In this document: one piece after another, positions 1 through 64,000 of the stretch
Layout of the letters: every line of letters begins with the position of its first letter
Numbering within the stretch: the first letter of the stretch is position 1
Origin: a virus
Lineage: Duplodnaviria; Caudoviricetes
Length of the DNA: 64,000 bases
Virus record (IMG/VR): IMGVR_UViG_3300050159_000048
Strand: one strand, 5' to 3'
The notes under the pieces: model-generated
Databases searched by the model: none
The model's input: the letters and a program-made list of their open reading frames with translations, nothing else
Told to the model about the DNA's origin: nothing
Program-made: the position numbers and the translations under genes

Positions 1-2
1 TG

Positions 3-3000
3 GTGTCAGCTGTTAACGTAACCAATATTACGCCTGTTGGCGTAATTGACTTCGCTAGTGACGAATACGCAACAAACCTGCTAATGATGCGTGAGGCGTT
101 CACTAAGCAAGTGGTTTCGCTACTGACTGCACACACCCCCGACTCGTTGGTCGGGCTGTCTGACTACGTCGCTAAGCAAATCATCGCCAGCCACGAATCG
201 AACGACTTCATCGCTCAAATCTACGGCGATTCGCACGCATATGACGAAAGCACAGGCGCTGGCGTTCGCAACTGGGTTGCCACAGCTCCCATGTTTGGAC
301 TAGCTCCCAAGTATCGCCCTCACCTGAACGTGTTTGACAACCAAGTTCAGCTGTTCCACCACGACGGTCACCGCTCCGCCATCACATATCCTGTAGCTGA
401 ACAAGACCGTTACTCACGCTTGGTGTGCGCTGCAACAGATACTCGCGGAGGTACCGTCGGTCTCGTGAAGACAACTACACCACCGTCAACATTCTCGGCA
501 TTTGTATCAGAATATGGCTTCGACGTGCGTCCAGGAGCATACTGGTATCGTGTTGGTGGTGGCGTACGTCAACTGTACCGTCTGTCAGCCTTGACCGTAT
601 CCGCAACTGCTCCGTCATTGTATGACTCAAGTGGTGTAGAAATCCCTGACGGAACTCTGTACTACAACTTCGGATCTGGCTACGTGTTCCGCAAGGCTGG
701 GCTAGCTTGGGTGCAAGCATCAACAACCCCGAATGATATTTCAATGCTGTGGGAGTTGGTGAACTTCGTTGAAATCATTGGTAACCTGTTCCTCACACTG
801 GAGCAGCGTCTGTACGACGTTACCCCTGACGCGGGCATGGTGTATGATTTTAGTCAGTTGTACTCGACAGCTCCCAAGGCTGCTCTATACCAAGCTGCAA
901 TGCGCAAACGGTTCGACGCATACATTGCTAAAACTAACACACAAACTCCGTTCATTAACACAACCTACGTGGCCGCAAATGCGTTTACGTGGAACTACAC
1001 ATCGTCCTCTATCACAACTCCGCCAACCAACAAGACACCGAAGCAGGTTGCGTGTTGGCAAGCTCTGTACAACCACTGGTACGGCACTCCGTATCCCCAC
1101 GTTGAGCCTTGGAAGTTGCAAGGATTTGGTGATAAACCAACGTGGTGGGATAGTGAGTATGCTGATGTTACAGGCGCTCGCCGTTGGGTGTATGATCACA
1201 CAACCACCACTGGTATGTGGGAGAATATTCGTATTGGTCGTGTTCCTGCTGGCCGTACATATCCGTCTGGTGTTGTAAGCACGGGCAATGCAGCTACGGA
1301 CGGAGTAACACTACCAACGTATGCATACTTCTCCGTAAACATTTCTAACACCACACTGGCTGGTGGATACGGCCCTGACTCTCTCCTGCCTCCGTATTAC
1401 GACACGTCCGCTATTGCTGCGACCATGCCGACTGTACGCTCACTGTACAATCTGTTTGTGACAGAAATTGGCGTAACTGACGCTGACTATGCATACGGTG
1501 ACGTTGGGCCAGCTGAGTGGGCTTGGATGACTTCCAGCCAATATCCATACAACAACGCCGCTGTAGCATTTGTGCTACAGCCAGTCAAGTTCTTGCATGC
1601 AGCATTTGGTCCGCAGTTTGTCAATGTGAATGGCCTGCAAGTAGAAACCACACTGAACCAAGTATACAGCCACCAAGACGCTCTGTTCCACGGCGATGTG
1701 TATAACACGGATCAGGCATACAAGGTCCGTGGTATCAATCAATGGTATGTCAACTACAACCGCTATTCCGGCTTCGACACAAACGGCGAATTCCGTGCGT
1801 TGTGGGCTGGATGGGTGCCTCAACTAACTTACCAGTTTGGTGGTATTGTTGACACCAGCACTGTTGAACTCAGCAGCAAGTACTACGACGTTATCCCACA
1901 AGACTACTCGATCGTTCTTGCCAACAACGGCGTGATTCGTGATTTGTGGATTGACGCATTTGAAGCTACCCTGCTGACAATCCCGTCCGCTGTTGTTCAG
2001 TACAACAACCAGTCTCAGTGGAAGATTGAGTTGGATAGTCTGGCTACTAACGACCGCACCATTGAGTATTACGGCGTTAAGCAATACGCATTTGATGTCA
2101 ACACAACTACAGGTGTGTGCACAGCATTCCAATACGGCGTTGTTGGCGCATCGTCTGCAGCCCACCGCTTTAGCGTGATGGGTGATGAAACGGCTGTGTT
2201 TACCAAGGATCTGCAGTTCACCATCTCAGGATCGCCTGTGAACGACGGCGTATACACGGTAAGTTCATCGGTGTTTGAACCATCATCTGGCACAACCCGA
2301 ATCAACGTTGTTGAAACCATCGCTGGCTCGATCGCTGGCGGCAGCGCTCGTATCACCACGAAGGCCCTGCCGTGGCAAACGGGTGATGAGATTGTTATCA
2401 CGTCGTCGAAAATTGCTCCTGCGCCTTTGTACTCTGACACTTCGTACTTCTTCATCCGTCTATCGGATAACACATTTAAGTTGGCTGATACTCAGTCGGA
2501 AGCATATGCCGGCACGGCAATCGACCTAACGTCCCGCGGCGACGGTATCCAATATGTTGCGCAAGTTGACTCTGCGTTTAATGTGTTCGGTGGCGCTAGC
2601 AACTCCGGAGAATTGTGGTACCACTTCGCGGTGGATACATCTGACGTCCGCACGTTTACTCCGCCGTATGTTGTCGCAGGCATGCAAAACTTCATCAACA
2701 TCATTGACGGATATGCAGCTCGTCAAAAGGATTTGGGCGTACTACCGAACGTGATTGACGCACAGGACTTCGATCCAAACACTGGTCGTGCAATCAACTG
2801 GTCCTTGGAAACTGAGCGTTTCATTGATTGGGCGTATGGTCTGCGTCAGTCTCGCATCAGCTTGGCTAACTCACACCCCGTATCAATCAACACCACGGAT
2901 AACACCATGGCGTTCACCACATCCTTCCCTGCGTGGACGACGGGTACCATGGTGGCTGTGACGTCAACGGGTTCGCTTCCAACACCACTACAGGCCAACG

Positions 3001-6000
3001 TTCCGTACTTTGCAATCATGACTTCTGACGCTTCTGCGTTCAAGTTGTCAATGTCCAATGACGTAACAGACACAAGTTCATACATCGATCTCACGTCTGC
3101 TGGTAGCGGTACTGTTTCTGTGAGCGTGTATGAGCGTCGTAGCACGTATCCGAAATTTGAACTGAACCCAACTCGTTACAATGCCTGGATTGACACACCG
3201 CTTGGTGTGCTGTCAGACGTGGTAGTAGGCCCGTATACGGACATCCGCGTTCAGCAGACGGTGTTCGATCAGTACAGCCGTCCGATGAGCCCGAGCCAGC
3301 TCGTCGTCTACCGTGATGACAAGCGTAGTCACATTGCCATTAGGCGTGATATGGCTAATGACGTAGATCCGACGTATGGCAACGATGATTACAACAACCT
3401 ACACTTGGGCGGCGGTCACTTCTTCATTGAGAGTTACGAACACTTCCTCGTGTTCAATAACTACACAGTTGGTGGTGCTCTGGTATACGACCCGTTCTTG
3501 GGCATTCAAGCACGTAAGTTCAATCTGGACTACTTCGAGAAACAGGATTACACGCTGCGTCCAACGCTGGGTGGGTACTATCTGTTGAATGGAAAGTTCT
3601 ACCGCAACTTGGAAGGTTCGGCTACGGATACGCAGAACTACTACGACACTCTGGCTCTGTCAGAAGCAACCGATGTTGCTCGCCGCGCGCGCTCCATCTT
3701 GGGGTATCGTGGCCGTCAGAACTTCTTGGATCTGCTGAACATCAACAGCAAGTCCCAATTCCTGTTCTACAAAGGCATGATTCAAACGAAGGGCTCTGTC
3801 AACTCCGTGAACGCCTTCATCAACTCTCGCCGATTTGTCGACGCGCGCGTGGATGAATTCTGGGCTTGGAAGGTCGCAACGTACGGCGATGCTCGTACAA
3901 AAATCTATCCCGAGATCAAACTGTTCGCAACTGATGGACTGCTCGATGACGTCCGCCTGAACTTCTTGGGTGATGGTGAGCTGGTTACAGATGATACAGC
4001 AGTGGAAGCCGCAAAGAACGGCTTTGAGTTGGTATCCTTCAATGACAGCTCGCGTTGGAATCTGTCACCAGAGCAACAGACTGCAATCAAGTCCCCGTTG
4101 TTCCTTGACGCAACGGTAGCTACTACTCAGGTGATGTTCAGTGGACCTACGCGTCCTCACCCAGGGATGGAGCAGACCGTTAACGTTTGGTTTGACACGG
4201 TCAGCAAACAAGCATACACGTATAACGTTGTGCAGCGCCTGTGGAATACCCCAGTAACTGACGGTCGTGTGCAGCAAAGCGTCCTGGACAGCGGTGGTAG
4301 CAATACCAACGTAGTGTATGTGCAGCTGGACCAACCATGCGACACCGTTCGAGTCATCCGTCAAACTGCAACAATACAACAGTTTGACATTCTGACTTGT
4401 GCTAACAATACCATTACTGTGGCTGGCAACATCACAGATACAATTACTGTTGGTATCCCGGTCATCGTTCGTAACACTATCACTAACGACAACACGTACG
4501 AACCTAGCAGCTCGTACTTTGACGGAACCAACACTGTTATTACTGTGCTATTGTCCACCCCGAACGGAACGTCGCCTGTAACGCTGACCAATAGTGTTGG
4601 CGGTGAAATCTTGGCTCAGGACTTCAACAGCTACACCACACAGGTGTTCACTGAGGGTAGCCTGACAAGCGGATATGTTCGAGTGAACTCCGAAGTGTTG
4701 CGATTCCAGCAGACCGGATTTGCTGACATCATTATCGTGTACCTGGTGAACCCAGCAGCATCACAAATCAGTCCAGCAAAACTGATTGATGGCAAGTCAA
4801 ACACAGTAGTGCAGCAACTGCCTTTGTGGGATCCCGCACGCGGCCGCCATTCGGTAATTGCATCGCACAACATCGACCTTTTGTCTGGTATTGATCCTGC
4901 ACGTTACCAGTTTGCACCTAACCCAACCTCGACCACCCAGAACTTCTGGAATACTGCTGAGGTTGGCAAAGTGTGGATGGACACCTCGCACTTGGGCTAC
5001 GTACCGTACTACGACGACATGATCTACCCAACCGTCAATGAGCGGTTGTACTCGTGGGGTAAGTTGGCTCCGTGGAGTTCCGTGCGTGTGTATGAGTGGG
5101 TCAAGTCAACAGTACATCCGTCGGAGTGGGATAATTTGGTGACGAAGCAAGCAGCAAATGCGACAATTCTGCAATCTCAGAAGGTTAGCGGAACACCACG
5201 GTTGTCGGTGTTTAAGCGTGTACGCCAAGCCCATAACGTAACCAGCGTAAGTGTTGCAACCAACACGATTACGGTTGCAGGATACCCATTTGTAGACGGT
5301 ATGCAAGTGTTGTTCGATACCTCAGGAACGATGCCAACGGGCTTGGTCGCAAACACCAAGTACGCTGTTGTTGGTTCCGGCAACACAGTATCGCTGATCG
5401 ACGTTGTTGACGAATCTGAGATCATCATCTCAGATGTTGGCACCGGTCAACTGCGCATGATCCCTGCCTTCCAGTCAACTGACTGGAACACGCAGTACAT
5501 CCTACGTGAGCGTGTTTGCGCGTATCAGTCAAACCACAGCGTGAACGTGATTAACAACACTCCCACCGCTGTGGTAGCTTGGCCAGCTACAACTACCACA
5601 ATTGCGTGGGTTCCTAACGCTCCGGCGGATTGGGTGGTCGGTCTGACCGCTGAGTCAGACCGTGTGTCTGTGTATGTTAACAGCGTTCTCGTTGAAGCTG
5701 ATCTGATCATCACTCCTGACACGGTAGGCGGAACACTGTACTACAGCGTAACCCTGTCGTCCAACTACCAATTGAACGAGCACGATCTGATTGATGTTGT
5801 TCGCCCCATCCACACCGTTACGGATGATGAGGCGTCATTCGATCCAGATCTAGAAGACGACGGTACTGTAATGATCCAGTGGAAGACAGATTACCAGTAT
5901 AGCACCACTGTGTATTCTGGCACCACAGATGTCACATACTACCACTTTTGGGTTGAAAACTCAACGATGAAGAGCAGCAGCGACAACTCCAGCCTGTCGG

Positions 6001-6800
6001 TTTATGAGATCGCCAAACAAATTGAAACAATCCCAACTTCCTACTTTGTTGTGCAGAGCCCTGCGGACAGCACATCTACGTCGCAAATTTACGGATACGG
6101 TTCGTCAAACTACGGTGAGACGTTTGGACCTACATCTGACACGCAGCTAATGAAGATTTCTGTGATGTATCGTCAAGCAATCATTCGAAAGGTTTCAAGC
6201 TACCTAACTGATGACGATCGCTACTTTGTCCGCTTTACGCGCGACTTGACCCTGCGCAATGATCTTCGTGATAACGGCCGCAATATGAACCTCAAGAATG
6301 TTCACCACGAGTGGGTAATGTTCCGCCGCAACCAAATTGACACCATCCCGCGCAAGCTGTGGGATCGTCTAACCGAATCGTTGATGGGCTACACTCTTGC
6401 GGACAGCACCGTTCGTGTTCCATCATTGGAGTATGAGCTGTACGACGCATTATCTGGTACTGACACACGGTACGGTTTGGGCGAAAACCAAACGTTTGTT
6501 AACAGGGCTACGGGGTTGGCTACGGTTCTCGCGTATCTGCGTGATCCAACAAACGACTTTGCACCGATGGATATCAATGCGTTCTTTGCTCAGTACTCGT
6601 TCGATACGCCTGAGAACATTCGTATCGCTATGAATGCCATTTACCTGCATTTTAACGCAAAGCATGTCAATGCTATTTGGTTTGAAACGTTGATGGACGC
6701 ACTAGCTGCAAAGAGTAAATATCATGAACTTATGAAGACTTCCTGGATCGCGCTGCACGGTATTCGTGTGCTCGAAGTTGGCGGTCTATTTGACGATTGA
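3..6800 (+). CDS. Giant virion structural protein, probable baseplate wedge subunit (5' end probably lies upstream of the window)
   Basis: 2265 aa open frame from the window edge; T/S/V/N-rich beta-type composition with repeated modules; lies in the late cluster with PAAR. Function inferred from context. Confidence 0.6.
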   Translation: MSAVNVTNITPVGVIDFASDEYATNLLMMREAFTKQVVSLLTAHTPDSLVGLSDYVAKQIIASHESNDFIAQIYGDSHAYDESTGAGVRNWVATAPMFGLAPKYRPHLNVFDNQVQLFHHDGHRSAITYPVAEQDRYSRLVCAATDTRGGTVGLVKTTTPPSTFSAFVSEYGFDVRPGAYWYRVGGGVRQLYRLSALTVSATAPSLYDSSGVEIPDGTLYYNFGSGYVFRKAGLAWVQASTTPNDISMLWELVNFVEIIGNLFLTLEQRLYDVTPDAGMVYDFSQLYSTAPKAALYQAAMRKRFDAYIAKTNTQTPFINTTYVAANAFTWNYTSSSITTPPTNKTPKQVACWQALYNHWYGTPYPHVEPWKLQGFGDKPTWWDSEYADVTGARRWVYDHTTTTGMWENIRIGRVPAGRTYPSGVVSTGNAATDGVTLPTYAYFSVNISNTTLAGGYGPDSLLPPYYDTSAIAATMPTVRSLYNLFVTEIGVTDADYAYGDVGPAEWAWMTSSQYPYNNAAVAFVLQPVKFLHAAFGPQFVNVNGLQVETTLNQVYSHQDALFHGDVYNTDQAYKVRGINQWYVNYNRYSGFDTNGEFRALWAGWVPQLTYQFGGIVDTSTVELSSKYYDVIPQDYSIVLANNGVIRDLWIDAFEATLLTIPSAVVQYNNQSQWKIELDSLATNDRTIEYYGVKQYAFDVNTTTGVCTAFQYGVVGASSAAHRFSVMGDETAVFTKDLQFTISGSPVNDGVYTVSSSVFEPSSGTTRINVVETIAGSIAGGSARITTKALPWQTGDEIVITSSKIAPAPLYSDTSYFFIRLSDNTFKLADTQSEAYAGTAIDLTSRGDGIQYVAQVDSAFNVFGGASNSGELWYHFAVDTSDVRTFTPPYVVAGMQNFINIIDGYAARQKDLGVLPNVIDAQDFDPNTGRAINWSLETERFIDWAYGLRQSRISLANSHPVSINTTDNTMAFTTSFPAWTTGTMVAVTSTGSLPTPLQANVPYFAIMTSDASAFKLSMSNDVTDTSSYIDLTSAGSGTVSVSVYERRSTYPKFELNPTRYNAWIDTPLGVLSDVVVGPYTDIRVQQTVFDQYSRPMSPSQLVVYRDDKRSHIAIRRDMANDVDPTYGNDDYNNLHLGGGHFFIESYEHFLVFNNYTVGGALVYDPFLGIQARKFNLDYFEKQDYTLRPTLGGYYLLNGKFYRNLEGSATDTQNYYDTLALSEATDVARRARSILGYRGRQNFLDLLNINSKSQFLFYKGMIQTKGSVNSVNAFINSRRFVDARVDEFWAWKVATYGDARTKIYPEIKLFATDGLLDDVRLNFLGDGELVTDDTAVEAAKNGFELVSFNDSSRWNLSPEQQTAIKSPLFLDATVATTQVMFSGPTRPHPGMEQTVNVWFDTVSKQAYTYNVVQRLWNTPVTDGRVQQSVLDSGGSNTNVVYVQLDQPCDTVRVIRQTATIQQFDILTCANNTITVAGNITDTITVGIPVIVRNTITNDNTYEPSSSYFDGTNTVITVLLSTPNGTSPVTLTNSVGGEILAQDFNSYTTQVFTEGSLTSGYVRVNSEVLRFQQTGFADIIIVYLVNPAASQISPAKLIDGKSNTVVQQLPLWDPARGRHSVIASHNIDLLSGIDPARYQFAPNPTSTTQNFWNTAEVGKVWMDTSHLGYVPYYDDMIYPTVNERLYSWGKLAPWSSVRVYEWVKSTVHPSEWDNLVTKQAANATILQSQKVSGTPRLSVFKRVRQAHNVTSVSVATNTITVAGYPFVDGMQVLFDTSGTMPTGLVANTKYAVVGSGNTVSLIDVVDESEIIISDVGTGQLRMIPAFQSTDWNTQYILRERVCAYQSNHSVNVINNTPTAVVAWPATTTTIAWVPNAPADWVVGLTAESDRVSVYVNSVLVEADLIITPDTVGGTLYYSVTLSSNYQLNEHDLIDVVRPIHTVTDDEASFDPDLEDDGTVMIQWKTDYQYSTTVYSGTTDVTYYHFWVENSTMKSSSDNSSLSVYEIAKQIETIPTSYFVVQSPADSTSTSQIYGYGSSNYGETFGPTSDTQLMKISVMYRQAIIRKVSSYLTDDDRYFVRFTRDLTLRNDLRDNGRNMNLKNVHHEWVMFRRNQIDTIPRKLWDRLTESLMGYTLADSTVRVPSLEYELYDALSGTDTRYGLGENQTFVNRATGLATVLAYLRDPTNDFAPMDINAFFAQYSFDTPENIRIAMNAIYLHFNAKHVNAIWFETLMDALAAKSKYHELMKTSWIALHGIRVLEVGGLFDD

Positions 6801-8545
6801 TTATGTCTTCACTTACTAGCACCAGCGCCATCTTCCGTATTGATCCGACCAATGCCTTGGTTGAGTACGTCAATAGCATTAAGCCGTATCACACAAAGGT
6901 GTTAGATGTATTCGTTGAATACATCTACGGTGAGCCAATGAACGTAACCGTGAGTGACAGGATGAGCTGGACGTTTGGAATGGAACCGACACCAACCCTG
7001 CTGTCGGTTATAAGTGCAAACATTGCAGCAAAAACCCTGACGCTGTCTTTGGAGCCAGTAGATCTGGCTCCAAAGTTGTCAATCGGTGACACTTTTACGT
7101 TCAAGCAGAGTCCGTATTATGACGGGACTTTCACATTTACTATCGCAGGGCTGAACTACTCGACCGACAATAAGCAGGTTGTTGTCACAGTATCAAACAT
7201 GCCTACCCTCGAAGGTAAGAAACAGCCCTCTGATCGATTGTCTAATGCTGCGATCAATCAACTGATTGTGCAGGGGGTTGCAGCATTTAACGAACCAGAA
7301 CGTCAGCCTGTGGTATACACATGCGGCTTCGGCTACGTGTGGGACTTATCAGATCCAGGCAGCGTGTCAACAGCGACAATCACCCACGCAACCGGCACGG
7401 TGAGCCAGCAAGTGCTAGCTATTGCTAGCAATGTAATCACACTAGCTGCTGATTCTAGTGGATTCACATATTCGGCTAACACACCCGTCGTGTTCTCAAC
7501 CACTGGCACATTCCCTACAGGAATTCAACAGGGTGGTTTGTACTATGCAACTCCAGCTGGTACAAATATGATTCAAATTTCCGAAACGCCAGGTGGAGCT
7601 GTTATCGCACTTGGGGTGTCATATACTGGTGTGTTGACGGCCAAACCACAAGACACCAACATTAACACCTTTGTTGTCACAGCAGCACCGTCGTCAAACT
7701 ACGCAGTTTCAGTGTCAAACTTGGATGCTAACCAACTGGCATTCACACATGCTTACAATATCGTTGGCGTTTCACCAGCCTCCAATTCGTGGGTATTGCC
7801 GGGTAACTTATTGTCACACATTAGTGCTGGTGATAATCTGTACGTAAACAATAATACGGACCCTACATCCAATAAGACGTATTTGGTATTGTCAGCCTCG
7901 TATAACAGTACTACAGACCAAACCACAGTATTTGCGTCTACGCCAGTATCGGCAGCCGCCACAGTTTCTGGTCAAGCCAGCGTCGACGTCGAGCCAACCA
8001 ACGTACCGTCCTGGCCAACTGCCGCCGCGGTAAAGGTTACAACTACCGGCACGCACCCCACCCCTATCACAGGAACTTCAACTTATTACTTTGTGCCAAC
8101 TCCGAAGTATGGCGTGTTTAACTTGTCGAACGTACGGTATCCAACAAAGTATGATGATATCGTAGACTTGACTACCTTAGGAACAGGTAATATCGCAATT
8201 CACCGCACTGAGCCATTTATTCCTGGTGACCGTGTGACCGTATCTGGTTCTGTCAACGGAAACAATGACGGAACATACATCGTAAAGACGATTGTTTCAG
8301 AAGGAAGTGGTTATCGGGTATCCGTATATCAGAATGTTAGTAGCAGCACTCCGGTTGGTATGCCTACTGACGGAACGATGTCGTTGGACGGTTCGTTTGG
8401 TGACCCATTTTGTACTGTTGCTAGCGCTGACAAAATGCATGTGTCCGTTGTGTTTGCGGAGCGCCTGCAGTTCGATTTTGGTGATGATACTGACACTGTA
8501 CCAAACGAGGATACCCCGCAGTTTGACGTTCAGCCGTTCATGTGA
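6797..8545 (+). CDS. Virion structural protein (baseplate/tail associated)
   Basis: 582 aa; 4 nt overlap with the upstream stop; shares the TG-x-x-P-T-(P/G) beta modules seen in the upstream protein. Confidence 0.6.
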   Translation: MIMSSLTSTSAIFRIDPTNALVEYVNSIKPYHTKVLDVFVEYIYGEPMNVTVSDRMSWTFGMEPTPTLLSVISANIAAKTLTLSLEPVDLAPKLSIGDTFTFKQSPYYDGTFTFTIAGLNYSTDNKQVVVTVSNMPTLEGKKQPSDRLSNAAINQLIVQGVAAFNEPERQPVVYTCGFGYVWDLSDPGSVSTATITHATGTVSQQVLAIASNVITLAADSSGFTYSANTPVVFSTTGTFPTGIQQGGLYYATPAGTNMIQISETPGGAVIALGVSYTGVLTAKPQDTNINTFVVTAAPSSNYAVSVSNLDANQLAFTHAYNIVGVSPASNSWVLPGNLLSHISAGDNLYVNNNTDPTSNKTYLVLSASYNSTTDQTTVFASTPVSAAATVSGQASVDVEPTNVPSWPTAAAVKVTTTGTHPTPITGTSTYYFVPTPKYGVFNLSNVRYPTKYDDIVDLTTLGTGNIAIHRTEPFIPGDRVTVSGSVNGNNDGTYIVKTIVSEGSGYRVSVYQNVSSSTPVGMPTDGTMSLDGSFGDPFCTVASADKMHVSVVFAERLQFDFGDDTDTVPNEDTPQFDVQPFM

Positions 8546-8551
8546 TAAATA
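8546..8551 (+). promoter_or_regulatory. TAAATA T4-type late promoter motif
   Basis: gaTAAATAt, 22 nt before ATG 8574. Confidence 0.6.
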
Positions 8552-8573
8552 TACCAACCTCTGAGGACCAATC

Positions 8574-8798
8574 ATGACAGACTATCGCACAACGGACATC
8601 GTATTAGCCGCTTATTTGAAACTATCCGGCTGTCAAATGACCGGAATTGAAAAGCAAGGACAAAAGGGAACTTTCGTGTTCACAGAAGTAGAGGAGCGCC
8701 TAATCAATGCGTATGATTTGGGCAATGCCCGTGTCGAACCAGTAGCTTTTAACAATGCAATCAAGCAACTGACAACGTCAGTACGCCGTATTGTGTAA
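8574..8798 (+). CDS. Small hypothetical protein (DUF5659-like)
   Basis: 74 aa, GAGG RBS; the YRTTDIVLAAYL...F-x-F pattern resembles DUF5659. Confidence 0.6.
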   Translation: MTDYRTTDIVLAAYLKLSGCQMTGIEKQGQKGTFVFTEVEERLINAYDLGNARVEPVAFNNAIKQLTTSVRRIV

Positions 8799-8803
8799 AT
8801 CCG

Positions 8804-8809
8804 TAAATA
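8804..8809 (+). promoter_or_regulatory. TAAATA late promoter motif
   Basis: cgTAAATAc followed by AAGGAG RBS and ATG 8827. Confidence 0.6.
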
Positions 8810-8826
8810 CATAAAAGGAGCTACAC

Positions 8827-10011
8827 ATGTCGCAAGATTCACTACAAACCACTATTAAAGGTCATTGCAAGATCGTTGACGATCTAGGTAATGTTCTACT
8901 AGACAAAGACAACGCAATCCATCCGCAAAACATGGCGCGTATCATCGCCCGTGCTTTGGCAAACGAACCACATTCAAGCATCTATCGGATTGCGTTTGGC
9001 AATGGCGGTACCGTAGTTGATGCTGCGTATTCGGTTACGTACAAGACCCCCAACGACGGACAGTCTCCTGACATCGCTACGTGGGACAGCCGAATCTACA
9101 ACGAAACGTACTCGGAAGTTGTAGATGATTCCAGCGCTCTGATTGGCACCGACCCTGGTTCCGCAGACTTGAATACGGGCGTTCGTGCTGGTGGTGGTGC
9201 TGTTCCGTCTAGTGATCCGGCAACTGTTGAGCACGTTTCAGGTCCAGGTGTTCGGTCGAGCGAGCTTGGCGTAATGTCTGAGGTTGTTGTGTCTTGCACC
9301 CTAAACGGCAATGAACCACGCAGTCAGTTCATTGCCGATAAGGTTGCCACCAGCACAGAGACGGACTTTGTGTTTGACGAAATCGGTCTATATACGGGCG
9401 GTGCTGACGCAATTGGCACTAACGGATACCAGCAAATCAAGTTTGGTAATCTGGCCAAGGTTTCGACTGATGCATCAGGCTTACTGCCAAGCACACAATA
9501 TTCGTTCAATATTGCAATCAACGGCGGCACACCGCAAACGATCACTTTTACTACCCCAGCTGCAGGTTCTGGAGCTTCGGGTGAAATTCTGTTTGGCGAT
9601 TTCTGTCAAGCAATGAACACAAACAGTAGCGCTTGGAACATTATCCCAAGCGCCCCGAATGCAACGTTCACAATTACGGACTTGACGGGTGGCACATTCT
9701 CCACCATCACGGGCGCTCAAACATATGGCACGCTACAGGTGCAGAGTACAACTGCGGGACCAACATCGTCGATTAACCTATCGGGTGCTAATACCTCGGC
9801 TCTGCTGGCCGCTCTAAACACCCCAAGTGGTAGTCAGTTAGTTGCAGCCGTCGACGGAACTGCAGCAGGTCTGCAGAATGCACCAACATCACCATTAACA
9901 CAACGCGAGCGCTTGTTGGCACACTTAGTGTTCTCACCGGTGTTAAAGTCAGCAAACCGCACGCTGTCAATCACGTATACGTTGACAATCTCGGTTGGTC
10001 GATCCAGCTAA
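8827..10011 (+). CDS. Virion structural protein
   Basis: 394 aa, AAGGAG RBS, late promoter, T/S/G-rich, ends in a terminator. Confidence 0.6.
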   Translation: MSQDSLQTTIKGHCKIVDDLGNVLLDKDNAIHPQNMARIIARALANEPHSSIYRIAFGNGGTVVDAAYSVTYKTPNDGQSPDIATWDSRIYNETYSEVVDDSSALIGTDPGSADLNTGVRAGGGAVPSSDPATVEHVSGPGVRSSELGVMSEVVVSCTLNGNEPRSQFIADKVATSTETDFVFDEIGLYTGGADAIGTNGYQQIKFGNLAKVSTDASGLLPSTQYSFNIAINGGTPQTITFTTPAAGSGASGEILFGDFCQAMNTNSSAWNIIPSAPNATFTITDLTGGTFSTITGAQTYGTLQVQSTTAGPTSSINLSGANTSALLAALNTPSGSQLVAAVDGTAAGLQNAPTSPLTQRERLLAHLVFSPVLKSANRTLSITYTLTISVGRSS

Positions 10012-10040
10012 AAAAAGGCCCTCTTCTGAGGGCCTTTTTA
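10011..10040. terminator. Bidirectional rho-independent terminator
   Basis: A6-GGCCCTC-ttct-GAGGGCC-T5 between convergent genes. Confidence 0.9.
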
Positions 10041-10409
10041 TTTTGGCTCTACGTCAGCGCTGTCTGATCCGTTCTTGTTCTTGACGAACGAGTTCCAACC
10101 AGCCCCACCAAGTAGGTACATTAGATACACACTAAGCATATCAAAGGTCAACGTACCTTTGTCGCTCATAGTGATGATCATCCATGTGCTAACAGCTACA
10201 CCAATCAAGTAACCGAGCTTGTACGGAGATGCGCGATTATTTGTTGAATCACAAATTAGGTGTTCAAACCTAACTGTGCTCTTTGGATCGCGATGCTCAA
10301 CGTAGAAGATTAGCGTAAGCACGATCAATCCAAATATCACAAACCAGCTTGCGCCTGTGAATGGAAATAGGGTGAGAAATGATTTGACGTCTGCCACAAA
10401 ACGATCCAT
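10038..10409 (-). CDS. Small membrane protein with about 3 TM segments (holin candidate)
   Basis: Start moved to MDRFV (GGAG RBS); hydrophobic runs FVIFGLIVLTLIFYV, LGYLIGVAVSTWMII, MLSVYLMYLLGG. Confidence 0.55.
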   Translation of the reverse strand: MDRFVADVKSFLTLFPFTGASWFVIFGLIVLTLIFYVEHRDPKSTVRFEHLICDSTNNRASPYKLGYLIGVAVSTWMIITMSDKGTLTFDMLSVYLMYLLGGAGWNSFVKNKNGSDSADVEPK

Positions 10410-10455
10410 ATTGGTCTCCAGAGTGTTATGGTCCGTCGTATTTAGGTTCAAAATG

Positions 10456-10461
10456 TAAATA
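10456..10461 (+). promoter_or_regulatory. TAAATA late promoter motif
   Basis: tgTAAATAa, 16 nt before the PAAR start. Confidence 0.6.
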
Positions 10462-10477
10462 AAGGTAAAGGAATGTT

Positions 10478-10768
10478 ATGCCAGCAGCAATCAGAATTGG
10501 TGATCCAACATCGTGTGGAGACACAATCGCCGCAGGAAGCGGTAACGTGTTCATTAACGGCATCCCTGCGACTAGGTTAGGCGATGCAACAGCGGGCCAT
10601 CCCTGCGGACCACCAACAGTAACGAACAGTGGTGCTGCTACCGTATTTGTCAACGGGATTCCGCTATGTCGGGTGGGAGACACAATAGCTCCCCACGGTA
10701 CCTGCAGTGGCCCTCCGCACCCAGGTAGCATAACCGTTGGCTCATCGGACGTTTTTGTGGAGAACTAA
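10478..10768 (+). CDS. PAAR-repeat central spike tip protein
   Basis: PAAIRIGDPTSCG, VFINGIPATRLGD, VFVNGIPLCRVGD...H repeats. Confidence 0.95.
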   Translation: MPAAIRIGDPTSCGDTIAAGSGNVFINGIPATRLGDATAGHPCGPPTVTNSGAATVFVNGIPLCRVGDTIAPHGTCSGPPHPGSITVGSSDVFVEN

Positions 10769-11427
10769 TGAGTTGCGAACCATCATATACCTATCGTCCG
10801 ACATTTTCGTCTGGTAGTACTCCATGCGCCGCCCCTGCCTACACAACCACACGCAGCCGCGTAACGGTAACACCACCGCCACAAACTGTTGGTCCACAAC
10901 CTCTGTTCTTCAGAAGCAAACACCAAAACGCCGAAGCAAACAACATAGCCGTTGAGATGATAAACGGCCCTGGCAGCACAATTCAGCTGAATGTAGTGTA
11001 CAACGGAGCCATTGTAAAGTCGTACGGTGGTCTAATTGAAGGTACCGTCGGACAAATCACCATTCTTCGAAACATGATCGAAGTCAGCGACCCAAATAAT
11101 TACATTGAGATGCCTCCTGTTGGGTTTGATATTCTGGATTTGCGAGGTGTGGAAACAGACGGAGATAACATCACCGAAGCGGGTATTAGCACCTTCCCAC
11201 GAACGCCGTTAACAGGAGGTCAGGGAGCACCCACAGACGCAAATGTGATTCCAACAATCAGAACTGGGCCAGAACGAACGTTATTCATCGTGTCCACAGA
11301 AGAAGACATCACAGGAGCGCCCACATCTCCTCCCGCCTCTAGGCGCGTACAGCAGTGGAATGGTCATGCATGGATATCGTATTGTAACAATGTTGCAGGA
11401 TCGTGCCCCGGTGAGGGGACCTGTTAA
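10768..11427 (+). CDS. Hypothetical protein (probably virion)
   Basis: 219 aa; TAATG coupling with PAAR. Confidence 0.7.
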   Translation: MSCEPSYTYRPTFSSGSTPCAAPAYTTTRSRVTVTPPPQTVGPQPLFFRSKHQNAEANNIAVEMINGPGSTIQLNVVYNGAIVKSYGGLIEGTVGQITILRNMIEVSDPNNYIEMPPVGFDILDLRGVETDGDNITEAGISTFPRTPLTGGQGAPTDANVIPTIRTGPERTLFIVSTEEDITGAPTSPPASRRVQQWNGHAWISYCNNVAGSCPGEGTC

Positions 11428-11498
11428 TACGGGTAAAGGACCGCGCGTAAATCCGGTATGTAAATATCTACATGGTACAAGATTATAGGAGATATACC

Positions 11499-11876
11499 AT
11501 GACTCACGTTTCATATCAGCGCCAAGTATCACCAGACTTCCATCACGTTGAATGGTTGGAGTTGTATGGTGACGGCATGCTACACGAGTGCGCGATTATG
11601 AAGCGCACTGCAGACGGCAACGTCCTGTACTTCCGTACTGCCGACCTAGATAACATTGACAAGCAGCGTCTGGCAGAAATCCTGTCGAACCGCAACGCCG
11701 CTCAACTAGAGCTGTGGGATCTGATGCAAAACATCACGATGCGCAACGGTGTTAATGCTCTGACCTATTTCAACCAACTGGTCAAGTTGCTGACACCGTC
11801 GGGTAAGATTGTTGACCCACGAGCAGGTCAGATCGGTGGCCGCGTAGCAGCTCCGAATCAACCAGTAGCCGCATAA
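11499..11876 (+). CDS. Hypothetical protein
   Basis: Start MTHVS after AGGAG RBS; TAAATA at 11461-11466; followed by a terminator. Confidence 0.75.
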   Translation: MTHVSYQRQVSPDFHHVEWLELYGDGMLHECAIMKRTADGNVLYFRTADLDNIDKQRLAEILSNRNAAQLELWDLMQNITMRNGVNALTYFNQLVKLLTPSGKIVDPRAGQIGGRVAAPNQPVAA

Positions 11877-11905
11877 AAAAAAGCCCTCCTAGGAGGGCTT
11901 TTTTA
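11875..11905. terminator. Bidirectional terminator
   Basis: A-run, AGCCCTCC-ta-GGAGGGCT, T-run. Confidence 0.85.
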
Positions 11906-12853
11906 TTTCGACAACATCGGAATGTATTGGTCAAGAGATTCTTTGATCTTGACTAGTTTGTATTTTCCGAGGAACTTCAAAATGAAGAACATCGAGAATT
12001 GACGCTTCTTGTCCAGAGATTCAGATACTGATTCCAGGATCAGTTTCCGAATGTTTGGTGGTTGTTTGGCCAAGTTAATCAGCTTCTCATTCTCATCAAA
12101 CAGATCCGCGACCTTGTACGTGATCTTTGAAACCACCTCTTCGCCGTTCTCATCTGTAACAACTGGACCGGGAGCTGTCCACGTTTCATTCATCAATTGA
12201 ACACGTTCGTACGGATCTGTGAACGCTTTCTTGATTCGGTCCATACGCACTCGCGGATATGCGGACTGCACGTTATCGGTGCTGTCCCCACGAATACACT
12301 TCTGAAATACGTAAAACAGAGGGTCACCATCAAATTCCGACAGCGTCTGTTCCTTATCAGTTGCAGGAGAGACGATGCGGACATTGGTGTATTGCATCAA
12401 CTGTAGCAAGTCTGAGTCTGTGCTGATAATGACGATCTCATTGTCATCGCTGGCCTCAATCTGACAGAAGCCAGCGATCAGATCGTCAGCCTCCAACATA
12501 TCTTCAACCAACGTAACAATGGTCGTCTGTTCAGCAATCAGTGCCTCAAACTCACGCATGTGAGTCAAGAATCGCTGATACTTCAGCTGCTGGGCTGGAG
12601 TCATGTCTTGCCGACGATTGCCCTTGTACGGCTTCTTGGAGATGCACGCATCGCTGGCGGTATAATCCTTGCGCCAACTCTTGCGGTCAAACACCATCAC
12701 AACCTTGTCGGGACGGTGCTGCTTGTAATACTTGTTCAGCATGACCAGTGCTGTGTGAGTAGCTAATCCAGCGAGCGTCTCGTCATCCTCTTGTCGTTGA
12801 ACGAAGAAGGTGCGGTACAGCAGATTGGAAATGTCAAAGACGAGGTATTTCAT
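11903..12853 (-). CDS. rnh: RNase H / 5'-3' exonuclease (T4 rnh, FEN family)
   Basis: YLVFDISNL, EADDLI, STDSDLLQL, IRGDSTDNV motifs; start MKYLV. Confidence 0.9.
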   Translation of the reverse strand: MKYLVFDISNLLYRTFFVQRQEDDETLAGLATHTALVMLNKYYKQHRPDKVVMVFDRKSWRKDYTASDACISKKPYKGNRRQDMTPAQQLKYQRFLTHMREFEALIAEQTTIVTLVEDMLEADDLIAGFCQIEASDDNEIVIISTDSDLLQLMQYTNVRIVSPATDKEQTLSEFDGDPLFYVFQKCIRGDSTDNVQSAYPRVRMDRIKKAFTDPYERVQLMNETWTAPGPVVTDENGEEVVSKITYKVADLFDENEKLINLAKQPPNIRKLILESVSESLDKKRQFSMFFILKFLGKYKLVKIKESLDQYIPMLSK

Positions 12854-12854
12854 G

Positions 12855-13292
12855 TTATACGTAGTCGTTCGTCCGATGTTTATCGGTATTCTCAATGGAG
12901 ATGGCTTCAAGGCGCTCGGTCATGTCGTGATACAGTAGAGCTAACCACTTCTGGACCGCTGTGTCTTCGTCGCGGCCAGTGATACCGTTCTCCTTCAGAT
13001 ACTCAATGAATGCAGTGTTCCAATCAAGTTCGATCTGAAGCCCACGAGCTTCATCAAACTTGTCGCTCTTGATCTCAACCCAAGGGTCCTTGCTTGTGTA
13101 CCTTGCTGCGTCGGCCTCGTCACGCTGACGAAACACGGCAACCTCTTCACTCACAACATTCAGTTCTTGCTTCACTTGGTCGCGTTCAGCAAGTGCCTCG
13201 TTGAGTGCATCGCTGTAGCGCTTAAGCTCAGCCATTGTTTGGTCGGCGCGAATCTTATCACGATTCCACCAATTTGAAATTGCCTTGAACAT
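12855..13292 (-). CDS. Conserved hypothetical protein with coiled-coil N-terminus
   Basis: 145 aa tightly packed in the replication operon. Confidence 0.75.
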   Translation of the reverse strand: MFKAISNWWNRDKIRADQTMAELKRYSDALNEALAERDQVKQELNVVSEEVAVFRQRDEADAARYTSKDPWVEIKSDKFDEARGLQIELDWNTAFIEYLKENGITGRDEDTAVQKWLALLYHDMTERLEAISIENTDKHRTNDYV

Positions 13293-13293
13293 C

Positions 13294-14004
13294 TTACACC
13301 TTAGGTAGTACGTTGACGCACAGATTGTTAATAGACATCCGCATAATGCCGCGGGATGTCAACTGAAAAGCACCGCCGGTGTTGTGCTTGAACAGCGCCA
13401 ACACCGTTTTGATCGGATATTTATGGGTGAAATTCGGCGTAGATCCGTCGAGAGCCTGCAGATCTGCAGCGTCTGCCAACTGGAAGGTCATCTTATCCAT
13501 GTTGATGTCAGCCAACTCCATCGTCACTCCGTCGTCGTTACCGATCAGAGTGATCACATCAGCACCCATGGCTGATGCGCCCTTTTGCATGTACGTGATG
13601 GCTTCAGGAACAGCGGTAACCTTGATCTTGACGGCGTCGTTCATAGCCTTGGGGGCCTGAATTGTTGCGGGATTGGCACAACGATAATCAACCTTCAGAC
13701 CCTTAGCCTTCATGGTTAACGTTCGAGCAAAAAGCGACGAATCGCCTTCGGTTGTGACGTCAATGTCAAAAGTGTCGTGCAGCTTCACCAGATCCAACCG
13801 CGAGGAGAATACGCCAAGCCGATTGAGACCAATCGAGCCAAACGGAAGGTCTGGCACGTTTGCGTCCTGCAAGATAAACACCGTACGTTCCTCGTCGATC
13901 GCTCGAACCTTCCCAGGCTCGATAATCAGACTGTCAATCTTGACGAGGTTTGCCGTTTGCACGGCATTCAAAATGTACCCCAGAGTGGGTTGATCCATCT
14001 TCAT
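13294..14004 (-). CDS. Probable sliding clamp (gp45-like)
   Basis: 236 aa directly downstream of the polymerase; size and beta/alpha pattern fit a clamp; no diagnostic motif. Confidence 0.55.
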   Translation of the reverse strand: MKMDQPTLGYILNAVQTANLVKIDSLIIEPGKVRAIDEERTVFILQDANVPDLPFGSIGLNRLGVFSSRLDLVKLHDTFDIDVTTEGDSSLFARTLTMKAKGLKVDYRCANPATIQAPKAMNDAVKIKVTAVPEAITYMQKGASAMGADVITLIGNDDGVTMELADINMDKMTFQLADAADLQALDGSTPNFTHKYPIKTVLALFKHNTGGAFQLTSRGIMRMSINNLCVNVLPKV

Positions 14005-14031
14005 GGAGTTTTCTCCTTATAGTTTGTCATT

Positions 14032-14060
14032 ACTGTATCAGAATTCCAACAAGCTGTCAA
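14032..14060 (-). promoter_or_regulatory. Sigma70-type promoter
   Basis: TTGACA-17-TACAGT upstream of an AAGGAG RBS for the clamp gene. Confidence 0.65.
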
Positions 14061-16875
14061 CGAACAGACTTTGCTTGCTCGGAGGTCGCTTGTTGATTGC
14101 CTTCAGGATGTTAGCCAACGGGTTGTCAACGAGTCGCTCGATGTGGGCGTCCACATCCACGTTGCAGTGGATGTTAAACCAAGGTGGCACAGTCTCTGTG
14201 TCGGTCGGTAGAGCGATGCTCTTAAACCGTCCGTTCTTGTTTTTCAGGTAGTACACCTTAAGCTTCATGCCTGACACAATGGGGGCACTATTCTTATCGT
14301 TGTACTGCTTGAGGCACTGATTGTAGTGAATGGCAGCAGCGACGTGACCAGGAAGGCGCGTCCCAATGTCTGCATCGTATGCAATTGAGTAATCCTCCAG
14401 CTTCTTGACACCCTTCGGTAGGCCAATTCGTAGAAGATCACCGCCAGTACCCGCGTCAGTTAGCTCCGTCTTGTAGTCCACAATCGACACAGAAATGTCT
14501 TCCCACGTCTCACCCTTCAGGTATCGCTCGATGAAACCGTTCAACTTCTTGGAGACGTCTGCGGGGAGGGTTGTCTTCTTGGTATCAAGACCCATCACCT
14601 TCATCTTATCGACTGGCTTACCGTCCAAGTCAACCAAGTGAAGAATGTACCGCTTCTTATCAACGAAGATGCCCTTATCAGACACAATTTCACGGCCTGC
14701 TTTAATAATGTCATCATAGCCGGGAGTGCACAAAAAAGTGTTACGCATGAAGTCCGGATACGACTTGTTGACAATGTCAGCGACCATATCAGCGACCTTA
14801 ATCGCTTCTTCCTGCGAAGTCGCAAATGTGCGGAAATACGTGGAGTCAGTGTCTCCGTAAATGACAGCTTCTGAGTGATGTTTCCCGTTGAATACTGGAC
14901 CATCCATGGAGATCAGACGCGCTTCTTCCTCCGTATAACCGCTTTCCATTGCGTCCTTCAACGTCTCGTATAGCGGGAATTCGGAATCGTAACTATCCCC
15001 CAATGCTTCCGCAGCCGTCCGGCATTGGTGCTTCAGGATGATACGTCCAGAGCCAGTGGTAGATTCACCCAACCGCAAGTCGTAGAATCGGAAGTACAGA
15101 TTAGTAAGTGCGCCGTATAAGCTGTTCAGCTTGATCTTGTACACATACTGCAGCCGGTCGTAGTAGCCCGCCTTTTCGTAATCTCCTACGTCTCCAGCTT
15201 CCTTCTTCATCTTCTGGTACTTCTTACGTAGGTCGTACCAGTTAGCCAACAGTCCTGGGATAAAGCCTTGCTTCGTCTGGTCAAACACCGTACCGTAACC
15301 TGAAATAGCCCAGTTACGCTCTGCTAACCAGTCACGCCATTCACTCGCAGGCATCGTCAGCTCGGATTTATCATGCTCAAGCACCATCGTACATAGTTTG
15401 AAGCTACCCGCCGCAATTTCAATGAAGTCCTTGACGTCACTCTTGAACTGACCTCGTAGCGTCTCAGGCGAAATGTTCAGAGATCGAATAGCAGACGGAT
15501 ACAGTGAGTTAATGTCGATCGATCCAACCCATTCATGCAATCCAATCTGCGGGAACAGCACCAGAGCTCCGTCAATCGAGCGGTCGACCTCTGGCTCAGT
15601 CACATTGTTGACCACGCGGCGGAGTTCGTGGTGGCAATAGTTGACTAGCGCCAATTCAGCAAGTTTCAGAGTGCCGAGAACGTGAGGCATCAGACCTGTT
15701 GACAGGTGGTAGTTCACGTTAGCAATGTCGATGTATCCCAGCTTCTGTTCGAATCCGTACAGGATCTCAGTATCTCGGATGTTGTATCGCACGAAGAACG
15801 GGAAGTTTTCACGGTACAATTCACGCAATGTCTTTTCGTACGTTAGCTTAGGCAGCGTTGGTTCACCGGTCTTATCATCAACCAGGACTTCTTCAGAGAT
15901 CGCTTCCAACTTATACGACGGCTTTTCGCCTGGTTCGTACTTCTTAACCAAGTTCATGTAGTCGATGCGAATACGACCAACGAGGTCGAGCGTATTGCCC
16001 ATCAACTTTCCGTTTTCCTTGTTCTGCACAGCTCGGAACGTAGGGCTTCCATGCATCGGAAAATCGAGACGTTTGAGCCAGCGATACTGTCCTTGCTTTG
16101 CGATTGCAGGGTTCGGATTCTGAGCGTATGTAAGGGACAGCTTGCCGGTGTACTCATTGATTGACTCAGCAGTCTCCAGCGACACTTCTTGGTTATCTAG
16201 AACGCGCACAATTCGTTGCGCAGTATATGGAACGTCGAAGAAGTCACTGTTCCAGCCGCCGATGACGTCACTCTGCTCAATTTCAACGAGAAAGTTCATG
16301 AGGAGTTCACGCTCATCCGCACACACAACATATCGAATGCGAAGGTTCGACATGATCGGGGCATCAGGAGCGCACGTATCAACCTCACGACGGAGGCGCT
16401 CCTCATCCCACCCCTCTTCGGGCGGAACGCACAACACAACAATCTCTTTCTTCCAGCAATGGATCAGTGAGACGGAGTTGATTGGGGCATACGGATTCGT
16501 AGCCACCATGTCTTGCACCGTGACGCCCATCTCCGGGTCGTAATCCACCTCGATGTCAAACAGCGTTACGTTCAGCTTCGGAGCAGGAATACCGTAATAG
16601 TGGTTGGATAACACACGCATCTCGGGGGGAACGTCAGATTCCCACGTGCGAACACGCCGGACGTCAAATTCCTTCTTGGCAGCGTAGTATTCCGACGACG
16701 TGTCGAACTCAGCCTTCGACACTCTTGTGTCGTAGATGGTACGATACTCCCCATCCTCGTCGTCATAGTAGAAGTAGTACGGAGCAGGGTAGTCTGTGAC
16801 GATTCGCTCCGTTTCAGACAATCGTTCCCACACGTAAACGCGATTGTTCTTTGTTACTGCAGAGATATAACTCAT
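14038..16875 (-). CDS. gp43: DNA polymerase, family B (T4 gp43-like)
   Basis: ExoI DIEV, ExoII WNSDFFD, ExoIII YNIRD, DINSLYPS, KIKLNSLYG, YGDTDS, KKRY; start MSYIS. Confidence 0.97.
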   Translation of the reverse strand: MSYISAVTKNNRVYVWERLSETERIVTDYPAPYYFYYDDEDGEYRTIYDTRVSKAEFDTSSEYYAAKKEFDVRRVRTWESDVPPEMRVLSNHYYGIPAPKLNVTLFDIEVDYDPEMGVTVQDMVATNPYAPINSVSLIHCWKKEIVVLCVPPEEGWDEERLRREVDTCAPDAPIMSNLRIRYVVCADERELLMNFLVEIEQSDVIGGWNSDFFDVPYTAQRIVRVLDNQEVSLETAESINEYTGKLSLTYAQNPNPAIAKQGQYRWLKRLDFPMHGSPTFRAVQNKENGKLMGNTLDLVGRIRIDYMNLVKKYEPGEKPSYKLEAISEEVLVDDKTGEPTLPKLTYEKTLRELYRENFPFFVRYNIRDTEILYGFEQKLGYIDIANVNYHLSTGLMPHVLGTLKLAELALVNYCHHELRRVVNNVTEPEVDRSIDGALVLFPQIGLHEWVGSIDINSLYPSAIRSLNISPETLRGQFKSDVKDFIEIAAGSFKLCTMVLEHDKSELTMPASEWRDWLAERNWAISGYGTVFDQTKQGFIPGLLANWYDLRKKYQKMKKEAGDVGDYEKAGYYDRLQYVYKIKLNSLYGALTNLYFRFYDLRLGESTTGSGRIILKHQCRTAAEALGDSYDSEFPLYETLKDAMESGYTEEEARLISMDGPVFNGKHHSEAVIYGDTDSTYFRTFATSQEEAIKVADMVADIVNKSYPDFMRNTFLCTPGYDDIIKAGREIVSDKGIFVDKKRYILHLVDLDGKPVDKMKVMGLDTKKTTLPADVSKKLNGFIERYLKGETWEDISVSIVDYKTELTDAGTGGDLLRIGLPKGVKKLEDYSIAYDADIGTRLPGHVAAAIHYNQCLKQYNDKNSAPIVSGMKLKVYYLKNKNGRFKSIALPTDTETVPPWFNIHCNVDVDAHIERLVDNPLANILKAINKRPPSKQSLFVDSLLEF

Positions 16876-16962
16876 TTTTTCCTTTCTATCACCTGTCATT
16901 ATCACGTCGAGGGTTGGGTCAAATCAAGCGCGGATGTGACAGGGGAGCTATTTATCACGCAT

Positions 16963-16993
16963 AAAAAAAGAGCCCCTTTCGGGGCTCTTTTTA
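16963..16993 (-). terminator. Rho-independent terminator
   Basis: GAGCCCC-tttc-GGGGCTC flanked by A and T runs. Confidence 0.85.
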
Positions 16994-17350
16994 TTCATCA
17001 GACTTGTCTAAGGGGTCGTTATGCCCACCAACATCGTCGGGGTCGCGCAGCTTCCCTTCAATGACGGTTTCGTACAGCGTCTCGAAGTGGCGATTTTCCT
17101 CGAGCATAGATCCGTAGTTGTGCTTGTACATCGTGGCAGCAATCTTACGAACCAGCTTCTTGTCAACACCGTATTCAGCAGCAATGTCTGCAACCGATTC
17201 CTTCATACCTTCCTTCAGATCGTCGATTTGTTGGTGGTAATGAGTCACAGTGGCCAGTGCTGACTTGAACTTCTTGCGAATTTCCGGATCAGCCAGAATG
17301 TTGCCCTTGTTGTTATCGTCTGCGGAACGTGCTTTTACTGGTTTAACCAT
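16991..17350 (-). CDS. dsDNA-binding protein (T4 DsbA / GapR-like)
   Basis: Helical QIDDLKEGMKE...EYGVDKKLVRKI...YKHN...FETLYETV pattern; AAGGAG RBS. Confidence 0.6.
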   Translation of the reverse strand: MVKPVKARSADDNNKGNILADPEIRKKFKSALATVTHYHQQIDDLKEGMKESVADIAAEYGVDKKLVRKIAATMYKHNYGSMLEENRHFETLYETVIEGKLRDPDDVGGHNDPLDKSDE

Positions 17351-17386
17351 GATTTCTCCTTATTGTTATAGTCTAATCTTAGTGGG

Positions 17387-18094
17387 TCAAATACGTTGCG
17401 ACAACAGGCCGTGTTTTTTGTTAAACGGCTGAACTTGCTTTGTAATCAAGCTCCGTACGCCTACAACGTAGGCGTATTGGGCTGGTGAGCGTAGATGTTC
17501 CACGTTACCGATGCCCATATTGTATGCTGCTACTGCCTTATCCCAGTTGCCGTTGCATAGGTCAAAGTACAACTTGAAATGCATTGCAGCGATTCGAATG
17601 TTTGCCTCGTCATTGTTTAGTAGCAAGGCTACGATCTCATCGTTGGTGACTTTATCGTATGGTTTGTGGGGGAAGTAAACTTTCGCAACTTGGGGGTTGC
17701 GCTGCAAAACTGACCGTGCTGCAACCACTTGAACTTGCATCAATCCGTATGATCGCTTGCTTGCTGCTGCTCCGCGGTTACCGATCGGGTCGCTCTGGCC
17801 ACCCTTAGTTTCACGCAGCAAGATAGCTTGCAGGGTTTCTGGATGTCCTACCTCACTTCCAATCTGAAACACTCTCTTCATGTTGTCTACAGCAGTTCGC
17901 GTAAACGCTTGGAGTTGTGTTGTGGTTTCTGGCTGTGTACGCGTTGGTGTACGCACAACAGTTGCTTGTGGCTCTGCTACTACAACTTCTGGCAGCGCTG
18001 ATTCAGTGGATGCTGAACCTTCTGCATATGCGAATGATTCAGTCATCATCAACACGAATAGCAACAGAGACGCGGTTATTCGATGATTGCTCAT
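17387..18094 (-). CDS. Soluble lytic transglycosylase (SLT) with N-terminal signal/TM segment
   Basis: ILLRET catalytic Glu, SYGLMQV, AVAAYNMG; hydrophobic N-terminus. Confidence 0.9.
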   Translation of the reverse strand: MSNHRITASLLLFVLMMTESFAYAEGSASTESALPEVVVAEPQATVVRTPTRTQPETTTQLQAFTRTAVDNMKRVFQIGSEVGHPETLQAILLRETKGGQSDPIGNRGAAASKRSYGLMQVQVVAARSVLQRNPQVAKVYFPHKPYDKVTNDEIVALLLNNDEANIRIAAMHFKLYFDLCNGNWDKAVAAYNMGIGNVEHLRSPAQYAYVVGVRSLITKQVQPFNKKHGLLSQRI

Positions 18095-18149
18095 CTTCAT
18101 TCCTTTCGTCAAAAGTTATACCCTCCTGGTATTACTACCAAGAAGGGCG

Positions 18150-18178
18150 ATTATAGTTGAGATAGGGAGTTAAATCAA
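18150..18178 (-). promoter_or_regulatory. Sigma70-type promoter
   Basis: TTGATT-17-TATAAT. Confidence 0.7.
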
Positions 18179-18807
18179 CTGGGTTGGTTTAGGTATGGTC
18201 CAAACCAAGTCGTATAGTTACCAGGGAAGCTACCTGGATTATACATATACGGCGTTTTAGCTACGATGTGGAATCGTGCTTGAAAGAGGTCACCCGCAAA
18301 CACCTCTGTGGTGTTATTTATGAAGTGAGGATCACTGGGGAACACGATTAGTGTGCCACGCTGCGGATTAAATCCGAAATGATGTTGAACAAACTCAAGT
18401 TTGCCGCCATATACATCAAATTCCTGTTCAAACGGAGTATTTTCTTGATAATCTGACAGGAATAGAACTGCTGTCAGATCGCGAGCATTTGTGCGAACCC
18501 ACTTGCCTCGTAAGTGCTCACTGTTCTCAGCCCGGAAGGTGCCAGAACTTCCCGCAGGAAACCACTCAAATTCAACACTCTCCGTGCCACGGTACAGCAT
18601 CTGATAGTGCCCTTGGATTTCGGGCAGTAACATAAGCAGCCGCTCATAAATCAAACCTTCAGCAGTTTCCGACCGTTTGGTCGTCTTCACATACTTCCCG
18701 TCCTTGTTTTGATCAGGGACATTGAAATCCACAATATCAACAATATCTTCACACATCAGAGGAGAAATGAACTCCTCAACAACATAAAACGGAGACTTAT
18801 TCATCAT
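18175..18807 (-). CDS. 2OG-Fe(II) oxygenase-fold protein (metal ligands appear degenerate)
   Basis: RDLTAVLFL, GGKLEF, PQRGTLIVFPS pattern of the prolyl-hydroxylase-like family. Confidence 0.7.
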   Translation of the reverse strand: MMNKSPFYVVEEFISPLMCEDIVDIVDFNVPDQNKDGKYVKTTKRSETAEGLIYERLLMLLPEIQGHYQMLYRGTESVEFEWFPAGSSGTFRAENSEHLRGKWVRTNARDLTAVLFLSDYQENTPFEQEFDVYGGKLEFVQHHFGFNPQRGTLIVFPSDPHFINNTTEVFAGDLFQARFHIVAKTPYMYNPGSFPGNYTTWFGPYLNQPS

Positions 18808-19339
18808 TATGGACTTTGAGAGTATTCAGGTACGTAACCAATTCCGGAATAGTTACATTATGTTTTGCTAGAATTTGAACAGCTTCCATGATTTGCATAT
18901 CGCGATCAATATTGGCGGCAGATTCGGAAGTTGGGGCGTCCGCCTCATCCTGATTTGGGTTAATCAGGAAGTTACCTGCTTGCAGGATATTCTGACCGAC
19001 AAGGATTGCTGTATCCATGTGTGAGCGATCATTCAAGTTGAACGTAGCAGCCTTGAGTTGAACTCCTTCAATTTCAACATCCAACCGCACCATTGGTCGA
19101 TGCTCTCCACCGTGGTCTGCAGAATGCACTTCCTGTGTCCCGTCGACGTCAAGCGTGATTTGGTTCTTGGATAGCTGTGGACATACAAAAGTAACCGTTC
19201 CACGCTTTTCGTCCATCTGGATATTCTCAGCGTGGAGTGATGAGGTTGTTGCCCCAGTGTCAACCTTCCCCTCAAGGGAGCGACCCAATTGTAAGAAATT
19301 CACTGTTACACTGTTGCCAATTACCTTGTTGTTCATCAT
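18797..19339 (-). CDS. Retropepsin-like protease (RimB / putative ATP-dependent Zn protease family)
   Basis: KVDTGATTSSLHA, RPMV, FNLNDRSHM...ILVG. Confidence 0.85.
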   Translation of the reverse strand: MMNNKVIGNSVTVNFLQLGRSLEGKVDTGATTSSLHAENIQMDEKRGTVTFVCPQLSKNQITLDVDGTQEVHSADHGGEHRPMVRLDVEIEGVQLKAATFNLNDRSHMDTAILVGQNILQAGNFLINPNQDEADAPTSESAANIDRDMQIMEAVQILAKHNVTIPELVTYLNTLKVHNDE

Positions 19340-20004
19340 TACACTCCATACGTTTTGTGATACGTATTTATGCGTCGAAGAAGTGGCTCAATGTATGGCT
19401 CAATCGGTTGCTTGAATATCAACGGTACAGCTCCTCGTTCGCTGCTCATGATGATCACAATTTGATCAATTTGAATGCCATACCGCTCCAGATACATCAA
19501 TGCATACGCTGTTGTCTGTAGGAAATAGTCACCAATCATCGATTGCTTCTTATCGGTTGTTGATGTTTTGAAGTCGATGATTGCGGGCACTCCGTCGTAT
19601 TCGCCAATACAATCAACACGCCCAGCAACACGCATTACATCACTCCACAGCGCGGATTCTTGAGTGTGAATGTTATTGATCCGCTTTAGATGGACCTTCA
19701 GCATGTTGAAGTCTGGAATGTGGGCCGGTAACATATCGCGAGTAGGATCTACCTCATTGTTGAGGTACCGCTCCACCATCAAGTGAACTGCTGACCCTCG
19801 GTCGGCTGCTCGCTTCATTTCAGCGTCTGCTCGATCTGCGCCCATACTGTCACGCCACTCTCGAAGCCACGGTTTGTCACCAGCTCCCAAAATGGTGGTA
19901 ATTGACGGATACTTGTTGCCTTCTGGCGTCAAATAAAAACGCCCGTTAGGACCCTCTTCTGTGTTGAGGTTAACGGGCGTGATGTTGTTGAGATGCGTGA
20001 ACAT
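19339..20004 (-). CDS. PD-(D/E)xK exonuclease
   Basis: YPSITTIL, RGSAVH, AGRVD, IIDFKTS, QTTAYA. Confidence 0.88.
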   Translation of the reverse strand: MFTHLNNITPVNLNTEEGPNGRFYLTPEGNKYPSITTILGAGDKPWLREWRDSMGADRADAEMKRAADRGSAVHLMVERYLNNEVDPTRDMLPAHIPDFNMLKVHLKRINNIHTQESALWSDVMRVAGRVDCIGEYDGVPAIIDFKTSTTDKKQSMIGDYFLQTTAYALMYLERYGIQIDQIVIIMSSERGAVPLIFKQPIEPYIEPLLRRINTYHKTYGV

Positions 20005-20014
20005 AATGTCCTAA

Positions 20015-20332
20015 TTATGCGACGCCACCTCCTGGGGTTGCAGCACCGGCACTGCCGGGAGTTGTCGTCATCGTGCGAGCCTGGGCATTTGGTGCTCCAG
20101 GTTGTGGAGTTTGAGCGTTTGGAGTTGCTCCGGAACGCTTGTCTTCCATTTGTTTTTGCTTAGCCTTCAATGCGAGCATCTTAGACAATTGTTGCTTACG
20201 TTGAAGCAGCGGTGCAGTACGTTGGTTGATCTGAGCATCAATTTGAGCCATATCCGTGGAGATTTTGTCAATCTCAGCTTGCAGATCCTCATCCAGTCTA
20301 GTCAAAAACTGCTTAAAAGACAACTGGGTCAT
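20015..20332 (-). CDS. Hypothetical coiled-coil protein
   Basis: 105 aa, Q/K-rich heptads, P/A/G/T tail. Confidence 0.7.
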   Translation of the reverse strand: MTQLSFKQFLTRLDEDLQAEIDKISTDMAQIDAQINQRTAPLLQRKQQLSKMLALKAKQKQMEDKRSGATPNAQTPQPGAPNAQARTMTTTPGSAGAATPGGGVA

Positions 20333-21453
20333 TACTTAACCCTCCCGATGATGTACTGAGCAATGTCGTGTGGGCGGAGACGACCCTTAGGAACATTCAA
20401 CTTCTTGGTTGGGCGAAGCTTTGATACACCCGGAGCGCGATGCGTTTCTTCCTCTTCATGTGACGACATGGAGATTGGCTCTAGGCTGTCATCGTCTTGA
20501 TCACCGCCGCCGTCTCGTTGGCCCATCTCATGTTTGAATTTGGCCAGCTGAGCCAAACGCTTAGCTTCGCGGTCTTCATCCTTGCGCGCCTTGTTGTATG
20601 TTTCCATGTCAAGGTACTGTTCTTCTTGCTTGACGCGAGACATTGCTTGAGCTACGATGGCATCAGCTTCCTTGGCCTTGGCTTCAGCCTCTTTGGCGCG
20701 AGCCTCAGCCTTGCGTGCTTCCGCGTCAGCCTTCATCATGTCAATCACTTGGGTGAGCAAGTCCTGAACCTGACCATCTCCAGCGCCACCCGTATCCATG
20801 CCCATATCCATGTCAGCTGATGGGTCAAGATCGAGATCACCGCCTTCTGGGTCCGGTTCTTGGCCTTCACCACCCGCAAGTTGTGCTTCTTGCTCCTCAT
20901 CTTCAGCGATTTCCGGCCACTGAACGTCAACAATGTTGAACTGGTCCTTTAGCTGGAACAAGATTTCTGCAATTTCGGGGACATCCTCGTCTGTACCTTC
21001 ACGATCCATCAAGAACGATTCTAGGGCACGCTCAAAATCATCAGCTTCTTCAGATTGAACAACAACACGGATCAATCCACCGTTATCGTCTTGCAAGCCA
21101 AACGTTACTGTATTGCGGTTGTCTGTTGTTTCACGCTTTTCCAAACCCTTCAGCTTGCCGATTAGGCTGTCACGATCAAAGTTGTTGGTGTTACCTTCGT
21201 CTTCGTCGGGATTTGCCAGGTCTTCGGAAACAATGTTGAATGCTTCACGAAGCTTGGTGGTCTTGGTGATTTTCTTGGCTTTGGGTTTGGTGCTAGGCTC
21301 AACAATTGGTTCTGCGACCTTTGGTTTCGCGCGCCGTACCATTTGGGCAAACAGAGGCGTGCCCGCAGAGGCAATTGAGCCCCCGCTGACTGCACCCATT
21401 GCTGCTTCTTCCGATACCATGGGGCGTGTGTTGAGTTTTTTGATTAGGTTCAT
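20332..21453 (-). CDS. Acidic low-complexity protein (possible prohead core/internal protein)
   Basis: Start MNLIKK after a GAGG-type RBS and TAAATA (21479-21484); E/D-rich with EAKAKEA repeats. Confidence 0.6.
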   Translation of the reverse strand: MNLIKKLNTRPMVSEEAAMGAVSGGSIASAGTPLFAQMVRRAKPKVAEPIVEPSTKPKAKKITKTTKLREAFNIVSEDLANPDEDEGNTNNFDRDSLIGKLKGLEKRETTDNRNTVTFGLQDDNGGLIRVVVQSEEADDFERALESFLMDREGTDEDVPEIAEILFQLKDQFNIVDVQWPEIAEDEEQEAQLAGGEGQEPDPEGGDLDLDPSADMDMGMDTGGAGDGQVQDLLTQVIDMMKADAEARKAEARAKEAEAKAKEADAIVAQAMSRVKQEEQYLDMETYNKARKDEDREAKRLAQLAKFKHEMGQRDGGGDQDDDSLEPISMSSHEEEETHRAPGVSKLRPTKKLNVPKGRLRPHDIAQYIIGRVK

Positions 21454-21498
21454 GAGCCGTCCTCGTATTAGTGTCGGGTATTTATGGACGGCAAAAGG

Positions 21499-21523
21499 AA
21501 AAGCCCGCACAAGGCGGGCTTTT
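21499..21523 (-). terminator. Rho-independent terminator
   Basis: AAAAGCCCGC-acaag-GCGGGCTTTT. Confidence 0.8.
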
Positions 21524-21529
21524 GTTGAG

Positions 21530-21826
21530 TTAGCGAAGACCGCTCTGCTTGAACGCTCGCCATTTCGGCTCAATCTTGTCACCTGTGGTATGTTCTACCC
21601 AAGTTTCGAAGTTGAACATCGTGGACATCATGCGGTCACGGTACTCACGGTACTCTGCGTGCAGCTTCGCGATGCGCTCACGTTCAGCTGGCTCCACATC
21701 CGACAAGTCGATCGCACGAATCAAATCCGACGGCAGAGACACTGGCAGAATGACGCGGGTAGTGACATCCTGCTTGCCTTGACTTTCGTACACAATAGAC
21801 GTGATTTGGTTCTCGGTCAGATTCAT
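21530..21826 (-). CDS. Hypothetical protein
   Basis: 98 aa, ATGA coupling to the upstream gene. Confidence 0.75.
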   Translation of the reverse strand: MNLTENQITSIVYESQGKQDVTTRVILPVSLPSDLIRAIDLSDVEPAERERIAKLHAEYREYRDRMMSTMFNFETWVEHTTGDKIEPKWRAFKQSGLR

Positions 21827-22107
21827 TCTGCCGCTCCCTCAGCACCGTCGTTGGCAGCGGGTAGGAGGCCCAGGTTCTGCGCCTTTTGCATGGCTTCTTC
21901 ACGCTCCTGCTTCAGCATCTGAACCAGAGCGGTTTGAGCGTCGCGCAGCGCGCTTCGCACCATCAGCAGGTCAGACGACAGGTCCGCCTCCTTCTGACGC
22001 CAATCGTCAAAGAAGCCAACGAGCTGCTGCACTTGTTCGCTCATCTTGGCAACTTCATAGGTTGCATCGTCAAGTTGAATGGTCAGGGTGGGTTGTACGG
22101 GTTTCAT
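21823..22107 (-). CDS. Hypothetical protein
   Basis: 94 aa, AGGAG RBS. Confidence 0.75.
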   Translation of the reverse strand: MKPVQPTLTIQLDDATYEVAKMSEQVQQLVGFFDDWRQKEADLSSDLLMVRSALRDAQTALVQMLKQEREEAMQKAQNLGLLPAANDGAEGAAE

Positions 22108-22126
22108 ATAGTTCTCCTAGGAAATT

Positions 22127-23479
22127 TTACTGGCCGTCGCCAGTATCAAACAGATCATCCCAACCACGCTTAGTGGATTGGTTCTTTTTGATTTTGTTGG
22201 GGTCGATCACACCATCGTCATCGACCGGGTCGGCGTCTCGATTAAGAATGCGTAGGAAGCCGTTGTCCCACTTGAGGAACAGTTGCTTACCGACAGCGTC
22301 GCTACTGCGGGACTTAAGGAAGACAAATCCAATTTCTCCTGCCGCCTTCATGGTTGCATTCATAATGATCGACACATACCAGTCAACGGTATTCACTTTA
22401 CTGATACCGCCTGCGATGTGTCCCTGATTTAGTTCTTGTGCATCAATAGCTGAACGGTTCTGCTGCGATGCGGTTGCTCCGAACATATTGAAGTCAAACA
22501 AAATGTCGCGCAGCTGTTCTGTGGCACGCTTATCCTTTTCAAACACGTTATCGGCTGATACATGTTCATTAGCCCCCATCAGGTCGAGATAGTCAACGAC
22601 TATCATATCGGGGACATACCCATGAACGAGCTCAAACTCCTTTAGATACGCGCGAATGCGGTTGCTGTTAGTGCCAACAGGCATCCGCTTAATCGTCAGC
22701 TTGCCCATCTGTGGAGCAACAAGGTTAATCGTTTGAGCGATCTCATCCTTGTGTTGTGCCCAAATAACCGACGACACGCCCGACAGCATCTGGTCAAACC
22801 GCTGTGCGATCATTTCTTCGGAGAGTTCCAAAGAAAGATACAGCACGTTCATCTTCTCTTTGCTGCCCGGTGTCCGGGATTGCATCAGGAAGTTTAATGC
22901 TAGGTTGGCAAGCGTAATAGACTTACCACCACCTGAGTTGGCTGAGAACAGTAGGATTTCTTTGCGTGCCAATCCACCACCAAGCAGATCATCAAATTCC
23001 TTCCAACGAGTTGGAGTGCGCAAGGGAACCCTGGATTGTTCATCGAGGCGAACATCTGGGTTCGAGAAGTAGTCCAACCCCAGGTCGCGGTTCAGAGAAA
23101 TTGTGATCGCATCGCGGATTAGCTGCTCGGCCGTACCGTAGTCAACGTCCGATGCAACTTCGTTGATTAGCTTGGAAGATTTAACAATCGCTTGCTCGAA
23201 TGCGCGTCGCTTGCAAAACGCTTCGATCTGGTCGGACATGAACTTGATCTCTGCACGAGAAACGTCGTCACGAGCCTTTAGAGAGACATTGGTCTCAGCA
23301 TCAATTTGAGAGGGCGTGGGGGTAGCGTTGTACTTGTCGTAGTACTCGTGGATAAAGTCCACAGTTTTGCGCAAGTCGGGGTCGAAGTAATCCGACTTGA
23401 TGATGTGCTTACACAGAGCGAATGTGTCGGGTGACGACACCACATATTCAAGGAGCAATCGTTGTTTTTTGTTATTCAT
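22127..23479 (-). CDS. gp41: Replicative DNA helicase (gp41/DnaB family)
   Basis: Walker A ANSGGGKS, YLSLELSE, IVVDYLDLM, TASQQNR. Confidence 0.95.
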   Translation of the reverse strand: MNNKKQRLLLEYVVSSPDTFALCKHIIKSDYFDPDLRKTVDFIHEYYDKYNATPTPSQIDAETNVSLKARDDVSRAEIKFMSDQIEAFCKRRAFEQAIVKSSKLINEVASDVDYGTAEQLIRDAITISLNRDLGLDYFSNPDVRLDEQSRVPLRTPTRWKEFDDLLGGGLARKEILLFSANSGGGKSITLANLALNFLMQSRTPGSKEKMNVLYLSLELSEEMIAQRFDQMLSGVSSVIWAQHKDEIAQTINLVAPQMGKLTIKRMPVGTNSNRIRAYLKEFELVHGYVPDMIVVDYLDLMGANEHVSADNVFEKDKRATEQLRDILFDFNMFGATASQQNRSAIDAQELNQGHIAGGISKVNTVDWYVSIIMNATMKAAGEIGFVFLKSRSSDAVGKQLFLKWDNGFLRILNRDADPVDDDGVIDPNKIKKNQSTKRGWDDLFDTGDGQ

Positions 23480-23501
23480 TAGTCATCCTCATCAGAAGGT
23501 G

Positions 23502-23530
23502 ACTATATTACAATACAGCGGTTACGTCAA
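23502..23530 (-). promoter_or_regulatory. Sigma70-type promoter
   Basis: TTGACG-17-TATAGT upstream of the helicase. Confidence 0.7.
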
Positions 23531-24526
23531 CAGAATGTGCGGGTAAATTGACCGAATTACCGATTTTTGAGCATACGCTTTTCCCTGAGCATAGTACAAT
23601 TCAGGTTGTGAGCTGTTAATGTACCCAAGGTCGATATACTGGTCATAGACTCGGTCCACATTTGTGTGAGGAGAGCGACTCAGTAGTAGCAGCACTTCAC
23701 CGGGCTGCGGTTGGCCCGATCCGTTGAAACTGTATGGGTAGAATAATGAACCGTTGGAGATTGCGCCAACAGAGAAATACAGTGGCGCGTTCGGAGTCGT
23801 CACGATGTTGAAACTACGTAGAATGTATTGATTACCGTTGGCAACAATACTCTCATACCCAGCCCAAGGCGAGTTGATTGACGGCACATAGTCAATACCA
23901 ACATATTCAATGGTGTTGTTGGATGAGCTACCTGAGTAGAATGTGACACCCAAACTAACCATTGGCGAAGTTGCCAACGTAGCAATCGTAATTTCGCCCG
24001 CATTTGTAGAAATCTGGACTGGGGCAGTATCGGAACTGGTTGACGACAGAGCCATTGGATTCACAGTGTTTTCCGATGACAATGCGATGCATTGTACCAA
24101 TCCTGATACAGCAACGTCAAACGTCAGGATGACCGTGTTCGAGTCAACGATTTGAGTACTCGTTGGAGTTCCGGGCTCTAGTGTGGCACTACCAGAGGAG
24201 GTGTCGCGATACACGTATACGTGTAGAATTGGACGGTTTGCTAGATTATGCTTTACAATCCATTGATTGGATTGTACAGGTTGTTCGTGAGTGTACAACA
24301 CCTTGCGTTGGTGCCAATCTTGCAAACCTTCTACCTCAGGAGGGAACGCTGGCGTGGCGTTAATCTCTTTGGTCTGAGTTACACGGTTTAGCTTACCTTG
24401 GCAGTTGTAAGTAATGATGCAGCGCTGCATCACTTCCATTCCCTGCTTATTTGCAGGGACACGGACGCGACGCTTGCACGTCGTGCATTCATATACGCTT
24501 TCACCTTTGACTACAACTGCTGGCAT
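23522..24526 (-). CDS. Hypothetical protein (probable virion protein; N-terminal CxxC)
   Basis: 334 aa, S/T/N-rich. Confidence 0.65.
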   Translation of the reverse strand: MPAVVVKGESVYECTTCKRRVRVPANKQGMEVMQRCIITYNCQGKLNRVTQTKEINATPAFPPEVEGLQDWHQRKVLYTHEQPVQSNQWIVKHNLANRPILHVYVYRDTSSGSATLEPGTPTSTQIVDSNTVILTFDVAVSGLVQCIALSSENTVNPMALSSTSSDTAPVQISTNAGEITIATLATSPMVSLGVTFYSGSSSNNTIEYVGIDYVPSINSPWAGYESIVANGNQYILRSFNIVTTPNAPLYFSVGAISNGSLFYPYSFNGSGQPQPGEVLLLLSRSPHTNVDRVYDQYIDLGYINSSQPELYYAQGKAYAQKSVIRSIYPHILLT

Positions 24527-24528
24527 GA

Positions 24529-24843
24529 TTACATCATTTCAAGACGATCTAGCTGACCAGCTAGAATGATTTTGGATGTGCGTTCCAAATAAGCCTTTTC
24601 CAGGTTGGCTGGGACCTTGACTGCGAACGACATCACGGTGTTCAGGTTGAATACATGCTGACCTTCAGCGTCAACCAGACTGTGAGGGAATAGATCCAGT
24701 ACAACCGACTCGCCACGTTGCATTGGACGGATCACCAATGGTTGTTCCAGTGTGATTGTGTTTTGTTCGAGGTTGCGTTCAACAACACGCCCGATAACTT
24801 CTGCACCAGCGATGGTGACAAACAGCATTAGTTCTGTATTCAT
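24529..24843 (-). CDS. Hypothetical protein (Sm/LSm-like beta fold possible)
   Basis: GAEVIGRV...ITLEQPLVI pattern; TAAATA at 24869-24874. Confidence 0.6.
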   Translation of the reverse strand: MNTELMLFVTIAGAEVIGRVVERNLEQNTITLEQPLVIRPMQRGESVVLDLFPHSLVDAEGQHVFNLNTVMSFAVKVPANLEKAYLERTSKIILAGQLDRLEMM

Positions 24844-24851
24844 AGTATACC

Positions 24852-25436
24852 TTATTTGTTATGATTAGTATTTAGTAGCTTACCGTATCCGTCACACGCA
24901 CTGGCTCGGACCGCATAGTAGTACGGAATCCCATACAGTATCACCTCCGCGTCGGCAGAAATGCCTTCGTGAAGGTTATGCGTGACGTATGTGTACCTCA
25001 CAACATCTGCAATGATGGAGGAGGCTTCTGCCTTGTCGTCTAGCTCTTCAACCAGGGCGGTTAGAGCCGTTTGGTAAGCCGTATTTGATTCATGTACTTC
25101 TTTGCTGTACATGAACTGATATCCGTCGATTGGGAAGACGTAGAACGGCTCTGTGTTTTGAGGCAGGGATGGAGTGTTTGGGTAAGCAAAGATTGCGCGT
25201 TGGCGAATATTACTGAACTGCTTACCGAATGCCATATTAAACGCGTCGGACACGTCGTCTTTGCGTTTTTGTTGGCGAACTTTCACCTTGTGAAAGTTGT
25301 GATACGTCACTGGGAGAGCTTTGAGTAAAGGCAATCCAGCCGACTCTTTTAGGAACTGTGCGCAATCAGTCTTGATCTTTTGCACCTCGCGAATTCCAAG
25401 ACCAACGCTCGTTCCAATAATGTCCTCAATGAGCAT
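24852..25436 (-). CDS. Hypothetical protein
   Basis: 194 aa; TAAATA at 25455-25460. Confidence 0.7.
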   Translation of the reverse strand: MLIEDIIGTSVGLGIREVQKIKTDCAQFLKESAGLPLLKALPVTYHNFHKVKVRQQKRKDDVSDAFNMAFGKQFSNIRQRAIFAYPNTPSLPQNTEPFYVFPIDGYQFMYSKEVHESNTAYQTALTALVEELDDKAEASSIIADVVRYTYVTHNLHEGISADAEVILYGIPYYYAVRASACDGYGKLLNTNHNK

Positions 25437-25486
25437 ACTTTCCCCTTTGACGGGTATTTAGGGCTCATTGAGGACGTTTCTGCGCC

Positions 25487-25852
25487 TTAGTTTTGGTAAG
25501 ACGTTTCAGTTTGCTCAGCAGCCAGGTCTTGAATGGTCTGGTCGATGAACGCATTGCAATCAGCAATGTGCTTCTGCATCATGCAGCGAGGGCCTTGTAC
25601 GACCTCGTTCAGCCGGTACGCAAACTCAGTTTGCATCAGATACAAGCGGTTGGCACCACCGTTCTTCGAACGGAAAGGACGCTCCATACGAGCGGTTGCT
25701 TGATTGAAGGCAGACGACAGGTAACGAACGATCTGACCGACGTCCTTTTCCTTCACGGGTTCTTTTTCTGTCATAATGGTTCCTATGACGGGTTTATCAA
25801 GAGATAGCGCATCAACGCTATCAGCGGGTTTTTGCGAGAACGCACGACTCAT
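25487..25852 (-). CDS. Hypothetical protein
   Basis: 121 aa non-overlapping ORF. Confidence 0.65.
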   Translation of the reverse strand: MSRAFSQKPADSVDALSLDKPVIGTIMTEKEPVKEKDVGQIVRYLSSAFNQATARMERPFRSKNGGANRLYLMQTEFAYRLNEVVQGPRCMMQKHIADCNAFIDQTIQDLAAEQTETSYQN

Positions 25853-25986
25853 TATGCGGAAAAGAATTCGGGGGACAACAGTGTTGTTCTTACCGCTAAA
25901 AGCAGATACAGTATAACTATGCGAAATTTAGAGGGTTTTTGAACCCCCGCTATTGAAGAAAAACAAGAACACTAAATAGCCAACCT

Positions 25987-26397
25987 ATGAAACTACGACA
26001 AGCAATTGCCCACATGCAGGCGGCATACATTTACGCATCTTTATCGTACTGTGTTCGCAGGCAAGTGGGGTGTGTTGTGGTTCGTGATAACCGAATCATC
26101 TCTATTGGGTACAACGGCACACCTGCAGGAGAAGACAATACTTGCGAAGCTGAAGACGGTAGCACAAAGTCCTGTGTCATTCATGCTGAAGACAACGCTC
26201 TACGTAAATTAGAGCGTTGTGGTGAGACTGCTGAGGGCGCCACATTATTCGTCACGACCGCGCCGTGCAAGACGTGCGCTGAAAAGATCGCAGCACACAA
26301 CGTTAGTCAAGTGCTATACGACGATCTGTATCGGAACGACGACGGAATCCGTTACTTGCAATCTGTAGGGATTGCAATTGAACAAATGACCACATAA
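25987..26397 (+). CDS. dCMP deaminase
   Basis: RRQVGCVV, IGYNGTP, HAEDNA, APCKTC zinc motifs. Confidence 0.95.
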   Translation: MKLRQAIAHMQAAYIYASLSYCVRRQVGCVVVRDNRIISIGYNGTPAGEDNTCEAEDGSTKSCVIHAEDNALRKLERCGETAEGATLFVTTAPCKTCAEKIAAHNVSQVLYDDLYRNDDGIRYLQSVGIAIEQMTT

Positions 26398-26421
26398 CAA
26401 CTACAAGAGGAAAACACCCCC

Positions 26422-28230
26422 ATGTCTCAAGACACATATTTGGGCATTAACATTGACCTATCACGAGACGCGCTTCTGGACGAAATCGGCATCCAGCGCT
26501 TGAAGGACTCGTACCTGATGGAAGATGAAACATCTCCCCAGCACCGATACGCGTACGTATCCAAGGCTTTCGGTAGCAATCCGGAACATGCACAGCGACT
26601 CTATGAATACGCCAGCAAGCATTGGATGGGTTATTCTACTCCCATCCTGTCGTTTGGTCGTAATGCTTCTGGCTTGCCGATCTCGTGCTTCCTGGTCAAC
26701 GTTCACGACTCCAAGGAGGGTCTAGTTGAAGCCCTATCCGAAACCAACTGGCTGTCGATGCTAGGCGGTGGTGTGGGCGTTTACTTCGGTATTCGTGGCA
26801 CAGACGAAAAGTCGGTTGGTGTCATCCCCCACATGGGTGTGTATGACCGCTCTTGCTTGGCTTATAAGCAGGGTACAACACGTCGCGGTAGCTACGCGAT
26901 GTATCTCGACATCAGTCACCCCGACATTCTCGAATTCCTTGATATGCGCAAGGAAACTGGTGACCAGAACCGTCGAGGTTTGAACCTTCACCACGGTGTA
27001 AACATTCCTAACAGCTTCATGGAAATCATTGAGCGTTGCATGCGCGATGCCAATGCCGATGACTCGTGGGAGCTGCGCGACCCTGCTTCAGGTAAGGTTC
27101 ACGAAGTTGTTTCAGCGAAGGATCTGTGGGTTAAGTTACTCGAACTACGGGCCGGCCAAGGTCGTGGTGAGCCATACATCCACTTCGTCGACAATGTTAA
27201 CAACGCTGTCAAACCATACTTGAAGGACAAAGGTTACAAGGTTGTCCAATCAAATCTGTGCTCGGAAATCGAGCTGATGACTGACAAGGACACCACAGCT
27301 GTGTGCTGCCTGTCATCAATCAATCTGGAACATTGGGACGAATACTGCGACAATTACCAATTCTTCCGCGATATTGCAGAAATGTTGGACAACGTGTTGC
27401 AATACTTTATCGACAACGCCCCTCCGTCGATTGCTCGAGCAGTCAAGTCAGCTCGCGAAGAACGCAGCATTGGTATTGGTGTGATGGGTTTCCATTCATA
27501 TCTGCAGAAGAACATAATCGCGTATGACGGCGTGATGGCAAAGGCTGCAAATAACCGCATCTTCACCCGGTTCCAAGCTCAACTGGATCGCGCCAATGCT
27601 GATCTCGGCGCTGAACGCGGTTCGCCTAAGTGGCTTGAAGGCACAGGTCTGCGGTTTGCGCACATGAGCGCGATCGCCCCAACGGCCAGCAATGCTCTGA
27701 TCTGCGGTAATGTGTCGCCTTCAACCGAAGCATGGCGCGCTAATGCATTCCGCCAAGACACATTGTCTGGTACGTTCATTCAGAAGAATAAGCATTTGGA
27801 CGAACTACTAAAGAAGTTGGATGCTGATGGGGCGTGTGATTACCAAGAAGCTTGGCTGAAGATTGTTCAAGCCGAAGGTTCTGTTCAGGGACTGGAGTGT
27901 TTGTCGGATATTGAGAAGGATGTCTTCAAAACGGCTTCAGAAATTGATCAGCTGTGGGCAGTTGAGTTGACGACTGATCGTCAACCCCGCATTGACCAGG
28001 GCCAGTCGTTCAACATCTACATTCGTCCAGATATCAGCATCGCTAAACTGCACGCCATTCACTTCTCCTACTGGAAGAAGGGTGGCAAGGCCATGTACTA
28101 CGTGCGCACAGAAAAGCTGGCTAACACAGACACAGTCGGCAAGAGGGTTGAGCGAGTCCGCATTGAAGAGGAAATCGACCAGTTGCGACAAATTGCTGAA
28201 GGCGTTGATTGCATCGCGTGCGAAGGCTAA
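26422..28230 (+). CDS. nrdA: Ribonucleotide reductase class Ia alpha subunit (no ATP cone)
   Basis: PISCF, SNLCSEI, AVCCLSS, AIAPTAS, DQGQS, C-terminal CIACEG. Confidence 0.97.
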   Translation: MSQDTYLGINIDLSRDALLDEIGIQRLKDSYLMEDETSPQHRYAYVSKAFGSNPEHAQRLYEYASKHWMGYSTPILSFGRNASGLPISCFLVNVHDSKEGLVEALSETNWLSMLGGGVGVYFGIRGTDEKSVGVIPHMGVYDRSCLAYKQGTTRRGSYAMYLDISHPDILEFLDMRKETGDQNRRGLNLHHGVNIPNSFMEIIERCMRDANADDSWELRDPASGKVHEVVSAKDLWVKLLELRAGQGRGEPYIHFVDNVNNAVKPYLKDKGYKVVQSNLCSEIELMTDKDTTAVCCLSSINLEHWDEYCDNYQFFRDIAEMLDNVLQYFIDNAPPSIARAVKSAREERSIGIGVMGFHSYLQKNIIAYDGVMAKAANNRIFTRFQAQLDRANADLGAERGSPKWLEGTGLRFAHMSAIAPTASNALICGNVSPSTEAWRANAFRQDTLSGTFIQKNKHLDELLKKLDADGACDYQEAWLKIVQAEGSVQGLECLSDIEKDVFKTASEIDQLWAVELTTDRQPRIDQGQSFNIYIRPDISIAKLHAIHFSYWKKGGKAMYYVRTEKLANTDTVGKRVERVRIEEEIDQLRQIAEGVDCIACEG

Positions 28231-28238
28231 CATGAAAG

Positions 28239-28303
28239 GTCCCAGGGGAACTCAAGGCGTATGTTTCGAACCATCGAAAAGGGCTCCGTGAGTTCCCTGG
28301 GAC
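28239..28303. repeat. Inverted repeat between nrdA and nrdB
   Basis: GTCCCAGGGGAACTCA (28239-28254) and TGAGTTCCCTGGGAC (28289-28303), one bulged base. Confidence 0.8.
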
Positions 28304-28392
28304 GATTTGGTCATCTTCAAGTGTGAGTGATGCAAGAAGTGGACCACCCGAAAGACCCGGAAATCAAAACAAGATAGAGAACTGGACCTATA

Positions 28393-29397
28393 ATGGTTAA
28401 GACTAACAAGAAAACAAAACTAACAGACACCCGCGCAACGTTCAAGCCGTTTGCGTACCCCAAGTGCTATGAACTGTGGCTCAAGCACGAACAGGTTCAT
28501 TGGCTGCATACTGTGATCCCAATGCAGCAGGACGTGTACGACTTCAAGAAGCGTCTGTCTGAAGGCCAGAAGGACTTCCTTACGCAGATCCTGCGTCTGT
28601 TTACACAAGGCGATGTGGACGTCGCGGCTGGCTACGTGAACAACTACTTGCCGGTATTCCCACAGCCGGAAGTACGGATGATGTTGCTTGGGTTTGCAGC
28701 TCGTGAGGCTGTTCACATTGCTGCGTACAGCCATCTACTGGAAACCCTCGGCTTCCCGGACACTACGTACAATGAATTCATGGAATACAAGGCGATGGCC
28801 GATAAGCATGACTTTATTGCACAAATTACGCAGTCTGGCGATAACGCTAAGGTGATCCAGCAGATGTGTGCCATTAGCGCGTTTACTGAAGGCATGCAGT
28901 TGTTTAGTTCGTTTGTCATGTTGCTGAACTTTGGACGCAACAACATGATGCCAGGCATGACCAAGATTGTCACATGGTCAATCATTGACGAAACGATGCA
29001 CTGTGAAGGTATGACGTACCTGTTCCGTGAGTTTGTGAAAGAGAACAAGGACATCTGGAATGACGATCTGAAGCGTGAGTTGTATACGATCGCTGAAAAA
29101 ATGGTTGAACTCGAGGATGCGTTCATCGACCTTGCATACAGCAAGCTGGATCCGTCAGAGTTCAAGCAGCAACTGTTGAAGGCTGACATGCATGCATACA
29201 TTCGCTACATTGCTGACCGTCGGTTGATCGGGATGGGGCTGAAGGGCATCTTTAAGCACAAGAAGAATCCGCTTCCGTGGGTTGACGAAATGCTTGCGCT
29301 GCCATCACACACCAACTTCTTCGAACAAACTGAGTCTAGCTATTCCAAGGGTGCGCTGCAAGGGACTTGGGATGATGTGTGGGGTGTGCTTAAGTAA
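28393..29397 (+). CDS. nrdB: Ribonucleotide reductase beta subunit
   Basis: FTQGD, EAVHIAAY, EGMQLFSSF, DETMH, NFFE. Confidence 0.97.
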   Translation: MVKTNKKTKLTDTRATFKPFAYPKCYELWLKHEQVHWLHTVIPMQQDVYDFKKRLSEGQKDFLTQILRLFTQGDVDVAAGYVNNYLPVFPQPEVRMMLLGFAAREAVHIAAYSHLLETLGFPDTTYNEFMEYKAMADKHDFIAQITQSGDNAKVIQQMCAISAFTEGMQLFSSFVMLLNFGRNNMMPGMTKIVTWSIIDETMHCEGMTYLFREFVKENKDIWNDDLKRELYTIAEKMVELEDAFIDLAYSKLDPSEFKQQLLKADMHAYIRYIADRRLIGMGLKGIFKHKKNPLPWVDEMLALPSHTNFFEQTESSYSKGALQGTWDDVWGVLK

Positions 29398-29417
29398 GCT
29401 GAGCGGACACTTAGATC

Positions 29418-29445
29418 AAAAAAAGGGGCGTTGTCGCCCCTTTTT
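29418..29445 (+). terminator. Rho-independent terminator
   Basis: GGGGCG-ttgt-CGCCCC-T5. Confidence 0.85.
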
Positions 29446-29481
29446 GTTTTGGGGTATACTGGATCAGAAGGAGTATTTGAT

Positions 29482-29988
29482 ATGATTGAAATTACAGAAA
29501 TCAACATAGACCTGGACGGAGTCATGGTAGACTTTCGGAAAAAGGCGCTGGAAGTCGCCGGAATTGTCCCCGAACACGACCCCAACAACAAGCAACTGCG
29601 TCGCGACTTTTGGAAGCACATTGAGATGCATGTTCGATCCGGCAAGCCTTTCTTTGGTGCGATGGATCCCATGGAGGACGCGTTTGTGTTGTGGGGGTAT
29701 TTGTTGGCCTCTGGCAAACCTCTGGTGATCAACTCAGCAACAGGACACATTCGTGGTGCTAGTGAAGAGAAGCGGTACTGGGTGCGAAAGCATCTCGGTC
29801 ACGATGCTGCGAACGCGGCACGCTTCGTGCGCGATGCAGTAATGAAGTCGCAATATGCGCATCACACCAAGGTCCTGATTGACGATCGCAGGAAGGCAAT
29901 TGATCCTTGGGTCGCGGCTGGTGGGATTGGAATACTACATACTAGTGCTGTAGAAACCATTGAGCAACTGAAGTTGCTAGGAGTATAA
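29482..29988 (+). CDS. HAD-family 5'(3')-nucleotidase-like phosphatase
   Basis: IDLDGVMVDF, K in VMKSQY, LIDDR, GGIGILH; AAGGAG RBS. Confidence 0.88.
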   Translation: MIEITEINIDLDGVMVDFRKKALEVAGIVPEHDPNNKQLRRDFWKHIEMHVRSGKPFFGAMDPMEDAFVLWGYLLASGKPLVINSATGHIRGASEEKRYWVRKHLGHDAANAARFVRDAVMKSQYAHHTKVLIDDRRKAIDPWVAAGGIGILHTSAVETIEQLKLLGV

Positions 29989-29990
29989 TT

Positions 29991-30371
29991 ATGGGATATG
30001 AGGCTTTTGTATTGACGGAAGCATCTCGGGCGAGTTTGCTCGAGCAGTTTCCGCCAAAGTTCCCTGATGTGATCGCGCATCACATCACACACCGATTTGG
30101 TGTGCATAAGCCGGCAGAGATGCCGGCTCCTACACCTACGTCATTTGAGGTCGTAGGTTATGCTGCTGATGACAGCCTGGAAGCATTGGTTGTTCGTAAG
30201 CGTACCGCCGTCGGACAGAATCGTCCGGACGGTAAACCCTACCACATCACGTGGTCGTTGGATCGTTCAAAGGGACGTAAGCCCGTTGATTCCAACGCGG
30301 TCATTGCGAACGGGTTTGAGCCGATCGATAAGCCAGTTATCGTGGCGGCTCAGTTCCATTACATTGATTAG
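29991..30371 (+). CDS. 2H phosphoesterase (cyclic phosphodiesterase-like)
   Basis: Two H-x-T motifs: HHITH and YHITW. Confidence 0.7.
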   Translation: MGYEAFVLTEASRASLLEQFPPKFPDVIAHHITHRFGVHKPAEMPAPTPTSFEVVGYAADDSLEALVVRKRTAVGQNRPDGKPYHITWSLDRSKGRKPVDSNAVIANGFEPIDKPVIVAAQFHYID

Positions 30372-30622
30372 TAGTCGTCAGAATAGCGACTAGTTTTGGT
30401 GTGCTTAGAAGAGGAGGCTTGATATTCGTCAGCCTCCTCTTCGTCCATCTGCTGAGTGTAAGCAGCCCACTCGTGCACCGTGTCGAACGACTTGTATTCA
30501 AACGGATCCCAGACAGAACCGTCGTCGGGATCGATTTCGATCCCGTATTCTTCCATCAGTTGTTCAACGGACATAACGTGTGCGTCATGCAGAACAGTAC
30601 TCTGCATGTGGTGCTTTGACAT
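30368..30622 (-). CDS. Small acidic hypothetical protein
   Basis: 84 aa, AGGAG RBS, TAAATA at 30661-30666. Confidence 0.7.
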   Translation of the reverse strand: MSKHHMQSTVLHDAHVMSVEQLMEEYGIEIDPDDGSVWDPFEYKSFDTVHEWAAYTQQMDEEEADEYQASSSKHTKTSRYSDDY

Positions 30623-30673
30623 GGAAACTCCTAGAGGGGATTGTTAGTACTACGAGTGGATATTTATTTCAAA

Positions 30674-32020
30674 TCACAGAGTTGCGTAGATGTTTTTGGT
30701 ATAGTTACCCAAAATCTCTTGCAATTCAGAGATATAAACCTTCTTCCGTTTGTCTTCGGAAGACAACAGATCGAGATATGTTTGCAGCTCAGCTTCCGCA
30801 TCCTTGATTCGCTGCTCATTTTTGAGGCGCTCCTCTTCCGTGAAACGGTAAATGGGCAGATCAGCAATGTAATCAATGTGGACGATGCCAATACCGGCCA
30901 GCAATTCCTTTAGTTCAGACCGTGACTGAGTCTTGCCAGCAGTTGCACTGATCTTGTGCTTGATTGCGGTGCGGATGTCGTAGTACCGCTGCAGGTCTAG
31001 CTTGATCAAGTCACGCAACCGCTCATAACGCTGCACGTACCACCCAAGACGCCAATCCGTAAATTGACGAATCAAATCTACGGGATTGGTGCTCATAATG
31101 CTATCCCCAGAGAAGTCAACCAGATTCAAGTTCTCTGTGTGGCGGCACGTCAGCTTCAACATCTGAATGAGTGTTTCTTCGGTGTAATCCTTCAGAAATC
31201 CACGTCGGAATTTGACATCAATGTTGATTGTATTGCGTGAATTATCGACGTAGTCAACGAGCGTGTCACCTTCGAGAAGGGCGTCAAGACTTTCGAGGAA
31301 TTTCGCGTGAGATAGTCCGTACGGAAGGGATGTTACCTTTGCTTCGGTTGTGTTCTTGATTACAACCGAACCAGAGAATACGTACACGTTATCCTTCACC
31401 GGGATTCCCGCCTGCTGCAGAGGCATGAACTTGGGGAGCGGTGAAGAGATACGTTTAGCACCCTTCAGGTGGGCGATTTGGGCTAGAATGATGTCATCTA
31501 AGGCACGAGGCAAGATCGATGTCGCATACCCCAACGCAATGCCTTCGGCTGGGTTGATCATGGATACAGGAACCAATGGCAAGAAATGGGTCGGTTCATC
31601 CACCGTGCCATCATAGTTCTTCTGCATAGGAACAACTTCAATGTCGCGGAAGACCACATCCTTGGTGAATTTGGATACTTCGACGGAGGTGTATCGACTT
31701 GCACCGTATGCCTTGGGAGCTAGCAGAGTACCGAACGATCCATGCTTCCTGAACAGAGGAATGTTGTTGCCGTACGGAGCAGCCAGCGTATCGATGGCTC
31801 CTTCTGGTGCATCGTGCGGGTGCAGCGGCATTGCGGCACCTGCAAGAGTGGCGCTTTTGTATTTGTGGCCATCACGAGCAATCCACAAAACGCGTCGCGC
31901 CCCTGATTTCAGACCGTCAGCTGCTGACGGAATGGCACGCTGTTGCATCACGTATAGAGCGTAACTCCGTCGGCAATCATTGACGTATTGTGAGCCTTGC
32001 TTCTTGGTCGTCTTACTCAT
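30674..32020 (-). CDS. gp52: DNA topoisomerase II, GyrA/gp52-like subunit
   Basis: DGLKSGARRVL, HPHD, GASRYT catalytic Tyr, GIALGYAT; start MSKTT. Confidence 0.95.
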   Translation of the reverse strand: MSKTTKKQGSQYVNDCRRSYALYVMQQRAIPSAADGLKSGARRVLWIARDGHKYKSATLAGAAMPLHPHDAPEGAIDTLAAPYGNNIPLFRKHGSFGTLLAPKAYGASRYTSVEVSKFTKDVVFRDIEVVPMQKNYDGTVDEPTHFLPLVPVSMINPAEGIALGYATSILPRALDDIILAQIAHLKGAKRISSPLPKFMPLQQAGIPVKDNVYVFSGSVVIKNTTEAKVTSLPYGLSHAKFLESLDALLEGDTLVDYVDNSRNTINIDVKFRRGFLKDYTEETLIQMLKLTCRHTENLNLVDFSGDSIMSTNPVDLIRQFTDWRLGWYVQRYERLRDLIKLDLQRYYDIRTAIKHKISATAGKTQSRSELKELLAGIGIVHIDYIADLPIYRFTEEERLKNEQRIKDAEAELQTYLDLLSSEDKRKKVYISELQEILGNYTKNIYATL

Positions 32021-32712
32021 TTTTGTTCTAGATAGTTGCGAGCTTGAGCACACACGTCACGCAGATTGCGAGGTGCGCTGCCAGTATGTTCAACGCAGAT
32101 GTTGATGTTCCACGGATTTGCAAGCCATTGGTGAATATGACCGTGCACGTTCACGCTGTTGGCCGGAACACTATCCATCGGATAGTGGGTGAAGTGTAGT
32201 TGGTATTCAACACCATCGGGTTCAACAATCGATACAGGAAGGCACAGGTGTCGTTCGTCGAAATCGAGTTCGTACAGCGTGCCGTCGCGATGCATGTCAT
32301 GGTTGCCGACAATTTGGATTTTGTACCCAGGCAAACTATGCAGAATGTCATTCATAGCATTTACGCTACCAAAACAAACGTCTCCACCAAAGATTACAAT
32401 GTCTTCCGGCCCAACAACCGCCAGGTAATTTGCAATCATCACCGCATTCATCTCTTCCTTGGAAGCAAAAGGACGCAACGGTGCTGTGTACTTGATGATG
32501 TTATTGTGACCAAAATGAGTATCGCTCCACACCCAAACATCCCCGCGAAACGGGTCAATTGACGGTGCGGAACTCTCTTGCTTTACGTATGGAGTGATTG
32601 CCTTCCACGCAGCAATGTTCCGCACTTTAGGCGTATCACGCCCGTGATGCACGTCGGGGAGTGTGAGGTCGTCCAGATACCACTTGGTTAGGACTTCTTG
32701 GGTAATCTTCAT
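32017..32712 (-). CDS. Calcineurin-like metallophosphoesterase
   Basis: SDTHFGH, GD, GNHD, HYP, HGHIH; ATGA overlaps at both ends. Confidence 0.9.
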   Translation of the reverse strand: MKITQEVLTKWYLDDLTLPDVHHGRDTPKVRNIAAWKAITPYVKQESSAPSIDPFRGDVWVWSDTHFGHNNIIKYTAPLRPFASKEEMNAVMIANYLAVVGPEDIVIFGGDVCFGSVNAMNDILHSLPGYKIQIVGNHDMHRDGTLYELDFDERHLCLPVSIVEPDGVEYQLHFTHYPMDSVPANSVNVHGHIHQWLANPWNINICVEHTGSAPRNLRDVCAQARNYLEQK

Positions 32713-34601
32713 TTGGTAATCCAATTCTTTCTCACGTCAGCATCATTGCCGAACAGTAGTTCGAGCGTCTGACGCATATTCCCATCATCTACGATAGGAA
32801 TCAACGACTCAGTCTGACCAGATAGGATCATTTCCCAATCTTCAGGAGCCATCGAGCCTAGGCCCTTGTAATAGTCAACGTGATATCCTTTGTACTTGTG
32901 TGCAACAGCTTCATAGTCTGCTCGTGATGCGAAGTGAATCCGCTGCTTCCCTTTCGTCAGACAGACATTGGGTGCACAAAGTCGAAACACAATTGGTTCA
33001 TACGATGCATCAAACATCTCAGGCCAAGATTGGTACAGAGCGCAAACCAATAGAGTAAAAATGTCGTCACCGTCAAAGTCAGCGTCAGTTGCAATTACCA
33101 CCTGTCCGTAGTTCAGCTCACTCCGTCGAACCGACTTGCCAGGGGTAACGCCAATTGCTGCGAATAGTTCCTTCAGCTTACCCATTGCCAGAATTTGGGC
33201 GGGTGTGCAACCCCAAGTGTTGTTGATCTTACCTGTTAGGGCAAATGCGGCTGTAGTGGCCGGATCACGAACTTCACAAATTTGTCCCTTTGCTGACTCA
33301 CCTTCAGTGATCAGTAGGCGACATTCTAGACGGTTGCGACTTGTCGCATCCAGCAGTCCAGGAATTCGTTGGGACTTACGCTTTTCGTGTTCCTCCTGAG
33401 CTTTCTTGTTGGCGCTCTTGTGGTGTCGCTCATTCGCACGTTCTAGTACGGAAGCAAACCAGTCCACGTGCTTTCGAGTGAAAGCTCGCCACTCAGCATC
33501 AATCAAGGTGAACATTTCCTTACGCATGTCAGGACCCGTCAGCCGCGTTTTCGCTTGGCTGTCGTATTCAGGATTGCGTACCTTTAGGCTCGCCAACACC
33601 AACAGTCCTTGCCGGATATCGTTTCGGGTCACTTCTGACTTTGTCTTCTTTGCGTCCTTTTCTAGGTGCGCAATCACACGATCAAAAAATGCATTGAAGA
33701 ACTGAGTGTTACATTTACCACCATCAAACAACAGTGAGCTGTTGACCCACGTGTACATCTGCTCATCCTGACTTTGGTGTGCATCTAGGATCACATAAAT
33801 TTCACCCGTCACGTTTGCAGTGTCCACTTGGAAGCAATACGATTGTTTACCGTCAGCAATTTTGCTGATGATCTCCTGTAGTCCTTTACGGAAGCGATAC
33901 TTTTCGCCGTTGTACACCACCGTTACGTCGGGGTTTGCCATAGCGATCTCAACAGCGCGATTGCGCATGAGGTCGTCAGGCAAGGCCACATTTTTGAACA
34001 CCAGAGGATCGAGCTGGAACGTCACTTCCGTTCCTGTTGTCGTTACTGTAGTGTTTGTGATCTTCGGCGGTGAAACTTTGTCCGCGCCGTCGATGAATTT
34101 TTGATGGTACTTCTTGCCGTCGCGGTAGATCGTGACCTCAAAATCTGAAGAGCAGTAGTTAGTACATGCCGCACCAACACCGTTCTGGCCAATCACACCA
34201 ACCATCTTGTCGTCGGAGAAATTTCGGCCTGCCTTCAAGCTACCGAGGGCAACTTCAGGCGTGCGCTTGCCGGTTGCGTGCATATCAATCGGAATGCCAC
34301 GACCATTATCGCCAACCGAATACCAACCGGTTTCCGGCTTGGCATTGAATGTTAACGTCTTGTTCTTCGACGATAGTTGTGAGAATTCATCCAACGCGTT
34401 GTCGACAACTTCACCAATTGCTTTGTACACGGATGGCACAAACTCCACCTCTTTAACGGTGAGCGCGTCACCAGTTAGGATGGGGATATTGTATGTTGTC
34501 GGGGACATGCTACCCAGATAGATTTGGGTGCGCAGACGTACGTGTTCTCGGTCGGACAGGGATAGGATGTCCGCACCAGTGTATTTCTTGTCTTTTGCCA
34601 T
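32709..34601 (-). CDS. gp39: DNA topoisomerase II, GyrB/gp39+60-like subunit
   Basis: EVVDNALDE, DNGRGIP, GQNGVG, ITEGESA, ATDADFDG, YKGLGS; start MAKDK. Confidence 0.95.
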   Translation of the reverse strand: MAKDKKYTGADILSLSDREHVRLRTQIYLGSMSPTTYNIPILTGDALTVKEVEFVPSVYKAIGEVVDNALDEFSQLSSKNKTLTFNAKPETGWYSVGDNGRGIPIDMHATGKRTPEVALGSLKAGRNFSDDKMVGVIGQNGVGAACTNYCSSDFEVTIYRDGKKYHQKFIDGADKVSPPKITNTTVTTTGTEVTFQLDPLVFKNVALPDDLMRNRAVEIAMANPDVTVVYNGEKYRFRKGLQEIISKIADGKQSYCFQVDTANVTGEIYVILDAHQSQDEQMYTWVNSSLLFDGGKCNTQFFNAFFDRVIAHLEKDAKKTKSEVTRNDIRQGLLVLASLKVRNPEYDSQAKTRLTGPDMRKEMFTLIDAEWRAFTRKHVDWFASVLERANERHHKSANKKAQEEHEKRKSQRIPGLLDATSRNRLECRLLITEGESAKGQICEVRDPATTAAFALTGKINNTWGCTPAQILAMGKLKELFAAIGVTPGKSVRRSELNYGQVVIATDADFDGDDIFTLLVCALYQSWPEMFDASYEPIVFRLCAPNVCLTKGKQRIHFASRADYEAVAHKYKGYHVDYYKGLGSMAPEDWEMILSGQTESLIPIVDDGNMRQTLELLFGNDADVRKNWITK

Positions 34602-34602
34602 C

Positions 34603-34857
34603 TTAGTACTTTGGTTGCTTTTCTTGTACACGATGATCAACGATTTCGTTGATCATGTCTAATGCTTGCTGGAGCGCATTATACAGCATTAGATAGGATG
34701 GAGGCGACGACGGGCCGATAATAGTGGAAAGTGTCGACAGTTTCTGGATAGCTAGCTCTTGCTGCTGATTCAGCTGTTCAAGAGACATTGTGTGCCAAAG
34801 ATCGGACCGTAACTCGGTTTTTGGATCGGTTCCTGGGGTATATGAGATCGTAGTCAT
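34603..34857 (-). CDS. Hypothetical protein
   Basis: 84 aa helical ORF; overlaps the SprT 3' end. Confidence 0.55.
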   Translation of the reverse strand: MTTISYTPGTDPKTELRSDLWHTMSLEQLNQQQELAIQKLSTLSTIIGPSSPPSYLMLYNALQQALDMINEIVDHRVQEKQPKY

Positions 34858-35263
34858 TGTGTTTGGTTTCGTCTAGGTTCTGCTCAAGCTTCAGTGTTGT
34901 GGTTCGTCTAATCCGATTTTGGTGTTGAAAGAATGAAGGACCGTGTCCCATCGTTAACTCGTTGAGATGTTCCCACGCGTGAACCATCTCGTGCACCAAA
35001 ATTGTCAAGAACAGTCTGCGCGAATTCAACCGTGGACAAATTGAGAGACGAACCCTCTTATTAGCCAACGGATAGCACCACGCATACGCCTTTCTGTGTT
35101 GGACCAAATCTACCCTCACTGGAGTTGGTAGTTTGCCGTCGAACACGGCAGTATTTAGAACTCTCCACCAATGGGTGACCACAGATGTCGTGAGTGTTAT
35201 TGGCTCAAAACCTCTTCGCCGAAGATGATCTTTTATTCGCTGGCGCGCTACGTGTTGTTCCAT
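34778..35263 (-). CDS. SprT-like metalloprotease
   Basis: LNTAVFDGKL, ILVHEMVH, HGPSF. Confidence 0.85.
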   Translation of the reverse strand: MEQHVARQRIKDHLRRRGFEPITLTTSVVTHWWRVLNTAVFDGKLPTPVRVDLVQHRKAYAWCYPLANKRVRLSICPRLNSRRLFLTILVHEMVHAWEHLNELTMGHGPSFFQHQNRIRRTTTLKLEQNLDETKHNDYDLIYPRNRSKNRVTVRSLAHNVS

Positions 35264-36272
35264 TGCAATACAGTTCCACAAGGGCTTCCGCTATGAAGCC
35301 ACTATATGTATTGGACATGATCGATTTCTGTGTATACAGCAGTCCGTATCGTCCGACAGCCGCATCAACGTCTTTGCAATCGCCAATGTCGGGGAGTGCA
35401 ACAGACCAGCCGAGTTCAAGCGCCTGTTTTGCTAGCAAATGACCGTCACCGAATTTGTCTGGAATTACTACCTTGGTGCGGTGCGATCTATTGATCCACC
35501 TAATTTGATTGGCGGTCATCTTGTTGCTAAAAACAGCAACACCGTTCATGTGGTAGGCATCAAACCACCCTTCTGTGATGTACAGCGGCTCATCTACATG
35601 TTGGTTGATTTCGCGATAGTCTGACAGAATGTTATCGCGCGCCACGTTAGGATTTAGGTACTTCTTCACATGCAAGTCGGTGAGGTCTCGACCTTGCCAG
35701 AAGATCACGTTCCCGTCCTTGTAGAACGGAATGATCAACCGACCGTACCACCTGTCGTTGTCAGGGTGCTCTACCTTCCGAACAAGATAGAACGGTTGAG
35801 ATTTCCAATTCACGTGCCGTGATTGCAGATATTCGATAGCGTATTGAGCCCACTCGTCCGTTGGATCGTCTGTTAGCGGATAGAAGAACGGCAGCAATTG
35901 CAGAACTGCTGGCTCCATTGCTGTCAGTTCAACACGCTGCTCGGTTGGCGTAGTGCCGTCTACCCGCTGAACGAGGGAGTTGAACAGTACTGGCTCCCAG
36001 TCCACTTTGGGAATGTCAAACGCGTCTAATACAGCCATCATGTCTTTCGGCATGGATTGGTGTTTTGCAGGGTCATATCCCGCACCGTGACCACAATTGA
36101 AGCAGTTGTAGCCAACAGCGTCGCCTTCAAACTTGAATCCAGCACGCTTACCCTTCTTACCGTGGTCGTTGCAAACTTTGCATAGCACAGTAAAAAATCC
36201 CCGGCCGTTTGCACGAGCGGGGAGTGAAATGTGATTGCGAATCACTTCTTGTAGGGTTGGAGCTTGAATCAT
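35205..36272 (-). CDS. DNA primase (Zn finger + TOPRIM, gp61-like)
   Basis: CKVC...CFNC zinc ribbon, RLIIPF, QGR, ITEGWFD, PDKFGDG, KDVD. Confidence 0.9.
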   Translation of the reverse strand: MIQAPTLQEVIRNHISLPARANGRGFFTVLCKVCNDHGKKGKRAGFKFEGDAVGYNCFNCGHGAGYDPAKHQSMPKDMMAVLDAFDIPKVDWEPVLFNSLVQRVDGTTPTEQRVELTAMEPAVLQLLPFFYPLTDDPTDEWAQYAIEYLQSRHVNWKSQPFYLVRKVEHPDNDRWYGRLIIPFYKDGNVIFWQGRDLTDLHVKKYLNPNVARDNILSDYREINQHVDEPLYITEGWFDAYHMNGVAVFSNKMTANQIRWINRSHRTKVVIPDKFGDGHLLAKQALELGWSVALPDIGDCKDVDAAVGRYGLLYTQKSIMSNTYSGFIAEALVELYCNGTTRSAPANKRSSSAKRF

Positions 36273-36278
36273 TTTCGT

Positions 36279-36307
36279 ATTATCGCTCCACCCCAACTAA
36301 AGGTCAA
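36279..36307 (-). promoter_or_regulatory. Sigma70-type promoter (possibly leaderless primase transcript)
   Basis: TTGACC-17-GATAAT then 6 nt to ATG 36272. Confidence 0.6.
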
Positions 36308-37053
36308 GCCTTCTTCGCAGGGGCTTTCTTCGCAGGGGCTTTCTTTGCGGGTGTCGGTTTTTGACTTTGAGCAATAGCAGCTTCAATTGCGTCAGCAATC
36401 GCTTGCTCGGCCTTTTGCAGCTCAGCAGCTTCTTCATTCATCTTTTCCACCATCTTTTCCAGACGGGTACGAATCTCAGGAGACTGCATCCACTTGTCCT
36501 CACCGCGAGCGATCCGTTCGTACTCCTCTTCAGTAAGGAAGGGAATGTAGATGTCTTTTGCGAGGGAATTGAACCAGCTAACCGTCGCCTCCAGTTCTGC
36601 AACAAGCTCATTACCCTTACCGATCAGGCCACTGTTGAAGTTGTGGAACATCATCATGCAGTGATCATTCACAACCATCTCGTCACCAGCAAGGAAGATC
36701 AGTGTTCCGAGGGAGTATGCTACACCCTCTAGCACAGTAACTACCTTAGCTTGGCTGTTTTGGATAGCGTTGATGATTTGGACACCAGTGTCCAAATGTC
36801 CGCCTGGTGTGTTCAAATGAATGAAGATCACGTCTGAAGGGCCAGCGGCACTGATTCGATAAATCATGTCCACGTAGTGTTCAGCTTCGCCGATCGTTTT
36901 GCTGATGTAGAAATGCGCATGCTGAGCCGTATACGTCTGCTCAAAATGGCGGTAGGGCTTTTTCTCGAGTTCAGCCAGCGGAAACTTGAGTTCCTGCTGT
37001 TCCTCGTCGTCTCCAGGTGTATTACGGCGTGCCGCTGCGTACTTGTATTGCAT
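36304..37053 (-). CDS. clpP: ClpP-like serine protease with PAKKA-repeat tail
   Basis: LNTPGG, AYSLG (Ser), MMFH (His), EDKWM (Asp); GGAGG RBS; start MQYKY. Confidence 0.85.
   Translation of the reverse strand: MQYKYAAARRNTPGDDEEQQELKFPLAELEKKPYRHFEQTYTAQHAHFYISKTIGEAEHYVDMIYRISAAGPSDVIFIHLNTPGGHLDTGVQIINAIQNSQAKVVTVLEGVAYSLGTLIFLAGDEMVVNDHCMMMFHNFNSGLIGKGNELVAELEATVSWFNSLAKDIYIPFLTEEEYERIARGEDKWMQSPEIRTRLEKMVEKMNEEAAELQKAEQAIADAIEAAIAQSQKPTPAKKAPAKKAPAKKA
36311..36351 (-). repeat. 15 nt tandem repeat encoding PAKKA x3
   Basis: TTCTTCGCAGGGGCT x2 plus a partial degenerate copy. Confidence 0.9.
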
Positions 37054-37115
37054 TCTCGTATTCCCTCCATAAGGTGCAGGTATATACGAGCGAAATGTTG
37101 GGGCGGAGAAACCCA

Positions 37116-37149
37116 AATAACGAGAGCACCCGAAGGTGCTCTCGTTATT
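37116..37149 (-). terminator. Strong hairpin/terminator (UUCG loop on minus strand)
   Basis: 15 bp perfect stem AATAACGAGAGCACC / GGTGCTCTCGTTATT. Confidence 0.75.
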
Positions 37150-37244
37150 AGTTTGGTAATAAGGTTAATCACACCTCATGCCGGTATGTTATTAAGCTGC
37201 AAGGGCACCTTTTTATCAAGGAGCGGATTACACACAGCAAATGG

Positions 37245-37272
37245 AAAGAGGTGGATGTTAGTCCACCTCTTT
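37245..37272 (-). terminator. Terminator after the tmRNA coding piece
   Basis: AAAGAGGTGGA-6 nt-TCCACCTCTTT. Confidence 0.75.
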
Positions 37273-37556
37273 AATCATGTTGGGTTACAAGGTTGATCAG
37301 ACCCCGTGGAGTTTACGCCGCTAGGCGCATTTCTCCGTAAAATGCATCGTTAGCATTTAGTTGATTTGCTTGATTTACGGTCATCGCCTACCGTGCTGTC
37401 CACTTCAATACTCATCGCCCAGTCGAAACCATGACATCCCCATTACAAATCACACCAATTGGTGTGATTTGTGGTGGAGATGGCGGGAGTCGAACCCGCG
37501 TCCTGAACTCTTTCTATCCACTTCTGTTCCTACTTTTGTAGGATGTTCACAGCAAT
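37273..37556 (-). ncRNA. ssrA: Circularly permuted (two-piece) tmRNA gene; tag ANDAFYGEMRLAA
   Basis: Minus strand: acceptor piece ending GACGCGGGTTCGACTCCCGCCATCTCCACCA (CCA at 37472), 30 nt intervening sequence, then coding piece starting GGGGATGTCATGGTTTCGAC (37441); acceptor stem GGGGAUG/CAUCUCC has G3.U70; tag frame 37354-37313. Outer ends approximate. Confidence 0.93.
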
Positions 37557-37561
37557 ACGTC

Positions 37562-37567
37562 TATTTA
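37562..37567 (-). promoter_or_regulatory. TAAATA late promoter motif upstream of tmRNA
   Basis: gTAAATAg just before the acceptor piece. Confidence 0.55.
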
Positions 37568-37587
37568 CTCATATTTTGAGGGAAACG

Positions 37588-37797
37588 TCAACTGTCACAA
37601 TCTAGCGATTCTTCGTCGTCGTGATCAATAATGTGTCTTAGTTGTTGCTTACCTATGTTGCGCTCGCGCTTATGGATCGCATGCTTGATCTTTTTGCGAG
37701 CCTCACGGACTTCTTTCTTATTGGATTGTGTTTCCACCTGACCCAACAAATCGTACGTCTCCTTCAAGTGCTGAGTTCTTTTGTCTTGTTGCTTCAT
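37588..37797 (-). CDS. Small basic/acidic hypothetical protein
   Basis: Start MKQQD after GAGG RBS. Confidence 0.6.
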   Translation of the reverse strand: MKQQDKRTQHLKETYDLLGQVETQSNKKEVREARKKIKHAIHKRERNIGKQQLRHIIDHDDEESLDCDS

Positions 37798-38113
37798 AAT
37801 TGGCCTCGTATTGTTCCACAAGGTAACGCACAATGTCACGAAGTTCGCCGCCAGTCAACTCACAAACCTTCATGACTTGTGTATCTTCGGCACCTAAATG
37901 ATACCGAATGGGATTGATTGAGCCCATATCGTGCCGTTGGGCAATGACGATATTGTCAAAATCAATTTCGTTGTAGCTGTCCCCTTCAGGCACAGTGAAG
38001 AACTCACCTTCACCCTCAATGTAGCCATCCTCGTCAATATTGACAGCGACGAGTACTACTGAGGATTCTCCGGGCTCAGAGGGGACACGAATAATGGCTA
38101 GATCTGGTTTCAT
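37718..38113 (-). CDS. Acidic hypothetical protein
   Basis: 131 aa; 3' end overlaps the next gene. Confidence 0.6.
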   Translation of the reverse strand: MKPDLAIIRVPSEPGESSVVLVAVNIDEDGYIEGEGEFFTVPEGDSYNEIDFDNIVIAQRHDMGSINPIRYHLGAEDTQVMKVCELTGGELRDIVRYLVEQYEANYEATRQKNSALEGDVRFVGSGGNTIQ

Positions 38114-38126
38114 GATTGGTATTCAG

Positions 38127-38711
38127 TTATGTAGTAAGGATACGTACGTCAGCACGGTTTATGTCTTGATGAATGGACAACCGGCTGCAAGCCAATGCCT
38201 CCTCACGAGTTGCGCGGAGAGCATACCATATTCCGTTCTCACGCTTACGAAACCCGGTACCGTGTTGGTATACACCGTCTGCAGCGTTGTAGTATTGAGG
38301 CGGGCTAGGAATGCTGTGATGCTTGGTAAGTGTCCATCCTTGATCAGTATCAGCAGTGTTCCACGTAAAGAAAACAGTCACTGTATTTGGGTCAACAACC
38401 TCAATGCGATGAGCGGTTTTGTTGGTATGGAAAATGACAGAACCTACGTTGTGACGGGTGTATTTGAGCGAGCCGTTGCGGCTCATTGTAGCTTCTGTAT
38501 AGCCACCTCTCACAACAACGGACACGTAGTGGAACGGGTGGGTGTGGAGGAACGGGGTGCGATCAGCTGTCTTGATTTCGTGTATGCGAACGCGAAGCCG
38601 ACCAATGGAGCCCACATGCCAGCGATGCAGATACCCTGGCATGTGGTTGTAAGGTTTGGTGATCTTACGACTTAGTCTTCGCAGCCCAGTCCAAATCCAG
38701 GTCTTCGCCAT
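38127..38711 (-). CDS. Cupin-fold hypothetical protein (start uncertain)
   Basis: LHTHPF...GGYTE...AHRIE cupin motifs. Confidence 0.7.
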   Translation of the reverse strand: MAKTWIWTGLRRLSRKITKPYNHMPGYLHRWHVGSIGRLRVRIHEIKTADRTPFLHTHPFHYVSVVVRGGYTEATMSRNGSLKYTRHNVGSVIFHTNKTAHRIEVVDPNTVTVFFTWNTADTDQGWTLTKHHSIPSPPQYYNAADGVYQHGTGFRKRENGIWYALRATREEALACSRLSIHQDINRADVRILTT

Positions 38712-39192
38712 ACTCATGATTGATCTTGAGTTTGCTGATAGCGTCCGCAATATCTGGTAGGGTTTTTTCGTCCAAGTCGCCAATGTCATACGAGAGTGTG
38801 ACGTGCGTTTTGTATTCGGGGAAGTCGTAGGTGGCATCATGCTCGTCCATCAATTCCTTATGGCGATCGTTTAGCTCCTCACATTTGAACTTCATTACCA
38901 AGCAGCGCTTTGGTTCTTCGTCACGAAGCTTTCCTTTTGACTCCCACACCTCCAACCCAACAGGAGTACCGATCCAAGCTGGATCAATGTCACCCTGTGG
39001 CTCATAATCTGGACAGTGTTTGCGACTGTACAGAACTGTGCAGTGCAGTTTTTCTGCTGGCACACCGTTTGGGATCTCGTTGTTCTCAATATACTTGCGA
39101 ATGTTGTTGACGGTACTCTCGTCAAACTTCACCGCTGCATATGTACCGGGTTCTGGGCTGTCTTCTTTTTCGAGGAGTTCAAATAGTTTCAT
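38665..39192 (-). CDS. acb1: Anti-CBASS nuclease Acb1 (T4 57B-like 2H phosphodiesterase)
   Basis: YAAVKF, VPAEKLHCTVLYSR, LEVW, ATYDFPEYKTHVTLSY, EDLDLDWA match my recollection of T4 gp57B. Confidence 0.88.
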   Translation of the reverse strand: MKLFELLEKEDSPEPGTYAAVKFDESTVNNIRKYIENNEIPNGVPAEKLHCTVLYSRKHCPDYEPQGDIDPAWIGTPVGLEVWESKGKLRDEEPKRCLVMKFKCEELNDRHKELMDEHDATYDFPEYKTHVTLSYDIGDLDEKTLPDIADAISKLKINHEYGEDLDLDWAAKTKS

Positions 39193-39206
39193 TATTCACT
39201 TTTCGT

Positions 39207-40313
39207 TCACACCGGTTCAAATCCAGTGCGGCCCTCTTTCAATGTGTTAGGGATCACGGGTTGTCCATACATCCAGTGTCTGGTTGTATTGACGTGGCCT
39301 TTGCGAACGTATTTACCGACCATTTGTTTGAACTGACTGAAGTGGAAAGGCTCGTCAACACGAATGACATAGCCTTCAACCTCGCCTCTGGCGGCTTCGC
39401 GTTGCTGCTTCAGGGTGCTATATGATTGCTCAATCTTGGCTCGATCATACTCGCCCCAGTAAATCACCGGGCATGGAGTGACGCCAAGCAGTTCATACCA
39501 CTGCAGCGTGTCTTGCCAGGTCAGGATGTGATTTGTGTCATCCCACATGGCAAAACCATACGCATATGTTTCGAGGTCAACATATGTAATCGAGTGCTTT
39601 GCGTACATATTTTCGACGCTGAGCCTCCAACCTTCTGGAATGTCGTGTTGGAACTGAGAGGCGAACGCACGGATCCAATCACGAGACGGGTGTCCACCAG
39701 AAGTGACGGAGCGAGCATGCATGTAATCGTTGTAGATTGACGTGTTTTCACCGTCCAATTTCTCCATCACGACAACCTTTCGGCCTTCGAAGATGGAAAC
39801 GTCTGGCATCATACGATCGTCATCGTGCATGCCCGGAGACCACGGCAAATGGAAGGTTCGGGGGTATTTGACGTACTTGACAAAATCCCCAATCACGCCA
39901 CCTTCAGTCAGAACCTTTTGGACGCTCTCGTCGTTAAACAGTTCGCCCCGCAGCCTGCGATTATCGTCAAGGATTACATTACCCCACTTATCGTATACGG
40001 TGTCGGTGTACATATGGGGAGGGAGGATTGGTTTGGTGATGCCGGCATATTCCCGAATTTGCTCAACAGTGATCTGAGTTCGTTCACACGCAAGGTGATG
40101 CTCGGAACATACGGATGCACCGTTGTTCAAGTGATATCCCTGACAATCACCAAACAACCTTCGCTCAATTATATGATGGGCATCAACCGCTGGTGCCCCA
40201 CACACAACGCAGCGGTAAGCGTCACGTTGGAATGTATGCTCACGAAACTGATCACGTGTCAGTCGTTGATTGGTGGTGCAGCACGAGCTTGCACCAGCTG
40301 ATAAATTGCTCAT
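39207..40313 (-). CDS. ATP-dependent RNA ligase with N-terminal HNH-like Zn domain
   Basis: CVVCG...DAHHI...CSEHH domain; KYPRTFHL, EKLDGEN, EGYVIR, KYVR nucleotidyltransferase motifs; start uncertain. Confidence 0.85.
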   Translation of the reverse strand: MSNLSAGASSCCTTNQRLTRDQFREHTFQRDAYRCVVCGAPAVDAHHIIERRLFGDCQGYHLNNGASVCSEHHLACERTQITVEQIREYAGITKPILPPHMYTDTVYDKWGNVILDDNRRLRGELFNDESVQKVLTEGGVIGDFVKYVKYPRTFHLPWSPGMHDDDRMMPDVSIFEGRKVVVMEKLDGENTSIYNDYMHARSVTSGGHPSRDWIRAFASQFQHDIPEGWRLSVENMYAKHSITYVDLETYAYGFAMWDDTNHILTWQDTLQWYELLGVTPCPVIYWGEYDRAKIEQSYSTLKQQREAARGEVEGYVIRVDEPFHFSQFKQMVGKYVRKGHVNTTRHWMYGQPVIPNTLKEGRTGFEPV

Positions 40314-40995
40314 CTGTCATATCTCGTTTCATTACGTTGATCATTTTATGCACCCACTGAACATTGTCAACAGTATACCCTTTTGTTGAATCTATTCTAT
40401 CTAGTGAGGCAGTGCATTTCTTATTCCAAGCTGTTCCAAATTCAATATCCACCCCGCTTAACGCACATCGTTTTTGTTGGGCTACAAAAATATCCCAACC
40501 TTCCTGGGGGGTTAGTTCAAACGGAATATTTCGCTTCGCCGCACCACATTTCCACCCACCCCATCGTGATCCGTATATTTCTTCATACCCTGTAAACGAG
40601 GCTTGGCGGCCATTGTTTTGTCGAACTTGATGGAAGGCAGCACATCCTGGGACTCCACAAGTTTTTCTACCGCCGTTGATAATCTTTCTTGTGACATCTT
40701 GGACAGGATTCCCACATTCACAACGACCAATGATATTCCATTCATGATACTTGTCATTGTAAATGAAGGCCTCAACAGTAATGGAATTGAACTGTTGACC
40801 AACCAAGGATTGGTCTGGAAGTGTCCGCGGGGGATACTTTCGTCTGAGCGGTAATCCTTGTTCACGTAAGTATCGTTTGATTGGTGCTTCTCCGACCTTA
40901 AGTTGTTTGCATATTTGTGTGACCGGAACGAGAGTGTTGTACAGCTCGTTGATTAGCTGCTGTTCTTGTTCTGTGAACTGACGTAGTGGTTGCAT
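40252..40995 (-). mobile_element. Free-standing HNH-type homing endonuclease
   Basis: HTH-like N-terminus, CECGN, CALSG, SLDRIDSTKGYTVDNVQWVHKMINVMK. Confidence 0.85.
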
Positions 40996-41022
40996 GTGGT
41001 GTTCCGTTCAAGACGTTGAAGG

Positions 41023-41028
41023 TATTTA
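41023..41028 (-). promoter_or_regulatory. TAAATA late promoter for the HNH endonuclease
   Basis: caTAAATAc, 27 nt before ATG 40995. Confidence 0.6.
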
Positions 41029-41075
41029 TGCAACTCCCTTCTGAACTACCAATCATTTGCGTCACTTAAATTCTC

Positions 41076-41201
41076 TTATTTGAACAGCCGACGTTCAATA
41101 ATGTGGTGAGCATCAACAGCCGCAGCGCCACAAACAACGCATTTGTGGTGATCGCGGTTGAATACGCTTTCGCGGAAGACGTCTCTGGATAGTAGTATCA
41201 T
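41076..41201 (-). pseudogene. Orphan 5' stub of the RNA ligase gene (41 aa)
   Basis: MILLSRDVFRESVFNRDHHKCVVCGAAAVDAHHIIERRLFK*; 28/37 aa identical to the N-terminus of 39207-40313. Confidence 0.88.
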
Positions 41202-41226
41202 GGTAGTTTTCTGGATTTTGTTAAGG

Positions 41227-41255
41227 ATGATACGGTATCACCCAAGGTCAAGCAA
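41227..41255 (-). promoter_or_regulatory. Sigma70-type promoter
   Basis: TTGCTT-17-TATCAT upstream of the stub. Confidence 0.55.
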
Positions 41256-41275
41256 CTACCAAAGATTACTAGTAA

Positions 41276-41521
41276 TTACAACCGCTTGATATCTGCGCCA
41301 ACAATAGTGCATTCAAACGTGTCTTCTGACAGCTTCTTGGTCACACGCACGCCATACAGATCAATGTCGTCTGTTTCGATTTTGTCAATTGTGCTGCCAA
41401 CAGTCGCATTACCTTTGATGTTGACGGTCGTCCAAGAGTGGCCAGTAATCTCACGCGTGCCGTTGGGGTGGATCTTTTCTACTGCGTTGAGAACAGGTTT
41501 AGTGAGGATTTCGTAAGTCAT
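41276..41521 (-). CDS. Hypothetical protein
   Basis: 81 aa, ATGA coupling to DHFR. Confidence 0.7.
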   Translation of the reverse strand: MTYEILTKPVLNAVEKIHPNGTREITGHSWTTVNIKGNATVGSTIDKIETDDIDLYGVRVTKKLSEDTFECTIVGADIKRL

Positions 41522-42228
41522 TTGCGTCTCCAGACCGTAAAGCGCAAGTCAGGAGCGCTTTCAGCCTTAAACATTTTGTCCATGTTGAAGTGTTTGAGCA
41601 CATAGTTCACGGGGAAGAACAGATCAGCTTCAACATCCTTGTTTACCACAGTGATGTACGCCGTATCCGCTTTCGCGATTCCCTCACGATATATGCGCTC
41701 GCCGCCGATGAAGAACACCATCTTACTGATGTCCTCATCGATGATGTACTTATCAACCTCCCCAATCGAAGTGACTGCCGTTGCATTATCCCGAGGCAGA
41801 GGACTGGAGGTAACCACAAAACATCTACGGTTAGGTAGCACACTACTTTGTGCCTTGTCGCCAAGACGTTTGTTGATATCATCGTACGTGGCACGACCCA
41901 TCACACAGATTTGGTTCGACGTGGTCTGTTGAAACCACTTGAAATCTTCCGGATAATTCCACGGAATTTCCCCATCTTTGGAGAACCCACCTTTCTCGTC
42001 AACCGCGACAATTGCAGCGTATTGGCGCCGCGGAGCAGTATTGATCTCGTGCTGCGTCAGTTGAGCAAAGTGTGCTGCTTTCATCGCTTCAATTTCATGA
42101 ACGCGTTGTTCGGCTCGGTGCTTGAGACGCGCTTCAAGTTCCACACGCACTTGTTCCTTCTGCTCGGGAGGCATCCCGGTAGTAAACTCTTCAAATGCGC
42201 GTTTTTGATGGTCACTCATCATCGTCAT
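41518..42228 (-). CDS. folA: Dihydrofolate reductase with ~65 aa N-terminal extension
   Basis: AIVAVDEKGG, IPWNYPEDFKWF, VMGRATY, LPNRR, IGGERIY, ADLFFP. Confidence 0.93.
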   Translation of the reverse strand: MTMMSDHQKRAFEEFTTGMPPEQKEQVRVELEARLKHRAEQRVHEIEAMKAAHFAQLTQHEINTAPRRQYAAIVAVDEKGGFSKDGEIPWNYPEDFKWFQQTTSNQICVMGRATYDDINKRLGDKAQSSVLPNRRCFVVTSSPLPRDNATAVTSIGEVDKYIIDEDISKMVFFIGGERIYREGIAKADTAYITVVNKDVEADLFFPVNYVLKHFNMDKMFKAESAPDLRFTVWRRK

Positions 42229-42469
42229 GGGTTTGCAGATCCTCTACGATAGTTCTACGGCGGCGAGCCGGCGGCATGCGAACTGTGTCTTTGTACAGTT
42301 CGTAATATTCGTCAAATTCAGTGTGATCGGTGTTGCGGATGAAGTCCTTGAAGTCCATCAGCTGATCAGATTTTTGATCAGGTGTCAGTTCAGGGAGAGC
42401 CCAAATTTCTTGGCGTCGTCCTTCTAGAATGATACTGTACTTACTGCTAACACCATCACCGTGAATCAT
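42212..42469 (-). CDS. Hypothetical protein
   Basis: 85 aa, ATGA coupling upstream. Confidence 0.65.
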   Translation of the reverse strand: MIHGDGVSSKYSIILEGRRQEIWALPELTPDQKSDQLMDFKDFIRNTDHTEFDEYYELYKDTVRMPPARRRRTIVEDLQTHDDDE

Positions 42470-42876
42470 ACGAAATCTTGCTCCATTATTGGGTTCCTGA
42501 GACAGGCCATCATGCTGATCCGCGCCTCTTCGTACCGCGGATCGTGATGAAGGATATTCTCCCGCATCTGCGGCGTTAAGTCAAGGAAGTAACGATCAAC
42601 GGACAGGCCGCACAGACCGCACCCCAGCAGGTGCGCTACAGATAAGAAACGAAATTGTTGCCGTCCAACCTGTACGATATGGCGAACATTCCTAACCACC
42701 GGTTGTTTTTCAGCCATTAGCTTTGATGCAAACTGAGCGGCAGCTAATTCTGCTGCTCTTGCGGTTGGTCCAATGTATACGTATTGGTTAGATGGATCGC
42801 CAAGATCCACCTCACCCATCAATAGATCAACATATTGAGTTGTTTGTTCATGATTCTTTTTCACGTAATGTGTCAT
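42466..42876 (-). CDS. Hypothetical protein
   Basis: 136 aa, ATGA coupling upstream. Confidence 0.65.
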   Translation of the reverse strand: MTHYVKKNHEQTTQYVDLLMGEVDLGDPSNQYVYIGPTARAAELAAAQFASKLMAEKQPVVRNVRHIVQVGRQQFRFLSVAHLLGCGLCGLSVDRYFLDLTPQMRENILHHDPRYEEARISMMACLRNPIMEQDFV

Positions 42877-43673
42877 AGCATAGCCTTCAGTTCGTCTTGA
42901 GAAATTACAGTAACGCCCAAATCGCGCGCCTTCACTGCTTTCCCAGATGTGCTGTTGGGCTCTGCTGTGACCAGATACGTGGTCTTGCTGCTAACTCCGG
43001 TGCTCATCACACCACCCACATCAACGATTTGCGCTTCTAGTTCTTTGGAGCGGAACCCAGTGAACACGAACGACTTACCAGACAGATGGCCTTGTTTCTT
43101 CGCAACGAATGCGGCGATCGACACATACTTATCAATCGCGCTAAGGAACTTCAAGAAAGTGGGGTAGCCAGCAACAATCTTCTTGGCCGTCTTGACGTCG
43201 AAGCCTTCCACAGCAACGATTGCATTCAGATCGGCACACTTTGCCATATCACCAGCAAATGCTTCTTCCAGTTTCTTCATCTTTCGCACCCCAACGCCGC
43301 GTCCGAACGCGGCGCACGATCCCATCAGCACGTGCATCGGGATGTTGGTGAAACGCTCGCGCATGTTGGTGAAAATCTTCTTACCAATTGCCATACTACC
43401 GACCAAGCTGCCGATGTCTTCCAGCGTCAGAGGAATGATCTTTTCAGGAGTATCGAACCCCATGTCGAACATTTGGCGCAGATTGCCTTCACCGAGGTGA
43501 GGGATGTCAACGGATGAGAAGAAGTCAACCAGACGTTCAAACCGAGCAGTTTCGTTGTTTGCAGCATCAACGGCTACTGCATCGACCCCTGTCTCATTCC
43601 AATGCCAATCACCTAGGTTATCCAGTTGAGCGTTAAACCATGTTTCGTATGCTTGTTTGTATTCGGGGGTCAT
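42873..43673 (-). CDS. ligA: NAD-dependent DNA ligase, C-terminal piece (HhH + BRCT)
   Basis: WHWNETGVD, IPHLGEG, GRGVGVRK and VEGFDVKTA HhH motifs, BRCT LSGKSFVFTGFR...GG...VSSKTTYLV...K..KA..LGV; own GGAG RBS. Confidence 0.88.
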   Translation of the reverse strand: MTPEYKQAYETWFNAQLDNLGDWHWNETGVDAVAVDAANNETARFERLVDFFSSVDIPHLGEGNLRQMFDMGFDTPEKIIPLTLEDIGSLVGSMAIGKKIFTNMRERFTNIPMHVLMGSCAAFGRGVGVRKMKKLEEAFAGDMAKCADLNAIVAVEGFDVKTAKKIVAGYPTFLKFLSAIDKYVSIAAFVAKKQGHLSGKSFVFTGFRSKELEAQIVDVGGVMSTGVSSKTTYLVTAEPNSTSGKAVKARDLGVTVISQDELKAML

Positions 43674-43684
43674 GGGGTTCTCCA

Positions 43685-43690
43685 TAAATA
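43685..43690 (+). promoter_or_regulatory. TAAATA late promoter for the endonuclease
   Basis: caTAAATAa upstream of ATG 43747. Confidence 0.55.
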
Positions 43691-43715
43691 AACGGAATGA
43701 CATCACTTACCGTGT

Positions 43716-43744
43716 AGTATACGGTTGAATTTCGAAAAGATCAA
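43716..43744 (-). promoter_or_regulatory. Sigma70-type promoter for the ligA C-terminal piece
   Basis: TTGATC-17-TATACT, 42 nt before ATG 43673. Confidence 0.7.
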
Positions 43745-43746
43745 CA

Positions 43747-44490
43747 ATGAAACGACTAACATTTGACCAATTTGTCCAAAAGAGTAGGCTCATACATGGG
43801 GACAAATATCAGTACACGACCTATCATAAGAATTCTGTTAAGACAGAAATAATTTGCCCCAACCACGGATCATTTTGGCAACGACCACTGGATCACATGC
43901 GTAGCGATGGTTGTCCAGTGTGTAAGTTTGAACACCTTGCTTCACTAAAGCGTGGAAATGTTGCATCGTTTATTAAGCGTGCTATTAATGTGCACGGAGA
44001 CGTATACGATTATTCGCAAGTAATATATGTGAACGCTATTACGCCTGTTGAAATAATTTGTCCCAACCACGGATCATTTTGGCAAACTCCTGATAAGCAC
44101 ACTTCAGGCCAAACTCGCTGTCCCAAATGTTCACAACAATCGTCGCATGGAGAGGCTGAGATTGAAAGGTGGTTAGACCAGCACGGTATTCAATACGAAC
44201 GAGAGAAGCGGTTCGATGATTTGTGTGGTAGTACCCCAAATTCACGGCTGCGGTATGACTTCTTCTTACCAGCTTACAACATGCTGGTAGAGTTTGATGG
44301 CGAACAGCACTTTACCCCGGTTCGTACAAAGGGTAAGCTATCAACCGAGCAGGCTGTCGTCAAACATCAACGTACAGTTGAAAACGACGGTAAGAAAACA
44401 GCGTATGCGGAGAAGCATGGGTATCAGCTTCTCCGCATACGATATGACCAGGACATCAATTCTCACCTTGCAGCGCGGGTGCGGTTATAG
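43747..44490 (+). mobile_element. Free-standing endonuclease (two DUF723-like Zn repeats + Vsr/DUF559-like PD-(D/E)xK domain)
   Basis: HGDKY.Y...EIICPNHGSFWQ...CP.C x2; SHGEAEI, YDFFLP, VEFDGEQHF, LLRIRY. Confidence 0.85.
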
Positions 44491-44774
44491 TGGGCGTGAT
44501 TTCGTTTGAAGTGTTCGACCTTTCGGCATGTATGTGCTTGATGTTAATGAGGGCAATTGGTATGTTGCCATACACACTACCTGTACCGATCCATTCATCC
44601 TTCTCATACAACTCCATTTGCATTTCTGGTGTCGGTCGACAACCATCCATCCTAACAGTAACCTTTGCGTCACCCAAGTGTGGTTTTGCTTCCCGAAACC
44701 ACACTTTAATTTGACAAGCAGGGCTGGTGAGAGGGGGACATTGCCAATACCAGAGCGTATAGTGTCTTTTTCAT
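44456..44774 (-). pseudogene. Frameshifted small exported protein
   Basis: ATG 44774 overlaps the ligA-N stop (ATGA) after GGAG; MKKTLYALVLAMS then a C5 run (44733-44737); removing one C joins it to PLTSPACQIKVWFREAK... (ORF 44456-44704). Confidence 0.55.
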
Positions 44775-45964
44775 TTCATATTCTCCAAGGGCATGGGTTC
44801 AATGCACCGCAAAATTTGCGGAATGACATCGCCCGCGCGGGTAATTTCAATCTTGGCTCCAGGACCGATGCCGTTGTCCTTGATGAACTTAGCATTAAAG
44901 CCAGTCAGGTTGGAAATGGTGACGCCAACCAGATCAACCGGATGAATCTGAACGCGCGGCTTGTAGTAGCCATCCTTCGACACGTTCCACTCAACTTGTC
45001 GCACGGTAGCAACAGCAAGGTTTGATGAGTCAGCAACCTTGAACTTGACCGCGTATTCTGGATTCAGCTCATCGGTTGCCAGGCGAGCGCGGGTTGCTGC
45101 TGCGTCGATGTCAATCACAATACCGTCAATTTCGTATTCCGTAACAGCCCGACGGTCGTTCAGCAGCTTGGTCAGGCGATCGTCGTTCCAATAGTCGGCT
45201 TGACCAATTGAGTATTCAGCAACCTTGAAGCCCCACTTTGCCAATTGTTCAAGTTGGTCAACCTTGGCCATCTTGCTGCCAACAATTTCGTACGCGACCG
45301 TATCAATCGCAGTGTACACTTCGGGATGGTTCTCCGACGAATTCATCAAGCCGGAGACCATGTTGCGGGGATTTTTGTAGATTCGGCCACCACGCGCAAA
45401 CTTGCCGGTATTGATTCGACTAAATGATGCAGGGGAGATGATGTTTTCCGCACGAATCGTCACCGTGTCGCCAGTCAAGTTTGTGATTTGCTTGGGGACA
45501 TTGTGAATTTTAGAAACGTGCCGTGTGATATCTGCACCCTCTTCGCCGTCGCCGCGTGAATATGCGATTTGCAGCTTGCCGTCAGTGTCGTACACAAGCA
45601 TTGCGCTTGCACCGTCCAACTTATCGCTGATCACAATCAGATCGGTTGTCAGACCATGTTTGGCAATCCACCTGACGTAATCGCCTTGGTACACTTGATT
45701 CAGTGAGCCCATCTTGTATGGCAGCTTGATTTTTCCACCACGAACTGCACTACCAATGCCAGTGAAGTAGGCATCAGCAGGACTGGTCTTCTGAGCGTAC
45801 TGCTTCAGAGCGTCGTACTGGTTATCTTCCATCAAAGGCTCTTGATCATTGAAGAACGCGTCATCCGCTGCTTTGAGCAACTCAATAACCGTGGCAATTT
45901 CAACGTCTTCGTATGAGCCGAAAACGAACATTTCTTCAACAAGGCGCTTATGATCAGTAGACAT
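44771..45964 (-). CDS. ligA: NAD-dependent DNA ligase, N-terminal piece (Ia + adenylation + OB)
   Basis: DNQYDAL, motif I KLDGAS, YSRGDG, NPRNMVSG, EIDGIVI, motif VI RAGDVIPQI, stop 11 codons later. Confidence 0.93.
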   Translation of the reverse strand: MSTDHKRLVEEMFVFGSYEDVEIATVIELLKAADDAFFNDQEPLMEDNQYDALKQYAQKTSPADAYFTGIGSAVRGGKIKLPYKMGSLNQVYQGDYVRWIAKHGLTTDLIVISDKLDGASAMLVYDTDGKLQIAYSRGDGEEGADITRHVSKIHNVPKQITNLTGDTVTIRAENIISPASFSRINTGKFARGGRIYKNPRNMVSGLMNSSENHPEVYTAIDTVAYEIVGSKMAKVDQLEQLAKWGFKVAEYSIGQADYWNDDRLTKLLNDRRAVTEYEIDGIVIDIDAAATRARLATDELNPEYAVKFKVADSSNLAVATVRQVEWNVSKDGYYKPRVQIHPVDLVGVTISNLTGFNAKFIKDNGIGPGAKIEITRAGDVIPQILRCIEPMPLENMK

Positions 45965-45980
45965 GGGTTCTCCAAACGAA

Positions 45981-46012
45981 AAGAGGACGGATGCTGAATT
46001 ATCCGTCCTCTT
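45981..46012 (-). terminator. Hairpin/terminator after thyA
   Basis: AAGAGGACGGAT-8 nt-ATCCGTCCTCTT followed by a U-rich tail on the minus strand. Confidence 0.65.
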
Positions 46013-46029
46013 CGTGGATATGTCAACGC

Positions 46030-47043
46030 TTACACTGCGACGTCCATAGTGATCGTTGGGTGTGATTGATAACCTTCAATAACAAAGTCTTCATATTTGA
46101 AGTCATCGATGTCAGAGACAGGTCGGGTGAACTTGAACTTTGGAGGATCGTACGAATCCAACAGGAGTTGGCCACGCAGTTTGTCCACATGATTTTCGTA
46201 GATGTGAACATCGCCGCCATTCCACACAAAGTCTCCAGGGACCATGTTTGCAACTTCACACAACATTCGCAGTAAGATGCTGTATTGGACGATGTTGAAC
46301 GGCACACCGAGACCCACGTCACATGAGCGCTGATTCAACATCAAAGACAACTCATACCGCGGAATGTTGGCATCATCGAGCCAGGCAGACACATCTGACT
46401 CATTATCCAGAACGTCGTTGAGGCTGTATGTCTTACCAGCAATCTTCATCCGCTCCACTTCTGTTAGAGGACGAGCGTAACATTGGAATGTGTAGTGACA
46501 CGGAGGTAGAGCTTGGTTGCCCATAGCCACATTCTGATCAAACGACAGTGATGTATCAGGTAGAACTGAGGGATTCCAGCCAGTCACAATCATCCGACGA
46601 TCTTCTGGGTTGGTGCGTAGGAGATGAACCAGTCGACCAATTTGATCAATTGGTTGTTCATCGACATAGAACAGAGGTTCATCCGCTGGATTATCAAACT
46701 CTGTGATCACGTAATTGGGCCAGCTGCGCCACATAACACCATACACTGGACCGAGCTGACCGGACTTATCAGCCCACTCATCCCAGATCGTGACATTGTG
46801 CTCCTTGAGATAGCTGATGTCACCAGTGCCCATCATATACCACAAGATTTCACGAACGATACCGCGGGTGAACATCTTCTTTGTGGTCAGCATTGGGATA
46901 GTGCCGTCTCGCAGATTGAACCGCATTTGGTATCCAAAAACCGAACGGGCGGGTTTACCTGTCCGGTTTTGTTTAACAATGCCGTTATCTAAGACGTACT
47001 GTACCAAATCGTGGTATTGCTTATCGTGTTTATTTAGAGTCAT
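46030..47043 (-). CDS. thyA: Thymidylate synthase
   Basis: TTKKM, IWDEWA, LGPVYG, RRMIV, ALPPCH, QRSCDVGLGVPFNI, HIYENH. Confidence 0.97.
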   Translation of the reverse strand: MTLNKHDKQYHDLVQYVLDNGIVKQNRTGKPARSVFGYQMRFNLRDGTIPMLTTKKMFTRGIVREILWYMMGTGDISYLKEHNVTIWDEWADKSGQLGPVYGVMWRSWPNYVITEFDNPADEPLFYVDEQPIDQIGRLVHLLRTNPEDRRMIVTGWNPSVLPDTSLSFDQNVAMGNQALPPCHYTFQCYARPLTEVERMKIAGKTYSLNDVLDNESDVSAWLDDANIPRYELSLMLNQRSCDVGLGVPFNIVQYSILLRMLCEVANMVPGDFVWNGGDVHIYENHVDKLRGQLLLDSYDPPKFKFTRPVSDIDDFKYEDFVIEGYQSHPTITMDVAV

Positions 47044-47218
47044 TTTTCACTACAAAGAGTACGTCGTCCCGTACCCACTTTTTCCAGGTTCCGACGATCG
47101 TGTCCACAGGCGTAACCTCGTGGACAATATCAACACGCTTACTGGGGAGGGTATTGGTGGCGGTCCTCCCCGTCTTGCGCACCTCTACGTTGTCGTAGAC
47201 GTATGTTACTTCACTCAT
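47030..47218 (-). CDS. Small hypothetical protein
   Basis: 62 aa, ATGA coupling to thg1. Confidence 0.7.
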   Translation of the reverse strand: MSEVTYVYDNVEVRKTGRTATNTLPSKRVDIVHEVTPVDTIVGTWKKWVRDDVLFVVKNDSK

Positions 47219-47955
47219 TCTGCCACCTTATCGATGTACACGTGTTGTTCAATATATGCCCGGTCTTGGGAGAAGATCGGGATGTTCTTATCAACCCCGT
47301 CGCGGGTCACGCATGTACCCCGTCGCATCCACGTTGGCAAATCATTCCAGTTGGCGCTGTGTTCGGCCATCAGCATATCTTGAACTTCACTGTTGCTCTT
47401 GCCGTGCATTTGCTTGGAAGAGAAGAAGTGACGACCATACATCTGCACACTGTTCCTGGACGCGTCGTTTTGGCGCCACAAGAAGTAATTGGCAACTTCT
47501 TCTTTGGGGAGGTTATACGCTCGGCTATCAAATTTAGCCATATCTTTCATAGACATTGGAGTGCGAACTTCACCAAACTTGAAGTTGAAAGCTGCGGTGG
47601 CTTCAGCGGCTGATACCGATACAATCTTCTGTAAGTTGTTGTCAAACCAAGCTTCCGTCTCAAATGTATCCCAGTCACGCAGAAGTAGTGAGATTTCATC
47701 ACTCTGTGTATAGCCGAGGACACATCCTTGCATGGTGTCAACAAGGTGTTGTGTGGTGAATGTCATCACTTCATTCATGATCACGCTGAAAGGTGTCTTG
47801 TCGAGTGAGACATCATATTTTGATAGGCACTTGGTCCAGGTGTGGAACGCTTTGCCGTCAATGCGCACGATTACGGGCGTGCGCTTCATCAGATCACTTT
47901 GCGTGACCGATTCGTACCGCTTCATGCGGTCGCCCAAACTGTCTTTGGTTGTCAT
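47215..47955 (-). CDS. thg1: tRNA(His) guanylyltransferase Thg1-like 3'-5' polymerase
   Basis: RIDGKAFH, YTQSDEISL, FDSRAY, WRQNDASRNS. Confidence 0.93.
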   Translation of the reverse strand: MTTKDSLGDRMKRYESVTQSDLMKRTPVIVRIDGKAFHTWTKCLSKYDVSLDKTPFSVIMNEVMTFTTQHLVDTMQGCVLGYTQSDEISLLLRDWDTFETEAWFDNNLQKIVSVSAAEATAAFNFKFGEVRTPMSMKDMAKFDSRAYNLPKEEVANYFLWRQNDASRNSVQMYGRHFFSSKQMHGKSNSEVQDMLMAEHSANWNDLPTWMRRGTCVTRDGVDKNIPIFSQDRAYIEQHVYIDKVAE

Positions 47956-48013
47956 GGTAGGGTAATCCTTAGTTGAAATTACCCTACCATTTTACTCTAG
48001 GTCAACAATTACC

Positions 48014-48796
48014 TCAACCAGCTAAAGCATTCATTTCTTCAGCCGCGATGATCCACGATTTCACAAAATCACTACGAATGATGTCGTGCTGCGTGAATGT
48101 TACGTTTGTAAATGCACCCATGCGGTCCGTAACTTTCATCATCATTTCCATACCGCTAACTTCACCCTTCTTACGAAGGTCGGTTTGGGGCAGGTCTCCT
48201 GCAAGAATGATGCGAGAATTGCGTCCCAGGCGAGTCATGATGGTGTTAATCTCATGGAACGTCATTGATTGAACTTCGTCCACCACAATCACCGCATCAT
48301 CCCAAGTAAGACCGCGAATGAAAGACGTGGTTTGGAAATCAACCATGTTGCTTTCCTTCATGTCTTGGTATGTTGTCGAGCGACCCATCAGTTCGTGGAA
48401 GATGTCCTTGTAAGGCATTTCATACAGGGCTGCCTTTTCTTCAAGTGTACCTGGCATGAAGCCGAGGTCGCGGGTAGGTACGGCGGATCGAACAAGAATG
48501 ATCTTCTTGCATTCGGATTCTGGGTTCAACACTTCCTGCAATGCCAGATAGATTGCCAAGAATGTCTTACCAGTGCCGGCAGAACCTGATGCTACGATGT
48601 TTTGTCCCTCCATGAAATCGTAGATCATTTCGCGCTGTGCTGGTGTAAGTGGCTTGATGTCGTGGAGATCGTGACGAGACCAGTGCTTGCGCTTCGTCGG
48701 ACCTTCTGTGACTGCTCGTCCGTTAGCGAGCAGTGCTTGTTCTAGTTGATATACGTTATTGCGAACTGATGCTTTAAGGGCACGTTTACGGGACAT
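48014..48796 (-). CDS. phoH: PhoH-like ATPase
   Basis: GSAGTGKT, LGFMPG, FIRGLTW, VDEVQS, TRLG, GDLPQTD. Confidence 0.95.
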   Translation of the reverse strand: MSRKRALKASVRNNVYQLEQALLANGRAVTEGPTKRKHWSRHDLHDIKPLTPAQREMIYDFMEGQNIVASGSAGTGKTFLAIYLALQEVLNPESECKKIILVRSAVPTRDLGFMPGTLEEKAALYEMPYKDIFHELMGRSTTYQDMKESNMVDFQTTSFIRGLTWDDAVIVVDEVQSMTFHEINTIMTRLGRNSRIILAGDLPQTDLRKKGEVSGMEMMMKVTDRMGAFTNVTFTQHDIIRSDFVKSWIIAAEEMNALAG

Positions 48797-48887
48797 AGGT
48801 CAAGCCTCCTAAGTGAATAGGTGTTGTTTAGGTTGGTGGGGATTGCGCGGAGAACTCCGCAGAGGAACTTGAACGGGAAAAGAAAAA

Positions 48888-48961
48888 GAGACAGTGTGTG
48901 ATATGCATCATTTTCCTAACCGGTGATAGGGTAGGTAAAGATATTTATCACACACTGTCTC
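48888..48961. repeat. Perfect 16 bp inverted repeat upstream of phoH
   Basis: GAGACAGTGTGTGATA (48888-48903) and TATCACACACTGTCTC (48946-48961). Confidence 0.9.
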
Positions 48962-48981
48962 CAAACGAAAAAAATGTGAGT

Positions 48982-49308
48982 TCACCGCGGTTTACGTGGT
49001 GGTTTCGCGGGATCTTTGAACCAGTTGTCGATTGCGCCAATCGTATACAGGTTTGTGAATCCGTACTGCTCCAAGTAGCCTAAAACTGTGTTGACGGTTG
49101 TGTCAGTATCAGTCACGCCGAAAGCAATGATTCGTGTTGCTTTCGGGTGTTTAAGCATTTGAGCAAGTTGGTGTGTTGCTAGATTTACAGCACCAGGGAT
49201 AGTACCGTCACGAAAGTGGACGGGTGTCCGAGCATCCAACAGGACAGCCCCCTTAGCTAGGAGCTGTTTTGCCTTTGCGACGCTGATGCGTTGTCCTGTT
49301 GTATTCAT
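48982..49308 (-). CDS. Rhodanese-like protein
   Basis: LLDARTP..F..GTIPGAVN, GFTNLYTI; no obvious active-site Cys. Confidence 0.8.
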   Translation of the reverse strand: MNTTGQRISVAKAKQLLAKGAVLLDARTPVHFRDGTIPGAVNLATHQLAQMLKHPKATRIIAFGVTDTDTTVNTVLGYLEQYGFTNLYTIGAIDNWFKDPAKPPRKPR

Positions 49309-49317
49309 ATCATGTCC

Positions 49318-49962
49318 TTAGAATCCCTCAGCGTCTGCGTCAGGCACATTACCAGCATTCAGGCGCTCCTCTAGTAGGTTACGCTCGGCGTCAATGTCGC
49401 GATCAATCGTCGCTTCAGCGCTGAACTTGCTCCCCTTGTTGCGCGAACGCAACTTGGCGATATTTACTTCTTGAATTTGCTCCCAATCACCACCCAAGGC
49501 GTCGACGGCGATTGCGTGGTACCAGTTCAAATCACCCAACTCTTCCAGAATGTTGATGCCATCAATCTCTGTGTCTTCGGTGATTGCTGTGTGCAGGGCT
49601 TCCAACAGTTCTACAGCCTCAGTGGCCAGACCAATGATGGCATGAGCCACACGTGGGTTGATTTTCTGCAGTGTACGGACGGGGGATGGGCCAGCAGAGT
49701 CACCAGGGAAAGTACCAGCTGATGCAAGCGGAGCTGCTCGGCGGAGTGCTTGAGCGTTGAGGGCGAGGCGATCCTGACGCGCGGATGCTTTCTTAGGGTC
49801 CGTTGGCAGACCGTAGAATGTGTCTTTCTTGATTACGTCCAGCAGGTTACCTGCTGCGATCGTTGCTTCAAGCACATAGGTCAGGTGTTGAACGTCGGTA
49901 GTAACGTTGTCGATGACGCTCTCTGTTTCGATAGCTTTGGAGATGTAGTCTTGTAGGTTCAT
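49318..49962 (-). CDS. mazG: MazG-like nucleotide pyrophosphohydrolase
   Basis: GLATEAVE, EELGDLNWY, NIAKLRSR; start MNLQD after GAGG. Confidence 0.85.
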   Translation of the reverse strand: MNLQDYISKAIETESVIDNVTTDVQHLTYVLEATIAAGNLLDVIKKDTFYGLPTDPKKASARQDRLALNAQALRRAAPLASAGTFPGDSAGPSPVRTLQKINPRVAHAIIGLATEAVELLEALHTAITEDTEIDGINILEELGDLNWYHAIAVDALGGDWEQIQEVNIAKLRSRNKGSKFSAEATIDRDIDAERNLLEERLNAGNVPDADAEGF

Positions 49963-50017
49963 GGGATTGTATCCTCTTATGGTTGTGTGGATACAATCCC
50001 AGTTTATTTGGGGGTTG

Positions 50018-50602
50018 TCAACTGTCGAATACGGTTTCAACGATTGTGTTGATGGTTTCTTGGTGCAGTAGCACTTCGAAATGATTAGTGCCAATCTCCA
50101 CATGATTAGCATACCACACCGCTCGTTGACTGGCAAGACTGACAACACCGTCTGTCTGACCAATGCCGGGATACGTGCGACCGTTGGTGGCGATGATGCT
50201 GGTGATGCGATCGAAGTCAATTCGGTCAGCTGACCGAATTGTTTGGTATACAGGATGGTTTGGATGAACGTTGGCTAGTACCGGAGAGAAGTGAGATGCA
50301 AACGGAACACGAGACACCTCACACCCACCAAGAGGAGAAGCGATTGTGGTAATCGATTCAACGTTGTCACTGCGAAGGGCAGCGAATAGAGAGATCACGC
50401 CACCAAGACTGTGGCCAACCAAATGAACCTTTTCGGGATAGGTCGTCAGTAGAGTTTGCAAGCGATCACACGTCTCGAGCAACGGAGCTGTTGCATCATA
50501 TGCAAACAGGTCTTCGTTGTGGTCAGGCAGACTGTTAATGATGTGTTCAAAACTGAGCGGAGTCATGTAGGCTCCGTGAACGTATACGATTGTAGGTTTC
50601 AT
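50018..50602 (-). CDS. Alpha/beta hydrolase (lipase-like)
   Basis: VHG, GHSLGG, DGVV, NHF catalytic triad motifs. Confidence 0.88.
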   Translation of the reverse strand: MKPTIVYVHGAYMTPLSFEHIINSLPDHNEDLFAYDATAPLLETCDRLQTLLTTYPEKVHLVGHSLGGVISLFAALRSDNVESITTIASPLGGCEVSRVPFASHFSPVLANVHPNHPVYQTIRSADRIDFDRITSIIATNGRTYPGIGQTDGVVSLASQRAVWYANHVEIGTNHFEVLLHQETINTIVETVFDS

Positions 50603-50610
50603 GGCAATGA

Positions 50611-50634
50611 AGAAAGGGCCCGGAGGCCCTTTCT
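50611..50634 (-). terminator. Rho-independent terminator
   Basis: AGAAAGGGCC-cgga-GGCCCTTTCT. Confidence 0.75.
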
Positions 50635-50635
50635 G

Positions 50636-51223
50636 TTAGTTGAGTTTGATTGGGTGCAGGATTCGACTGTCCTTTGTCACTCGACTTTTCAGAAATTCCA
50701 TCTGATCCGCAAGGATGTTGCGGTTCATCAGGATCAGGTATTCTGATCGGTTCGGAGCGTACGGCAGATACAGAAGCTTCATGCCAGCTTGTTCCAGCGT
50801 GCGGTCATCCTTCAGTTTGTTGCAGCCGCCACATGCAGTGACAACGTTAGTCCAGACGTCCGGGCCACCACGAGAGCGCGCCACAATGTGGTCACGGGTC
50901 AAGTGGTCATGACCGAATTCGTTACCGCAGTATGCGCAAATGTGTTGGTCACGTCTGAACAGGGCTCGATTGGTAAGAGTGGGAATGCGAAAGCGACCCT
51001 TATCACCAATCTCACCCTTGACTGCAATGATCGTGTTCAGATCCATTGATGATTGTTCACCCGTTAGGGCGTTTTCACCACCATAAATCGTGAACTCATC
51101 CTCTCCATAGACCCATGCGATGAGGTCTTTTGCCTTGTAGTAGGCAGCATCCTCATATGTCATCCAACGGCATGGATTGCCTGCGACGTCAAGTTGTAGA
51201 ATCAGCGGGTGTTCTCTCGCCAT
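50636..51223 (-). CDS. HNH endonuclease (McrA-like)
   Basis: LFRRDQHICAYCG, TRDHIVARSRGG, WTNVVTACGGCNKLK; TAAATA at 51259-51264. Confidence 0.92.
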   Translation of the reverse strand: MAREHPLILQLDVAGNPCRWMTYEDAAYYKAKDLIAWVYGEDEFTIYGGENALTGEQSSMDLNTIIAVKGEIGDKGRFRIPTLTNRALFRRDQHICAYCGNEFGHDHLTRDHIVARSRGGPDVWTNVVTACGGCNKLKDDRTLEQAGMKLLYLPYAPNRSEYLILMNRNILADQMEFLKSRVTKDSRILHPIKLN

Positions 51224-51289
51224 GATAATCTCCAGAAATTGTGGGGGATTCCCACAATTTATTTATCGTGGGAATTTCATCACTATAAC

Positions 51290-51317
51290 AGAGGGGTTGA
51301 GGTAAGTCAACCCCTCT
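51290..51317 (-). terminator. Hairpin / probable terminator
   Basis: AGAGGGGTTGA-6 nt-TCAACCCCTCT. Confidence 0.6.
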
Positions 51318-51328
51318 CCGCCGGTAGA

Positions 51329-51628
51329 TTAGGTGTGCAAGCTAAACCGCTCAAGCGGTTTGCGCTGATCACCAATCAGAGGTTGGGTACAGATAGCGGT
51401 GTATCCGAGGTTGTTATCAGGCTCGAAGAACATTTGGTACTGAATGTTCGACCTCTCAAGGAACAAGGCCTGCTTCTCAAGCTCTGCCTGTGATGAGGAG
51501 CGCAGGCAGATAAGATGAGAATGTTCACCAAATCGCTCACCGGCTTCGTGGGCTGCGTGTGCTGCCTGCACAATTTGCTGTGCAGGCGTCAGGTCGCCAC
51601 GAATGAACAAATAGGTATATTGAGTCAT
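51329..51628 (-). CDS. Peptidyl-tRNA hydrolase Pth2-like protein
   Basis: YLFIRGDL...QIVQAAHA...FFEPD...TAIC.QP pattern of the PTH2 superfamily. Confidence 0.7.
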   Translation of the reverse strand: MTQYTYLFIRGDLTPAQQIVQAAHAAHEAGERFGEHSHLICLRSSSQAELEKQALFLERSNIQYQMFFEPDNNLGYTAICTQPLIGDQRKPLERFSLHT

Positions 51629-51966
51629 TACATTTCCTTCGTGAGGTAGATGGAAATGTCAGTCTCAATGGCCTGAACTTGCTCGGTGGTAAGCTCAACA
51701 CCAAACACAGAAGGCGTTTGGTATGCACGCTTCCAGTGGCGGCAGCCGTATGTCACTTCGTTCAGGGCATCACAAAGTGAACGAGAGGGATTTTGCCCGT
51801 TTGCTAGTTTGGTGTTGTTGGTAATCTTGGAGAAACCGCGGCCGAGGGGGAGTCCTCGGATCCAGTTGTAGATTACGTGGTCTTTGGCAGAGCCGTGGAT
51901 CTTTTTGTGTGCCTTGCACAGGGCATGGAACTGGTCGATGGTCAGATGTGTGTTTGTCGGCGTCAT
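51628..51966 (-). CDS. Hypothetical protein
   Basis: 112 aa, AAGGA RBS. Confidence 0.7.
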   Translation of the reverse strand: MTPTNTHLTIDQFHALCKAHKKIHGSAKDHVIYNWIRGLPLGRGFSKITNNTKLANGQNPSRSLCDALNEVTYGCRHWKRAYQTPSVFGVELTTEQVQAIETDISIYLTKEM

Positions 51967-52100
51967 GATGTATCCTTAGGAAAATGGTTAAAAGTTGCAA
52001 GAGACAAAGATAACCATACCCTCGGAGGGCCAACATTACGAATCAAAACCTACAGTGCCATGATTTGCTCCAGTTAGACATGCGTTATTGCATGGATGTC

Positions 52101-52129
52101 AGTATATATGACGGTTTTTCTAAAGTCAA
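52101..52129 (-). promoter_or_regulatory. Sigma70-type promoter
   Basis: TTGACT-17-TATACT. Confidence 0.75.
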
Positions 52130-52401
52130 CTGTCCCACTCAGCGTATTGGGTAATCATAGGGGGAGACGTTGTGTTGGTGAGTTCCCACAGGGCTTCATA
52201 CTCAACGCCATCAATGACGTACGTCAACGATGCACAATGAAGAGAAAGACCGTCACGAACGGGTTCAATTTGTCGCGCTTGGATCATTTCCCACACAACT
52301 GCTGATTGCTCAGCAGTTAGTTGCGTCATCTTTCTTGGGAACGCCTTCTTGAGGAAGTTGATAGCTTCCTCACGCGTTAGATTCGGTATCTCCTTGGTCA
52401 T
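52126..52401 (-). CDS. Hypothetical protein
   Basis: 91 aa, ATGA coupling to prs. Confidence 0.7.
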   Translation of the reverse strand: MTKEIPNLTREEAINFLKKAFPRKMTQLTAEQSAVVWEMIQARQIEPVRDGLSLHCASLTYVIDGVEYEALWELTNTTSPPMITQYAEWDS

Positions 52402-53354
52402 GATTGTGCAATCTCGCTAACTGACGTTCCGTTGTGCACCCGCTTGATCGTCTCTGCGAGCAAAGACGCTACGCTGATTTGACGAACCTTTTCAAAACCA
52501 ACAAACGAGTCAGTGAGAGGGATGGAATCTGTGACAACCAGTTCTTCAAGCTTGGATTCAGCCAAGTTCGTCAACGCCTTGCCAGACAGCACGCCGTGAG
52601 ATGCGTACGCTACAACACGCCGTGCACCACCACGATCAATCAGCGCGTTCGCTGCTTTGGCAAGCGTACCGGCGGTATCCACCATGTCGTCGATCATAAT
52701 GCAGGTACGATCTTCAACATTGCCAATGATGTTCATCACTTCAGATTCATTTGCCCGTTCACGTCGCTTGTCAACGATCGCAAGTTCCATGTTATTCAGC
52801 TGGCTGGCCGTAGCACGAGCTCGCGCCACACCACCAACGTCAGGTGACACAATAATCGGATTTTCCGTACGCCACCTGTGGTAGATGTCACTAACGAACA
52901 GTGATTGTGCACCCATGTTATCAACCGGAATTGTGAAGAACCCCTGGATTTGGGTTGCGTGCAAGTCGATTGTGACAACATGATCAATGCCGACACCTTC
53001 CAGCATGTGCGCCACAACGCTGGCGGAGATTGGGACGCGAGAGTATCCGGGACGGCGGTCTTGCCGAGCATACCCAAAGTACGGAATCACCGCGACAATC
53101 TTTTGAACGGACGACCGGCGCAGCGCATCCGCAATCAGCATCGTCTCCATGAGGGTGTCGTTGGCGGGTGCGCATGTTGGTTGAACGATGAATGCTGTAC
53201 AGCCACGAACGTTGTCTTTCAGCTCTACGCGGATTTCTCCGTCGCTGAACCGCTCAACGTCTACACGCTCAAGGCCAATGTTGAGTTTTTGTGCAATTGC
53301 TTGCGCCAATTTACGGTTTGCTGTTCCTGCAAACAATTTGATCTCACCGTTCAT
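52398..53354 (-). CDS. prs: Ribose-phosphate pyrophosphokinase (class I)
   Basis: FSDGE, PYFGYARQDR, DLHATQIQGFF, VSPDVGGV, DKRR, DDMVDTAGT; GAGGAG RBS. Confidence 0.96.
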   Translation of the reverse strand: MNGEIKLFAGTANRKLAQAIAQKLNIGLERVDVERFSDGEIRVELKDNVRGCTAFIVQPTCAPANDTLMETMLIADALRRSSVQKIVAVIPYFGYARQDRRPGYSRVPISASVVAHMLEGVGIDHVVTIDLHATQIQGFFTIPVDNMGAQSLFVSDIYHRWRTENPIIVSPDVGGVARARATASQLNNMELAIVDKRRERANESEVMNIIGNVEDRTCIMIDDMVDTAGTLAKAANALIDRGGARRVVAYASHGVLSGKALTNLAESKLEELVVTDSIPLTDSFVGFEKVRQISVASLLAETIKRVHNGTSVSEIAQS

Positions 53355-53386
53355 GGGGGATCTCCTCAAATAAAGAGGAATAATAC

Positions 53387-53392
53387 TAAATA
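53387..53392 (+). promoter_or_regulatory. TAAATA late promoter motif
   Basis: acTAAATAa upstream of 53431. Confidence 0.55.
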
Positions 53393-53430
53393 ACACCACA
53401 ATAATCAACTTAGGGTAAAGGACCTAATGC

Positions 53431-55626
53431 ATGCCAAATCCGTCATATGTCAAGTCCATGAATGTTAACTTCAGCGATAGGAAACAAGATGTAGTACAAA
53501 TTGTGTCATCGCCAAACATTGTTGCACTTTGGTATTCGATGAGTGATGCTGATAGGGCCAATCTTGCAACATTGGCTACAGCCAACGGAGGTTCTCTACC
53601 ACTACCGTCAATGGCGCTCGCACATTCAACCCTAATGCCGAACGGAATGAGTTGGTGGCAGACGTATCAAGGTATGTGCAAAACCATTCCCGCAAGCCTC
53701 AAGTCGTCTGTTGGATCAGCCGCTGATGGAATGAGTTCGGCTGATGTTTCTAAAATCCAGTCGTTGGTGTCAGGGGATGAATTTCGTGAGTACCCGCTGA
53801 GACAGTACGGTGATGCGCGCAGGGCCACCCGCTTTAAGGCCGCGGGCGCCATGGACATCATTTCGACCGAGCTGCGCATCACCGGCTACACGTTCACCGA
53901 CTCGGACGTCGGCAAGACCGCGGCGATCAAGGGCCCCGGCGTTGGCTCCCCAACCTCAGACTTTGCTGTCGTCGCCAATGACGGCGTGCTGATCGGCACC
54001 ATCCTGTCGGTCAGTGGTGGCAAGGCATACCTGTCGGTGGCGGCCACCCAGACGGCATCCAACTGCGAAGTGATCTTCGGGTGGCCGTGCGACGACGCGT
54101 TCGTGGCCGCCGTGGCCAAGTGCCGTGCCGACTACGTAGCCGACGGCGTGCCGGGCAAGGTCATCATTCCCGGTGGTGACTACATGGTCACTGGCCGCCT
54201 GCCGGTCAGTTCGGGCGTGTCGATGGGAGGCTGCCGACGCGACGGCACGAGTGTCTACGTGTGCAAGGTCGTCGCCAACGCCGACGACTCGAACACGGCG
54301 CCCTGGATTGCTCGCGAAAGCTCCTTTGCAGTCGGCGGGTACTACGACTGCGTGTGCCTGGAGAATTTCAGCCTGATCGGCACCTTCTTCGCATCCAGCG
54401 GGCCCTACGGCAGCGACATGAAGATGATCTCGATGGATGGCACGAACCAGTCGTTTGTGCGGCACATGCGGATCGTGGACAACCCGAGCACGGCGCTGGG
54501 CTACGATAAGTCCATCGCCTGCGAGCTGGCCCACAACCTCATCATCCGCCCCGCACGGCTGGCAAGGCCCAGCACCAGCGGCAACTCGGGCGGCGCGGGC
54601 GGCTCCGGCATCGGTATCGCGGTCGGCGATACCGAGCTGTCGATGCACGTCCACCACAACACCATCATCGGCACACTGGCGGCGGGCATGGGCAACTTGG
54701 CCGCAGGCGCGGTCGGCCGCAGCGGTATCAACATCGAGGCGTCAGCCGAGACGCCTAACCCGCCCGCATTCGGCGGTTCCGGCCTCATCATCGAAGCCAA
54801 CATCGTCCGCGGCTTCTTCAACGGCGTCGTGGACAGCGGCGCGCAGGGTACGCGCATCGTTCACAACGTCATCAGCCAGTGCGTCCACGGGATCAAGGCG
54901 GGCAGCAACGGGGTGACATACGGCCGCGTAGCGCGCGACACGCTGATCGCACACAACGATATCAGCAACTTGTTCACCTGGAATGCCCAGTACAGCGCGG
55001 GCATCATGGTCAACAGCGCCGTTGGCGCGACTGCCAACGGTCAGTCTGGTATCGCGCTCGCCTATGGTCGCTCGCGCGTGCTGGACAACACCATCCGCGC
55101 CGCCGCTGGCGGGTACGGAATCGCGCTGATCGTCAACGCGGGAAAGCCGCTGCTCGGACTTACGGTGCGCGGCAACCTGGTGTCCGACTGCGACCTGTCG
55201 GGCATCCGGTTGTTCGGTGGGTTCATCGACTTGGAGCTTACTGACAACATGATGATCTCCAACGGCCGCGCTGCCACCGCGGGGAACAAGGCTCCGATCC
55301 GGTTCGATACCGGCACCACCTGGGTGGGCGGCAAGTACTCGGGCAATCACTACCTGGACCCCGAGTCGAGCCCGACGCAGGACGCGGCGCCGACCGTCAA
55401 CAACGCAACGCTCACGAACGTGTGGGCAGCCGAAAAGGTGTTGGCGCTCGCCAGCAACGCGGTCGCCAACTTGCCGGCCGCTTCGGCTGCGTACAAGGGA
55501 TTCCGCGCGACCGTGACGGATGCGTCCACGGCGTACACGTCGGCCAACGTTGGCGTCACGGTCGCGGCCGGCGGCGCCAACACCGCGCCTGTGTTCTGCA
55601 ACGGCACCAACTGGGTGATCGGCTGA
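53431..55626 (+). CDS. Pectate-lyase-like beta-helix protein (tail spike / depolymerase candidate)
   Basis: DDAFVAAV...KVIIPGGDYMV, repeated N-x-I beta-helix coils, C-terminal V..LP.A....ATVTDA...GG....PVFCNGTNWVIG tail motif. Confidence 0.75.
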   Translation: MPNPSYVKSMNVNFSDRKQDVVQIVSSPNIVALWYSMSDADRANLATLATANGGSLPLPSMALAHSTLMPNGMSWWQTYQGMCKTIPASLKSSVGSAADGMSSADVSKIQSLVSGDEFREYPLRQYGDARRATRFKAAGAMDIISTELRITGYTFTDSDVGKTAAIKGPGVGSPTSDFAVVANDGVLIGTILSVSGGKAYLSVAATQTASNCEVIFGWPCDDAFVAAVAKCRADYVADGVPGKVIIPGGDYMVTGRLPVSSGVSMGGCRRDGTSVYVCKVVANADDSNTAPWIARESSFAVGGYYDCVCLENFSLIGTFFASSGPYGSDMKMISMDGTNQSFVRHMRIVDNPSTALGYDKSIACELAHNLIIRPARLARPSTSGNSGGAGGSGIGIAVGDTELSMHVHHNTIIGTLAAGMGNLAAGAVGRSGINIEASAETPNPPAFGGSGLIIEANIVRGFFNGVVDSGAQGTRIVHNVISQCVHGIKAGSNGVTYGRVARDTLIAHNDISNLFTWNAQYSAGIMVNSAVGATANGQSGIALAYGRSRVLDNTIRAAAGGYGIALIVNAGKPLLGLTVRGNLVSDCDLSGIRLFGGFIDLELTDNMMISNGRAATAGNKAPIRFDTGTTWVGGKYSGNHYLDPESSPTQDAAPTVNNATLTNVWAAEKVLALASNAVANLPAASAAYKGFRATVTDASTAYTSANVGVTVAAGGANTAPVFCNGTNWVIG

Positions 55627-55686
55627 TTCCCATCCCCCGCCAGTAGATATTGAAAAGAAACGCTAACTAACACAAGGAGATTGTGC

Positions 55687-56259
55687 ATGGCTTATACAAA
55701 CGAAGACTATAAACGCGTTGCAGAACAACTAAAGTGCGAACCAGCAGCGGTTGCCGCAGTTGCTGCCGTGGAATCTGCTGGCAGTGGTTTTGATCCCGAG
55801 GGATTTCCAAAGACCCTATTCGAAGGACATTGGTTCTACAAGCTAACAAACGGTAAGTATGCTCAATCTCATCCCGATCTGTGCTATCCGAAGTGGACCA
55901 AGCAGTTCTACGGAAAGACCTGGCGTGAGGAGAAGGATCGTCTTAATCGAGCGATTGCTCTAGATAGGAATGCGGCATTGATGTCTGCGTCGTGGGGTTC
56001 GTTCCAAATCATGGGATACAACTTCGCTAAGTGTGGGTACAAAACCGTGCAGCAGTTCGTTAATGATATGTGTAAGGGCGACGGTGCTCAACTTGATGCG
56101 TTTGCAGAGTTTGTTCACGAATCCGGAATGGCTGACGAGCTTCAAGATAAGCGGTGGGCTGATTTTGCGCGCCTGTATAATGGCCCTGGATACGCACAAA
56201 ACAGCTACGATAAGAAGCTAGCGGCAGCATATGCAAAAGCCCTACAAACCCTAGGTTGA
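55687..56259 (+). CDS. Endolysin, N-acetylmuramidase (DUF3380 family)
   Basis: AVAAVESAGSGF, LFEGH.F, SASWG.FQIMGYN, WADFARLYNGPGY; AAGGAG RBS. Confidence 0.93.
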   Translation: MAYTNEDYKRVAEQLKCEPAAVAAVAAVESAGSGFDPEGFPKTLFEGHWFYKLTNGKYAQSHPDLCYPKWTKQFYGKTWREEKDRLNRAIALDRNAALMSASWGSFQIMGYNFAKCGYKTVQQFVNDMCKGDGAQLDAFAEFVHESGMADELQDKRWADFARLYNGPGYAQNSYDKKLAAAYAKALQTLG

Positions 56260-56285
56260 CTTAACGCATTCTGATAACGTATAAT
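56256..56285 (+). promoter_or_regulatory. Sigma70-type promoter
   Basis: TTGACT-18-TATAAT. Confidence 0.75.
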
Positions 56286-56311
56286 CGCCTCCATCAATCC
56301 AATTTGGGTTA

Positions 56312-63995: not shown

Positions 63996-64000
63996 CATCT

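What the first reader, a model, noticed from the sequence alone, without database searches (positions are those of the whole stretch)
37273..37567. Phage-encoded circularly permuted two-piece tmRNA
Seen (minus strand), in order: TAAATA promoter; acceptor piece ending in a T-arm and CAUCUCC-ACCA (37472); a 30 nt intervening sequence; then the 5' end GGGGAUGUCAUGGUUUCGAC (37441). The acceptor stem has the alanine G3.U70 pair, and CUGGGC/GUUCAG gives helix 2a. The tag frame GCT AAC GAT GCA TTT TAC GGA GAA ATG CGC CTA GCG GCG TAA encodes ANDAFYGEMRLAA, followed by one pseudoknot-like segment and a terminator. The spacer, with the terminal A of CCA, is a perfect 28 bp palindrome (37445-37472). Established: permuted tmRNAs are known from alphaproteobacteria, some betaproteobacteria and cyanobacteria. 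Standard tRNA/tmRNA finders often miss them or call a pseudo-tRNA. Inference: a compact (~280 nt) phage trans-translation RNA, possibly resisting host anti-phage RNases. I cannot confirm whether permuted phage tmRNAs are already catalogued.
Basis: partly seen in the sequence, partly recalled or inferred. Interest (0 to 1): 0.9.

Follow-up and report, generated by a model that had tools for sequence, protein, structure and literature searches.

The report
Phage two-piece tmRNA gene, known kind
A large uncultured phage from leaf litter carries a genuine, complete "two-piece" ribosome-rescue RNA (tmRNA), but standard tools find it at once and such phage tmRNAs are already catalogued, so it is a new example of a known kind.

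Summary
ARAGORN calls a permuted tmRNA at 37222-37564 (-) with exactly the tag ANDAFYGEMRLAA. Rfam matches tmRNA_permuted (125 bits, cut-off 47) and beta_tmRNA (117 bits, cut-off 84). In an alignment of 18 beta-type permuted tmRNAs, the acceptor stem (invariant G3.U70), T arm, P2, PK1 and the post-ORF pseudoknot are all kept through compensatory changes. Tag codons differ from the nearest relatives at 6 synonymous and 1 non-synonymous positions.

The host record is a 183 kb IMG/VR virus contig (about 52% complete) with 52 tRNA genes, a GOLLD RNA and T4-like/jumbo-phage replication genes. No SmpB lies in the part held.

The 28-nt palindromic spacer is the perfect form of a hairpin common in beta-type precursors, cellular and viral.

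The kind is not new. Buchholz et al. 2022 list 53 two-piece tmRNAs in phage genomes, including XacN1 and DLP_6, which I confirmed are beta-type.

Particular to this copy:
- about 60% identity to its nearest relatives
- a roughly 21-nt extra hairpin in P2
- a 13-aa tag family shared with unrelated viral contigs
- a ClpP-fold protease gene directly downstream, an adjacency not conserved elsewhere

Expression, processing and tagging are untested. The RNase-resistance idea has no support.

The parts
37562..37591 (-). Putative promoter: TTGACG (37591-37586), 18-nt spacer, TAAATA (37567-37562)
   Evidence: Read from the sequence. TAAATA sits 8 nt upstream of the first helix, where relatives have TATAAT-like boxes 8-9 nt upstream. 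The sigma-70 scan does not call it.
37472..37555 (-). Acceptor piece, about 84 nt. It comprises the distal P2 strand GCUGU (37553-37549), the extra hairpin, the P2a strand GUUCAG (37508-37503), the T arm GCGGG/UUCGACU/CCCGC (37499-37483), the acceptor 3' strand CAUCUCC (37482-37476) and ACCA (37475-37472).
   Evidence: ARAGORN and Rfam. Covariation: T arm 90/90 cells paired, P2a 107/108. The 5' end is inferred from the promoter position and was not measured.
37528..37543 (-). Window-specific inserted hairpin UCCUAC-AAAA-GUAGGA, inside the 5' strand of helix P2
   Evidence: The cofold keeps it as a side branch. The 17 other aligned tmRNAs lack it: their 5' strand is about 36 nt, against about 57 nt here. 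It is unique in the genome.
37442..37471 (-). 30-nt intervening spacer. Together with A37472 it forms a perfect 28-nt palindrome (37472-37445), a 12-14 bp hairpin that ends 3 nt before G1.
   Evidence: Fold energy is -17.6 kcal/mol. A comparable hairpin occurs in most of the 18 beta-type precursors, with G.U pairs, ending 3 nt before G1 in most.
37245..37441 (-). Coding piece, about 197 nt. It comprises the acceptor 5' strand GGGGAUG (37441-37435), the UGGUUUCGAC element, the P2 3' strands CUGGGC (37422-37417) and ACAGC (37399-37395), PK1, the tag frame, a pseudoknot and the terminal hairpin.
   Evidence: ARAGORN and Rfam. The acceptor stem pairs in 126/126 cells and G3.U70 is invariant.
37368..37393 (-). 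Pseudoknot PK1, upstream of the resume codon. Stem 1 is CGGU/ACCG. Stem 2 is GC..UGA paired with UCA..GC.
   Evidence: Stem 1 covaries (CGGU:ACCG, CGAU:AUCG, CAGU:ACUG) and so does stem 2 (UGA:UCA against CCG:CGG). The same motif occurs in cellular tmRNAs of Advenella, Pelistega and Brackiella.
37313..37354 (-). Tag reading frame: resume codon GCU, 13 codons (ANDAFYGEMRLAA), then UAA
   Evidence: ARAGORN. Against L007/L011 (ANDAFYGEDRLAA): 7 identical codons, 6 synonymous, 1 non-synonymous.
37272..37307 (-). H-type pseudoknot after the tag frame. Stem 1 is ACGGGG (37307-37302) with CCUUGU (37292-37287). Stem 2 is UGAUCA (37299-37294) with UGAUUA (37277-37272).
   Evidence: Both stems can be drawn in most of the 18 aligned sequences (S2 clearly in about 15), from very different sequences.
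37246..37271 (-). Terminal hairpin: 10-bp stem, CUAACA loop, followed by a weak U tract
   Evidence: MFE fold. It aligns to the terminal hairpin of RF01850. The terminator scan does not call it.
36304..37116 (-). Context only: a ClpP-fold serine protease gene directly downstream on the same strand
   Evidence: PF00574 E = 1.3e-15 and phrog_1827 E = 3.8e-56. It is 36% identical to the XacN1 'Clp protease', with the Ser/His/Asp motifs aligned. No NCBIfam model reaches its cut-off.

Best explanation
This is a complete, intact ssrA gene of the circularly permuted, beta-proteobacterial type, carried by a large uncultured phage.

Inferred from what is known of two-piece tmRNAs: one precursor is transcribed from about 37555. 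RNase P cuts 5' of G37441, and tRNA 3'-end processing trims to the encoded CCA at 37472. This removes the 30-nt spacer hairpin. An acceptor piece of about 84 nt and a coding piece of about 197 nt remain, held together by the acceptor stem and helix P2.

Also inferred: host alanyl-tRNA synthetase charges the RNA through G3.U70 and A73. With host SmpB and EF-Tu, it enters ribosomes stalled on broken mRNAs. Translation resumes at GCU 37354 and adds ANDAFYGEMRLAA, whose C-terminal LAA marks the product for Clp-type proteolysis.

Shown here: the gene's anatomy, its family membership, conservation of every helix, and peptide-level constraint on the tag.

The likely benefit to the phage is inference only. 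The tmRNA would keep ribosomes free and recycle amino acids late in infection, alongside the phage's 52 tRNA genes.
For: - ARAGORN calls a permuted tmRNA with this tag.
- RF04321 scores 125.2 bits (cut-off 47) and RF01850 scores 116.9 bits (cut-off 84).
- Covariation in 18 sequences: acceptor stem 126/126 cells paired with invariant G3.U70, T arm 90/90, P2a 107/108 including a compensatory swap specific to the window. PK1 and the post-ORF pseudoknot are kept through different sequences.
- Tag codons against L007/L011 differ at 6 synonymous and 1 non-synonymous positions.
- The gene lies deep inside a virus record, between phage genes on the same strand. That record has 52 tRNA genes.
- Cultured phages XacN1, DLP_6 and BUCT-ZZ01 carry the same type of gene.
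- Phage two-piece tmRNAs are described in PMC9004378.
Against: - There is no expression, processing, charging or tagging evidence. No RNA run holds the gene.
- No SmpB lies in the 183 kb held, so function depends on an unidentified host's SmpB.
- The host is unknown, and its own tmRNA may be of another type.
- The promoter and terminator are not called by consensus scans.
- The extra P2 hairpin is unique to this copy, and its effect is unknown.
Confidence: 0.85

Rival explanations
1. The RNA is mainly a decoy. It binds host SmpB, or competes with host tmRNA, to shut down or redirect host trans-translation, and does little productive tagging itself. This is what was proposed for the TLD-only molecule of mycobacteriophage DS6A.
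For: - The phage has no SmpB of its own in the part held.
- PMC4131195 reports that a TLD-only phage tmRNA-like molecule strongly inhibits tmRNA.
- The tag is 3 residues longer than those of the cellular relatives.
Against: - The full mRNA-like domain is present: PK1, the resume region, an open tag frame with stop, and the downstream pseudoknot. All are conserved with covariation.
- The tag shows 6 synonymous against 1 non-synonymous codon change, as expected only if it is translated.
Confidence: 0.06
2. The tmRNA and the ClpP-fold protease gene directly downstream form a phage-owned tag-and-degrade module. The long phage-type tag steers tagged proteins to the phage protease.
For: - The gene at 36304-37116 is adjacent, on the same strand, and only a weak terminator separates it from the tmRNA.
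- The protease keeps the Ser/His/Asp motifs.
- 12-13 aa tags recur in large phages.
Against: - The adjacency is not conserved. In XacN1 and Xoo-sp13 the Clp gene sits between DNA ligase and primase, and the tmRNA lies about 50 kb away.
- DLP_6 has the tmRNA but no such protease. RAS14 has the protease but no permuted tmRNA.
- Relatives with the nearest tag (L007, L011) lack a close homologue.
- The best NCBIfam match is a head-maturation-type ClpP relative, and it falls below its cut-off.
- No ClpX- or ClpA-like partner was looked for or seen.
Confidence: 0.05
3. It is a recently captured or decaying host gene with no role for the phage: a passenger or pseudogene.
For: - tmRNA genes are common integration sites, and phages can pick up fragments of them (PMC9004378).
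- The gene sits on a long branch of the tree, at about 60% identity to anything else.
Against: - Both halves and all helices are intact.
- No closely similar cellular sequence was found. The nearest are about 60% identical.
- The phage recurs with the gene in many leaf-litter metagenomes.
- The same gene type is kept in several unrelated large phages.
Confidence: 0.03
4. One reading: the two-piece form, or the spacer hairpin, protects the RNA from host anti-phage RNases.
For: None from this work. The neighbourhood does hold RNA-repair and anti-defence genes, namely an RNA ligase and Acb1.
Against: - The permuted form and the spacer hairpin are shared with ordinary cellular beta-type tmRNAs of Alcaligenaceae. 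They are therefore inherited features, not phage adaptations.
- The spacer is expected to be removed during maturation.
Confidence: 0.02

Closest known systems
Beta-proteobacterial permuted tmRNA (Rfam RF01850; the 'third lineage' of two-piece tmRNA), e.g. the ssrA genes of Advenella, Pelistega and Brackiella found here
   Same: - Gene order is acceptor piece, spacer, coding piece.
- G3.U70 acceptor stem, T arm, UGGUUUCGAC element and P2 are all present.
- The PK1 motif UAGGCGAUGACCGUAAAUCAAGCAAA is identical.
- There is a single pseudoknot after the tag frame, then a terminal hairpin.
- A spacer hairpin ends 3 nt before G1.
   Different: - It is carried by a phage.
- Overall identity is only about 56-60%.
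- The tag is 13 aa (ANDAFYGEMRLAA), against the 10-aa ANDESYALAA.
- P2 has an extra hairpin (37543-37528).
- The -10 box is TAAATA in place of a TATAAT-like box.
- The terminator U tract is weak.
Permuted tmRNAs of cultured large phages: Xanthomonas jumbo phage XacN1, Stenotrophomonas phage DLP_6 and Synechococcus phage BUCT-ZZ01. XacN1 and DLP_6 are listed as 'Permuted' in Table S1 of PMC9004378.
   Same: - All are phage-borne and beta-type by Rfam (94-108 bits).
- Tags are long, 12-13 aa: ANANTFDYALAA, ANDDSFAPMAIAA and ANDETFSMALAA.
- The host phages carry many tRNA genes.
- XacN1 also has a GOLLD RNA, a CUA-anticodon tRNA and the Clp protease-primase gene pair.
   Different: - Sequence identity is only 45-55%.
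- In those phages the gene sits in or beside the tRNA cluster. Here it lies about 26 kb from the nearest tRNA gene, among replication genes.
- XacN1 topoisomerase II is only 30% identical to the window's.
Uncultured viral contigs L007, L011 and L016 (tag ANDAFYGEDRLAA) and L004, L008 (tag ANDAFYEEFALAA) from IMG/VR
   Same: - They carry the nearest tag peptides, 12 of 13 and 10 of 13 residues identical to the window's.
- They are beta-type permuted tmRNAs with the same PK1 motif.
   Different: - Nucleotide identity is about 57-61%.
- They lack the extra P2 hairpin.
- L007, L011 and L016 have no terminal hairpin.
- Their phages lack a topoisomerase II homologue, so they are a different phage type.
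Two-piece tmRNA of marine phage Melnitz and pelagimyophages (PMC9004378)
   Same: It is a phage-encoded, circularly permuted ssrA, proposed to act early in infection in ribosome rescue and amino-acid recycling.
   Different: Melnitz's ssrA is reported as alpha-proteobacterial in origin, with a glutamine riboswitch in its 3' domain. The window's is beta-type, and Rfam finds no riboswitch in it.

Membership tests
tmRNA, circularly permuted form (RF04321) | Score at or above the curated gathering threshold of the covariance model | tested here: met
   125.2 bits against a cut-off of 47, E = 4.9e-24, with the full model length 1-213 matched. The own-genome search reproduces it.
tmRNA, circularly permuted form (RF04321) | Permuted gene order: the 3' acceptor half with its T arm and encoded CCA lies upstream of the 5' acceptor strand and the mRNA-like domain | tested here: met
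   CCA ends at 37472 and G1 is at 37441, on the minus strand. ARAGORN labels it tmRNA*.
tmRNA (any form) | Alanine identity: a seven-pair acceptor stem with G3.U70 and discriminator A73 | tested here: met
   GGGGAUG pairs with CAUCUCC, followed by ACCA. G3.U70 is invariant in 18/18 aligned sequences and 126/126 cells pair.
tmRNA (any form) | T arm with a GGUUCGAnUCC-type loop, and the D-loop analogue UGGUUUCGAC | tested here: met
   GCGGG-UUCGACU-CCCGC lies at 37499-37483. GGUUUCGAC is invariant in the alignment.
tmRNA (any form) | A tag reading frame that resumes on an alanine codon, ends in a hydrophobic xAA C-terminus and has an in-frame stop, under peptide-level selection | tested here: met
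   The frame runs GCU...CUA GCG GCG UAA and encodes ANDAFYGEMRLAA. Against L007/L011 there are 6 synonymous and 1 non-synonymous codon differences.
Beta-type permuted tmRNA (RF01850) | Score at or above the gathering threshold, and the best-scoring model within the clan | tested here: met
   116.9 bits against a cut-off of 84, E = 6.3e-35. This is the weakest among close relatives, which score 94-185 bits. The model skips the window's distal P2 strand because of the inserted hairpin.
Beta-type permuted tmRNA (RF01850) | Helix P2 joining the two pieces, PK1 before the tag, and one pseudoknot plus a terminal hairpin after it | tested here: met
   P2a pairs in 107/108 cells. Distal P2 is GCUGU:ACAGC. 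The PK1 stems covary. The post-ORF pseudoknot can be drawn in most of the 18 sequences.
tmRNA (any form) | Maturation into two pieces, alanylation, SmpB binding and tagging of non-stop products | not testable with these tools
   No RNA run holds the gene. The phage is uncultured.
tmRNA-SmpB system | An SmpB partner encoded alongside | tested here: not met
   PF01668 finds nothing in the 183 kb record, although the control genomes ring. The record is only about 52% complete. A tmRNA gene does not need a linked SmpB to be a tmRNA, so this bears on autonomy, not on membership.

The most novel reading that the evidence does not exclude
Large phages maintain their own lineage of beta-type two-piece tmRNAs, exchanged between unrelated phages and independent of the host's tmRNA type. 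Their lengthened tags (ANDAFY..LAA here, 12-13 aa in XacN1, DLP_6 and BUCT-ZZ01) are tuned to change the fate of tagged proteins. They might, for example, escape the host adaptor or feed the phage's own ClpP-fold protease encoded next door. The extra P2 hairpin would then be a phage-specific handle.
Probability: 0.1. Interest if true: 0.6.

Novelty: new member of a known kind. Interest (0 to 1): 0.25.

Why it matters
The locus adds one more well-supported case to a known pattern: very large phages carry their own translation toolkit. Here that toolkit is 52 tRNA genes, a tmRNA and a GOLLD RNA. It also shows that the beta-type two-piece tmRNA turns up in phages whose hosts are not betaproteobacteria (Xanthomonas, Stenotrophomonas, Synechococcus), although only 4 of 151 sampled Burkholderiales genomes have it.

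Two practical points follow:
- GenBank records of at least two cultured phages (DLP_6 and BUCT-ZZ01) leave this gene unannotated.
- The cultured phages XacN1 and DLP_6 offer a direct way to test what a phage tmRNA with a lengthened tag does. The uncultured phage of this window does not.

Tried and rejected
1. **Exact-architecture scan for near-identical copies in IMG/VR.** None were found. A looser pattern gave 20 contigs.
2. **ClpP-tmRNA module.** The adjacency is absent in L007, L011, L016, L009, L019, XacN1, Xoo-sp13 and RAS14, and presence or absence of the two genes is uncoupled. I rejected it as a conserved module.
3. **SmpB in the phage.** Not found in the 183 kb held.
4. **Expression evidence.** Two run searches found only DNA holders (leaf-litter metagenomes), plus RNA runs that share a few conserved words. 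I did not use read laying, because contigs of DNA runs cannot show RNA ends.
5. **Consensus promoter and terminator scans.** Neither the proposed promoter nor the terminal hairpin was called.
6. **Tree of 26 beta-type tmRNAs.** The window sits on its own long branch near the Alcaligenaceae group. The RNA is too short to resolve a donor, so I make no donor or host claim.
7. **Host inference from proteins.** Topoisomerase II matches are only 30-34% identical and spread over phages of many hosts. The Clp protease points weakly to Xanthomonas/Stenotrophomonas jumbo phages at 35-42%. The host stays unknown.
8. **The spacer palindrome as a repeated or mobile element.** It is unique in the genome.
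9. **The founding paper on beta-type two-piece tmRNA (PMC516066).** It is not held. I could not check whether the spacer hairpin has already been described.
10. **MFE folding of the whole precursor.** It recovers the acceptor stem, T arm, spacer hairpin and terminal hairpin, but not the pseudoknots. Those rest on comparative evidence.

Full report

Yes. The T arm is followed by CAUCUCC-ACCA ending at 37472, then 30 nt of spacer. GGGGAUGUCAUGGUUUCGAC starts at 37441. The frame GCU AAC GAU GCA UUU UAC GGA GAA AUG CGC CUA GCG GCG UAA lies at 37354-37313.

ARAGORN reports one RNA gene in the whole window: a permuted tmRNA at 37222-37564 (-) with tag ANDAFYGEMRLAA. Rfam gives tmRNA_permuted RF04321 at 125.2 bits (cut-off 47, E = 4.9e-24) and beta_tmRNA RF01850 at 116.9 bits (cut-off 84, E = 6.3e-35). 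The stretch 37472-37445 is a perfect palindrome that folds at -17.6 kcal/mol. It occurs once in the 183 kb record.

**2. Where does it sit?**

The window is part of a 183,069-bp IMG/VR virus record that CheckV rates about 52% complete. The tmRNA lies deep inside it, co-oriented with phage genes.
- Downstream: a ClpP-fold protease (36304-37116), a primase and both topoisomerase II subunits.
- Upstream: an orphan ORF, a dioxygenase-like gene, Acb1, an RNA ligase, an endonuclease and DHFR.

The full record has 52 tRNA genes plus this tmRNA, and the window also holds a GOLLD RNA. The DNA recurs in many leaf-litter metagenomes. The Clp protease-primase pair is syntenic with the Xanthomonas jumbo phages XacN1 and Xoo-sp13, where a DNA ligase precedes the Clp gene. 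Protein identities are only 30-42%, so the phage is a distant relative at best and its host is unknown.

**3. Anatomy and comparative support**

A pattern scan of IMG/VR found 20 viral contigs with the permuted architecture. Nearly all are beta-type. A scan of bacterial genomes with the PK1 motif found cellular permuted tmRNAs in Advenella, Pelistega, Brackiella and some MAGs, nearly all with the tag ANDESYALAA.

I aligned 18 of these sequences (A1) and counted pairs.
- **Acceptor stem:** 126/126 cells paired, with G3.U70 invariant.
- **T arm:** 90/90, with several compensatory types.
- **P2a:** 107/108. The window has its own compensatory swap, A-U where most others have U-A.
- **PK1:** both stems covary.
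- **Distal P2:** in the window, GCUGU (37553-37549) pairs with ACAGC (37399-37395). Relatives use UUGUUGU:GCAACA, GCCGU:GCGGC and similar pairs.
- **Post-ORF pseudoknot:** an H-type pseudoknot after the stop codon (ACGGGG:CCUUGU and UGAUCA:UGAUUA) can be drawn in most of the 18 sequences, from very different sequences.
- **Terminal hairpin:** a 10-bp hairpin at 37271-37246 ends the gene.

The tag is under peptide-level constraint. Against L007/L011 (ANDAFYGEDRLAA) there are 7 identical codons, 6 synonymous changes and 1 non-synonymous change.

**4. What is particular to this copy**

- **An insertion of about 21 nt in the 5' strand of P2.** It forms the hairpin UCCUAC-AAAA-GUAGGA (37543-37528), absent from the other 17 sequences. 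It also explains why the Rfam alignment skips the distal P2 pairs.
- **Sequence divergence.** The gene is about 60% identical to its nearest relatives and 45% to XacN1's, and it sits on a long branch of its own.
- **A 13-residue tag.** The same family occurs in viral contigs L007, L011, L016, L004 and L008, which belong to a different phage type with no topoisomerase II. Tags of 12-13 residues also occur in XacN1, DLP_6 and BUCT-ZZ01, whereas the cellular relatives have 10.
- **An unusual position.** The gene lies away from the tRNA clusters, directly upstream of a ClpP-fold protease.

**5. The spacer palindrome is not special**

I folded the spacer of all 18 sequences. Most form a hairpin that starts at or within a few nucleotides of the terminal A of CCA, and in most it ends exactly 3 nt before G1. 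This holds for the cellular Advenella, Pelistega and Brackiella genes too. Many of the pairs are G.U, so the feature is selected at the RNA level.

The window's spacer is simply the most perfect example. I could not read the founding paper on the beta lineage, so I cannot say whether this hairpin has been described.

**6. Promoter and terminator**

TTGACG-N18-TAAATA is present. TAAATA occupies the position of the TATAAT-like boxes of relatives, 8-9 nt upstream of the distal P2 strand. The sigma-70 scan does not call it, and the terminal hairpin's U tract is weak. The start and end of transcription are therefore inferred.

**7. How it most likely works**

By analogy with studied two-piece tmRNAs, one precursor is cut by RNase P at G1 and trimmed to the encoded CCA. 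The two pieces stay paired through the acceptor stem and P2. AlaRS charges the RNA, and host SmpB and EF-Tu deliver it to stalled ribosomes. The tag is added, and its LAA end directs Clp-type proteolysis.

The phage has no SmpB in the part held, so it must rely on the host's. None of these steps could be tested, because no RNA run holds the gene.

**8. The ClpP idea**

The neighbouring protease keeps its Ser/His/Asp motifs, which makes a tag-and-degrade module tempting. Several results count against it.
- The adjacency is absent in every relative examined.
- DLP_6 has the tmRNA without the protease, and RAS14 has the protease without a permuted tmRNA.
- The best NCBIfam match is a head-maturation-type relative, below its cut-off.

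I rate this reading at about 5%.

**9. Comparison with what is known, and novelty**

Phage tmRNAs have been listed since at least 2014 (PMC4131195). Buchholz et al. 2022 (PMC9004378) describe the two-piece tmRNA of phage Melnitz and count 53 two-piece forms among 133 unique phage tmRNAs. Their Table S1 lists XacN1 and DLP_6 as 'Permuted'. I confirmed that XacN1, DLP_6 and BUCT-ZZ01 carry beta-type permuted genes.

The 2025 tmRNA database counts 79 phage sequences and produced the RF04321 model that detects this gene (PMC11915505). The finding is therefore a new, divergent member of a known kind, found by routine tools.

**10. Verdict**

This is a real, complete and probably functional phage-borne two-piece tmRNA of the beta type. 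Its features of modest interest are the extra P2 hairpin, the lengthened tag family shared across unrelated phages, and its position beside a ClpP-fold protease. No mechanism beyond ordinary trans-translation is supported.

Noticed in passing
window 63557-63991 (+); L059:2840-3253: A GOLLD RNA (RF02032, 218.8 bits, full length) lies in the window. Xanthomonas phage XacN1 has one too (227 bits), about 1 kb downstream of its permuted tmRNA. The two large RNAs therefore co-occur in both phages.
   Followed up: partly
G000 contig 161-56088 (outside and at the edge of the window): The 183 kb record carries 52 tRNA genes in clusters. One has a CUA anticodon, which ARAGORN calls 'Pyl' (contig 54164-54239). 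XacN1 and BUCT-ZZ01 also have CUA-anticodon tRNAs close to their tmRNA genes.
   Followed up: partly
L054:2962-3305 (KU682439.2) and L053:2801-3219 (ON615601.1): The GenBank records of Stenotrophomonas phage DLP_6 and Synechococcus phage BUCT-ZZ01 contain beta-type permuted tmRNA genes (tags ANDDSFAPMAIAA and ANDETFSMALAA) with no feature annotated there. Neither host is a betaproteobacterium.
   Followed up: yes
window 36304-37116 (-): A ClpP-fold serine protease with its Ser/His/Asp motifs kept. It is 35-42% identical to the 'Clp protease' of jumbo phages XacN1, Xoo-sp13, CM1 and RAS14, and is always followed by the primase gene. Its role (ATP-dependent protease subunit or something else) is unclear, and no NCBIfam model reaches its cut-off.
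   Followed up: partly
window 38665-39192 (-) and 39207-40313 (-): An Acb1 anti-CBASS phosphodiesterase homologue (PF23474, E = 2.6e-35) sits next to an RNA ligase (phrog_24030, E = 1.7e-127). The ligase's N-terminal region also matches HNH endonuclease families.
   Followed up: no
order-level sample of 151 Burkholderiales genomes: Only 4 of 151 sampled genomes reach the beta_tmRNA cut-off. The beta-type permuted form is therefore a minority form even in its home order, while it recurs in phages of several host groups.
   Followed up: partly
window 54001-56000: G+C rises to 0.62, against about 0.49 elsewhere, inside the 731-aa ORF at 53431-55626 (+).
   Followed up: no
L028 (MAG labelled Crocinitomicaceae) and L040 (MAG labelled Alteromonadales): Beta-type permuted tmRNAs occur on contigs binned into non-betaproteobacterial MAGs. 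The possible explanations are phage contigs, mis-binning or real transfer.
   Followed up: no
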